From Sminthopsis crassicaudata (taxonomy: Eukaryota): DNA of 64,000 nucleotides. The notes below the pieces were generated by a model. The model was not told where the DNA came from, searched no databases, and saw nothing but the letters and a program-made list of their open reading frames with translations. The position numbers and the translations under genes are program-made. Where the stretch lies: contig NC_133622.1 in the NCBI RefSeq assembly GCF_048593235.1, positions 251,476,055 through 251,540,054 of the forward strand, given 5' to 3'. This document shows positions 1-64,000 of the stretch, piece by piece; positions within the stretch are counted from its first letter, which is position 1; each line of letters opens with the position of its first letter.

Positions 1-1179
1 AACCAGATTTTCAGTCTGGAGAAGAGAAGACTTGGGAGTGGGAGGAGAGTCTCTGCATTGAAACATATCCAGATTTCCCAAGAAGCCGGGGCATTGTATG
101 CGCTTCTGTGTACATGGAAGGCGTGACTCTGGGCCGGACTGATATCCCATGGTGGTGCCCATGAGAGCCACAGGGTGGGTGTGGAGCTTCTCGGGGACCC
201 GAGACTCTGGGCAGAGATGCTCAGGGAGAGGGAGGAGGGAAGGGCGGCCAGTCTCAGAGAGATGGCAAGGGGCGGCCGGAGCAAGTTTGGGCCCTCCTCG
301 CGCCTTGGTCTGAAAGCTTGTCTGGCTCCCCCACAAAGGGCTCCTGTACATTCTTCAGCACACACGAATCCGTAAAACCTCCCTGATTTGTGGGGGCCGC
401 TTGCTTGGATTCAGGGGCTCAGGCGCTTCTGTGACTTGTGACAGTCTTTGTGAGCGGGGGCTCAGCTGGGGGATATCACATAAGAACCGCCTTCTTGCTC
501 TGGAGCCATCCAGGAAGCCGCCATTATTCTGGCCCTTTTATCAGCCATAGTCAAGGGAGAAACCGGGCCTAATATTCTGCCTCCACATGGGTGAAGAAAG
601 GAACACGCCGGACCCTGCCCTGCTCCTGTTCTTGAGAGAAAGTCTCCGTCCCCCAGAGGGAGGAATGGGTCTGATCCCAGAGACCTTTGCTCCCAAGTGG
701 CAGAACAAACCAGAACGCCTCGGCGCCCTCAGGCCTCTCACTGGGTGTCTCCAAGGATCACTTCCGGGAATTCCAATGTGACAGACGTCAGATGGCCATC
801 CAGGGCCCTTTCAGCTCCAACATTTCTCCATCCCTTGGCATGGGCTGGCACTTAGTAAATGTTGATTAACTGACTCTGTCCAGGGGCACACCGGGGGGTC
901 TCTGGTGCAGACCCATGGGAGGGGGATGTCAAGTCAGGGGGCAGATGGGAGACTGTTGCACCAGCTCAAGATGGCAGCTCAGGTCAGTGGGCAGAGAGAG
1001 GGGAGGAGAGGGGAGCACGGGGGTTTTGGTAAGTGATCAGCTGGGAAGGATGGGGGTGCCAGTAGAATCCCTGGCTTCCTTCAAGCTTAGCTCAGAAGGC
1101 CCCTTCCCTCCCCGAGCTCCCCGCCCCAAATAATGCTGTTTCTTTTGTTTCATCAGTGCCCATGGATAAATCACCTCTA

Positions 1180-1320
1180 GGAGCAGCTAGGGGGCGCAGT
1201 GGTTAGAGCACCAGCCCTGAAGTCAGGAGGACCTGAGTTCAAATCTAACCTCAGACACTTCCTGGCTGTGGGATCCTGGGCAAGTCACTTAATCCCCATT
1301 GCCTGAGGAGAAGAAAAAAG
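1180..1320 (+). mobile_element. WSINE1-type marsupial CORE-SINE
   Basis: tRNA-like head GCAGCTAGGGGGCGCAGTGGTTAGAGC...GAGTTCAAATC, core GGGCAAGTCACTTAA and A-rich tail. Confidence 0.85.
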
Positions 1321-2699
1321 AATTATCTCTGTCCTGACTCCTCCTTAGTCTATAGGAGCATCCCTCCTGTACATCGCCAACTTCCCAGCAGCCACCTGGA
1401 CTAGATGTCCTGGAAGGATTTCCACCTGAATGATTCCCAACATGGAGCTGCCCTATTTCTAGCAAGGCCGAGCCACTCTTCATTGGGAAGAGCAAAGCTC
1501 TTTAAAGTCATCATCAGAGAGGGACAGGACTGCAATCAGTGGCTCGGCTCTGGAGAGGACGATGTCCCAAAGACCACAGAGACCCCTGTGGGCCACGGAG
1601 CTGGGGGGCAGCTCCTCCCAAGGGACCAGAGCTCTCCTGAGTGCTCCCAGACTGGGGGGTGGCCCTCATTGGCTGTTGGATTCAGGAAGCCCTGTCCCCT
1701 GCTTGATGTCGGTAGGCTGAATTGTTTTAGAGACGAGCTAAATTCTAAATTCTGATATTCCCGGGGGTGGAGAGAGAAGGCGAGCCAGCTCTCTTGTTTC
1801 CAGGATGGGGGCAGGAGGCGGGGCGGGGGGGGCCTCCAAGGCTGGATCCTGGCCCTGGAGTCCGGCTTCTGGGCCCTGACACATCCACCCGCCTCTCAGG
1901 GCCCCGATGCCCGGCTGGGCTCGAGGCTCTGCCCCCCACCAGAGGCCTCCAGTCGTGCCCATTTCCTTCTCATCCCCCCCACGGGCCCCTGGCGACATCC
2001 CGATCTGGAGTTGCTGCCCTCGCAGCTTCCTTTCGACCTTTGGCCTTTCCTGGAGGTCACCCTTTCCACCTGTGGGGAGCTACCTGGGGGGGATTGGCAA
2101 AGTTCAATCAAACGCCCCTTCCTCCAGGAAGCCTCCCGTGCTGCCCCTAGCGCTTTCTCGCTCTCTGCCCCCAGATACTGTTTGCACCTCTCTGCGTTCC
2201 CCTCCCATCGTCCCCACCTCATGGCGTCCACCCCATGAGTCACTAGGGCTGGAATCTGCTGAGTTCAGGCCACCCCACCCAGCTGCCCACCCTCCTTCCT
2301 GCCCCTGCCAAGGGGTCCTGGCTCCTGCACCCCTTTCTCCACTGCCGCCCGCCCTGCCCCCCAGGCCCAAGGCTCCACAGAGGGGACAACTGCCGGCTCG
2401 GCCCCCCCCCCAGTCTCTGGTGCATCTGGATTTGCTCAACAGCTGGACGGCCCCGCAGTTCCCCAGCCTCTGTAGGCAGGGGCCGGGGCTGGGAGCCCGG
2501 GCTGGGGAGGGGCCGGACAGAGGGTGACCTCCGGGGCTGGGGACTGACTGTGCGCCCCTGGCATGGAGGGCTGCCCCCCCCATGTCCCTCAGGCTGGAGG
2601 CCCCCACTGCTCCTTCATGGGCTTGACCCACGCGACCGCCTTTCACCGGGGCTTCTGATCCCCATCGTTCAGCTGGAGCCTGAGTGTGGCTCAGTCACT

Positions 2700-4250
2700 T
2701 CCAGGCCTCTTCCTCCGCAGCCTCAGTGACTGCCAGGACTTGTCCTCCACCTGGCCTGGACCCTCGGGTTTATTCATTCATTCATACATCTATTAGTCAC
2801 CTGCTGTGTGCAAAGGTCCCTAGCTGGGCGGCCTTGGGCAAACATGTGGCTGAACCTGCAAGAGGGGAGTGCGAGCTCCTAGCTTGCTTCCGGCCTCGGC
2901 GCCTCAGCTTCCCCTTCTGTCCCACAGCCCCCGGACCGGCGGAGGGCGGCAGCCGGGCCCCTCCCCAGGGGGAGTCCAGCGGGGAGGGGAAAGCGAGCCG
3001 GGACCCAGGAATAGGCCGGAGGTGGATGCCGCCCCAGCAGTTCCCAGGCCCGGGCCAGAGAAGGGAGGAAGTGTCCTGGTGTGGGAGGAGGGGAGCCCAG
3101 TCCCCCAGGCCCTGCCCCCTCCTCCTCTCCCGGGACGTTCCAGGCCCCCGGGGCCCAGCGTCTGTGCTAACAGGGGAGCCCCCCCCCCAGCCAGGCTTGA
3201 GTTCCAATCCTGGCGCGGGCGGGGACGTCGGCCAAGCCCTCTGGGGTGCGTGTGGGGGAGGGGGGAGGCGGGATTCCCTCCGGCCTCGGTTTCCCCACAA
3301 GCCGAGCTCTAAATCCCTGCGCGCCCCCAGCCCCAGCCGAGGGCCCCGCCTCAGTTTGTTCGCCGGCCGAGGAAGGGCTGCCCGGGCGGGCTCCCCTCGG
3401 AGCGTCCCAGGTGCCGCCCAGCTTGGCGCCCCCTCCCCTTCCTTCCTTTCTCCGGCTGGAGGACGTGGCAGGAGCGCCCTCTGGTGGCGCGAAGAGAGAA
3501 CGAGGACGGAGCCCGAGAGGGAGGGGGGGCCTGGTAAGGGGGGGTCGGGGATCAGGGGCTTCCGAGGCTCCGGGGGAGACAAAGAGGCGAGCTCTCCCAG
3601 CTGGGGGAGGGGTTGAGAAGCCGGGGTCTCCACCTAGCCCCAACCCCCGCACTCCGGGCCCAGCCTGAGTGACACCCCCCCCCCCCCAGCCACAGACCCG
3701 AAGTGGAAGGGCCTACAGCGAGCACGTGACATCGGCGCCGGAGCGCGACCCCCACAGGCGTCCCTGTGACTGGGGGGGGGGGGGGAAGCCGCCGGAGCCG
3801 GGTCCGTGCCCCCCTCAGGGGCTGCCCGGACGGGAGGCGGGGGGGGGGGGGGCGCGGGGGGGGGTGAGGGGGGGGCGGGCGCTCCCGGGCCTCGGCTCTG
3901 GCTCTCCCGGCGGGCGGCAGCCTTCGGGGGCCTCTCGGGCCTTCCCCGCGGACACGCGGCTTTCTGGAGGCCTCCCCGGGAGGTTACTAGGGGTCACGGG
4001 CGTCCCCCAGGAGCAGGAGGAGCCGCTTGTCCAGAGTCACAGCCAGGAGTCGGAACCGAACTTGAGCCCAGAACTTGGGGTCTCCAGCCCCGCTCCCCCA
4101 GGGTCATTGGGCCGGGCGGTTTAAAGCGCCTGCCGAGAAGGAGCTCCGTCCGCGCCAGGGGCGGGGAAGTCCGAAGGGGGTGGGGCCTCCCCTCCCCCAC
4201 CCCACCTCTCCATCCTAAGGGGTGGGACTCGGCCCGAGGGGGCCTCCAGG
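2700..4250. promoter_or_regulatory. Orphan GC/CpG-rich island 3' of RIN1 with long G-tracts
   Basis: Elevated CpG, CACGTGAC at 3723-3730, GC boxes and G-runs at 3771-3880. No recognisable protein is encoded. Confidence 0.45.
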
Positions 4251-4561
4251 GTTAACCACTGGAACTGGGAAGGAGGCAGGGAGGCAGGGGGGGTGCACCG
4301 GAACCCCTGAGGCTCCGTGCTCAGCACCTGAGGTCACGGCCTCCAGGACCCTCTCCTCGCCCGTGGATCGGAGGCCGGGAGGACTGAGCCTCCTGGCGCC
4401 CCACGGGAGCCTGTGATTGGGGGGGAGAACCCCCCACCTTCCTGAGACTGCCAGGGCTGTCCGGCACGGGGCTCAGAGCGGGCCTGGCTTGGACGGAAGT
4501 TGGGGCGCTACCTGTTCTCGGCCTTGTCTGAGCCCCCACATAATAAGTACTTAATAGGTGC

Positions 4562-4567
4562 TTTATT
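4562..4567 (-). terminator. Candidate RIN1 polyadenylation signal AATAAA
   Basis: First AATAAA on the minus strand, ~180 nt after the RIN1 stop codon. Confidence 0.45.
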
Positions 4568-4744
4568 CATTCATTTGTTCATTCATTCATTCTGCAGCAG
4601 CAGCAGCCTCAGCTCTCCAGTCCTGGGAGGTCCTGGCCCCAGCTAAGCCCCCAAGGCCTTTTCCTCCCCCACATGGGGGGTCCCAGGCCAGTGCCCCTGT
4701 GCCAGCTGAGCGTGGACGGGCCCTCGGAAGCCAGCTCTGGGCGG

Positions 4745-7700
4745 TCACTCCTCGGGGCCCCCGGGCGCCCCTTCGTCTCCCCCCACTTCCGGCCCCTGCC
4801 CCTGCTCTGCTTCTGCCCCTTTGCCCTCCTCCTCCAGCCTCGCTCCACCTCCCTCGAGGCTCTCTGGGCCCAGGCCTGCGCCCGCCCCCTGGGCCCTGGG
4901 AGCCTCCTCCCTCCCCTTGCCTGCATCCTCTCCCTCCACCCGCCGGTAGATGAGGTAGCCGGGGCCCGAGAGGTCATGGGGCAGGGTGTCAGGTGCCAGG
5001 CGGCGAGAGCCCTTCTCATTGTGCAGGAAGAGGGCAAAGGCTTCAGGCCGGGACACCCGGAACTTGGTGGCACAGAGCTGGCACAGCGTGGCCGCAGAGG
5101 AGCCTGGGGGCAGGGCCAGGGTCTTGGATGTGCAGCCATTGGTGGGGTCCTGGTATGCCACACGGAGGAGGTGCTGGGAAAAGGAGAGGGCCCAGGAGTT
5201 GGCCTGACACCCAGTGGGCGCCCACTTGGCTCCCAAGGGCACAGGCAGGTCCCGGGATGCGGGGGCGGGGGGCACAGAGAAGAGGGAGCGTGGCAGGCCC
5301 CTGGGCTTCCTGAGCCTCCCCGTGGCCCTCCTACCTCTGACCCCCCCAGCTCTGACATTATTCCATATTCTGCCCCCCCCCGCCCCCGCTGTGATTCCCG
5401 GGCCCTCCCCAGCTCTGAGCCCCCCTGCTCTGATACAGAAGAGCTCCCCCCTTCTCTGGGGGGCGTCGGTTACCTTGAAGTTCCCAGTGGGTGGGAGTCT
5501 CCGCTGCTCCCAGAGGCTGAGCGAGCGCCGGAGCTCCTGGGAAGGGCTGACGGGCCGTGCCCCGGCCTGGCCCAGGCTCCCCAGCAGGGTCAGGCTGGCC
5601 ATCAGGCTGGTGAGGCAGTAGCCCCCTAGGACAGGGAGGTCTCTGGTGAGGCCGGGGCCGGAGGCCACGGGATGGGAGCCCCCCGGTTACGGGGCATGGG
5701 TGGCCGGGGCGTGGGGTGCTCACCCTCCCCCATGAGCAGGCTGGGCTCCAGGAGTTCGGCCATATACTCAGCTTCGGGCAGCAGGTCCGGGAGGTCGCAC
5801 TGAGCCAGGACGGCGCTCAGCAGGGGCAGGAATTCATCGGCTCCAGCACTCTCCCCTGCAGAGGAAAGGGCCCTTAGGGAGGCTGGGGCCCTCCATGTCC
5901 CTGGGCCACAGAGCCGGCCCCCAGCCTGGCCCCTCCACTCTTGGGGCTTTAAGGGGGACCAGAGTGGGCGCTCTCCCCTGGACCATGAGGGCCCTCAGCC
6001 CACACCTGCCCTGGGGGCCTCCTCTGAAGCCAGGCAGGGCCCCCCCCCTTTGGGGAACACTAGGGGAAACTGAAGCCCAGAGGTTCTGGGAAAGCGGCTC
6101 CTGACTGGGCCTTCTTGGGGGCAGAGGCACCTCCATTCCCGGCTCCCCCTTGCCGGGCGCCCCGGATGGTACCTGCCCAGCTCCTCAGGGCCTTGGAGAG
6201 CAGCTTGCAGACCTGCAGAAGCCGGGTGACCTTGGCCTTGGGAGAATAGCCCCCTAACAGTTTCAGCAGCTTCTCCCGGATGCGCTCCATCTCCGGCGGG
6301 GAGGGGAGAACGAGGCAGCCCTCGAAGGCTCCGGGCCCCCTCGCCTTGGCCAGCCGCAGGCCCTCCTCCAGCCGGCCCCAGGAGCCGTCCTCGGTCAGGC
6401 GCAGCCGCAGGCGGGCCAGCAGGAGGGGCCGCAGGGGCTTCAGCACCAAGCGCTGCAGGGACTTCTCCACCACGAGCTCTGGGGAGGGCGAGAGGGGGTG
6501 TCAGGGGGGCAGAGAAGGGGGCCTGCACCTGAGGAAGAAGGGGGCCCACACCCAGGGGTGGCCGATGCCGCATGCAGGGGGAATCCCAGGCTCAGCTAGG
6601 CTGGGGACGGGGGCAATGAGGAGAGCCGGGGAGGCGGGCTGGGAGATGGGGGGCAGGCACTCACCCAGACGCTCCTCGGCCACTAGCTTCTCCTGGGCCA
6701 GCTCGGCCACCAGCAGGGCCTGGGCCTGGCTCAGCACCTCCCGCACATGCTGCAGCTCCCGGGGCTCCGGCCCCGCTCGTACCCGGGTCAGCAGGTCCTG
6801 GACCAGCTGCCCGGAGAGCGTCTGTCTGTCCCGGGCCAGCTCGGCCACGGCCCGCGCTACCTGCCGCTCAGGGGCCAGGAGGGAGCAGACGGCGTCGCTC
6901 ATGGAGCGGAGCAGACGGCGCCGCCGGCCCGGGCGGGGGGACGAGGCCGGGCCCCCCGGGGGGCCCCCCTCATCCTCAGAGGCGCTGGGGGAGCCACTGT
7001 CCACCTCCCGCAGAGACGGGAGGGGAGGCACGCCCGGGCCAGCGCTCCCCGGGACCCGATATCCCCCCGAGCTGTCCCTCCTCAGGGGCCGGCGGGGGGG
7101 TGCGAAGCGAGCCTGGGCAGGGGGACCTCCGGGGGGCAGTGGCACCGGGGGCGGCGGGGCGGTGGGGGGTGACAGCGGGCTGGACGTCTCGGTGGACACC
7201 CGCACCTTGAAGCTCCTCTTGAACTTCTCGCGCTTGGCTGGGCCCAGATCCCCGGGGAAGAGGGGGTTGAAGAAGCAGAGGGCGCCTCCGGTCCCCTGGT
7301 CCAGCTCCTCAGGGGACCGAGGCTTCAGGTGGGGAATTGGGGGGGCTTCAGCCGCCGGGCCCCCGGGGGCCCTGCTGTTCAGGGAAGAGTTCCAGAACTC
7401 TGGGGAGAAGGGATTCAGGAGCGTGAGCTTTGGCGTCCCCGCCTGGTACGCACCAGCCCCCAGCTCCCCTCGCCCTCCAGTGCCTCCCGGGACACAGACA
7501 TTGAGGGGTCCACTGGGACCCTCTTCTCCGGCTCTGGGGCCCAGGAAAGCAAAGGTACGTACCCATCCCCAGGTGAGAGATGGCTTCCAGCTCCTTGTGG
7601 GTGGCTGCTCTGCGGATGGCCCTGGGCAGCTGCAGAGGGAGGAGCAGGACGTCCCTGGGGGCGAGGGGGGGCGGAGGGGTCAGGATCCTGGAGGGGGCCG

Positions 7701-8984
7701 GGGGCAGCCCCCCAGCCTGCCCCCCCCTCCCGCTCACCTGCTGTGGCAGTAGGCAGAGATGAGCTGGATCAGGTCTGGGAAGTGGAGCTCGGAGCCCTCC
7801 AGGGAGATGGCTGCCAGGGAGAGGGAAGTCACCCTGGGCAGGGCCGGCCCCCCCCACTGGCCCAGCTCCTCAGCTTGGCTCAGACCCCCCCTACCGGATC
7901 GGCCCCCCCCAGACCAGCCCATTCCGGGCAGCGGGCTCACCCTCGGGGCTCTCCCGGATGTCGTGGCTGGAGACAAAGGAAGGTCCCAGGGCCTCCGGGA
8001 GCCGGACACATAGGGCCTTGCACTGCCGGGTGTTGGATTTCCGAACCAGGAAAGTCTGTGGCAATGGGGGAGGCTCAGAGGCCTGGGGCCGAACTCCCCT
8101 CCCCAGCGCCAGGCCTCCCCTCCCTGGGACCCCGCCTCCCCCCCAGCACCATCCCTCACCCCGGGGGGCTCCCTCTGCAGCACGTGGAGGGCGGCCGCAG
8201 CGTTGGCACTGAGCTGGAGCCACACGGGCTGGGTGATCAGCAGCCGCTCCCGCAGGCTCACTGGGCGCCCGGGGCCCCGGAGCGGGCCCGCCCGCTGCCC
8301 CCCCGCCTCAGGGATGTCGTAGATGGGGTCTCTGGCTGGGCTGCGAAGACAGACAGGGTCCAAGGAAAGGCTGCCTCCCCCGAGCCTGGGAGCCGTTCTC
8401 CTTCCCTCCCGGCTTCCCACCTGGTCCCTCACCTCAGGTACCCCCATTCCATCTTCTCCCTCCAGTCACGTGTAAGGGCACATAGATAACTCACACATAC
8501 ACAATCACATAATCACACACAATCACACATAATCACAGACACAATCACACAATCATAGAAATAATCACACTCACACAATCATACAGACCCACACAATCGT
8601 ACACTCACATGCCATCAGTCACATATACAATCACAATCACAGTCGCACGTACAATCACAATCGTACACTCACACAATCACAGATACAATCACAGGTACAC
8701 AAAGACAATAACAAACAATCACACACACTCACAATTATGCAATCACACACTCACAATCACAGAAATAATCACACTCACATACAATCACACACATAGAAAT
8801 AATCACAGACACAATCATACACTCACACAATCACAGTCACACACATACACATACAATCACACAGACACAATCACAATCACACACACTCACACTCCAACCT
8901 CCCAAGTTCCTCAACTTTCCTTGGGTGTGGGTACCTGGCGGGGGCGCTGGCCCCAGTGGGGGCAGCTTCCCTGGGGAGCTCCAT
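4745..8984 (-). CDS. RIN1: Ras and Rab interactor 1 (SH2, VPS9 Rab5-GEF and RA domains), 10 coding exons, ~754 aa
   Basis: Exons (minus): 8984-8935, 8340-8160, 8055-7941, 7810-7738, 7654-7563, 7399-6665, 6478-6173, 5855-5724, 5625-5474, 5173-4745. All introns are GT-AG, phases are continuous, total 2265 nt, ending TGA. Peptides DPIYDIP, SLRERLLITQPVWLQL, TFLVRKSNTRQC, KREKFKRSFKVRVSTETSSPLSPP, RSMSDA, GADEFLPLL and HLLRVAYQDP match RIN1. Exon 1 (MELPREAAPTGASAPA) is the least certain but fits the phase. Confidence 0.96.
8490..8893. repeat. Degenerate (CACAAT/CA)n-type tandem repeat filling RIN1 intron 1
   Basis: About 400 bp of ACACAATCAC-like units with almost no G on the plus strand. Confidence 0.9.
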
Positions 8985-9436
8985 GGGGGGCCAAGGGCCC
9001 GCAGAGCCCCTCTCTGTCCTCCGGAGCTAGGAATCCAGGGTCTGGAGCTAAGGCGCAGTCACATTCCCAGTGAGTAACACTTCCTGGAGGGAGCTCAGCC
9101 CTGGCACACCCCAGCCTGTTAACTCTTTTCTGCCCACAGCCCCGCCGGCCCGCCCAGCGCCAGCTGCCTCTGCGCCTGCGGGCCCCACCTGCCCAGCACC
9201 CTGGGGTGTCCGGGACAGCTCCCCAAGCGCCTGGGCTCAGGCATCCCGACTCCCCTGCCTCCAGGCCCGCGGCTGAGGGGACTGCAGACAGCAGTGGGTT
9301 AAGCTGGGCATCTGCCTCAGGCCCACGCAGGCCCCAGTGACTCACTCCTGGGGCACTGTCCTGCCCATCCCGGGCTTGGTGCCCCCTCCCAGTCATAGGC
9401 TGGCTTCCCCCCAGCATCTCTGCTTGTAGTTCTGGG

Positions 9437-9487
9437 GTTGCCATGGTGAGGAGGCTGCATTTCCCCCCACATTATTGCCATGGTAAC
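9437..9487. promoter_or_regulatory. Pair of RFX X-box-like palindromes upstream of RIN1
   Basis: GTTGCCATGGTGAG (9437-9450) and ATTGCCATGGTAAC (9474-9487; 13/14 match to GTTRCCATGGYAAC), ~450-500 bp 5' of the RIN1 ATG. Confidence 0.45.
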
Positions 9488-10060
9488 CGCCCCCTTTTTG
9501 TGGGGGTGGTACTGCCAGTGCTGGCGGGGAGGGGGGAAGACTGGCTGTAAGGTCACCTGCATCTGGCTCAGCTGGGCCCCTCTCCCCGCCCATGGGCGGC
9601 ATGCACTGGATCCCTGCCCAGGCGGCTCGGCAGGTAGCTACAGGGCACCTGAAGGTGCTCCTCCTGGCGGGCACATGCCCAAGCCGCCCTGCCTCTGGCT
9701 GGGGCCCCTCCCAGGGCGCGTCAGAGGAGCAGGGTTTGGATGCTGCCGCTGGGGGCGCAGTGGATTGGGAGAAGCACGGACTGTGCACCAGGTCCCTTCT
9801 GAAGTGCTCTTCTCCCATTTAACAGCTGCAGGAACCGAGGCAGACTGAGATTGGAGGCCCTGCTCAGGGTCAGCCCTGAGCTCGAACTTGATTCCCCAGC
9901 ATGCACTGGGCTGAGGAGCTGATGGCTCCTAGGGCCGCCCCCCTCTAATCTGTGAGTAATCCTGAGGGGAATCTCTGCGCCAGTGTGGGATCTGCCTCCT
10001 CTAAGGGGGGGGGGGGGGAGAGAGAGACGACACAGATACACAGGAGTCAGGGCGCTTGTT

Positions 10061-10081
10061 TTTAATTATTAAACTTTTAAT
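10061..10081 (-). terminator. Tandem ATTAAA poly(A) signals, probable BRMS1 3' end
   Basis: Two ATTAAA hexamers on the minus strand (10081-10076, 10066-10061) in an AT-rich island within GC-rich DNA, followed by GU/U-rich sequence. Confidence 0.55.
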
Positions 10082-10336
10082 TGTCACCATGATTCTAAAC
10101 CTCGGGACCCTAGGAAAAACTTGGGTTCCTTTGTTCTCAACCCTAAAACGCGTCACTCCAAGGAACTGGCCCCAAGCCCCTGGCCGGGCGGCCCTGGGAC
10201 TGGGGGCAAAAGCTGGCTGGCACTGGGCCATTCTAAGTCTGGCTCTAGGTCAAAGCGACCGGACTTGCCAGTCCCCCGTGTCCGGGGACGTGTGCCTCGC
10301 CTCTGGAGGCTAGATGGTAGAAAGGGCGGCCCACAG

Positions 10337-10563
10337 TCATCTGGTGGCTGGAGGGCCCGGGAGCCGGTCCACGAGCCCCAGGTGTCCAGTCAGGCCTTGG
10401 CCGCAGCCGGGCTGCCCATCAGGGGCTATAAGACATGAGATCGGCTGTGGGCCAGGTACCCTGCCAGGCAGGCCTTCAGCAGGAGAGGGAGGCAGGTCCG
10501 CCCAGGCGTGTCTAGACCGGCCAAGGTGACCGGCAGAAGGGCCATCAGCCTCCACTAGAGGCC
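10337..10563 (-). CDS. BRMS1: Candidate terminal coding exon of BRMS1 (GPLVEADG...PATR*)
   Basis: Acceptor cctcctcag at 10564-10566 in phase 1 gives E-G-P, matching the recalled human C-terminal D-G-P, but it reads on for 72 more codons. An alternative acceptor tttttcctag (10110-10112) gives GSRGLESW* (10109-10084). Confidence 0.4.
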
Positions 10564-10666
10564 CTGAGGAGGCCCCAAATTGCCAACACTACACCCGAAC
10601 GCCCGCCCCCGTGGGCCTTCTCTCAGTGGGATGGGCAGCTCTGCCCAGATCCACTTCTGCTCTCAC

Positions 10667-13216
10667 CCTCAGGTTTCCTCTTCTGTGGGGACACTGCCAC
10701 CTTGGCCTGGGGAAGAGAAAAAGCAATCTGTTCCCTTGCTGCCCCCCCAACCCGAGATCCTCACCCCGTCAGGGACCCAGCTAAGGCTCACCCAGGAAGC
10801 CGGCCCAAGAGGTGGGATTCGAACCCAGAGCCCGGACTCCCACCCTAGGCTTCCGGTATGAGCCACTGTTGAATTTTAAAGGAAGCCCCAAGGGAGTCCT
10901 CAATGCTGGGTGGGGAGGGGAGAGGTGCCTTCTGGGGTCAGCAACCCCCGTGACCTCTGCCTCCTGGTCCCTATCTCTGGCCCTTGTATCTCCCTCCCAC
11001 TATCTGCCCCCCACCCCCCAGCCTCAGATCCCTCACTGCCCTATTCCCACTCGCTGCTGAGTGGTGCTGCTGGGCATCCCAAAATGGAGCTGAGCGCTCC
11101 CTCTTCACCATCAGACCCTCCCCCACTTCCCAGGGATCCAGTGGACCCCTCCATGCACAGGATTCTGGGGTCTGGCCACCCCAACTCACTCAGCAGAATC
11201 CATTGCCAGAACGCACCCTGTCTCCCCCCTGACCCAGGATGGTCCCGGGTCACCTCCCTCTCAGCACCAGGAGCTCCCACAATCCTCTCTCTGAACCCTG
11301 ACTCTTGGAGGCCCATCCCCCATCCTTGCTTCCTGGCTCCCCTGGGGTCTCAGCACATGTCCAGCTTCCTGGTCTCCTTCAATTCCAGGATTTTCTTTCC
11401 TTCACCACCTCCCCCATTAGATGGGAAGCACCTGAGGGCCAGTACCCCCAGCACTGCCCGACCCGGTGGGACCCTCCAGCCAGTCTACCCACCCCATCCC
11501 CCCCGGCCACTCGGACTCTGCCCCGGGAGCCCCCCCCCCAATCAGTTAGGACATGGCTCATCTTCCTACCTTCTTAATGGCCGTCCAGTCCTCCAGAATG
11601 TCCATGTCCTCCAGCATGTACACTATATAAGGTCCTGGAAGAGAAAAGTCAAGGAAAGCAGAAGCTGGGCCATGGCCCCTCTCTGGCTCCTTCGCCACCC
11701 AGAGCCCCAAGGCCCTTCCAGCCTCTGAAAGCTCCCAGGGGGAAGGTCTGCCTGTGTATCTGCAGCCCCCGCACATGGTGGGCACTCAACATGGCACTCC
11801 CTTTTAATACTGTGACGTCATGTGGCCTGGCCCCCTCCCCTCAGGACACTATAGAACAGGCTTCAGTGACTTTGAGGAAGGAATTCCAGATGTGGAAATT
11901 CGCTCCACTGCTGCTGATTGCAGCGCAGGGGGACCCTCAGGCCGTGGTTCCTCCAGGCGGCTGCCTCTGGGGAGGCCGGGCTCATTTCCCAGGAAGGACG
12001 TGTGGGCAGACCCAGATTGGAGCCAGCCTGGGGCGCCCAGCCCGGAGCATCCCTCCCCGTCCTCCTATGGCTGGAGCCCTCCCGCAGGGCACAGGCCCCT
12101 CCCCGGCCCCCCCCAGTGTAAAGATACCAGAGACCAGGGGCGCCTTCTTCCTCTTCCCAGACTGCAGGGACTCCCAGGACCTCGAGCTCCCTCTTGGGTG
12201 CAGCTTGTCATCCCACCATTCTGTACCAAGAAGGCAGGGTCAGCAGTGCCCCAGGCCCGCCTCCCCTCCTCCCAGCCCCCTCCCCAACCCCCCAGCCTCA
12301 CCAGAGTTGATGTCGATGCTCCGCCGGTCCTCCTCCAGCCGCTGAATCCGCTCCTGGAGCTCCCCCTGCAGGGCGTCGTACAGCAGCAGCCGCTCACTCT
12401 GGAAAGGGCACTGGGGGGTTAGGCTGGGGCCCGGCCCCCCCACCCCCCACCCCTCGGCCCCCCCTCACCTCCAGGTGCTGCCGGGCTCCCTGAAGCTCAC
12501 ACTCGTACTTGTTCCTGATCACGTCCAGACAGAAGCCCTTGTAAATGCCTGGTGGGAAGGGGAGAGGGGATCTCACCGTGGGCACGGGGCACCAGAAACC
12601 AGCACCCCCCACAGAGGAAAGCCAGCACTCACCTGCCACCTGGATCCGAACCTTGAGGCTACGTTGCAGCCCCCCCAGCGGCTCTGTGTACTCGGGGGCG
12701 CGCTCGGCCCCGACCTCCTCCAGCCGGAAGCACACCTGGCTCAGCCGCTCCTTGAACAGCCTGAGAAACCAGAGTTAGTGGTCGCCCCCAGGACCCTCCC
12801 CGCCCCCCCGACCCCTCGGCGCACTCACTTCTCCTTCAGTTCGGAGAACTGCTTCTCCAGGTCCGACATCTCGTCAAGGCACTCGACCCGGCGCCGCTCA
12901 CAGTCCTCGTCGTCCATGTCTGTGGGACAGGAGGCCGATTGGGGGCGGGTGGGGGGGCTAGTGTGCTGCTGGTGTGTGGGGGGGTGGCGGTCAGGGGTCC
13001 AGCACACGGCCAATCGGAGGGGCGTCTGGCATGGGGCAGCCCTGGGGGAGGGGTACAGGCAGCCTTACCTGAGCTCTCCCCATCGGACTCAGTCTGGCTG
13101 GCGCTCTGCTCGTCCTCGCTGCCCTCCTCCTCCAGCCCGTTCATCTCCGGGGCAGAGTCCCCGTCCCCGTCCGCCTCCATGGCCCTGGCGTCTTTGCTCA
13201 AAGGCTGGCCTGACAT
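10667..13216 (-). CDS. BRMS1: Breast cancer metastasis suppressor 1 (SIN3/HDAC complex subunit), confident coding exons
   Basis: Exons (minus): 13216-13069 (ATG at 13216; acceptor at 13222), 12919-12829, 12760-12633, 12548-12469, 12398-12302, 12220-12128, 11634-11570, 10706-10667. Peptides [83 protein letters not shown] and VSPQKRK match BRMS1, and phases are continuous. The stop-containing last exon is ambiguous (see next feature). Confidence 0.95.
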
Positions 13217-15559
13217 CTCACCCTGAAAAGAGGGAGGGGCTTTCAGGACCACTCAAGGGGCTGGAGCAAAGGAAGTACCCCTGGGGGGAGGGGGAGATGC
13301 CATTTGGGTGGGGGGCATTTCCTGCCTGGGAGACTCAGGCCCTGAAACTGCCCTGCTCCAGCTCTAGCTTCCGGCAGGGGTCATGGGGCCTCTTTTAGCC
13401 ACGAGCCTCTGCTCAGAGAGGGCCGAAGGCCTCGTGTTCGGGGTGTCCGGGCTAAGGCCAGGCAGCAAGGCCCTTGCCCTGGGGGCTTGCCCAGCACTAT
13501 GGGGGTGCTCAGAGGTCCGGGGTCCAAGCCCTGGGGAGAGCACAATCCGCCTGAGGCGAGTCACTGCCCTTTTCTGCCTTGATTTCCTTGTCAGTAAAAT
13601 GAGAGCTGGGTCCCTTCTGAGTAGAAATCTAAGAACCTATGACCTTGGGCGGGCCTCAGTTTCCCTTCGGGGTCTTTAGGGAGGAGGTTCTCAGAACAGA
13701 ACCAGGAGCCAGCTACAAACAATCCACAGGCGCTGCTCCTGCCTTGGGGAGCTTCCATTCAAATGTAGGGGAAGTACTTCTAGGTGAGGGGGTGAGATGA
13801 GCAAAGTACTTCCAGGTAAGGGGAGGATCCAGCCAGGGGAAATGGGAAGGGGCAGCTGGCTGGGGCTGAACTTAAGGGTCCCACAAAGAGAGAAACATGA
13901 TATGGGCTCAGGGCCTGGAGTTGAGGGACTCCAAGCTCACTTCTAGAGGGAGACACCATTTCCTGACCAGAAACACAGAGGAAAAGGGGGATCCAAAGTC
14001 CTGTTCCGCCCCCTCCCCAGGCCCCCATCCCACTGGTAGGAGCCTGGATTCCCGGACTCCCACAGCCCCAGCAAACTCCCCGTGGAGGAGTTACAGGAAG
14101 GCGCCTGGCACAGGCCTTGGGAGGTCCAAAATTCGCTCTTCCAGGGCCCTAAAAGGTTAATTAAGAACATTTCTGGAGCCCTGCAAAGGCCGACAGGCTT
14201 CTGTTCCTGCATTTCAATCTGCTTCCCAGCTGTGAGCTGAGCCAGACACTTCACCCTCTTTTGCCTCAGTTCCTTCATCTGGAAAATGGGCTGGAAGAGC
14301 CGGCTGACTGTTCCAGCCCTGTTGCTAAGAAAACCCCCAAATGGGGTCAGAGAGTTGGGCACGACCGAACAGTCCTGGCGGTGTCGGGGCGCACCCCTTT
14401 AATGGCTCCCCCACACCTATTTCCAGGGCAGGTTGGCCCAAAGGCCTGGATGCCCTTCACAGGCCTTGGGACCCTGATCTGTGGGCCGGCCCAAAGCACT
14501 TGTGCGCCCTGCGGTAGGCCTGGTGAGGCTCAGCCAGCCTCTGGGCCTGCCCCTACAACCACCGGACAAGGGGCCCGCTGGCTGCTCTCCCAGAGCAGGG
14601 CCTGTTCACCTCCAGCCTCTCGGCCCCACCCCTGGCTCTGCTTAGGCCAGCCCCTTTACCGTCTCACCCTTGGGACATCTGATGCAGGAGCCAGATCCTA
14701 AGGCCCCTCGGGCCCTGGCCCTTCCCAGGGGACTCTGGAGCTTCTCATCAGGCTGCTGCCCCCTTACCTCCCCAGCCCTCCCCCCTTTAGACCGTAAGCT
14801 CCGAGTTTGGCTTGGTCTCCCCAGCTTGGCACAGTGCCAGGCACACAGCCATGTAAGGTTGGCCAAGTGATGGGCCTGATGGTTCTGGGATCTGGCCTGA
14901 GGCCCTTGACCATCCTGGGTGCCAGGTGCAGGACCCTTTCCCGCTTCTTTATCCTTCATAAACGGCAGCCCACAAATCTGCCCAGGGCCTAGGCCCTCTC
15001 TGCTGAATCCTAGTCTGCCACCAAGCCCTGCCCAGCCAAGCCTTTCCCCTCCCCCTACCTCTGGGTGAATCTCTTCCTACCCCCCCCACACCTCCTAGTA
15101 ACTTTCCCTTCCCCCACCCTGCCTCTTGGCGCCTTTCCCCTCCCCCACACCACCTGGTGTCTTCTCTCCCCTCCCCCTGCCTTTTGGGGTGCTAGGCCTC
15201 TCTAGATTTGTGGGAGTCCTCAAGACGCACCCCTTTAATGGCTCCCCCACACCTATTTCCTATTGACCACCCCTGCAGCATCTTCTCCTAAATGGGGTCA
15301 GCTTCTGGCTAAGGAAAAGCCCCACCCAGAGAACCCATCCTTGGTGTCTCCACCTCATCCAAGTGGCTGAGGGGGAGGCGGTCTAGCCAGGTGGACGGGC
15401 GGGGGAGGGGCAGACCCAGGGTCCCCTGAGGCCGGCCTTCCCTTTCCTGCTCCCCCATTTCTGCGCTCTCGGCCCACGCTGGGAAAGTGACTGTTTGGAC
15501 CTAGGCTCGGGCCTTTCCATTTCTGCCCCACGGCCTGAGACCCTCGGAGACTGAGCCCA

Positions 15560-16520
15560 AGCCGGCCCGGCCTCGGCAGCCTTCCCACGTGCACGTGCAC
15601 CGTCGATGCAGATCGCGGAGCAGCCAGCCGAGGCCGCTCTTGGAGCCCACAGATGCGCGGGCCTCGAGTCCCTGGGCTCGCCGCCTCGGGCGGGGCCGGG
15701 GAGGGGGTGGGGTGACTGCTAAAACCTACGCACATTCTCCACGATCCCTCCCCGCCCCCAAGGCCCAGCATTCCTCCTCCCCCCCGCGGCCCCGGATGGG
15801 GGGGGAGGGGAGAGGTGGATGGGAAGTCCCGAGAGGGCAGGCCCGGCCTCGCTTTTCGGTAACCCGTAGGCCCCTAGGCCCGCAGGCCCACGCTCAATAA
15901 GCGTCGGTGAACGGAGCCTGGCGGGGGCAGTCCCGAGTCCGGCGCGGGGGCGACTACCCCCGATCCCGACCAACGTCGGAAGGGCGCCTCTGCGGGGGGA
16001 GGGGAAGCCCATTTTACAGAGAGGGGCACTGAGGCCCAAGGACTTGGCCACTACTCCAGGGGATACCCGGCCTGGGGTGCCCGGGGTCATGACCACCCTC
16101 CCCCGGCCCGGAGCAATGGTCCGGTCCGGGCCCGTGGAGCTCGCCCGGGGGGACGCTACTACCGCTCGCGCGGCGGCAAGGAGTGGGGGGTGCGGCCGAG
16201 ACGAACCTTTCGCCGCGAGTCTCGGATCCAGACGGCTGCTCCGGGGGTCGGGGGGTGAGGGGCAGCGACAGACGCAGCCGGCGGCGTCCCGGAAGTCTGT
16301 CCGGACCCCGCCCCCGGGGAAGGGCCGAGCACACCAGGACCCGCCCACCGAAGAGTGAGCGGGAACTCGCTAAATACGTCAGCGAGAAGCGCCGAACCGC
16401 GAGGCACTCTGGGACGCCGCCGGCGCCTGGTGTTTCCATAGCAACCGGAGACGCTCCCCTGGCCTTTTAAATTACCTTGGAGCAAGAGGTGGAAATTTTC
16501 CCCTTCCCTCCCGCAACCCG
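15560..16520 (-). promoter_or_regulatory. CpG island: BRMS1 promoter and non-coding first exon
   Basis: Dense CpG. X-box GTTTCCATAGCAAC at 16432-16445, CRE-like TGACGTAT on the minus strand near 16374-16381, TTTAAAA near 16466. It lies between the B4GAT1 poly(A) signal and the BRMS1 ATG exon. Confidence 0.7.
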
Positions 16521-16659
16521 GACCCCCGGGGCCCTCGCTCTGGGCAAACAGCTAGAGCAGCTGCCCCCCGCCCTCTTCAGGCTAGCCCTCGATATATGCA
16601 GAGAAGGGGTATCAAGGTTCCCAGGGCGCAAGGGACCCAATACTGACAGTTAACACAAG

Positions 16660-17240
16660 ACTTTACAGCCTCTTATAGTCTTTCACTCTGGGCCTCACAA
16701 CAATCCGGGAGTTGAAATACTAGACATATAATTATCACTACCATTTGACAGATGGGTATACTGAGGCTCCAAAGTGGTTTGCTCAGACGAGGGTCTGTCA
16801 CGACTTCAGACGTCCACCCTGATGCTGGAAGGGAACACCCAGACACGCTTGTCCACGTGAACACTGTTTATTGGCATATGATCATCCAAGTGAAAGTTCC
16901 TGGCTCTTTGGGATGGGGGTTTCCTCTCACCATCGGGGAGCTTTCCCCACCCATCCTGATTCCCTGGCTGGGCCAGTCACAGATGCCAAACCTCTGAGCT
17001 GGAAGGGACCTCCCAGCTCCCCTAGTCCAGTTCTCGACTTTTACAGACATGTCAACAGACTCAGAGAGAAAGGGATTTGCTCCGGGTCCCACAGCAAGTC
17101 CGAGGCATCGCTGGGATGTGTCTGGGACTGCCAACCTCCTTCTTTCCCTTACACCATCAGATTCATAGTTGAAAGGGACCTTGGTCATCTAGTCCAAGTC
17201 TCTCATTTTACTGATGGGGAAACTGAGGCCCAGAAAGGGG
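16660..17240. mobile_element. Ancient MIR remnants around the B4GAT1 3'UTR (other MIR/L2 remnants at ~2770, 13570, 20575, 27130, 30090, 31280, 40590, 54720, 56560, 62120)
   Basis: MIR core motifs CATTTTACAGATGRGGAAACTGAGGC and L2 3'-end motifs GTAGGTGCTTAATAAATG / TTCATTCATTC. Confidence 0.6.
16867..16872 (-). terminator. Candidate B4GAT1 polyadenylation signal AATAAA
   Basis: AATAAA on the minus strand ~720 nt after the B4GAT1 stop and just before the BRMS1 CpG island. Confidence 0.6.
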
Positions 17241-17593
17241 AGGAGAGTGTCCCGAGAAGAGCGGTGGAGGCAAAGGGCAGGGACCTAGGGATATGCAGAA
17301 TGAGAAGAATGAAGGACTTTTGGCTGCTATCTCTGAACCACAATTCAAGCTTCCTGAATTAAAGCTTATTTCTTCCCCCCCCCAAGTCCCCACTCCCTTT
17401 CTGTCTTTCACCCCATGGAATCTTACCTCTTGGCTTTGTCACATCAGTGCTCATCACCCACCTACAAAAGGCCCACCCCCAGGGGAAGGACCGGGTCAGC
17501 CCCTCTTGCCTCCCTCAGGCTTGAGGGGGCAACCTGAAGAGCCAAAGCCCCCAGCCCTGCCTTTGGAGGCCCCTCAATAGGTGGATCAGTAGC

Positions 17594-19041
17594 TCAGCAT
17601 CGCCTGGGGGAGTCTGGGTACTTCATCTTCAACTCCTGTTTAAACTGGCGGAAGAGGATTTTGTTGCGTTGATTCTCTGCCTCCTTCTGGGGGTGGAAAT
17701 CCCCTGGCATCTTGAAGCCCTTGTGGACCAGGAAAGCATCGTTCAGCACCTCAAACTCGTACCCTGCCACATGGAGTTCACAGGCCTGGCAAGGGAAGGG
17801 GGGAGGGGAAATAGTTAAATACTGGCTCCGGTTCCCTTCCCGGGGCCCCCTGCCTCTTACCAGACACCTTTCTTGGGGCCCCTTCCCTCCCACCCCAGGG
17901 CGAGAAGGGCTGGCACCTGGCTGATGCGGTTGAAGCCGTACTGGCGAAACCTCTCATCGTAGGAAGGCACTGCCCCTCCAGCCACATAGAAGGGCTCCCA
18001 GGGGTCCTGCCAGGTCACCCGATAGGCAGGGCGCAGGGGTCCCCCTGGGGGCAGAGTGAGCCATCGGGAGTAGTTGGTGGGGGCCTGGCATCGGGGGCAC
18101 AGTTCGGCGTAGAATGGGCGCACATGTCCCATCTTCAGGAAACGCATCAGCTCGATCTTAGTGCGGGGGACACGGACCCCCTGGCGGATCTCGAAGGCCG
18201 GCACCACCAGCGCCCTGCCGGCCTTGCCCTCGCCCAGGGCCAGCAGCTCCAGCAGGCCGGTCCAGAGCCCCTCGCTGGGCACCATGTCCACATCCACGAC
18301 GAGGGCGTGGCCGGCGCCCTCTCGGGCCACGTTCCGGAGCAAGTTGTTGGGGTAGGAGACGTTGGTGGCCAGCGCGTAGTTGCGGCCCGAGCGGCTCCGT
18401 GCGCCCAGGCTCGTGAACACGTCGCTGCAGCTGCTGATGCGCGCGTACTCCCCGGGTTCTCGGGGGTCGGGAACCGCGGCCTCAGTGCGTGCAGGGCACA
18501 CCAGGTGCATGGTGAGGCGGTCGCGCACGGCCTGCGTGCAGAGCGCGCCCAGCGCGTAGGTCAGCACGGTGGCCAGCTGCGCCTCCTCGGGGCGCGCCGC
18601 GAACACCGCCACGGCCAGAGGGCCGGCCCAGCGCTCCAGCAGCGTGCCCACATGGCCCAGGTTGCTGAGGCTGGCATGTGTGGCCAGCAGCAGGGCGTCG
18701 CGAGGGCGGCGTGAGGGGTCCCCCAGCACGTGCCGGTATACCCGGTAGTCGCCGCTGGCGTCCAGGGCGCCCCCCGCGGCCAGCACTGCCCGCAGCTGCT
18801 CCTTGGCACTCTCGGCGGCCCGGCGCTGCAGGCTGGCGCCCAGGGCCGCCCCGCCGGGGAAGAGCTGCCCGTAGCGGCGCCGCTGCTCGCGCCCGTGCAG
18901 TCCGGCCAGCAGCGACAGGTAGACGAACTGCAGCAGCGCCACGGCCAGCAGCGCCGCCAGCGCCAGCTTGTAGGCCGAGCAGCGGCCGCCCGCGTGCCCG
19001 CCGCCCGCCGCCGCCGCCGCCACCGCCAGCGGGTTGGGCAT
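17594..19041 (-). CDS. B4GAT1: Beta-1,4-glucuronyltransferase 1 (formerly B3GNT1), 2 exons, ~438 aa
   Basis: Exons 19041-17917 and 17785-17594 with a 131-nt GT-AG phase-0 intron. Type II TM segment, [21 protein letters not shown] (DxD) motif, [18 protein letters not shown]-like [15 protein letters not shown]|ACELHVAG and C-terminal KYPDSPRRC* match B4GAT1. Confidence 0.97.
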
Positions 19042-19992
19042 CGCGCTCCGCCCGGGCCGGCCGGGGCCGGGGGGAGAGGAGCGGGCGAGGAAGAGGCCGA
19101 GGCGGGCCGCTCGGAGGGAGCGCAGACGCTGCCGCCGCCGTCCCCGCTGCAGCTGCTACTGCTGCCGCCGAGAGCCCGTCACTGCGGATCCGCTGGGGTG
19201 CGCGAGCTCGCCCTCTGCCCAGCGGGAGGACGCACTGCAACCGCGCGCCCCCGTGGCGAGCCAGGCCGCTGCCTTCTGCGGCTGCTCCGGCCCAGTGATG
19301 TATCCGAGGAAAGGGATCTCGGTGGGGGGAGGGGGGGGCGATCGCCGAGCCCAGGGGCGCGGCCTCGCTGGCAAAGTCAACATTTCGGGAGGGGGCGAGG
19401 CACGGAGTGGGGGGGCGTGCAAAAGGGCCCCGCGCCTTCCTCCTTGCCTAAAGCAAGGGCGCGAGGACGGAAGCAGTTGCGGTGGCTGTAGTAGTGCCGG
19501 GAATGGGGAAGCTGCCCTGTGTGCGGCTCCCAGCGGGGAGCCCGGGCAGCGTGCTCGCCCAGGCCCCGGGAGGGCAGGGCAGCGACCTCTGCAAACCCAC
19601 TTCGGGGAGGGGGGGAGGGAGGACACAGTGCGCGCAGTGCAGCTAACATGGAAGGGCAGCCCCTGACACTGCGCCCCCTCCCGTTTGCACCCCCCGCTGC
19701 AACTGTGGCGGGAGGGGCGGGAGCGGACTTGCCCCGTTTCAGGAAACCGGGAGTGTGTATGGTGTGTGTGCGCGCGCGTGCGCGTGTGCTAAGTGTGTGG
19801 GTGTATGCGCGCGGTCCCTCTTTGCATCAGGAATCGCCCGGCCCGCCCGGCAGGGGCTCGCGCAGATTCTCCCGCAGTTCGGGGCCAGCGAAGTCCGAGA
19901 AAGAGGAAGAAGGAGAGGGGGAGGCGGGCGCAGTGCGCGCCGCCGCCGGGCGCAGGAACAAGGGGCTGCGCGGAGGAGCGAGCCCGCGGCGG

Positions 19993-20074
19993 GACGAGGT
20001 GGCCGAGTGGTTAAGGCGATGGACTGCTAATCCATTGTGCTCTGCACGCGTGGGTTCGAATCCCATCCTCGTCG
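19993..20074 (+). tRNA. TRS-GCT: tRNA-Ser (anticodon GCT), 82 nt, intronless, long variable arm
   Basis: GACGAGGTGGCCGAGTGGTTAAGGCGATGGACTGCTAATCCATTGTGCTCTGCACGCGTGGGTTCGAATCCCATCCTCGTCG. Acceptor stem GACGAGG/CCTCGTC, A box, anticodon loop CTGCTAA and B box GGTTCGAATCC are all present. Confidence 0.98.
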
Positions 20075-20085
20075 TTCCGTTCCCC

Positions 20086-20089
20086 TTTT
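20086..20089 (+). terminator. Pol III T4 terminator of tRNA-Ser
   Basis: TTTT 11 nt after the tRNA 3' end; a second T-run lies at ~20107-20112. Confidence 0.75.
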
Positions 20090-20366
20090 CCACCCGCCCC
20101 GCAGTAATTTTTCTCCTATGATCCCTTGCAAACCGTCACGCTTAGCGGGGGCTTTGGGCAAAGGAGCCGGGGCGCAGCGATGCTGCAGCTTGGCTCGGAG
20201 CCATCAGAGATAGGGCCCCCCTCCTTTTGATCCCTGCTGGATCCGAATCCCGAGGGATGGCTTCTGATGGGCGCTGCCCATCTCGTGCTCCTCCTTGACC
20301 CCGAGGTCAGCCTGGGGGGCAAACGCTGATGAGCCCAGAGGGGAGAGGCTGGAGATGCAGGGGGAT

Positions 20367-20416
20367 ACACACACACGCACACACACACACACACACGCAC
20401 ACGCACACGCACACGC
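20367..20416. repeat. (CA)n/(CACG)n microsatellite
   Basis: Direct reading of the sequence. Confidence 0.95.
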
Positions 20417-21947
20417 TCACTTAAGTTTACAGCTGCAAGGGATCTTAGAGGTCATCAGATCACCGTCCCCCACCCCCACCCCCCTTGCCGATAAAGGAAT
20501 CAGGTCCGTCTCTGCCTTAGCTACAAGGGTACACTCTTGGGAGCAGGCTTGGCTCTGTTTTGACTTCTGCTGCTAGCACACAGTAGGTGCTTAATAAATG
20601 CTCATCCACTGATTGAGCCTCCAGGCAGCCTTGTCCCTTTTGCCTGGACACTGGGAAGAGCTGAAGCTGATGACCTGGGCTTCCGTGACTCCCGAAGGAA
20701 GATGTGACCCTCTCATGTTCATGCTTGACTTGCTAGGTCCTTCCTAGCAGAGTCCGTGGCCCGAGAGGACAGCATCCTCCCTGCCCCAGAATAGATAGAA
20801 ACAAGGGCATTTATTAGCATCTGAAGGTGTGGGAAGTTGCTTACAGGCATTTTCATGTTTGATTCTCACAACCCTGGGAAGCAGGTGCTATTATTAAACC
20901 CCCTTTTCTAGGGAAGACACTGAAGCAAACATTAAGTGACGTGGCCAGGGTCACACAGCCAGTCGTGTCCTGGGATCGTGGAGTTGCCTGATCTAAGCCC
21001 CTCAGACATCAGAGGGCCTCTATTCCAAATCCGGCTTCTCTCTGCTAAATAAAAATAAAAATAAAAACCCTCCAAGCAAACCGACTAAAGGCTGTTACCC
21101 ACTCCCACTCTGACACTGGAGTTAATTCACACATTGGATTCGAATTTGAATTCAGCTGAAAGATCATTTATTGGGATGCCCCTTCCTGGGGCAGTTAGGA
21201 CTGGAGTCAGGAAAAGTCATCTCAGTTACTAGCTGAGTGCCTCAGTTTCCTTATCTGTCAAATGAGCTAGAAAAAGAAATGGCAAATCACTTCAAGTTTC
21301 TCTCCATTCCGATGGTGCCAGTGAACACAGATATCCCCTCCCAGGGCTCACCCAGCCTTGGCTTGCAGCAGTGTTGGGAAACGTATTACCTTTCATGACA
21401 GCCTGTTCCATTTTGACATGGCTCCTCTCATTGTTTGGAAACTTTTCCAGAAATCCAGCATAAGTCGACTCCTTTGCGCCCCCACCCCTTGCTGGTTCAA
21501 GCTCTGGGACCTAGAAAAGCCAGTCTGTCCTTAGCTTCTGGCCCATAGCAGCCTGCAGGTGCTGGGAAGACTACTCAGCTCACCATTTTGCCCGTCCCCT
21601 TCTCAGTTGAACAAACCCGGTTCCTTCCACTGAGCTTCATGGCCTCCAAGCCTTCCCCCACCCAGGAGGGCCTTTTGCATGGATGCTCACTTAGCAACCT
21701 CCTCCCTAAAATGCTGGACATGGGACTTTCTAAAAATATCTGGGACTTTCTAAAATATGGGGCACTGCCCACAGTGCTCCGAGGGGAAATCACGGATCAA
21801 CAGGAGCTAGGGACACTGAGGATGAGGCCAGAAGTGACCGGGGCAGGACAGATTGAAGGGGGAAACTGGGGGCTTCTTTTAATTTTACTCAGGAATGTTT
21901 GTTTTTTTTATACTTCATTTACTTCCCAATTATTCCCCCAATTTATC

Positions 21948-21971
21948 TGTGTGTGTGTGTGTGTGTGTGTG
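21948..21971. repeat. (TG)12 microsatellite
   Basis: Direct reading of the sequence. Confidence 0.95.
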
Positions 21972-22122
21972 CATAGCTGAGGGCAAGCATACAGCCCACA
22001 CCTGTAGTCCATCGCCTCTTGGCTAACAGGAAGTCCTTGTTCCAAGGTCCTTCATCTGGAATCAAGATTAAGCTAGTTCTGCTGTCCTTCAACATTGTCT
22101 CAGTTTGTGTTACTGTTGAACT

Positions 22123-22281
22123 ACAGTGTTACAATGCAACAGGTACAGAGTGTTACAATGTGACAGGTACAGAGTGTTACAGTGTAACAGGTTCAGAGTG
22201 TTACAATGTGACAGGTACAGAGTGTTACAATGCAACAGGTACAGAGTGTTACAGTGTAACAGGTTCAGAGTGTTACAATGT
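22123..22281. repeat. 24-bp minisatellite (~6.5 copies) with palindromic core
   Basis: Unit WCAGAGTGTTACA(A/G)TG(C/T)RACAGGT; one variant contains the perfect inverted repeat GTTACA-G-TGTAAC. Confidence 0.92.
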
Positions 22282-22712
22282 CCTCTCAGTTCCTGGATTG
22301 TTCTTTTGCTTATACTTTCTTGATCTTCTGCTGGTTCTTCCTGGTTGTCTAATTTCCTCCAGTTTCTCTCTTGTGGTACAATAATATTTCACTAGTCTAA
22401 CAGAGAAAGGGAAAAAAAAGAGCAGTGTGGGAGAGAGGGAGAGAGCTGGCCTTGGAGGCACCAGAATTGGCTGCTTGACTGGTCCGAAGTAACACTTCAT
22501 TTCTCAGTCCCGGCATCTGGCCAGCTCTCTAGAGAAAGGGCCGCCCTGCCCCAGTGCCAGGTCCAGCCCCTGTTCTCACATTCATGTACCACACTGGTCG
22601 GGCCCTTCAGAGTTAAGGGTCGCCTCATTTCATTTCTCTTGTTTATTGATTTCACAGAAGGGCAACTATCAACTCCCCCCTCCCCCAAGATGTAGGACTT
22701 TAAAAAATTAAT

Positions 22713-24690
22713 TAATTAAATTATTTTTTACAAAAATTTTATGCATAGGTAATTTTCTAGTATTGACGATTGCAAAACCTTTTGTTCCAACTTTTCCCCT
22801 CCTTCCCCCCCCCCCCCATGTCAGGTTGACCAATACGTGTTAAATATATTAAAGTATATGTTATATACAATATATGTATATATCCATACAGTTATTTTAC
22901 TACACAAGAAGAATCAGACTTGGAAATAGTGTACAATTAACCTGTGAAGGAAATCAAAAATGCACGCAGACAAAAACAGAGGGACTGGGAATTCTATGGA
23001 GTGGTTCATAGTTGTCTCCCAGAATTCTTTCGCTGGGTGTAGCCGGTTCAATTCATTACTGCTCTATTGGAGCTGATTTGGTTCATCTCATTGTTGGAGA
23101 GGGCCACGTCCATCAGAATTGATCATCATACAGTATTGTTGTTGAAGTATACAACGATCTCCTGGTCCTGCTCATTTCACTCAGCATCAGTTCGTGTGAG
23201 TCTCTCCAGGCCTCTTTGTATTCATCCTGTGGTCATTTCTTATAGAACAATAATATTCCATAATATTCATGTACCACAATTTATTCAGCCATTCTCCAGT
23301 TGATGGGCATCCGCGTAGTTTCCAGTTTCTGGCCACTACAAAGAGGGCTGCCACAAACATTCTTTTTTTTCTTTTTAAATTAATTTTATAATTATAAAAT
23401 TTTTTTTGAAAGTATATATGCATGAGTAATTTTTTTATAACATTATTCCTTATATTCATTTTTTCAAATTTTCCCCTCCCTCCCTGTACTCCCTCCCCTA
23501 GATGATAGGCAATCCCATACATTTTACATGTGTTACAGTATAACCTAGATACAATATATGTGTGTAAATCCCATTTTCTTGTTGCACGTTAAGTATTAGA
23601 TTCCGAAGGTATAAGTAATCTGGGTAGATAGACAGTAGTGCTAACAGTTTACATTCACTTCCTAATGTTCCTTCTCTGGGTGTAGTTGTTTCTGTCCATC
23701 ATTGATCAACTGGAAGTGAGTTGGATCTTCTTTATGTTGAAGATATCCACTTCCATCAGAATACACCTTCATACAGTATTGTTGTTGAAGTGTATAGTGA
23801 TCTTCTGGTTCTGCTCATTTCACTCAGCATCAGTTGATGTGAGTCTCTCCAAGCCTCTCTGTATTCCTCCTGCTGGTCATTTCTTACAGAGCAATAATAT
23901 TCCATAACCTTCATATACCATAATTTACCCAACCATTCTCCAATGGATGGACATCCATTCATCTTCCAGTTTCTGGCCACTACAAAAAGAGCTGCCACAA
24001 ACATTTTGGCACACACAGGTCCCTTTCCCTTCTTTAGTATTTCCTTGGGATATAAGCCCAGGAGTAGCACTGCTGGATCAAAGGGTATGCACAGTTTGAT
24101 AACTTTTTGGGCATAATTCCAAATTGCTCTCCAGAATGGCCGGATTCTTTCACAGCTCCACCAACAATGTATCAGTGTCTCAGTTTTCCTACATCCCCTC
24201 CAACATTCATCATTATTTGTTCCTGTCATCTTAGCCAATCTAACAGGTGTGTAGTGGTATCTCAGAGTTGTCTTAATTTGCATTTATCTGATCAGTAGTG
24301 CTACAAACATTCTTGCACATATAGGTCCCTTGCCCTTCTTTTAAATCTCTTTGGGCTATAAACCCAATAGTAACACTGCTGGATCAAAGGGTGTTATCAA
24401 ACTGTGAATACACATAGTTTTGGGCATAGTTCCAAATCATTCTCCAGAATGGCTGGATGTATTCACAATTACACCAACAATGTATCAGTGTCCCAGTTTT
24501 CCCATATCCTCTCCAACATTCTGTATTATCTTTCCCTTTCATTCTAGACAATCTGACTGGTGTGTAGTGGTATCTCAGAGTTGTCTTAATTTGCATTTCT
24601 CTGATTAATAATGACTTGGAGCATCTTTTCATATGGCTAGAAATAGTTTCAATTTCTTCATTTGAGAATTATCTGTTCATATCCTTTGAA
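22713..24690 (-). mobile_element. Marsupial L1 3' fragment (outer, ~22713-23363 + 24299-24690) interrupted by a second L1
   Basis: L1 ORF2 C-terminal peptides (MFVAALFVVARNWKLRGCPSTGEWLNKLWYM; IREMQIKTTLRYHYTPVRL) plus an L1 3'UTR/poly(A) end. Confidence 0.9.
23364..24298 (-). mobile_element. 5'-truncated younger L1 nested in the older L1
   Basis: Poly-T start, L1 3'UTR, open ORF2 C-terminus (23756-24283, MQIKTTLRYHYTPVRLAKM...). Flanked by the duplication TGC(C/T)ACAAACATTCT (23349-23363; 24299-24313). Confidence 0.9.
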
Positions 24691-25140
24691 ACCATCAACT
24701 TTTTAAAAACATAATCACTATGGGAATTTTTTTCCTCTTCATAATCTTGAAATCTTAGGTCAATAATGAAACTATTAGGTCAAATTTATTTTTCTTCTAT
24801 AATTCCAAGCTGTTTTCCCCAATGATGTGCCAACTGGGAAGCTCTGCCAATGCTGTGAGTATGACTGATTTCTTACTGTGCCCCCTCTCCAAATTCAGTC
24901 TTGAAAACAGGATTTCGGAGAGGCCTTGAAAAGAGCTTTCAGTTGCAGTTCTCTTATTATTTGTGATTTGGAGTTGATAGAATTTCATTCCCCCTTTTGA
25001 AACCTGTTTCTATTAAGGAAGGGCTCTTAGTCTGCTATCTTCGTATCAATTTTCTAAGCATTTTTAGGTGTCAGACTTTTGTAAAGGTTTGGGGCAATGA
25101 TTCTTTTTCCCTTCCCATTCTGTAACCTTTTTTTAAAGTC

Positions 25141-25295
25141 AGGGCAGCTAGGTGGTGCAGTGGATAGAGCACCAGCCCTGAATTCAGGAGGACCTGGGTT
25201 CGAATTTGGCCTCAGACACATAACACTTCTACCTGTGACCTGGGCAAGTCACTTTATCCCAGTTGCCTCAGCAAAAACAAACAAACAGATAAATA
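25141..25295 (+). mobile_element. WSINE1-type SINE (followed by a MAR1/MIR-like fragment on the minus strand to ~25460)
   Basis: GGGCAGCTAGGTGGTGCAGTGGATAGAGCACCAGCCCTG...GCCTCAGCAAAAACAAAC. Confidence 0.88.
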
Positions 25296-25657
25296 AAATA
25301 ACCATGACCCCTTTGGGGGTTTTCTTGACAAGTACTGGAGTGATCTGCCAGCTCCCTTTCCTGCTCATTTTACAAATGAGGAAACCGAGGCAAAAAGGGT
25401 GAAGGAACTTGCTCAGGGACTCACAGCTAGTGCCTGGGTCATCTTGGAATTCGGGAAGATGAGTGCTGTGGTGTCACCTAGTGGCATAGAGTTTCCTTGC
25501 TGCCTCTGATTTCTGATTAATGGCTCTGCTCTCTGTCACATTTTACAGAGGAAGAGTCGGGGTTCAGAATATGTGACTCATCTTTCAAAGCCACCCAACT
25601 GTATGGGAAAGAGGGGGAGGAGGCAGGATGTTCCAACTGGCCCCATTTCCCCTTCCA

Positions 25658-25729
25658 CCCAGGACCCCGTCTCCCCTCCTCCCCAGGACCCCGTCTCCCC
25701 TCCCCACCAGGATCCTGTCTCCCCTCCCT
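25658..25729. repeat. 24-bp tandem repeat x3
   Basis: CCCAGGACCCCGTCTCCCCTCCYC repeated three times, the third copy diverged. Confidence 0.85.
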
Positions 25730-28605
25730 CTGGTGCAGACAGCCCAGGACTGATCCCCAGGCCTTGGGGTGCCTCCAGCCCACAGAAAGTGGTTCAGCCC
25801 CACAAACGATGGATTTGTCAGTAGAATCTCAGGAGAGAAAAGCCTGACAGCCGGCTTGGCTGCTGCCCCCGAGGAGCATGGGACCTTTCCATTCAACTGC
25901 CACAGGACATCTCTCTTGTGAGGATGAAGGCTCCTGGAGGCCCATCGCACGCCAACTTCTCTGTGTAGGCCTGCACGCAGTAAGTGCTTAATAAATGTTC
26001 TTACATTCACTCCAATGCCCCAGGAAGTATCTGAGCCCAGCACTCTGTCGGCTGCATCCCTCAGAGCTGCACCTAGGCTTTCTGGGGTTTTCCAAGGTTC
26101 ACTCACCCTTAAGCCACTCTGAGTCACTGAAGTCACCCCCACTCCCAAACTATGGGCCAGAAGTTTCAATGAGCATTCCCAGGACCCCCCTGATCCTCGA
26201 TGCCCCACCAGCTCTGGTTCACCACAGACCTGGCTCAATCACGTCTGCCCTAAATGTGCTTCCTGTCTGGCTCCTCCCTGGGCATTCTCTGTCTGCAGGG
26301 GACCTAGGTGACAATCAGATTAGCCCATGTTGAGGGCACTAATTGTCCGATGCTGGACTCGGCCTGGACGGAGCCAAGGTACGAGCCTGGGGCCAGAGGC
26401 TGCCCAATGGGGAGGACGTGTTCAAGAAGAGGCAGGAATAGCTACATGTGATGCATAAAAAGCCAGCTATTTATTTCACACATCAAACAGCAGTTCTCTC
26501 CAGAAGGGCTGGGGTAGTTGACTTAGGGCTCCCTGGGGGGGGAGGGAGAAAAGGGGAGCCTAGCCACCAGAACATGGAAATCAGTCCAAGTGCAGTTTTT
26601 TAACTTGTGGGTAAACTGAGAACCACAGAGGGGAATGACTTTTCTGAGATTAAAAGCTAAAAGCCCCCATAAATTCCCCTCCCCTGGCACATTCCATTCC
26701 CCTGATCTCCCAGCAAACCTGCCTCAGTTTCTACCCCCTTCCAGGGGACCAAACCTGCTGTTCCCCAAGCCTTTGCGCTCCCGCTGTTACGATGACTTTT
26801 TGGATGGAGCCAGAGCCCTCCACTTCTCCTTCCACATATGCTGCTCTCTCACTCCCCTGGAGGGCGGGCCCTGCACCAGCAGTCCCCAGTGTGGAACTCT
26901 GGGTACCAGGGGCTTCCTGACTCCACCAAGTTGGAGATATTGGCTCAAGGTTCTGGCCCTTCCCGCTGAGGGAGCACGCTCCTACTGGGTGACAGGCCTC
27001 CTCGATCCTGGTCGTCCCTCCTCAGCTTGCAATGCTTCTGTGCCCCCCAGCTGCCTGGCCCGCCAGCCCCTCGGCCCTCCCTGAAGGGCGTGCATTTAAG
27101 TCCCATATTCCCAAAGAACATGCTATCTCCCCCAGTAGATAGGGAAAGACTGTCTCCTTTTCTTTTTTGTATTCTCAGTCCCTAGCACAGTGCCCAGGTA
27201 CACAGTAGGCACTTAATAAATGCATGGGTGCTTATGTCTTAATTCCCCCAACCGGACTATAAAGCCCCTGAGGGCAGGGCCCATATTTTCCATATCTCCT
27301 TCATGCATATACTAGGTGCTTGATAAATGCTAACTGAATAAAATTGCTCCTGAAGCAGCAGGGCTACCCCTTCTTCTCAGACATCTGAACTACAATTTCT
27401 TCCTCTGTTTAATGGGGCTGAGGCCTGCCTCACCCAGGAGAGAGGTTGTCGGGCTAGCAGAAGTGCTTGAGAATAGAAGGTACCGAATCTCTGCATAAGT
27501 GTAAGAGAGCGCCGGGCTCCTGCTCAGGTGCTGAGTACTGGAGCAACAACCCTGGGAAGGTGCCTCCTGCAGACAAAGGGTCACACTGCTGGGGGCGTAA
27601 CAGCACCAACCGGAAGCAGGAGGGAATCTGGTGGCCACACCGGGCTCTGCTTCCGGAGCTTCCCCAGTCTGGGCCACCGAGGCGGCCTTGTGCACTGGGC
27701 GGCAGCAGGGGCAAGAGACCCAGAAAGCCAGTGCCAGACGGGCCACAGGGCTCCGAGGACACCACGGCTGCTTCTTCCCTGAGTCTCTGGCAAAGCGCCA
27801 TCCCTCGCACTCTCTGGCCCCTGTCCCCAAGCTGAGCTTGCAGAGCATCCCTGCAGAAGGGGAGCTCCTTGAGGACAAACTCGGGGCCCATCACAGGGCC
27901 TGGCACACAGGAGGCCTTTAATGCTTGCTGATTGACCCCCACACACACTGCCTTCCCTGCTTTCCCCATCTCAGACCTGCTTTGTCAGACCCTGGGCACG
28001 AGCTGAGCTCACCATTGGCACAGACCTCACTAGGAATACTTCTGGGGAAAAGGAAGGAGCTCAGGGCAAAGCCTGCTGTTACTGCCTCCCCTTCCCCCCA
28101 CCATGGCTCACTGAAAAGTCTTATCCCAAAGGAAAGATCCAGAGGAATTCCCAGACTCCTCCAGGACTTAAGCCCAGAGCTCCTGAGAATGGGAAGTTTA
28201 ACAATGTCCGCGGTAAGAGTTCTCCAATAGAAACATAGGGCCTCCAGAGGTCATCTGGTCCATCCCCCTGCCTCCAGGGCAGGTCAGCACCTAAACCCCC
28301 AGCTCCTTTTGAGAGCTTTTGGGGGATCCCCAGTACCAGGAAATGTGGGGGGCCTTCCATCCCCCTAACCAGCCTATTACCGTCTGCTAAGTCACAGCCC
28401 TTCCTTGGCAGGCGGGAGAGGGCAGCTGCTGGCTGGTAGCAGCGGCTCCCCAGAGCCTTCAGGCCTGAGGGACAGTTGTTGAGATCCATACTAAATGCCT
28501 TCCTCGCTGCCTCAGGCTCCGGTCCAGGACCTGCCTGCCCCGCCTTCGCAGCCCCCCCCAAGGCTGCCAGCCCATCCAAGCGGGCAAGGAGGGACGCAGG
28601 CTGCC

Positions 28606-31600
28606 TCACAACAGGGATTTGAAGAGGAAGGACAGGGACGCTCCACAGGAGAGCCCGAGGGCCAGGAAGAAGGTCATGAGGGCTCCAGCCACCTCGCTCT
28701 CATGGGGCAGGACCTGCCTGCAAAGGAGGGGGGAGCCAGCTGTAGGAAGGGAACCCAGCCCTCCGCATTCCCACCCTTGGGCAGGCCTTGGCTCCTGGCC
28801 CCCAGGCTGCCACATCTCCCAGGGTCCCCCAGGCTGCCACATCTCCCAGGTTCCCCCAGGCTGCTATGGCTCTGGAGTCCCCAGACTTCCAGTGTCTCCC
28901 CAGACCACGCACTAGTCTCACATCCAGGGAGGTGGGAAGCCAAGCTCTCTCATGGTACTTGGAGCCTCTTTGGGGGACCTCTGACTTCTCAGGTCCCCTC
29001 TAGCTCCGGTATTCTGAGGAAAGGCTCCGAGCTGATCGCTTACCACGAGCCACTCATTTCCCTCCCCCCAGACGGACTGGAACAGGCCCTGGTGCTCCCT
29101 GCCTCCCGTGCTCAGGCCACTTCTTGGCCTTCCCCCAGCCAGGCGGGCCCTGGGCCCGGCCCGGCCCTTTTCATCTGAAGAGCCCCATAAGTGAGGGGCG
29201 CCTGGAAGTCAGGGAACCCTGTCAGAGGCGGGCTCGCCACTGAGGACTTGCTGGTGCTGGATGGAGCCTGAGGGAGCACCCGCCCCGGGGAGCCTTCTGG
29301 AGTTACCAATGAGAGCCCAGGCCCCGGAGGCGAAGGATGCGGCCAGGGAGAGCTAGCCGGTTAGAGCCCAAGCTCAGCTCCGGTGGCCGGAGTCCGACCA
29401 TCTCTGCCCTGAGATGCAAGAGGAGGGCCCGGTGAGCGGCCCCTGGGGCCCTCCCTCGGCCCCCCTCCTGGCAGCCGGTTTTCGCAGCCAGCTCCCCCGC
29501 CCTGATGCTCACCTGGGCGCCAGGCACATGGTCAGAGACACCAGGTAGCCGTTGGAGAGCGCAAAAAGCAGCATGAAGGTGATGAAGCAGGCGTCCTGCG
29601 GGAAGAGGATGGGCAGGTGGGAGCGCTCGGGCACGTGGCACAGCATGAAGAGGGGCACGAACAGGAAGCGCAGGCAGGCCAGCAGCGGCAGCAGGCGGCC
29701 ATCTCGGTCGGGCTGGGGGCCGAGAGCGCCAGAGTCCCCTTCACCTCCATCCGGCATCGGCCCAGACCCCCCCCCACCACCACCCCGGGGGCCCACGCCC
29801 TGGAGCCCAGAGGAAAAAGGAAGCTCTGGGAGCCACCCGGCCCCAACCCTCGGGCTCTCACTGGCAGGCAGGAGTCAGGGAGCGGAAGGTCCCCTTTGGC
29901 TCCCAGATGAGTGGGGGTGAAGGTCGCCCTCCCGTGGGCCTGGGACACTCACCCACAGGAAGTAGGAAGTCAGACTTCTTCCCAACCAGTCCATAGTATT
30001 GAAAAGGAGAAAGCAGCAGATGGGGTTAAAGAACTGGCCTGGGGAGAGGAGAGGCCCGGAGGCTCAGGAGGCTCAAGGCCTTGACCCAGCCTCTACTAAA
30101 CCTCACGGATATCCTTGGTCCAAGGATGGAAGGGACCTTCCATTTTATAGATGTGGAAACTGAGACCCAGGCAGGGGACTTGGACCTAGACCTTCTCGCT
30201 CTGTCTTGCTGGCTCTGTAGACCCCACTTAGTTCCCAAACCCCAGTTCAGTTTTAAGACAGACTCTCCCCTCCTTTGCGGGGCTCCCTCTCTGGTCCCAG
30301 CTGTCTGTCCCTTCTCCTGCAGACTCCCTCCCGGCCTCAGTTTCCCCCCTTTCTGACACTCACTCCACTTCCCGGGGCCCCTGGAGCTGGTCACCATGGC
30401 CGTAATGGCTGGGAAGACGGACAGGGTTACTGTGAACACCAGCACAATGCACAGAGCCATCATCCAGATCTGCAAAGCACGAGAGCCTGTGTCTGGGGAG
30501 CTGTGGGGGGCGGCCGAGCCCCGCCTTCCGTCTCTGCAACCACCCACCCAGGTGGAGAGGGAGCCCCGGGAGCCTCGGCCCAGCCCGATCTGGCTGAAGG
30601 GGGAGGGCTCCTGGGAGCTCCAGCTGGGGCACAGGGCCAACCTTTCTGAGGACGGCCGAGACCGAAGCCTTGCCAGGCTTGGGCTCCTTCTCCGGCTCCA
30701 GCTCCAGGGCCAGCATCGCCTTCTGGGGGCTCCCAGAAAAGCCGTTCTTCTCGTCTGGGGGGAGAGGGGTGAGCCGGCCAGTCAGCAAGCTTCTGTCCCC
30801 GCCATGGTCCGGCAGAGAGCCGGCCCCTGGGGCCAGAGGCTTAAACCAAAGGTCCCACATCCCTGGGGACCCACAGACAGCTCAAAGGGGAAGTTCCGGG
30901 ACAGTTCCCATTCAGCCTCTTCCTCGCCCCAGACCCCAACCCTCCTATTTCTTCCAGATGGCACCCCCCACCGTTGGTGACAGCTTTAGGCCCGGGGCAC
31001 TGCCCAGCCTCCTCACGCTCCCCCCCTTGCTGCCCATCCGCCGCCGAGTGCCCAGCACTGTCCACGGCTCTGCCGGGGTCTGTGACCTTGGACAAAGAAC
31101 TGAAAGTCCGCTCCCTCTCTTGTAAGTAGAGGGCTTGACTCCCCGGCGTGGGGGTCCCCCAGCCCGACAGCCCCGAACCTGCCCCGGTCTGTCTGTCCCG
31201 GGGGCCTGTGGAGCGTCCGTGGGGATTCCTGGCAGGGAGGAAGAGAGCTCAGACCGGCAAAGCTCTCCATGGGCATCACAGCCCTGTGAGGCAGGAGCTT
31301 CCACACACTCCATTACACAGATGGGTAAACAGGCTGAGAGAGGTTAAATGATGTGGCCGGGGGCATGGTAAGCCTTAGAGCAGGATCCCAGCATAGGCTG
31401 CAGCCTGGCCAGAAGGGCCTTGGTTAGCCAGAGGGATGGTGCTGCCCGCCCCCCTCCCCCCCTCCCCCCCCCCCCCCCCCCCGTCAATGTGGGCGATCCA
31501 GGACCGGTGACGAGGGCTAAGTAGTGCAATAACTAATAATGATGATGATGATGATGCTAGAGCTCCTGGAGACCCTGGGAGGGAGGTGGCCATGCTACCA

Positions 31601-34600
31601 TTATTAATCACATTTGCCAGAGGGGGACACTGAGTCTTGGAGAGATGAAGGCTGCCACAGCCAGTAATTGTGAGCCCAAGTCTCCTGGCTCTGGAGCATT
31701 CCCAGCATTCCCAGTAGCTAAGAGATGTGTGGTAGGCTGGGGAAGCAGCTTCTGTCCCCCCTTCCCAGGCTGCCCTCAGCCCTGCCCGGCTCACCAGCCT
31801 GGAGCAGCTCGGCCCTGGTCTCCAGCTCATAGGCCTGTGGGTGGGGCGCCTTCTTGTCCAGGTAATATCGGGCAAACTCCTGGAGCAACAGAGAGCCCGA
31901 AGGCCTGGTGAAGGGCGGGGGCACGAGGTCTCCGTTCCACACCGGGGTCGCCCTGAGACAAGTCTAGAAACCAATCTGGTCATTGGGTCGAGGCCAGCCC
32001 TAGAGCTGGAAGGGACCCCCAGGGCCAGCTGCCGAGAGATACTGAGGCTTCAAATGAACAAGTCGGGAGCAAAAACAACAGGCTCATAGAGCTAGGCTTG
32101 GAGGGGACCTGAAGGGCAGGGTCTCCAGCCCTCTCCATCGGAGAGGGGAAAGCTAGGAGCCAGGAAGTAAAAGGTGGCATCCGTCCAAGGTCACAGTCCA
32201 CTGCCCAAGGTCACAGTCCATTGCCCACGGTCATACAGTCCATGGTCTCCCGGGTTTCCTGTCCTGCCACCAGGATCTAGCTAAGCTGGAGATGGCTAGG
32301 GAGAGGGGGGACGGGGGAAGGAGGGGAGGACTTGGCCGGTTCCCAGGGGAGGATCCAGAGAGGAAGCTCAGCTCACCAAGTGGGACAGGGACAGGTAGCA
32401 GACGGTGGAGACGAGGATTCCCACGCATGGGGTGATGAAGTAGCCGAGGGCCGAGGTCTGAGCGTCCACTCCGCCTGCGGTGGGAATGGGAGCTGAGAAC
32501 CCAGGCCAGACAGCCTGGCTCTCCCAGGAGCCTCTCTGGGAGCCCCGGCCCAGCCCCTGGGGCCCGGCATAGCTGGAAAACTTCTCTCCTCCCTTCTCTA
32601 GGATGTGTGTTCCTCTGGCATCCTCCCCGGCTCCCAGCCAACTCAGCTCTCAGTGGCTGATATTTTTCCTACCCCCGAACCCAGGAGTCCTGGCTCTGCA
32701 GCCAGCTTCCCCTCCCAGCCTCCTTCCCAACCAGAGCCCAACACTACGCCCACACTCACTGGCCATGGACATCAGCATGGCGAGAGCAGCAAAGGTCCCG
32801 GCTAAGCCTTGGCCGCTGAGGAAAAGGGTGCTGTACATGGGGGGCATGGCCCCCAGCTGCCCAAAGAGACTGCCTTGGAGGATGGCACAGAAGGCTGGGG
32901 GGAAAGCCAAACCATGGTCCCCAGTGGGCATTTCCCTTGGAAGTGGAGCGGTGAGCGCCCTGGCCAGGGGAGCGGCCTGAAGCGGCCAGGAGCCTGAGGA
33001 AAAGCTCCTGCTCTCCGGGGGGCAGCTCTGTGGCCAGGGTTCCAAGTCCTTGGCAAACGGGGTCATGTTCTCTGCACAAGACTGGGGAAGGAGCTGCCTA
33101 GCAATGTTTGCTCAGGCCTTGGAACTCTCAAGCATCCGCTCTCTCCCTCTCACAATGGGGGCGACAAATCCATTTCTTCCTCTTTAAAATGAAGGACTCA
33201 ACTAGAACTTTTAAGCTCTCCAGGCCAGCTCTGAATCCCAGTTCTAAGGACCATCCCAGGTCTGGCGTTTCCCCCCCCCCCGACATTCTTTGTTCTAAGG
33301 TACCCCTCAGTCCTGATATTCTAGATTGGGTTCTATGTTCTACAGTTGCTTCAGATGCCGCCAGTCTAGGTTTGGTTCTAGGTCCTAAGGATGTGATGGT
33401 CCCTCCCACTTCTGACATTCTCTCCTAGCTCTGATGATTGCAGGCCATGTTGCTCTATCCCACCTCCAGACTGGGACTGGAGAATCCCTAGGCCCAGGAC
33501 TCCGTGCCGAGGCCCAGGCCACACGGGGCACTCACAGTTGATGAACCAGATGGAGGCCATGGTGATGGAGAAGAAGAGTTCAGGGCTCATGTCCACCTTG
33601 ACGAGGGCGGCCGTCAGGACGAAGAGCATCAGGATGCCCAGGAGGCTGCCGAGGATGCGGACCCTCTCTGGGATGCTGCGCGGGACCAGAAACAGCTGTG
33701 GCCCCTACTCTGCTCTGGTGCCGCTAAGAAAGAGCCAGCTTTGGACAGGAGAGGACAGTGGGTGCAGCAGCTGTGACCGTGGCTGGGTGGAGCTGATGAA
33801 AGAGCCAGCTATGGAGCTGTCGCTAAGGATCATGGACGGCTGAGGGGGCAGTGACTGATGGGACACAGCAGTGACAAAGGCAAGAAGTAAGTGGCCCCCC
33901 CCCCCCCGTTGAGGCTCCCCAGGGAGTGGGGGCTCACCACTGGTAAAGGAAAGAGTTGAGGAGGGTGAAGAGCAGCAGAGGCAGCTGGGACAGGAGGGTC
34001 ATCCAGTTGTTGAAGTTGAAGGCATCCCCGGGGCTTGTGAGGTTGCCTCCCGAAGGCTCCCCCGTGACATTGACAAGGGCCAGCCGAGCCTGGAAGTACT
34101 GAGGGGAGATGGGCAGGGAGGCCACGGTCAAGGCCAGAAGGTGACACGGCCAGAAGGTGACACGGCCGGTCTGCAGCCAGGAGCCCCAAAGCCTTCCCGT
34201 GTCTGGGGAGAACTGGGAGCCCAGAAGGGCCGGGGCCAGAGAGGGGAGGGGCCGCGGGGGTGCAGTGGGCCCTGCCCGGGGAGCCGACTGGGGAGGCTGT
34301 GACTCCGGGGGAGTTTGTAGCCTCGGAGCCTTTTCCCGGCCGTCAAGTGGGGCAGGGTATGGGGGGGAGCACGGAGGTCCTCGCCCGGCTCTGAGAGTGC
34401 GATCTCGTGAACACGTCCCGCCTCCCGCGCCCTCCTCTCCCGCGTCGGTCCGTTCCCGGGCTCCTCTCACCGGAATGGCAGTGATAAAGAAGTTCCAGGG
34501 CAGCAGGGTCCCCAAACCCAGGATAAAGAAGCTGGTCCCGACTAGGTGGTAGCTGTGGGGGAGGGGAGAGTCAGAGACCCCCCCCAGCGGCCCCCCACTC

Positions 34601-34814
34601 CTTTAGCGAGAGTGTAAACTACAACTCCCAGCAATCCTCGGCGCTGGCCTGGGCAACCCAAGGCGGGGGGTGTTATGGGGGTTGTAGTTCGCTCCCCGCG
34701 GCGCGGCTCCGGGTAGGGGACTATCGGTCTTTCCCTGGAGGGAGGAGGGGAGGGGGAGTGCCCCGCGCCCGGCGCCCGGACTTACTCGTCCTCTGGGGCG
34801 TCTCCTCGGGCCAT
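28606..34814 (-). CDS. SLC29A2: Equilibrative nucleoside transporter 2 (ENT2), 12 coding exons, ~448 aa
   Basis: Exons (minus): 34814-34786, 34552-34471, 34098-33938, 33675-33536, 32894-32760, 32474-32377, 31879-31795, 30754-30642, 30469-30364, 30038-29953, 29712-29513, 28717-28606. Total 1347 nt, GT-AG, phases continuous, Kozak ccaccATGG. Peptides MARGDAP, GLGTLLPWNFFITAIPYFQARL, FNFNNW.TLLSQLPLLLFTLLNSFLYQ, LQGSLFGQLG, FNPICCFLLFN and EVAGALMTFFLALGLSCGASLSFLFK match ENT2. Confidence 0.97.
28799..28865. repeat. 27-bp tandem repeat (~2.5 copies) in SLC29A2 last intron
   Basis: CCCCCAGGCTGCCACATCTCCCAGG(G/T)T repeated. Confidence 0.85.
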
Positions 34815-35460
34815 GGTGGGATTCGGATACGACGGGCCAGGACAGAGGGAGCACGTAGATGCTGGAGTCGGGATGGAGAGGAGGGAGGGAGGAGCACCTG
34901 GAAAAGAGCCCCAAGTCGCAGCGGAGGCGGGGCCCAGAGCCGGACACCCCAGGGGAGGAGGGAAGCAGGCCCGGGCCCCCCAGGTCCCCTCGCCGCCCGG
35001 CCCAGGCTGAGCCCCGCCCCCTTGCTCCCGGGGAGGGACCTGACGCAGGGTATTGGGGGTGGGGAGCAGCTCGTACCTCTCTGCAGCCCAGTCCGCGCCG
35101 TCCTCCAGGACCCTGCGCCCGACCCCAGCTACGTCCCCCTGTCGTCCCCCTCCCCGCGCACTCACCGGGCTGCCCCGTCCCCCGCGCCCCGCAGGGGCAG
35201 CTGCTGCTCACCTGGGCCCCCCGCGCGGACCGAGGGCACGGTGCCCCCGAAGGGCCGGCCAAGGACAGCGGGACAAGGTGGCGGCCGCCGAGCTGCGGAG
35301 ACTGCGGCCTCTCTCGGCCCGAGCCGCGGGGGGGCACGTGACGTTGGTCCCCCTCTGCTCCCCGGCCCACCGAGCCCGCCTCCCGCGGCCGCCTGTCTGC
35401 GGAGCTGAAAGATGCTCCGGCGGACAGCTCCGGCCCCAGTGCGCTGTGCGGTCCCAGAGC
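34200..35460 (-). promoter_or_regulatory. SLC29A2 CpG-island promoter with non-coding 5' exon(s)
   Basis: CpG island. GTCACGTG E-box (minus; CACGTG at 35335-35340), donors CAG|GTGAGC (35212) and CCG|GTGAGT (35166), and acceptors at 34862-34864 and 34898-34900 upstream of the ATG exon. Confidence 0.75.
34616..34690. promoter_or_regulatory. Inverted pair of ZNF143/THAP11-type ACTACA..CCC motifs in SLC29A2 intron 1
   Basis: AAACTACAACTCCCAGCAATCC (+, 34616-34637) and GAACTACAACCCCCATAACA (-, 34690-34671). Confidence 0.55.
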
Positions 35461-35832
35461 CGTGTGCTCCCTCCAGCGCTCTGTACCCCCTCCCAGCTCC
35501 GTGTGCCCCCTCCCAGCTCCGTGTGCCCCCTCCCAGCTCCGTATGCCCCTCCCAGCTCCGTGTGCCCCCTCTCAGCGCTCTATGCCCCCTCTCAGCGCTC
35601 TGTACCCCCTCCCAGCTCCGTGTGCCCCCTCCCAGCTCCGTGTGCCCCCTCCCAGCTCCGTATGCCCTTCCCAGCTCCGTGTGCCCCCTCTCAGCTCCGT
35701 GTGCCCCCTCCCAGCTCCCTGTGCCCCCTCCCAGCGCCGTGTGCCCCCTCTCAGCGCCGTGTGCCCCCTCCCAGCTCCGTGTGCCCCCTCCCAGCGCCGT
35801 GTGCCCCCTCCCAGCGTGTGCCCCTCCCAGCA
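35453..35832. repeat. 20-bp GC-rich minisatellite (~19 copies) immediately upstream of SLC29A2
   Basis: Unit CCCAGCTCCGTGTGCCCCCT with variants (CTCAGCG, GTATG, CTGTA). Confidence 0.95.
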
Positions 35833-37234
35833 CTGGCCCCTCCCGATGGCCTGGCTCCCTGGCGTGACCGGGAGGGCCGGGCCCGCTCCACTGGGTGAAA
35901 AGTTAAAACCCTCTTTGTTTCTTTCCTCTCTGCAGTGGGGATGATTAAGGGAGTCCGGGCTCCTGGGGATTTGTGAAGCCCTTTGCCATCTGCTTCCCGC
36001 CAGTCACCGCCACCTCCCCCGCCCTCCCTCCCCCTGGAGCTCCAGGCTTGCGGGCCTACTGGCTGCTCCGGCACAGCACGTGGCTCTGCACAGGCTGTTC
36101 TCCCGCCTGGAAGCCTCTCCCACCTCTCCTCTGCCCGCGGGAGCCTCCAGCTCCCTTCAAGGTTCCTGGGGAGGCTGAGAGACAATAGGAGACCTTTTTC
36201 TGCCCCCCCCATCTAGGGGTTAACTCCCCCACCCCGTCAGAGCGAGCTCTTCTTAATGAACCTTATACTTAGTTCTAGGTAACTAAATCTCTCTGTACTC
36301 CTGCCTCCCTCACCAGCCCGCCTGGTGCAGCATCGAGGGAAGAAACCACGGGGAGAGGACCCCGGCTCCCCTCATCGCCACCAGCAATAACTAACCACCC
36401 ACCCCAAACAAGGGAGGGAAGAGAACCATAATGTTGTCTTTCACCTGCTAAGCGCTTGACTAATCTCACTTGAGCCTGGGCATGGCAGTGCTCCCCCATC
36501 CTGCTTCCGGCCCAGTCCTAGAAGCCGTCTCCTGGGGCCAAGGGGGCAGCTAGGCCCCCAACGGCCGCGACTCCCACCCCCACCCTGAAGGAGGGTGCCT
36601 CGGGGGAGAGCCCCGCCCGTGCAGACGAGTCAGACTCTGATGGGGACAGCCCAGGCCCCTGAGCCCACAGGCCTCGGACCGCAAGCCTGGCTTCCTCCAA
36701 GGGCTGCAGCCATCGCCACTGAAAACCCAGAAACTGATGGGTTTGATCAAGGGAAAATGAACTGGGGAAGATGGCTGCCTGAGTTCAGACCCACCCTCAG
36801 ACATTCCTTCCCTGCTGACCCTGGGCAAGGCACTTTGTCCCCCCCAAAATGTAAAATGAGCTGGAGAAGGAAATGGCCGAGCGCTGCCGTGTCTCTGCCG
36901 AGAAAGAACGGAAATGGGGTCCCGGTGAATTGAATATGACCGAACAACAATATGACCATCTATTTTGCCGCTGCCCCCTAAGGACTCTGGATCCTTTCCA
37001 GCTGATTTGCTGCTGAAAACGTTGGGATGGGATGTCCCCCCCTTAAAGTGGAAATCAAGGACTCTCTCTTGTGTTAGCTCAGTGCTTTGCACGTGGTTAG
37101 GGCTTTTAAAATTCTTTATTCATTCATTAGTGTGAATGTATCATATCCACCAGGGGAATACAGACTTCTTGAGATCAGGGGTGATTTTGTTTTTGTCTTT
37201 GGGTTTTCAGTTGCTCTGCTTTAAAAATGTTTAT

Positions 37235-37332
37235 TCAAGTCTGGAGGAGCTGAGTTCAAATCTTATCTCAAACACTTAACCCTTCCTAACTGTGTGACTC
37301 CAGGCAAGTCACTTAACCTCAATTACCTCAGG

Positions 37333-37372
<40 letters not shown>

Positions 37373-37385
37373 AAAGAAAAAAAAG
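37235..37385 (+). mobile_element. 5'-truncated WSINE1 with a long (~38 nt) poly(A) tail; MAR1-like element follows on the minus strand (~37390-37620)
   Basis: GAGTTCAAATC...GGCAAGTCACTTAACCTCAATTACCTCAGG followed by A38. Confidence 0.85.
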
Positions 37386-37970
37386 TTTATTCAATCATTT
37401 TTCAGTCATAGCTGACTCTCTGGGACTCCATTGAGGTTTTCTTGACAGAGACCCTGAAGTTGTTTGCCATTTCCTTCTCCAGTTCATTTTATAAATGAGG
37501 AAACTGAGGCAAACTGAGTTAAGTGACTTGCCCAGGGTCACACAAGTAATAAGCGTCAGAGGCTAGATTTGAACTCAGGAAGATGAGTTCTCCTGACTCT
37601 GGTCCCAGAACTCTTTCCCCTGGGCCACCTGCCTCTCCAGCTTGAATTGTTGAAAGTTCCCCTCAGTCTGATGGTTCTCCATCCGTGTCACACGTATCAA
37701 GCATGATCCCAGTCCTAGAGCTTTAGCCTTAGACCATGTTGGTGGAGAAAATTCCCACGCTGCTAAATCAGGGATCCTGGACGCACTGACTTAATAACCC
37801 ATTATTAGAAATTAGAAATAAATCCAAAGTGAGAAATGCTCTGATCTCAAACTGAGTTCCTGGCACGTAAGAAAGGCTTAGTTCTTGCTTGCCCGTTGAG
37901 TTTGGCCCTTTGACCTAACAGAGTGGAAGGCCAGATATGTCACTCAGGGAAGGGGAGGGACCTGGCGAGT

Positions 37971-38021
37971 CCACGGAGGAGCCTGCCCGGCCACGGAGGA
38001 GCCTGCCCGGCCACGGAGGAG
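37971..38021. repeat. 20-bp tandem repeat x2.5
   Basis: CCACGGAGGAGCCTGCCCGG twice, followed by CCACGGAGGAG. Confidence 0.9.
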
Positions 38022-38356
38022 TAGGGCAGCTGAGGGCCACGCATTCTGAGTCACTACATACGATCCCTGGGCTCTCTCCGCTGCTGATGTGTGTGCTTGT
38101 GGAGCATGGACCCATGTCGATAGAAGAATGTTTCATTACTTTAGCTTTGAATTGTGACCTCTGACTGACTAGGGAGTCAGCAATCAGTCAAAAAGGCATT
38201 TATTAAACACCATTTAGCAGGTGTTCAATGAGAATCGCTAGGGGTTCCTAAGTGGGATCGGAAGCTTCCGGATTATAGGACTGGTGCTGTCCACCGTGTA
38301 CACTGATCCCTGGTAGAACAATCACTCCCCGGCACAGCTAAGAAACAGGCATTAAA

Positions 38357-38496
38357 GGGCAGCTGGATGGCTCAGCAGATATAGCACCAGCCCTGAAGGC
38401 AGGAGGGCCTGAGTTCAAATTTGACCTCAAATACTTCCTAGCGGTGTGACCCTGGGCAAGTCATTTAACCCTAACTGCCTCAGCAAAAAAAAGAAG
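38357..38496 (+). mobile_element. WSINE1-type SINE
   Basis: Head, core and A-tail as above. Confidence 0.85.
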
Positions 38497-39104
38497 CAGC
38501 AGACATGAATTCTGCTTTGCCCACCATTTGGGTGGTCCCAGACTTGGTCTGATTCTAGGAAACAACCCCAGTCCAGACTGTAGGAGGCTTTGGGAGCACT
38601 ACGGAGGCTGCAGAAGAGCCCTGAGCCTGCCTGGAACCTTTTACCCGCTGCGGGCCAGGGTGGGCAGCAGTCCATTCAGGCCCTTGTTCTGCTTCCTCCC
38701 CTCAGTCAAGGTCAGTGATAATGCTCCTCCCGGGAAGAGCAAAAGAACCAGTTTGGTGAGAAGGAGTAACCAGGGGAGTAACGGGTAATTGAAATTTGGC
38801 TGGAGGAGGTTTGGAAAAGGCTTTCAGGCACAAACAGAGAAATCTGTGTCAGTACTTGGTATGATCCTTTGGCCAGCCAATTCAGTGTGAATGATGATCT
38901 CGCCTTCTCACATGAGCAGGTCCCCCTCCCCACAGAACTCATGCATGCAGGGCAGGGTCCCCAGCTGCCCAGGACCTGGAGTGAAGCTGAGGGGGCTGGA
39001 GGGCCTCCACCACTCTAGAGTTGCCATTTGCCGGACTTCTTCCTTAATATCGGCTGACTGGTGGCCTCTGTCTGATATTAAGTAACCAACCAAGGCCCAG
39101 TAGC

Positions 39105-39228
39105 TTATTTTATTTTAAGGGCTGGGGTGGGGGGCTTAAGTGACTTGTCCAGGGTCACATAGCTAGTGGTCTGAGTCTGGATTTGAACTAAACTCCTCCT
39201 GACTGCAGGGAAGGTGCTCTATCCACTG
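39105..39228 (-). mobile_element. WSINE1-type SINE (diverged)
   Basis: Reverse-complement core TTAAGTGACTTGTCCAGGGTCAC...GTGCTCTATCCACTGC. Confidence 0.75.
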
Positions 39229-41949
39229 CTCCTTCCCCTCAGCTTTTAGAAGGAAAGGCAAGGCCGGAAGTGCAAAAGCTTGCCCTCCAAACCTGGGCCT
39301 GGACTTCCACTCACCAAGTCCCTGAGAAAACAGTCTCCACGTGGTAGCTGAAGAACATCCCCTTGGCCCCTGGCATGGGATACTTCCTGGCCCGAGGGGA
39401 CCCTTCCCCTTTCAAGAAATCACCCTCCCTACTACAGGTCTATTTTCCATAGAGCACACAGTAGGTGGGCTTGGCCCCTCTCTTCCTTCCCACTCCAGAA
39501 CACACACAGTAGGCAGACTTTGCCCTTCCTGCTTGCTTGCAGGGAATCACAGGTCTCTTGGTACAGGTCAAACAGCTCTCTCCACACTTATTGTTGCTGT
39601 TGCTCTATTGCTATTCTGACTTTTTTTAGTTTATAACCCAGTTTCATAATCTCATACTCATCAGTTTAAGAATGAAGGAATGGAACCAGCATTAATTAAG
39701 CACCTACTGTATGTCAGACCCCCTGCTAAATGCTTTACAATATTGCATTTATGCCTCCCAACAATTGTGGGAGGGAGGGTCTTTTAAGATTTCCATTTTC
39801 CTGTTGAGGAAAGAGTTTGGTTGTTGAGTGGGTGACTCCAGGCCTGGAGCTCTACCCACTGCACCACCCAGGAGGAACGGACTCGGACACCCAAGAAACA
39901 GCAATGCCATATGTTCCCTGCAGGAAGCAGCCCGGTGGGTCAGTAAGCAGGTGTGTGCTGCCCCCCCCCAAGTCTCTTTACGCTCCCAGTCTCCAGAGAA
40001 GAGCGAGTTGTCCATCTGAAGCTTTTGCGGGACACTCTGTCCTGGATCAGTGGGCAATTAAAAAGCTCTTTGTCCCTGTGGAGGAGGAAGCAGGAAACAG
40101 ACCAAGAAGGACGTCCCGGGTCTGGGGGCAGATCTGCTGCAGAATCACAATGTCCAGGACCAGGGAGACCCAAGGCACCGACCACCTGATCCTTGCTCTG
40201 CCAGACTTCTCACCACCCAGGTAGACTCTTCACCTGCCATTTTGTGAGGTTTAAATAAGACCAATAATGTGGAAAGCGTGTTGCGGATCCTGAAAGTTCT
40301 AGATAAATGCGGGTAATTATTGTTACCAGGAGGGCACAAGAGGGCCCCCCAATGGATGGAGATCCCAAAGCCAGGGCCCCCAACAACAGAATCCACACCG
40401 AAACAGGCCGGGCAGATTGGGGTGTTAGGAGAAGGGCTACCACTATCAAAGTGATAAAAAGTGGGGGCTGTTTTCTTCTAAATCCCCTCCCGGGAGATGT
40501 CTTAGAAGAAATTAAACTATCAGCTCACATGCCCATGCCCCCTCCACTCCCCTTTCCAGTTTCTTTTTGTTTTTCCCTCATTCGATTGTAAACTTTTGAG
40601 GTCAGGACTCTTTCTTTCTTTCTTTCTTTTTTTATTTGCATTCACAATGTTTAGCACAATATCTGGCACATAGTAGGTGCTTTAAACAGCTTTATTGAAT
40701 TGAATTGGTGACTCAGGGTTCTCATTCTGGGTAATAGCTGAGTGACAAAGTTCCTGAGCTAGGACTCCTACCCTCACCCAACTTCTTGGGAATCGAATTC
40801 TGAGCCAGGATTAATTAACTCTCAGTTAAGGACATTTAATAAAGTGAAATTGGGAGCAGAGTTGGTAGGAAACATTCTCCCCCCTCCCCCCCCCAGCCAA
40901 GTTTGAGATACTGTCCTAGAATCAGTGCAAACCATAAATGTGGCTTCAAGGTGGGAGAGCTCAGGCAACAAGGTCTTCACTCCCGGTTTCTTGCTGCCTG
41001 GAAATCCTTTTTTTTCCTTTTGTGGAATCCTCACAAAGTTCTCCTAAGGAACAGCTTCCTTCTCCATCCTTGCCCCCCGGTGACGGCCATCGGCCCCTGC
41101 CTTTCTTGGCGAGAATGCCAAAGGGACGTCCAAAAGGAGCAGAGGCTCCTGGGAACATGAGTTTCAAGATGAGTAAGTGAGGTCCTGGGGCCATGACGGG
41201 GACAAAGGTGGCAGGCAGCAACAGGACAGACTAAAATTTCTTGCTAGAGATCTTCTCCACCCAGGCCAGTCACTGAGAGGGAGTGTGTGGCTGAGACAGG
41301 TCAGGGCAGGTATTATCAAGGGGACATATTATGTGTGTATATAAACAAACAAATAAATAAACACACACACACACATATATAATTGCTTCTTTGTCTGCAG
41401 ATGACAGATTCACTTTCAAAGTATTCTGTTCCTTTAAGGTCTTAAATTCTGATTTTTTAAAATAAAGTTATAATTCATCATAACTGTTCTGTTATCTGCA
41501 TTTCTTAATTAGGTGCAGAGAGGGTTGCAATGGAGGAGGTCACAGAACAAAAGAGAATAGAGACTTGACTCCCAGTCTAAATTAACTAGAATTCTTTTTT
41601 AAGAATTATAATCATGAATGAATCTTCTGGATTTGATTTCTCATTATTTATTTTTAAAATTCATTCATTTGTTTATTTTTTAGCTCTTAGGAGCACTTCA
41701 GTAGCCAAGTAGACTAATCATATGACGCAGGACCAACTCTCCCATGGCCAACAAATAAACAAAGTTGGGGTGAGAGGAAGTTTTTGGCAACAAAGTTTGC
41801 TCTTTTTCATCCTTTCCCAGGCGGTTTAAACCCTGACTGCTTTTTTCTGAGGGAGGGTGAAGGTATCAGAGGCTGGAAATCCACACCCAGGAAGTCGGCC
41901 GAAGGGAAGAGTGGAGAAACTGTTCTTGCAAAGCTGGGGAGCCAGAAGA

Positions 41950-42098
41950 NNNNNNNNNNNNNNNNNNNNNNNNNNNNNNNNNNNNNNNNNNNNNNNNNNN
42001 NNNNNNNNNNNNNNNNNNNNNNNNNNNNNNNNNNNNNNNNNNNNNNNNNNNNNNNNNNNNNNNNNNNNNNNNNNNNNNNNNNNNNNNNNNNNNNNNNN
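41950..42098. other. Assembly gap (149 N)
   Basis: N-run. Confidence 1.
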
Positions 42099-42170
42099 GA
42101 GACCACATTTGAACTCCAGTCCTCCTGACTCAGGGCTGGTGCTCTATCCACTGCGCCACCTAGCTGCCCC
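42099..42170 (-). mobile_element. WSINE1 5' half next to an assembly gap
   Basis: TTTGAACTCCAGTCCTCCTGACTCAGGGCTGGTGCTCTATCCACTGCGCCACCTAGCTGCCCC. Confidence 0.85.
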
Positions 42171-42396
42171 CATTTTGATTTTCTTTATCCTTCCAATCCT
42201 TTCAGATAGCATCGTCTGCCCAACCTGGTTGAAGAATATATCTTTGTGTGATTTATCCAACAGCATTGTAAAAACAAAAAACTTTGAGAGTATCAAGGAC
42301 TGATGAACTCAATGATTAGCCAGAGTTCCAAAGCACCAATGAAGAATTTTCACCCACCTAATAGCAGAGAAGAGCCTGACAAAACAGACACAAAGG

Positions 42397-42852
42397 TGTT
42401 AGGATTACAAGGTGAGAACTCAGGTTGTCTGGGCGATTCTTTAGCTCAGAATTCACTACCTTTCGTTCCCGCCTTTAGGGAGAGTTTACACCTTTGAACT
42501 TCTGAGGAGTTTACATATTTAAAGGAATTTTTACCTTAAAAAGGAGTTCTGAAAAGGAGTTTACACAACCTTTTAAGAGGAGCAAGTTCATTGTCTGTAG
42601 GAGTTCTCACCAGCCCCGTTGAGTTCTCACTACAATCTCTTCGAGGATAAAAGAGGGCACCATTGGGTCTGGAGAGTAGTCTAGTCTGGGATTGAGTTTA
42701 GACGGCACAGAGGAAAAGATTTTACAGAAAAGAGATCTCCCCCCAGAGAAGGATTCCAATTGAGAGACGACAAGAACTTTACCCCCATTTTTGGACGTGG
42801 CCAATGTGAAAAATGATGTTTCTGGACTGTACATATTTGCATATTAATTACA
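42397..42852 (+). mobile_element. Solo LTR-like element
   Basis: TG...CA termini (TGTTAGG...ATTACA), internal short repeats (GGAGTTTACA) and a TATA-like GATAAAA near 42649. No clear target-site duplication. Confidence 0.6.
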
Positions 42853-43619
42853 AGTGTCATCCCACCTCCCCCTTTTCATTGGTTGTTGCCATTCAATCAT
42901 TTTAGTCTCTGCCAACTCTTCACGAACCCATCTGAGGTTTTTCTGGCAAAGACACCGGAAAGGTTTTGCCATTTCCTTCCCTAGTCTGTTTTACTTATGA
43001 GGAAACTTAGGCAGAGTTAAGTGACTTGTCCAGGGTCCCACTGCTAGTAAGTGCCTGAGGGCCTGCTTTGAACTCAGGGAAGAGAAGTCTTTTTGATCAG
43101 ATCAAGCCCTTTATCTACCGTACCACTCGCTGGTTAGGGGCAGGAATGAAAGCTTGTTAACTGAAGGAAAAAAAATACATATATATATATATGAATATTT
43201 TTATTTATATATTCCATTGGTTCATTTACATTATTCAGAATAAGGAAGAAGGATGCTAAGGTGAAAAATATCCTTATACACATAATAAGAAAGGATATTG
43301 GGAAGTTCAAATGAGCTAATGAGTGTAAAGCATTAATATGTTATATAATAATACATTAAAGTGTTATATAAGTATTTAATTATATACAGTATATAATTAT
43401 TGTTATTATGATTATTACTACAGTCTTAATTTCCAGCCTATTAAATGATGATCTTATTCCTTGACTTATACTGTCTCCCATTGAACTCAAATGATGCTTA
43501 TAGAGTGATACAGGGCTATGATGGTAAATGTTTAACAACCTGACCGGTGTGATGTAGGGGGTTGGGGTGCAGGTGAAATGAATGCACGTACACTTCAAAG
43601 TGTAATCTGCCTCATCAAG

Positions 43620-43850
43620 GCTTCTTAAATTTAGTTGTTCAGTTGTATCCAACTCTTCATGGCCCCATTTGGGGTTTTCTTAACAAAGATACTGATTTCC
43701 CTCTTCAGCTCATTTGACAGATGAGGAAACACACAAGCAGGGTGAAGTGACTTGCCCAGGGTCACACAGCTCCTGAGTGTCTGAGGCCGGATTTGAACTC
43801 GAGAAGATGAATGCTCCCTGCTCCAGGCCTGTACTACCGAGCTATGGTCA
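43620..43850 (-). mobile_element. MAR1-type CORE-SINE (a similar copy lies at ~42880-43120)
   Basis: GTTGTTCAGTTGTATCCAACTCTTCATGGCCCCATTTGGGGTTTTCTT...CAGATGAGGAAAC...GTGACTTGCCCAGGGTCACACAGC. Confidence 0.75.
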
Positions 43851-45143
43851 GTCAGCCAAAAATAATACACCAAATCCTGATTTGTAGCTATTGCTGCTAT
43901 CTGAGGTATACATGTTCCTTCTGAACATTTAACAATGGGCTCTCTTAGAGAGAGTTGGCGTGGTCCCAGTCTACATTTGGGTCAGAAGAAAGAGAAAACA
44001 CTGTTAACCTTCTGTTGGAGGGACTGCAAAGCTCAGAGACCTCCTCCAGCCTCCTGCCTTCTAGACCAGATGCAAGCCCCCTCCTTTGAGTTTACATTGA
44101 GAGCTCTTCACCCTGGGGTTCAGCGATCCCGGTCCCAGGACACTAGCCTCCAGGCTCCATCACCATGACTTAGCCCCTCTGCTCCTTCACCCCTCTGACC
44201 CTTGGCCCCTCTCCTCCTTAGTGCCTCTCCGGCCCGGGCCAGTCTCTCCACTGCCCCTTAGGATGCTGAGTTTCCTCCAAATCTCCCCTCCCATGGGAGA
44301 GCTCTGCTATAACTGCCAGCGCCCTTCCCCTGGAAATCAGCTTGTCTCCGGAGCTGGAGTCACATCCCTCTCCTGGATTTCATTTTCTTTCTTTTCCCTG
44401 GATCATGTGCAGTTTTTTAAAAATAGATAATCAATTCAATGTGTTAGTTCCCAAACTTTTGTCTCTGTCTTCCTTCTGTGTCTGGACCTTCTGTTCCCTT
44501 CTGTGCATTTCACAAACGTTTCACTGACATGTTGTTCTTCCCTTTGTTCCCCACTCCCACTCCTCCAGTCACTTCTGGGCTCCATTCCTGACCCTCGGGA
44601 CTCCTTTCTCCCCCGAGTCCCAGAATCCCTCATTGGATAGGTTGGTTACTCCAGAACCTTCTCCCCTGCACCTGCCCCCTCCTCCCCAGCATCCTCTCCC
44701 CCAGTAGAAGGGCAACACTTGATAAAGGCCTATTGACTTGAGTATCTCCCCACCCCCATCCCAACCCCTGCTAGACCAAGGCCCACAGTAATAACAATAA
44801 TAATAATAACCCTAACCAAGCATCCTCTGCTGAGCCTTCCCGAGGCAGAAGGTAGGAAGCAGGAGGCCATGTCTGTCCCTTGGAACCATGGCCTGGTCAT
44901 TGCTTCGATGGCGGTATTTAGTCTCCAAGTTGTTTTTCTTTCTGACGTGGCGGCCGACCATCTCAGTCGCCATTCTCCTCCCCCTGCGTGTTCTGCATCC
45001 GTTCCCACAAATCACTTTGGGTCTGTGTCTTCTTCCTCTGTTATAGTGCAGCCAATTTGATTAGAGCGCCCTTCTCCCTTTCCCCAGGCAGGGCAATGGT
45101 GGGAGGCAGGAAGATTTGCGTTCCAATCCTGCTCTGACCCCAT

Positions 45144-46838
45144 GGGTGAGTGTGCGAGTCAGGTGTGTGTGTGAGTGTGAGTGTGAGTGAGAATGTGAGT
45201 GTGTGAGTCAGGTGTGTGTGTGAGTGTGAGTGTGAGTGAGAATGTGAGTGTGTGAGTCAGGTGTGTGTGTGAGTGTGAGTGAGAATGTGAGTGTGCCAGT
45301 CAGGTGTGTGTGTGAATGTGAGTGTGAGTGAGAATGTGAGTGTGTGAGTCAGGTGTGTGTGTGAATGTGAGTGTGAGTGAGAATGTGAGTGTGTGAGTCA
45401 GGTGTGTGTGAGTGTGAGTGTGAGAATGCGAGTGTGCGAGTCAGGTGTGTGTGAGTGTGAGTGTGAGAATGTGAGTGTGTGAGTCAGGTGTGTGTGTGAA
45501 TGTGAGTGTGAGTGAGAATGTGAGTGTGTGAGTCAGGTGTGTGTGAGTGTGAGTGTGAGAATGCGAGTGTGCGAGTCAGGTGTGTGTGAGTGTGAGTGTG
45601 AGAATGTGAGTGTGTGTCAGGTGTGTGTGAGTGTGAGTGAGAATGCGAGTGTGTGAGTCAGGTGTGTGTGTGTGAGTGTGAGTGTGAGTGAGAATGTGAG
45701 TGTGCGAGTCAGGTGTGTGTGTGAGTGTGAGTGTGAGTGAGAATGTGAGTGTGTGTCAGGTGTGTGTGTGAGTGTGAGTGAGAATGCGAGTGTGCGAGTC
45801 AGGTGTGTGTGAGTGTGAGTGTGAGTGAGAATGTGAGTGTGTTATTCAGATGTATGTGTGAGTGTGAGTGTGAGTGAGAATGTGAGTGTGTGAGTCAGGT
45901 GTGTGTGTGTGAGTGTGAGAATGTGAGTGTATGAGTCAGGTGTGTGTGTGAGTGTGAGTGTATGAGTCAGGTGTGTGTGTGAGTGTGAGTGTGAGTGAGA
46001 ATGTGAGTGTGTGTCAGGTGTGTGTGTGAGTGTGAGTGAGAATGTGAGNNNNNNNNNNNNNNNNNNNNNNNNNNNNNNNNNNNNNNNNNNNNNNNNNNNN
46101 NNNNNNNNNNNNNNNNNNNNNNNNNNNNNNNNNNNNNNNNNNNNNNNNNNNNNNNNNNNNNNNNNNNNNNNNNNNNCAGGTGTGTGTGTGAGTGTGAGTG
46201 TGTGAGTGTGTGTCAGGTGTGTGTGTGACTGTGAGTGAGAATGTGAGTGTGTGAGTCAGGTGTGTGTGTGAGTGTGTGAGTGAGAATGTGAGTGTGTGAG
46301 TCAGGTGTGTGTGTGAGTGTGAGTGAGAATGTGAGTGTGCAAGTCAAGTGTGTGTGAGTGTGAGTGTGAGTGAGTGTGTGAGTCAGGTGTGTGTGTGTGA
46401 GTGAGAATGTGAGTGTGCGAGTCAGGTGTGTGTGTGAGTGTGTGAGTGAGAATGTGAGTGTGTGAGTCAGGTGTGTGTGTGAGTGTGAGTGAGAATGTGA
46501 GTGTGCAAGTCAGGTGTGTGTGTGAGTGTGAGTGTGAGTGAGTGTGTGAGTCAGGTGTGTGTGTGAGTGTGAGAATGTGAGTGTGCGAGTCAGGTGTGTG
46601 TGTGAGTGTGAGTGTGAGTGAGAATGTGAGTGTGTGAGTCAGGTGTGTGTGAGTGTCAGTGTGAGTGAGAATGTGAGTGTGTGAGTCAGGTGTGTGTGAG
46701 TGTGAGTGTGAGTGAGAATGTGAGTGTGTGAGTCAGGTGTGTGTGAGTGTGAGTGTGAGTGAGAATGTGAGTGTGTGAGTCAGGTGTGTGTGAGTGTGAG
46801 TGTGTGAGTCAGGTGTGTGTGTGTGACTGTCAGTGTGT
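45144..46838. repeat. ~1.7-kb GT-derived compound minisatellite (~40-50-bp variable units), interrupted by an assembly gap
   Basis: Recurring unit GAGTCAGGTGTGTGTG(TG)AGTGTGAGTG(TGAGTG)AGAATGTGAGTGTGT; N-run at 46049-46175. Confidence 0.97.
46049..46175. other. Assembly gap (127 N) inside the minisatellite
   Basis: N-run. Confidence 1.
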
Positions 46839-47254
46839 TAACTGGACAAGGATCTCACCCTTTCTGAACCTCATTTCCCTCAACTGGAGACTGGAGGTGA
46901 TGGTCCCCACAGCAGCTCCTGAATGTTAATGGTAGTTATTGGGGGGATCTCAGCCCCACCTGGCCTCGTGGGACTCATGGCCACCCTGTTACTAGGCCGG
47001 AGCTAAGCTTAAACCTCCGGCTTCTGAATGTTAGTGAGGACTGTGCTCCCCCAGAGGCAACGCCTGCTCCCAGATCTCCAGGTTTCCTACCTGCTCACCC
47101 AGCTGGATCTGGCGGCCACAGCTTCCCTCCCAGGGCCCTGCCTTTCTTTCCTTCCAGTGTTCCCCCAATGTCTGTTAACCCACCCTGGGTGGGCCAGGCT
47201 TCCTCACCGTAGCTCAGCTGTAAGTCCTCAGCTCTTTTCAGCCATCCTGTTTTG

Positions 47255-47396
47255 TTGTTGTTTTTTGCTGAGGCAGTTGGGGTTAAGTGACTTGCCCAGG
47301 GTAACCCAGCCAGGAAATGTTTAGTGTCTGAGATCAGATTTGAACTTAGATCCTTCAACTTCAAAGCTTTACCCACTGGGCCACCTAGCTGCCCTG
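47255..47396 (-). mobile_element. Full-length WSINE1 with 14-bp target-site duplication
   Basis: TSD GCCATCCTGTTTTG at 47241-47254 and 47397-47410. Confidence 0.9.
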
Positions 47397-47783
47397 GCCA
47401 TCCTGTTTTGACAGCCTCCTACCAGACTTCCCTTTCCCAGGTCCTCTCTGATTTCCCTTCAGCCTGGAGTAATGCATAAAAAAGCTATCTATCTAAAAAA
47501 CGACAGAACTAAGAACATCCCGTGGCTGCCCATTGCCTGCCAGATAGAGAGTACTGACTCCTTACCCTGGCATTCAAGGCTCTCTGCAGTTGGGCTCCAA
47601 GCTACCTGCCATGGCCTGTCCCTGGTCTCTCAGACTCTTCCTCTCTTAGTCAGTCAGGGAGCACTTTTGAGTGTGCTGGGGCAAAGGGTACCAAGGCAGG
47701 AATGGAACAACTTCTGCTCTCCCCGAAAAAGCCAAAGTGCCCAGGGAAGCTGCAGAGAGTAAGTACAAAGTAAGCTCATTGGG

Positions 47784-48344
47784 TGTAATGTGGCCTCCTG
47801 GCAGTTACAATTACTAGTCTGCCCTAGGCCCAACAGAGTACCTTTGACCACTGACCTTTGCAGTGTCAACTCTACCTGGCTCGCCTCCTCTGAGGCCTTC
47901 AAAGGTCTCTAGCCACAATCTCTTGAATCTATAGTTTAATAACCGGTAGCGTGCTCAAGAACAGCCACATGTAATCTTAAAAGCCTTTATTATACCTATT
48001 CCCCTGACTTGATGCCCTGACTTGTTGGTTACCCAGTGAACACCTGGTCAGAAGACCCACGTGTTCACTACCAAAATCCTTACCTCTTTCAGCTATCCAT
48101 CTCGGCTTGGCCACCCAGGCTAGAGAGTCAGGTTAAAGAGAGTGACTGCTGTCTGCAGTGGGCTTATAAAGGGCCTGTCAGGTCACACACACAGACAATC
48201 AGCGAGAGAGTCACCCATTACAAAGCTATCTCAATGTGGCCAAGATCCCACCTACAAGGCAGTCCTAATATCCATAGAGATTACTTCCTGGGGGGACTCA
48301 AATCTCCCATTGCACTGTGTCCGCCCATTTAAAGGGCCCTTACA
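47784..48344 (-). mobile_element. Solo ERV LTR (561 bp) with 6-bp TSD
   Basis: TG...CA termini, identical ATTGGG flanks (47778-47783, 48345-48350), TATA-like element at 48163-48170 and AATAAA on the minus strand at 47991-47986. Confidence 0.9.
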
Positions 48345-48776
48345 ATTGGGGACGGTGGACATGCCTGCTCCGCCACCATCAAGTCCCCTCTGCTCCCAAG
48401 AGACGTCGCTAACAAAGCTCCCCAATGAGCAGGTGTCCTGGGCTGCGAGAGGTGTCCATCAGTTCCTGGGGGCGGCCATCTTGCTCCCGGACAATGCTCC
48501 TCCTCGGGAAGCTCCCCACCTTAGCAGTCTGGCTCTGACCCAAAGAAATGGCTTCTGTCTTCCATTCTCACCAGTCATCTCCCACCTCCATGCCTTTGCC
48601 CAGACATTCTGTGGGCCAGTCGTGCGGCCAGTGTGGTCTCTGTTTTCACAAGTTTTCTATAGGGGAGCTAACTGCCATAGTAGGGAGAATGGAAGAACCA
48701 CAGGGCACGGAATGACTTCAGAGCTGGCTTTAGACACTTGTCTCAGCTTCCTTTTCTGAAAAGAGAAAAAGAGTAG

Positions 48777-48930
48777 GGGCAGCTGGGTGGTGCAGTGGTT
48801 AGAGCAACAGCCCTGAAGTCAGGAAGACCTGAATTCAAATGTGATCTCAGACACTAAGCATTTCCTGGCTGTGTGACCCTGGGCAAGTCACTTAACCCAG
48901 ATTGCCTCAGCAAAAAAGAAAAAAAAGAGA
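48777..48930 (+). mobile_element. WSINE1-type SINE
   Basis: GGGGCAGCTGGGTGGTGCAGTGGTTAGAGC...GCCTCAGCAAAAAAGAAAAAAAA. Confidence 0.88.
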
Positions 48931-49998
48931 GAGAATAAGAATACCCCCACCTCACTGAGTGGTATTGACGATCAAGTGAGATAAAAAAAAACAACACTTT
49001 GCACATCTTAAATGACATATCAATACTGGAAATGATCAGTAATATTTTTAGCTCTTATTCTCCAACTTCCTCGCTGCAAGTGCTGTTTCCCCCCTTGCGC
49101 TCCTCTGCCTGGCTGCCTCCTTTATACTGACATCACTGTTCCTTGAGGCGCAATCACTTGTGTATTTGTCACTTGTGTATTTGTCCTTCTTCCTGAAAGC
49201 CCCCACCCACACACCAACTAGACGGAAACTCCTGGAAGCAGGATTTTTGTCATCTGTAATTAAAGGAAGGACTTGCGAACGTGTCGTCAGGGAGATTTGG
49301 ATTCAGACCCCATCCTGGACTCATGCGAGCTATACGCCGCCCCCCCAGGCACCTAACCTCATGCCTCAGTTTCCTTATCTGAAAAACGAGGGGATGGGAC
49401 CCGTGGCCTTTAAGGTCCCTTTCTTCTCTAAGTCTGACACTAACAGCTTTTTTTTTTTTTTTTTTTTTTTTTTTGCACTGGTGTGTAAACTCAAGGCCTC
49501 GTCCTCTCTTCCAGCCTCCCTAAAGTCTGGTTTGACTGGCAGTGACCCAGGAGGCCATGGATGACCTTGACATCTTTGATATCTGCCCGAGCTGTAAGCA
49601 CTCCACAGCAGCTTCGGCCAACTTCAAGGCTGCTGGAACCGACTGTTCTCATCCTCTCTTCCTGCTGGGGGAAGTCTTCACACGCTGGGCCGGATCCCCC
49701 CAATAGTCTGAGGCTCCCATTACCCTCAGTCGGGTTTGGCCCTTCTGGTTTTCCTGGGGCACAGCAGCTGCCCATGAGATGGGCACAAGTGAGAGTGGGG
49801 AGAAGGTGATGGCAAAAGTGGCTAAGCAGCCTTGAGAAGGGTCCGGCAGCCCTCCCGCCAGAGGGGCTCAGCTCACAAACACCCTCCACTCCATCCCACT
49901 ATCCCACCCTCCCACACACACAGTGCTGATAGATTAATAAATGTTTATCGGATTCACAGAATTGATGCTGACTTGAGGGATAAAGATAGGAAAAATCA

Positions 49999-50125
49999 GG
50001 GCAGCTACACGGCGCAGTGGATAGAGCACCAACCCTGAAATCAGCCTCAGACACTTAACACTTCTTGGCTGTGTGACCCTGGGCAAGTCACTGAACCCCA
50101 ATTGCCTCAGGGGAAAAAAAGAAGA
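49999..50125 (+). mobile_element. WSINE1 with an internal deletion of the B-box region
   Basis: Head and core are present; the GGAGGACCTGAGTTCAAAT segment is missing. Confidence 0.8.
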
Positions 50126-50531
50126 AAACTCTCAAAGAAAAAACCAACAGAACTGGACCTCTGTTTCTGTGGGTTCAAGGGAGAAGAGAGAGGCAGAGTT
50201 GTCACTGAGGTTCTTAGCCAAAGGTAATGGGAGGATACTGATGCTATTGCCATTGACCAGGAAGTTCAAAAGAAGCTGGTTTTCCCCAACATTTTCCCCC
50301 TTCTGCTGCCGGAGTATTCCCAAACTCCCCCTCCCCCTCCTAGGTTGGGGACTCAGTTAATTACATACATGTATGTAATTATTTATATGTAATGTATGTA
50401 CACATAATATATGTAATATATGACTATATGTATGTAATGTTTATACATCTAAATACCCATGGAATTACACAATAGGGTTGTAGGATTAAACTGAAGAGAC
50501 TTCTACAGTATTACCCCCAAGCCCCCGGCCC

Positions 50532-50910
50532 TGTGTTCTCCGTTATCAATTAACCAATGAAAGGCCATTAAGTTTCAGAAGAGATATTTACTGAAAAGGC
50601 CTGGCAAGTACAGCTGGTACAAAGCATCCCTCCTCCCCGTTTCCCTGACAATCAGGGCACAATCCCACAGAGTACATCACGGGAAGGGAAAAATAGACTT
50701 TGAATGAAAGCGTTCTTCGTGAAAACATCAGCAAAACTCTGAGGGACAAAAACAAGAGGCGAGAACAACATAAAAAGGCCGACGTGATCGAGCGACCAGA
50801 GAGACGGAAGCAGGATATACGCTGTTTACATTCTAACACCGTTAGAATTTGTTATAATGTTATATATGGACGCCGTCCATCTGCCCCTTTAGAATCCTGT
50901 CTTCCTTACA
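50532..50910 (-). mobile_element. Candidate short solo LTR
   Basis: TG...CA termini, CpG-rich interior and AGTAAA on the minus strand near 50587-50592. The flanks match only partly (GGCCC/GGTCA). Confidence 0.5.
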
Positions 50911-51465
50911 GGTCAGAGAGGAAGTCTAATTAACTGAGGATCTGGGCAGGTCCTGTTGTGTTTTGATCCAATTAAAAGAAAAATGGAAAGAAGAGTGCAT
51001 TATGGGAGGGGGGAAAGAGAGGAAGAATGGGGAAAATGAAGAAGTCTCTAACCATGAGTAAGGGTGGGAGAAGTGAGTGACACTTGAACTTGACTTTCTT
51101 CTGAACTGGTCAGAGGAGGGAAATCACACACACAAATGGGGGCAGAAATACATTTCACTCAGCCGAGAGAAAGGGAAGAAGGGGAGCCCAAGGGGGAGGA
51201 CACAGAGAGCTGGGCCTGAAATCAGGAAGCTAAATTTTCCTGACTTCAAATCTGATCTTCTACTCTTCCAAGCTATGAGATTCTAGACACATCACTGAAT
51301 TCTGCTTGCCTCAGTTTCCTCATCTGTAAAATCAGCTGGGGAAAGAAATGGCAAACCACTCGAGTATCTTTGCCGAATAGAGTCGCAAAAGGTTGGACTT
51401 GACTAAGATGACTGAATGATCAGGGAATGGCAAGGAGGCTATAGTATATTAATGGGATGGAATAT

Positions 51466-51992
51466 ATTTTTTTTTTTTTTTTTTGCATAGGTAAATTTTT
51501 TTTTTTATTATTATATATATATATATTTTATAATATTATCCCTTGTATTCATTTTTCCAATTTACCCCCCCTCCCTCTATTCCCTCCCCCCGACGACAGG
51601 CAATACCATACATTTTACATGTGTTACAATATAGTCTAGGTACAATACATGTGTGCGAATATCACTTTCTTGTTGCACAATAAACATTAGAATCCGAAGG
51701 TACATGCAACCTGGGCAGACAGATATTAGTGCTAACAATTTTCATTCCCCTCCCAGTGTTTCTTCTCTGGGTGCAGCTACCTCTGTCCATCATTGATCAA
51801 CTGGAAGTGAGTTGGATCTTCTTTATGTTGAAGATTTCCACTTCCATCAGAATACATCCTCATACAGCATTGTTGTTGAAGTGTACAGTGATCTTCTGGT
51901 TCTGCTCATTTCACTCAGCATCAGTTGATTTAAGTCTCTCCAGGCCTCTCTATATTCCTCCTGCTGGTCATTTCTTACCGAGCAATAATATT
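51466..51992 (-). mobile_element. Young 5'-truncated L1 inserted into an older plus-strand L1 (old copy continues to ~52340)
   Basis: Poly-T plus L1 3'UTR/ORF2 end; TSD GATGGAATAT at 51456-51465 and 51993-52002. Confidence 0.88.
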
Positions 51993-52344
51993 GATGGAAT
52001 ATTATTGTAAGAAATTATGAAGGAGCTGATTTCAGAGAAAGCACGAACTGATGGAAATTGAGAGGATTTGTATAGTGATAACACTATTGTAAAGGGAAAC
52101 AACTGTGGAAGTCTTAGGAGCTCCAAGTCCCACCATTACCAATCACGAGTCCAGAGCTTCGTGATGAAACATGCTACCCATCCCTTGGGAAAGAGGGGAT
52201 GGATTCGAGGTACAAAGTGAGACAGTTTTTTGGACTTGACCAATGAGAGAATATGTACAATTGAATGTTCTTTGCTTGCATTGATCCTTTCTGGTAAGAA
52301 GGAGAGAAAGCAGATTTTGATTATTCAAAAAATAAAAGTTAACC

Positions 52345-52735
52345 TTAAAAAATGGAAGTTTTAATGAGATGATTGAGGCCAGTTCCAGTGATCTTATGAT
52401 GGAAGGAGCCATCTACAGCCAGAGAGGACTATGGGGACTGAGTGTGAATCACAACATTGTATTCTTACTCTTTTTGTAATGTTGTTTGCTTGCTTTTTGT
52501 TTTTTTCCATTTTTTCCTTCTTGATCTGAATTTTCTTATGCAGCAAGAGAATTGTATAAATATGTCTGCATATATTGGATTTAACATATATTTTAACATG
52601 TTGAACATATATTGGATAACTTGCCGTCTAAGGGAGGAGGGAAAATTGCAACACAAGGTTTTGCAAGGGTCGATGTTGAAAAATTATCCATGCATATTTT
52701 GAAAATAAAAAGCTTTAATTAAAAAAAAAGAAAGC
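52345..52735 (+). mobile_element. L1 3'-end fragment with A-tail (similar fragments at ~53268-53490 + and ~56020-56500 -)
   Basis: Matches the reverse complement of the L1 3'UTR seen at 22713-23100; ends AATAAAAAGCTTTAATTAAAAAAAA. Confidence 0.8.
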
Positions 52736-55700
52736 AAGTGTAAAAAGGGGGGAAAAGAAGAAGTTGCCCTAGATCTCTGTGAGGGGGGTTTGATTGAGTA
52801 AATTGATCAAATGACCTCACTCCATTTAAAGTAGATGTCAAGATGCATACCCTGTGCATGTGAGGTTAGAATAGACGTGATTTCTACGTGTGAACAAAGG
52901 CCTAGCCTGTATCTTTCAGGAAGTCTATTCTGATTGGATAAGGGAGCTGGCCATGTCCTTTGGCACTTGGATATAACCATCAAGCCAGATGGATTCAGAG
53001 TTGTTTTAGCTACAGCACTAAGAAGAAATTGTTTTGGGGATAGCTGAAGGGAACAGATATCCAGCTCTAGGTCTTGATTTCAAACCCCTCGCATCTTCCC
53101 ACTCATCCTTTATCTTGATCTTTAAAAAGTCAGGAGGCTTTAAGCTTTTCTCCCAAGGGTCTCTGGGACAGCTGATGACAGAGTCTGCATCACTATGAGG
53201 GGATGAGCAGATTTGAGACTGCATAGAGCCCAGCAGCAAAGCTACACCACAGTTAAGAATTATAATCTTCCAATCTTTTTTTGTGCAACAAGATAATTAT
53301 ATAAATATGTACACATATATTGTATTTAACATCTACTTTAACATATTTAACATGTATTAGTCAGCCTGCCATCTGTGGGAGGGGGTGGGAGAAGGAGGGG
53401 AAAAGTTGGAATAGAAGGTTTTGGGAGGGTCAATATTGAAAAATTACCCATGCATATGTTTTGTAAATAAAAAGCTATAATAAGGAAAAAAGAATTATAA
53501 AATTATAATCACATATTACATTATATATATAATTATAAAAGAATTATAATCTTGAAAACAGCAGCCAAAGGACTTGGAGGAGCTGCAAGTTTCCCTCCTG
53601 CCCTGAGGACTCTCTAAAAATAAGCCCAATTTGCCCCAAACTCTGTATATTGGTGGGGACATCACAGATTTGTGAGGGATGTTACATGATACCTTAGTCA
53701 ATGCCCCTTTCTAAAAACAAAAGAAATCTGGCTGGTAATTGATGTCAGTGGTCGAGCATGGTAGGAACACCCTGCCAAGGGGCTCCGAGCTCAGCCAGAT
53801 GCACAGTGAATGGAACCTGGGCCTGGAGTCAGAAAAGCCCGAGTTCAAATCCAGTCTCAGAAATGTATTAGCTGTATGACTGTCATCTCTCTTTACCTCA
53901 GTTTCTTCAACGATAAAATGGGGGGGGGGAATAAAAGCACCCACTTTTCAAAGTTGTTATGAGAATCAAATGAGCTGATGTTTGTAATATATGACACATA
54001 GTAGGTGCTATATGATTTCTTCCCCTTCTATTCTCCATTGCTTTAAAAAGAGACCCTAGGGCCTCTAGAGGAGAGTTGGGGGCCTGGCGAGGTGGGGGAT
54101 AGCCCCGAAGCTCTTCCTTTTGTCCTGTCGGTGGGGGAGGGCAGGAGGCTCCAAGGTGACTGAGCACCCTGTGGGAGGACTCAGCGTTGAGGGTTCCATG
54201 GCCCTGCTGTCTCCCAGCCGCCCCGGCCTCTCCATCCCCCCCATCCCGGTGGGCACACCACTTGCTTTAGTGCTCCAGGGCTGGGCAACTCTCCAAACTC
54301 GGAGCTGCAGACAAGGCGTTGACCTCTGTTGGGAGAGAGTCTCCCCATCTGGAAGTTACCGATCCCTAATTCCTCACAGACAAGGAAAGGTGCTCCCCAT
54401 TCAGGGATCAGGGCTTGGCAAACCCCACCGCAGTTCCCGAAGAGGCCACACGGTGGCGCTCAGATCACACACCGTCTGGTTCGCTCTTCCTCCTGAGCTC
54501 TTGACTTCAGGACTTGAACAGCAACCGGCCCGGGGAGGAAGGCAGAGATTGGGGGGTCTCAAAGACCCGCGGCCCCCTGGGCTCCCTGGGAGGGGATAAA
54601 AGGAAGGAGTGCAGAGAGAGCTCCCGACCCCAGGACTCCTAACGCTTGTCAGCTGCTTGGGACTAATTAGCAGGGGAGAAAGAAACCAAGGACTCAGTTA
54701 TAGCTAGAAGGTCATTCATTCATTCATTCACTAAGCAGTTAATATGTGCACCTACTATGTGCCACGTACTGAAAATAAAAATGAACATAGTCCTGACCTA
54801 AGGAGCTTAGGACGGAATTTCAGGGGAAAGACCATGAACACAAAATATTAAAAATTCATTTTGGGGGGAGGATGGAGTTACTAGGAATTAGAAAGGGACC
54901 TCCACGAGGGCAGGGAGGCTTTTGACACAATACCTGGCACATTGTAAGTGTTTAATATATGCTTGTTGACTGACTAATTGGGATCAGGTTAGCCTTATGG
55001 AGAAGTTGGTTCATAGGCTGAGCGTTGCACAAGGCCAAAGTGAAGGAGGAAGGGAAGGGAGGACCCCTGTAGAGGGGGCAAACCTTGGCCAAGGCACAGG
55101 GATGGATAATTATATATTTAGAGCATTAGGGGCTAGCTAGTTAAGCTCCTTCATTTTACCCATAAGACACCAAAGCCCAGAGAGTTGACTGATTTCTCCA
55201 AGGTCACATAGGTAGTGAGTAGCAAACCCAAGGGTTGCACTCAAGCCTTCTGGTCCCAAGTAGTTTGGTCTTTCCTCTGCACAGAATGTCACTTGGAGAA
55301 GAACTCGTGGGCCGTTTTGGCAGGAGGCAGCCATCTGCTGGATCCAGGTACAACATCCCTGTGAGAGCCGATTATTAAATTTTCATTGGAAACATCTGCA
55401 CCTGGGACATCGGCAAATGCTTCAGATTGGGCTTATTGTTTCACTGATTACTTCAATTTAAAAAAGTGATGGGGAAATGAATATAATGAGATTCAACTTG
55501 TAAGTTTATACTACTCTTTTTTTTTTTTTTTTTTGAGTGGGCTGTTAAACTTTTACCATTGCTCCTCTGGCTGATCCACAGAGGTACAAGGAGAATAATG
55601 TTCAGCGAGCCTGCAAAGCTTCCAAGGGCTTCCTTGATATACCCCACCAAGAAACTGGTCAGCTGAGAATTGGGGGTGGCAGGAGAGTGCAGCGGTTAGC

Positions 55701-56719
55701 TAACATACAGACCCTAACTTTCTGGGGCTCATGTAGTAAGGAGGTGGTTTGCTAAGGTGGGGATGCCCTTCACCATCATAGATCACAAGCTGTCTATGAC
55801 CTAGGGGGTGACCTTCGAGAGGGGCTGCATCCAAGGCCAAGCTGGCAATGGGCACTGGGGGGAGCCCAAAGAGCCCGGATAGCTTCAGCAAAATAATGCC
55901 AAAAGATGCAACTGGCTCTTGCTGAAGCTGGAGAAAGGCAAATACAATCATACAACCAGCAGGGGGAGACGTGAATGAATCCAGCTATTCTAGAAAGCAA
56001 TTTAAAAAAAAAATCACTGAAGCTTTTTATTTACAAAACATATGCATGGGTAATTTTTTCAACATTGACCCTTGCAAAAGCTTCTGTTCCAAATTTTCTC
56101 TCCTTTCCCCACTCCCTCCCCTAGCTGGCAGGTAGTCCCATATATGTTAAATATGTTAAATTCAATATAAGTACACATATTTATACAATTATCTGGCTGT
56201 GCAAGAAAAATCAGATCAAGAAGGAAGAAAAAGAAAACCTGAAAAAGAAAACACAATGCAAGCAAATAACAACAGAGAGAGTGAGAATGCTAGGTTGGGA
56301 TCCACACTCTGTTCCCATGGTTCTCTCTCTGGGTGTAGATGGTTCTCTTCATCACTGAACACTGGAACTGGTTTGAATCACCTCAATGTTAAAAAGAGCC
56401 TGTCCATCAGAACTGATCATTGTATAGTCTTCTTGTCGTTGTGTTTAATGATCTCCTAGTTCTGCTCACTTCACTTTGCATCAGTTCATGCAGGTCTCCT
56501 GGAAAGCATTTTTCAACTCTACTTTCCAAAAATGACTAAAATCATTGATCTAGAAGGGACCTTCGGAGGTTAGCTAGTCCAGCTCTCTCATTTTACAGAT
56601 GAGAAACCAGAGGCCCAGGGGGTAAAGTAATAGTCCCAAGGTCACAGAGAAGGCATCAAAGGCAGAATTTGAATCCAGGTCCTCCAGATACTTCCTTTGT
56701 TTGTGTCCTTTGATTTAGA

Positions 56720-57320
56720 AAAAGGAACCATTCATGGGCGTATATATATTCCCAAAAAGTGAAAGACAGAAAGTCTCACAGATATTAACGTAATCATAGC
56801 AGTCCTTTTTGTGAAAGCAAAGAATTAGAAACCAATTGGAAAGGATCGATCAGAGAATTGCCAGACAAATTATGGTCCATGAACATGACAGAATATCACT
56901 CTGCTATAAGAAATGATGAATATGAAGAATTCAGATCAATATGAACTTATCTGAACTAATGAAGAGAAAATAATCAGAACTAAGAAAGCAACATCACAGT
57001 GTCTACAGCAATATAGACAGAAAGAACAAAAGGGTTAATATGTAATTTTAATGACCACTATTGATTGGTCCTAGAAGAAGGTTGAAAAAAAATGCACCTC
57101 CCTCTTTGTCTTTACAGGGGTGGAGGACTAGGGATACATAACGTTGCATTTACTGTTAAAAATGTGGTCGATATTCTGGTTGGTTTGCTGAACTGCTTTT
57201 CCCCCCTCTTTTTAAAAAATATAGGGATAGCCCATTGGATAGGGCGAGGTAGAGAGAGATTTGGCAACGCAAGAAATCTATCCATAGGTAAGTAATAAGT
57301 ATGAGAAAATGTTTTAAAAA
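56720..57320 (+). mobile_element. Old, diverged L1 3' region
   Basis: Decayed ORF2-end motifs (ATAGCAGTCCTTTTTGTG..GCAAAGAATTAGAAAC; ATTATGGTCCATGAACATGACAGAATATCAC). Confidence 0.65.
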
Positions 57321-57399
57321 ACAAAGAACAGCTATGCTAGACTAACCTCACTTTTTTATTCATATGATTTCTAGCCCGGTAGTTCAGGCAATCATTGTT

Positions 57400-57700
57400 T
57401 AGCAAAGCATTCGAGAAAGTCTATTGGGCATAAAATTAAGTGAAGTGGGCTGGACAATAATAAAATTAGGTGGGTTCAAAACTGGTTGAATAGACAGTTT
57501 CAAGTCGGAGTCATTGGTGGCTCAATGTTAACTTGGAAAGAAGTCTAGAGAGGGGCATCTTGGAGATCTTGATGGCTTGCATAAAAGCATCAATTTATCA
57601 AATTTCAGATGTCTTAGGATTCATGGCCTAGATTGGGGGACAATTTAATCGTCTTATTAATAAGGTCAACAGATTATTAAATTAAAAAGGAAGGTCATTT
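57400..57700 (+). mobile_element. L3/CR1-like ancient LINE remnant (similar at ~21380-21800 and ~59570-59790)
   Basis: Decayed CR1-like RT sequence (ATTAGGTGGGTTCAAAACTGGTTGAATAGAC...AACTTGGAAAGAAGTCT). Recognised by eye only. Confidence 0.45.
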
Positions 57701-58017
57701 GGCCATCTCTTTTAGATCAAAGACAAACACTTTTGATGGCGTACATTTTTTTTCTTTTTTTCTTAATGATCATGCTTCAAGCCCAAATCACTCTGGCTCT
57801 CATTTTTTTTTTCCTGAGGCTGGGGTCAAGTGACTTGCCCAGGGTTACACAGCTAAGAAGTGTTAGTGTCTGAGAGCAGATTTGAACTCAGGTCCTCCTA
57901 AATTCAATCTGGCTCTCATTGATTGCCCAGCAATAGGTCCCAGGCCAAGCCCACTAGGTCATTGTGCAGGCCCTCACTGATTGTTTCTCTTTTCGCCAGG
58001 AACCCTGAGCATCTTCT

Positions 58018-59030
58018 CTCCCAGACTGATTTTGTTTTTTGACTAGGCAAAAGAGACCATTTTCTGCCTCATTTTTAAAAATATTTTTATTTTCAAAACC
58101 TATGCAAGGATAATTTTTCAACATTGACCCTTGCAAAACTTTTGTGTTCCAAATATCCCCCCTTCCTCCCAATCCCTCCCTGATAGAGCAAGTAATCCAA
58201 TATGTCAACATATATTTTAAGATGTTTAATATATATTGGATTACTTTCTATCTAGGGGAGAAAGTGAGGGGAAGGGGGGAATTATTAGATTATCTTTGCA
58301 TATGTTTTTGAAAATAAAAAGCTTCAATAAATAAAGATTGAAAATATGTGCATACATATTTATACAATTATTTTGCTGCAAAAGAAAAATCAGATCAAAA
58401 AGGAAAAAAATGAGAGAGAAAACAAAAAGCAAGTGAATAATATCAAAAAGAGTGAAAATGCTGTCTTGCATGTATACATATATTGTATTTAATTTATACT
58501 TTAACATATGTAACATGTATTGGTCAACCTGCCATCTGAGGGAAGGGGTGGGGGGAAGGAGGGGAAAAGTTGGAACAAAAGGCTTGGCAATTGTCAATGC
58601 TATAAAATTAACCATGCATAGATCTGGTAAATAAAAAGCTATAATAAAAAAAGGGAAAAAAATGCTGTCTCGGTCCACACTCAGTTCCCATAGTCCTCTC
58701 TGTGCGGACAGACGGCTCTCTCCCATCTCAAGATCATCGGAGCTGTCTGCCTCATTTCTTACCTAGCCTCAGTCACTGAATGGGTGTTGCCTCATCAAAC
58801 TGAGACCTGTTAAAGATTTTAACTTGAAAAGGCTGAGATCTCCTACAGCATCCAGGGCCATCTCCAGTCCGCCTGATCTCTCTCTGGCCACTGGACCCAG
58901 AAGGCTCTGAAGGGGAAAGTGAAGCAGGTGACCTTGCACAGCCCTCCCTCATTTAATCCAATTTCATGGCATCTCCTCCCAGATGTCACGGCCGTCTTCA
59001 AGAACAAAAGACAAAGGACAGCATCAAATT
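58018..59030 (-). mobile_element. Marsupial interspersed repeat (WALLSI/MdoRep-like; family name uncertain) split by nested L1 3' fragments
   Basis: Element halves at 58018-58074 and 58746-59030 are separated by an L1 fragment (58075-58745) with TSD TCTGCCTCATTT. Confidence 0.65.
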
Positions 59031-59245
59031 TCAGATAAAGCTGGGTGGGTCAGGGGTCCCCTAGATAACATTCTGAAGCAAGGGGGTACAGTGAATACAA
59101 TGCTGGTCTGGAAGCAGGAAGACTCAACTTCTTGACTCCAAATTTGGCCTCGGACACTTACTAGTTATGTGATTCTGCCTCCGTTTCCTCATCTGTAAAT
59201 GTGAATTGGAGAAGGAAATGACAAACCACTCCAGAATCTTTGCCA

Positions 59246-59559
59246 NNNNNNNNNNNNNNNNNNNNNNNNNNNNNNNNNNNNNNNNNNNNNNNNNNNNNNN
59301 NNNNNNNNNNNNNNNNNNNNNNNNNNNNNNNNNNNNNNNNNNNNNNNNNNNNNNNNNNNNNNNNNNNNNNNNNNNNNNNNNNNNNNNNNNNNNNNNNNNN
59401 NNNNNNNNNNNNNNNNNNNNNNNNNNNNNNNNNNNNNNNNNNNNNNNNNNNNNNNNNNNNNNNNNNNNNNNNNNNNNNNNNNNNNNNNNNNNNNNNNNNN
59501 NNNNNNNNNNNNNNNNNNNNNNNNNNNNNNNNNNNNNNNNNNNNNNNNNNNNNNNNNNN
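59246..59559. other. Assembly gap (314 N), preceded by a MAR1-like SINE (~59080-59245)
   Basis: N-run. Confidence 1.
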
Positions 59560-60639
59560 GCAAGTCTTGGCAGGTTGCAATGTGGGGCCAAAGCTGTGCA
59601 AATGGGAAGTTTGTTAGGAATAAATGTAAAGTCTCTGACTCGGGTCCAAAACATCAGCCACACAGAGAGAAGAGGGAAGCCCAAGTTCCACAGTGAGGTG
59701 TCCATGAGAAATACCCGGGGGGTATTTTGTGGATTGTAGTCAGTCTCAGCAGTCTACTGTGACCACTGGCAAAAGCTCATGGGATTGTAGATGGCATCAA
59801 AAGGCATAGGATGTTAGACAGCGAGAATAACAATCTCTGTATTATTTAGAAGCATTTCTTAAATGTCGACTGCACCAAGAACAGTGCTGGGCACTGGGGA
59901 GAGAAAAGGGAAAAGGGAATAGCTGCCATGTTGGTGAGTGATTAGTCTGGTTGGGAGAGACAGCGATGACAGGTACAGAAAGAGGCATAAACAAATAGAT
60001 AGAAAACGTGGAGTCTGATGGGGAGAACCCCGGACAGCCTCTATTTTGGGAGAAGGCTCCATCTTCCACGCCAGTCCTCATCTCTCATTGGTGAGGGTCA
60101 TTTTGGAGAGGGGCCTGGGTGACCAACTTTTCTGACCCTCCTGTCCTGTCCTGTCCTGTTTCTGACTTCCTGGACTTGGCCGCCATTATGCCGAGAGCAG
60201 GAAAGGTTACTCCTTCTGCTTTGGACCCGTTGAGTTGGAGTACCGAGTTTGAAATGCCCAGTGGGAGACGAGGGCTGGGTGTGGGAATCCAGGAGGCCCG
60301 GACCCACGAGCTCGGCCATGACACCGGAGCGGAAAAGCGCTGAGGCCCGAAGCTCTCCGGCCTGGTCAGGAACCCGAGCCTCTGCAGGGACTCCTTCACT
60401 GTGGGTCTTTCCTTCCCTGGTTTGAGGAGGTGGCAGAGGACACCTTGACCATTTCCCTGGGCCTCAGCTGCTTGTGCAGCGGATGTTAGAGTCATCTGCC
60501 CCCGTGGGCCTCTTCGGGCTCAAAGGTGCCACCTCTAGAATGAGGGGACGGGGCCTCGGATTGGACCATCACCAAGGTCCCTCCCACCATTCTACATATG
60601 TGTCCTGTTCTCTCCTAGCCCTGACATCCTAAGCTCCGT

Positions 60640-61300
60640 GTCCGCGGTGCCTCCTTGCCGGACGTTCCAGTTCTGGGTTCTAAGCCCTCAGGTTCCAGGC
60701 CCCAGTCCCAGGTCCCTCCCAGCGCTCGCGCTGCCCGCCTCCCCCCTCTCTCTGCGGCGCCGGCGGCCCTCCGCTCCGCGCTCCCCCTCCCGATCCCGAC
60801 GGGCGGGGGAGGGGTCCCAGTGACGTCACGCTCCTCCCCGCTCTCTCCCCCTCCCGCGGCCTCGCGCTCTTCTTGCCTATTTTGGAAGCGGAGCCGCAGC
60901 CCCGCCGCCGAGCGCGCGCCGCGAGCCGCCTTTTAAAGGCAACGGGCCTCGCGGCTCCCCCGCCCTCCCTGGCGCCGGGGCCCAGGCCAAGCCAGGCGAG
61001 CGGAGAGGAGCTGGGGAGCCCGCGCCGGCCCCTCCCCTCCCTGGCCCGCGCGCCCCAGCTTCTCGCTCCCGAGGCTCTTGAGGCACGCGGAGATCCTCAG
61101 TGCGCTTGGAGATCCTCTCGGGCCGAAGCCAAAGCGCGCCTGCAGGTGAGGAGAGAACGCCGGCCGGCTCCTCCCGCCCTGTGGCGCCCCAGCCTCGGCC
61201 GGGGGCGGGGTGGCCGGCGGGGGCCCTGCCAAGCCCCATCCCGAGCCCCCCGGCCGCCCCCGGCCGCTCTAGCGCAGCCTAGAACCCGGGACCTTTTTTA
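60640..61300 (+). promoter_or_regulatory. Orphan CpG-island promoter/enhancer with CRE, CArG and TATA-like elements
   Basis: GC box ~60801-60810, TGACGTCA 60821-60828, CCTATTTTGG 60876-60885, TTTTAAA 60931-60937, donor CAG|GTGAGG at 61145/61146. Confidence 0.75.
60960..61145 (+). ncRNA. Putative non-coding first exon (lncRNA/eRNA or distal NPAS4 5' exon)
   Basis: ATG-free GC-rich stretch between a TATA-like element and a consensus 5' splice site. The start is inferred at ~25-30 nt after the TATA-like element. Confidence 0.4.
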
Positions 61301-61964
61301 GAGCCCCTGTCTCAGGTGACTTTCTGGAGCTTCAGGGCTGGAAGGGACTTCGGCCCCTCATCTGACCCCCCGGAAGGAAAGGCCTCAGCCACGCAGGCAG
61401 AATCCGGGCCGGGGCTGCTGGCTTTCCCGGCATGCCGGGCGGGAGAGAGCGCCGGCCTGGGAGCCGGTTCCGGGGCCCACCTCACCAGCGACATCTCCCC
61501 TCAGGGAGTCTCAGTTTCCTTTCCTGACACCCACATCACGGGGTAGGAGGGAAAGTGCCCTTGCCCTTGCCTGGAACGCTCCACATTCGGGAGCTGTTAA
61601 TGTTGTTCCCAGTTTTCTCCCCACTGACCTCCAGGTACCACCTCTGGGCAGCCCCGGGAGAGACGCCACCCTTTGGATATCATTGCTCTCCGGGGTACCT
61701 CTGAGCCTCCCACCAGCCTCGAAAAGAGCACTACGGCAGATTACTGCCGTTTCCTCCATTTTACAGGGAGGTAAACTGAGGCTCAGACGAGTCAGGGAGT
61801 AAGAGGGAAGGCCAGGCCTGGAAGCCAGATCTCCCAGCTATCATTGGAGGGCTCCTTCTGTCCTCGGGCTTTAGAACAAGATTAGGATCTGGGGTCCTGG
61901 GGCTTGCTTCTTTAAACTTTTGATCATTGTATTGCAGCATAATTAGTGTTTTTCCAGTTTGGTT

Positions 61965-62090
61965 TTGTTTTGGCAATTGAGGTTAAGTGACTTGCCCAGA
62001 GTCACACAGCCAGGAAGTATTGTGTCTGAAATCAAATTTGAACTCAGGTCCTCCTGACTTCAGGGCTGGTGCTCTAACCACTGCTGCCCC
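61965..62090 (-). mobile_element. WSINE1-type SINE (a truncated copy also lies at ~57805-57905)
   Basis: GGTTAAGTGACTTGCCCAGAGTCAC...TTTGAACTCAGGTCCTCCTGACTTCAGGGCTGGTGCTCTAACCACTGC. Confidence 0.85.
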
Positions 62091-64000
62091 ATTCTGTTTG
62101 TTTTTATAGTATGATGCTTTAAGACCAGCAAAGTGCTTTACCAATGTTAGCTCCTCAAAAGTACCCAGAGAAGTACGTGCTGGTATCATCCCCATTTTAC
62201 AGATGAGAAAATCCAGGATCTCACAGCTAGCAAATGTCTGTGCCTGGATCTGCATCCTCCCTGACTTTAGGTCAGAACTCTATTTACTGCCCCGGCCAAT
62301 TGCCATGCATTAAAATTCAAATTTTATCCTTTAAGAAAAATAAAATAAATCAATTTAAATGTGATGCCTTTAAAAGGAAAATAAAATTCCTGAAAAGGAA
62401 TCTCTAGTTTGCCCCAGACTCACTGTCCAAGTGATTCAGTTTGCAGAAAAGGTTAAGGCCTCCGATAGAGAGAGAAGTGGAGCTGGAGCTCTCTGGAGGG
62501 AAAAGGGAAAAGCAGAATTGCCTCTAAGTCTCTTTCGATGATTGCTATGACCTCTATCTTCCTGTAGTCTTCCCTTCCCTAAAAGGCTCTGCTCAGACTC
62601 GTCTTCTTTGGACAGTTCCCATGATCCTCTAGCCATCTTGGATTTTCTCAGAACAACCTGCTGGATCTTCCTCACTTGCTGTCTGTTAGGCCCTAACCCA
62701 CACAATCCCAGAATCCCAGAGTAGAAAGGAACTGTCATTGCTTCAAAACTCTGCCTTGTACCTGAAGGGCAAACATCGGTGTGGAGCATACCCAAAATCT
62801 ATCCTTATTTCAAGTGGTGGGAACCCTGGCTCTAAACCCAGAGGGTGTGGGTTCAGATCTCTACCGCCCCCTCCCCCCTGATCTTATAAACAGTTGGAAC
62901 TATAGACCTTAGTATCTTCATTTCTGAAAATCAGGAGGCTCATCTGAATGGCCTGGCAGGGTCTCTGATGCTCTAGATCTGTGTTCCTCACTTCCCTCCC
63001 CCCGCCAGGCAGTTTCATGAGCCCAGGTACTGTCATTCTGCGTGGGGCACACAGTGGGTACTTACATTGAACTCAGTTTATCACAGCCCAAGTTTGTCTT
63101 GTATATTCTGTCCAGGGGAGATACTCGGCCTTTCCTGAATTAGAACAGGGGGAAGAAGAGCGCAGTAGATGTGATTTTTTTCTTCAGGAGCAAGGAATGA
63201 TGGACTCATCTTCTTGGAGATGAGAAAGGCTGGGACGTGAAGCTACAGACCATGTTCTACAGACTGTGGCCTGGAAAGAGCCACCTCTGGAGTCAGTTAT
63301 AGCTAGCCTTTGCCATGGGGATTTGCTCCATGCCCTTTCCATCCAGAAAGGGAAGTTCCTCCCCTGGGCAGCAGTGCTCAGGGTCCATGGGTCAGAGAAG
63401 GGCAGTGTCCCACAGCGCCCTCAAAGCTGCTATCACCGTCATGGCCCCCTGAATCCCCTCATTACCTCAATCCGTCCGAGGGGGCTTGGCCTGGGCCATA
63501 CTCTTAAGCAAGACCCAGGGGATTGCAAGTCACGGCAGAGTAGCTGTAGCGGTCCAAAGGTTTCCCAATCGTTTGCTTCCCGGCGGCCCTGGAAAGTAGG
63601 GAATACATTGGGAAGTCACTAAGGCACTGAGAGGGGAAAGGAGCTCTTGTTTGCTTCAAACAAACAGGAAGTCAGGTAGATCGCAGTGAGCTGCTACTTC
63701 CTGATGCTGTAGAGAAGAAGAAATATGTTCAGAGACTGCCAAAAGCTCAGCTGGAGCTGGAAGGAGCCTCGGCAGCTACAAGCCCAACCTTATTTTGTTT
63801 CTGCTGTCCCCCACGATCTGTCCCTTACTCAGAGCCCTCCAGTGTGGGGAGCCCACCCTTGTCCGGGCAGCTCCCTCTTTGGACAGTTCTTGTGGTTGAA
63901 GAGAAGCCCCTGAGTCCAGGCCTTCCCAGGGCGGCGCCATTTTGAATTCAGCCCTCCAGGCCGGCACCTGCACGGGGTGGGATCTGGGCTGGCGGTGGTA

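Follow-up and report, generated by a model that had tools for sequence, protein, structure and literature searches.

What, if anything, starts at a CpG island that carries the sites of an inducible promoter and a strong splice donor, yet has no coding sequence and lies about 25 kb from the 5′ end of SLC29A2? Such an island occurs in the window analysed here, a 64-kb stretch of Sminthopsis crassicaudata DNA to which all positions refer. The original prediction took it for a conserved, activity-dependent promoter or enhancer directed towards NPAS4. We put at about even the chance that the island is an orphan Pol II promoter of the CpG-island class and inducible type, acting on the + strand and followed by a non-coding first exon of about 185 nt. 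Below, we set out the features that point to this assignment together with those that favour other explanations.

The CpG island and its surroundings

By the criteria of Gardiner-Garden and Frommer (at least 200 bp, GC of at least 0.5 and CpG observed/expected of at least 0.6), a contiguous CpG-island run extends from 60560 to 61360, about 800 bp. Within it, positions 60640-61300 have a GC content of 0.75, a CpG observed/expected ratio of 0.85 and 77 CpG. The edges are sharp, the ratio being 0.13-0.45 in the 100-nt bins beside the island, and the preceding 24 kb or so is CpG-poor, AT-richer, repeat-rich DNA with three N gaps, in agreement with the earlier description of an isolated island after repeat-rich DNA. 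A BLAST comparison with the window found the island to be single-copy there. Given CpG decay, a ratio kept this high over about 800 bp points to hypomethylation that has lasted in the germline, and so to a regulatory element under protection. Alternatively, the island might be a functionless GC-rich patch, left for example by biased gene conversion in a GC-rich region, in which the motifs described below came together by chance and were noticed afterwards. The left half of the window is indeed GC-rich throughout, but the high ratio is confined to these roughly 800 bp, and the remaining islands of similar strength in the window lie at gene 5′ ends.

Other origins were considered and rejected. 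None of the ten open reading frames of 60088-64000 matches a Pfam family, which speaks against a coding gene, and a 205-codon open + strand frame across the island had no relatives in a protein word search. Exact look-ups recorded none of ten ATG-initiated reading frames as a called gene, a result of little weight, since non-coding reading frames are rarely called. The earlier claim that the island has no coding sequence was thus upheld, and nothing coding follows it within the window. A structured RNA was rejected because Rfam at its gathering score finds none at the island and the fold of the putative exon is no more stable than those of its shuffles (z −0.71). Across the window the gathering score returned only a tRNA at 19993-20074, and relaxing the threshold to E ≤ 1 added two matches far below it. 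This tRNA is a tRNA-Ser (anticodon GCT, + strand, 66 bits) that borders the window’s strongest CpG island (18001-20000, observed/expected 0.84-0.89), beside the B4GAT1-like exon. An LTR or other repeat origin was likewise rejected, as the island lacks terminal repeats and has no second copy in the window; an LTR is also unlikely because a motif scan of 60300-61700 found neither AATAAA nor ATTAAA.

Sequencing runs provided a further view of the locus. Four runs of one study, none recorded as RNA, contain 82-97% of the sampled words from 60400-61600, and fifteen other runs under the same species label contain essentially none of them. Because each of the four comprises 650-850 million letters, too few for a kilobase picked at random from a mammalian-sized genome to be assembled, we infer enrichment of the locus in those libraries, whether through open chromatin, ChIP, capture or RNA. 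In the four runs the promoter and intron are as completely represented as the putative exon, with no sign of spliced RNA.

Promoter-type motifs and their chance expectation

Direct reading of the sequence recovered every motif that had originally been listed, namely a GC box, a CRE, a CArG box, TTTTAAA and a splice donor. An Sp1-type GC box, GGGCGG, lies on the + strand at 60801-60806, inside GGGCGGGGGAGGGG. It is followed by a full palindromic CRE, TGACGTCA, at 60821-60828, some 140 nt before the inferred start, and, at a CRE-CArG spacing of 55 nt, by a consensus CArG box (CC(A/T)6GG) and predicted SRF site, CCTATTTTGG, on the + strand at 60876-60885, at about −85. The TATA-like TTTTAAA (60931-60937) lies at about −30 on the + strand within the near-palindrome CCTTTTAAAGG (60929-60939), which is TATA-like on both strands and doubles as a one-mismatch CArG-like decamer. 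TTTTAAA is the sole TATA-like match in 60300-61700, where there is no canonical TATAWAW.

The CRE plus SRE layout that had been claimed for the island is therefore present, with both consensus sites upstream of the TATA-like element. A layout of CRE plus TATA with an SRE allows a promoter to respond to cAMP/Ca2+ and to MAPK/actin signalling. CRE-dependent induction is said to have a TATA requirement, reportedly described by Conkright and colleagues in 2003. We took as the mark of an inducible CRE promoter a full TGACGTCA followed by a TATA box at a distance of no more than about 300 bp; here 110 nt separate the CRE at 60821 from TTTTAAA, downstream of it at 60931, which is TATA-like only. The window’s only other full CRE (TGACGTCA, 11813-11820) adjoins a BRMS1-like exon (11561-11785, − strand).

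Like the promoters of FOS, EGR1 and NR4A1, the island combines a consensus CArG box with a consensus CRE that lies no more than 300 nt before an element of TATA type. Unlike them, it has no coding sequence after its putative first exon in the window and has a weak TATA-type element, and its Ets core overlaps the CArG box instead of flanking it. The overlap, which had been remarked on before, consists of a GGAAG at 60884-60888 that shares the 3′ GG of the CArG box and so lacks the spacing proper to an Ets/TCF site. A motif scan of 60300-61700 found no CCGGAAGT or SMGGAAGY Ets match, so the arrangement is not that of a FOS-type ternary-complex site. Nor did the motif scan find a MEF2 site, as YTAWWWWTAR or in relaxed form, and the island thus lacks a SARE-type cluster of CREB, MEF2 and SRF sites, defined as three consensus sites within about 100-160 bp.

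To compare these motifs with chance, we simulated 50,000 sequences from a first-order Markov model with the island’s own composition; as the motifs had been picked after looking, the figures overstate significance and are upper bounds. A full CRE occurred in a fraction of 0.0006 of the simulated islands, a CArG box in 0.009, a TATA-like hexamer on either strand in 0.043 and a donor of at least 11 bits on either strand in 0.047. A TATA-like element followed at 60-500 nt by a donor of at least 11 bits was found in 0.0006, and no simulation had the CRE, CArG box, TATA-like element and strong donor in promoter order on the + strand (0/50,000). Across the 64-kb window, full CREs number two against 0.34 expected. 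CArG boxes are not rare there (five seen, 5.5 expected), and an ATG-free state, found in 8% of simulated islands too, is weak evidence. The last two results agree with a functionless patch, but the ordered motif set and the enrichment of the locus inferred for the four small runs do not, and we regard such a patch as distinctly improbable. The motif arrangement is clearly more than chance, and allowing for a thousand other motif sets that might have been picked still leaves it unlikely to be accidental.

Orphan CpG islands are reported, by Illingworth and colleagues in 2010, to act as unannotated promoters. The island resembles these in being isolated, far from coding 5′ ends and furnished with promoter-type motifs.

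The putative first exon and the direction of transcription

A putative non-coding first exon of about 184 nt would occupy 60962-61145 on the + strand, its start placed by the TATA-like element and its end set by the donor. Donors were scored with a Shapiro-type matrix, and the scores are approximate; the 5′ splice donor, CAG/GTGAGG (61143-61151, + strand, break at 61145/61146), reaches 11.3 bits. Including this one, eight donors of at least 11 bits occur in the 64-kb window, three on the + strand and five on the − strand, and it is the only + strand donor of at least 9 bits in 59600-64000. From 60598 to 61432, over a span of 834 nt, the + strand is free of ATG, which bears out the prediction of an ATG-free stretch of about 185 nt ending at a consensus donor. 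Two short repeats lie in this region: an exact 10-nt direct repeat, GGAGATCCTC, at 61089-61098 and 61108-61117, 19 nt apart, inside the putative exon, and a perfect 13-nt GC-rich inverted repeat, CGGCCGGGGGCGG / CCGCCCCCGGCCG, at 61196-61208 and 61254-61266, with arms 45 nt apart, just past the donor.

The placing of splice and polyadenylation signals bears on the direction of transcription. On the + strand, the first poly(A) hexamers after the island are at 62309-62380, beyond the donor. Leftward on the − strand there is no donor of at least 9 bits until 58763, about 2 kb away, and a poly(A) hexamer is found at 58957. An asymmetry of U1 sites and poly(A) signals reportedly marks the productive direction of a promoter, a finding attributed to Almada and colleagues in 2013. 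With a U1 site nearby on the + strand and none leftward on the − strand, the + strand direction is therefore favoured.

Strong CpG-island promoters usually show positive GC skew past the start. Here the + strand skew is negative, reaching −0.45 at 60700-60799 and lying between −0.04 and −0.17 over 60800-61299, and reading the sequence at the predicted start revealed no initiator-type CA. Both features count against a + strand promoter, and because of them the start near 60962 is placed by the TATA-like element alone. It is conceivable that the main transcript lies on the − strand, or that a bidirectional promoter has a dominant − strand product, starting near 60900-61200 and running leftward. 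The − strand is G-rich over 60600-61000, as expected downstream of a CpG-island start, and CCTTTTAAAGG could serve as a TATA-like element in either direction. Against this, the late donor and early poly(A) hexamer on the − strand are the signature of a short upstream-antisense RNA, and the CRE and CArG box would fall downstream of the start. We therefore consider a leftward main transcript quite improbable.

If transcription runs rightward from the island, the partner of the first exon cannot be named from the window. Acceptor-like sites occur at about one per 690 nt, which is the background rate, with candidates including 61767 and 63188 (61960-62040 was skipped), and no second exon could be assigned in the window from acceptors at background and no further + strand donor of at least 9 bits. 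The absence of such a donor means that a partner within the window would be a terminal exon ending near 62309-62380; otherwise it lies beyond 64000. SINE/MIR-like repeats are present 3′ of the island at 61760-62300, and one of them supplies the strong acceptor-like site at 61767 (ttacag/GGAGGT).

If the island is a + strand promoter, it might work as follows. Sp1-type and CREB-type factors would keep the island open, CREB with the TATA-type core would provide cAMP/Ca2+ inducibility, and SRF at the CArG box could add serum, actin or MAPK input. Since the TATA-like element is at once a one-mismatch CArG, SRF might bind there as well and so touch the core promoter. Pol II would start near 60962 and the first exon would end at the strong U1 site at 61145/61146, where U1 binding at 61146 would shield the transcript from early termination. 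The exon would then be spliced to a partner outside what the window allows to be assigned, and the product may be a spliced lncRNA or an alternative 5′ exon, placed upstream, for the next gene on the + strand. Given its motifs, RNA from the island would probably be stimulus-inducible.

The gene neighbourhood and NPAS4

The protein-coding exons recognised to the left of the island are on the − strand. They comprise a VPS9-domain exon of RIN type (5629-5994), BRMS1-like exons recognised by eye (11561-11785 and 12828-13064), a Glyco_transf_49 exon of B4GAT1 type (17597-17953) and an equilibrative-nucleoside-transporter exon of SLC29A2 type (about 33531-33704; E = 1.2e-07 to human ENT1). The order in human 11q13 is RIN1, BRMS1, B4GAT1 and SLC29A2, then NPAS4 on the + strand. 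The RIN-, B4GAT1- and ENT-type exons on the − strand follow the human order, as expected from the original placement beside SLC29A2. Gene order and orientation thus fit human 11q13, NPAS4 itself lying outside the 64-kb window. From this synteny, the next + strand gene is probably NPAS4 and a link of the island to it is plausible. Repeats of the window include L1-type reverse-transcriptase ORF fragments in the repeat-rich DNA between B4GAT1 and SLC29A2 (23190-24700, − strand, for example 23759-24283) and a long dinucleotide-type microsatellite at 45044-46732, which translates as T-H-S-L runs and has an N gap inside it (46049-46176). The microsatellite tract is probably the cause of the assembly break there; a further N gap, 41950-42098, lies about 3 kb upstream of it.

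In the mouse, two or three activity-regulated enhancers lie upstream of the Npas4 promoter (10.1101/146357; PMC6376993), and one conserved Npas4 enhancer gives rise to a long non-coding eRNA required for Npas4 induction (PMC12359370). The CArG boxes bound by SRF at mouse Npas4, at −960 (CCTAATATGG) and −4109 (CCAAATATGG), are conserved (PMC4789231), and the start of human NPAS4 has a CREB/SRF/MEF2 cluster conserved between human and mouse (PMC3561385, supplementary file 1). At mouse Gadd45g, CTATAAAAGG at −31/−22 is a predicted CArG box, and ChIP detected SRF binding at the promoter (PMC4789231). Our search of the literature on Npas4 regulation found no CpG island, splice donor or lncRNA at the island’s relative position. 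The island shares with the Npas4 upstream elements a place on the NPAS4 side of SLC29A2 and SRF- and CREB-type sites, but differs from them in lacking a MEF2 site and in being a CpG island with a splice donor. Its CArG box is CCTATTTTGG, compared with CCTAATATGG and CCAAATATGG in the mouse, and, judged by these sequences, the island element is not an obvious counterpart of the mouse SRF sites at −960 and −4109.

These known elements raise the possibility that the island is itself a distal regulatory element, whether of enhancer type, a Polycomb target or an orphan CpG-island tether for NPAS4 or SLC29A2. Such an element would make at most a short, unstable, unspliced and bidirectional RNA, and the donor would be incidental. 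Its position, ahead of the presumed NPAS4, is what one would expect of such an element, as is the precedent of several activity-regulated enhancers upstream of mouse Npas4, one of them making a long non-coding eRNA. The lack of positive GC skew past the putative start and the failure to assign an acceptor agree with it too. On the other hand, a high CpG observed/expected ratio together with a CRE and a suitably spaced TATA-like element resembles a promoter more than an enhancer, so strong a donor within 200 nt would arise by chance in a fraction of only about 0.05 of islands, counting either strand, and the SRF-bound sites in the mouse have other CArG sequences (PMC4789231). We regard a distal element of this kind as rather unlikely.

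Returning to the + strand promoter, we asked how much of the original prediction survives. The isolated island, the promoter-like + strand layout, the ATG-free stretch leading to a strong donor, the absence of coding sequence and the synteny all stood. The fuller version, an ancient activity-inducible promoter upstream in the NPAS4 locus, whose spliced non-coding exon would serve as an alternative NPAS4 5′ UTR or belong to a lncRNA controlling induction, is in our judgement improbable.

Few activity-induced transcription factors are as neuron-specific as NPAS4, whose rapid induction serves as a model of how enhancers and promoters communicate. Were the island a lineage-specific orphan, it would be one more unannotated promoter, and ordinary. 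If it is a CRE plus SRE CpG-island promoter upstream of NPAS4, it would be a further control point there, as a second start, a source of spliced regulatory RNA or a tethering island. Were it an ancient promoter, the NPAS4 locus, for which only enhancers and an unspliced eRNA have so far been described, would gain an element of promoter type and, if kept across marsupials and eutherians, the element could be tested in mouse neurons.
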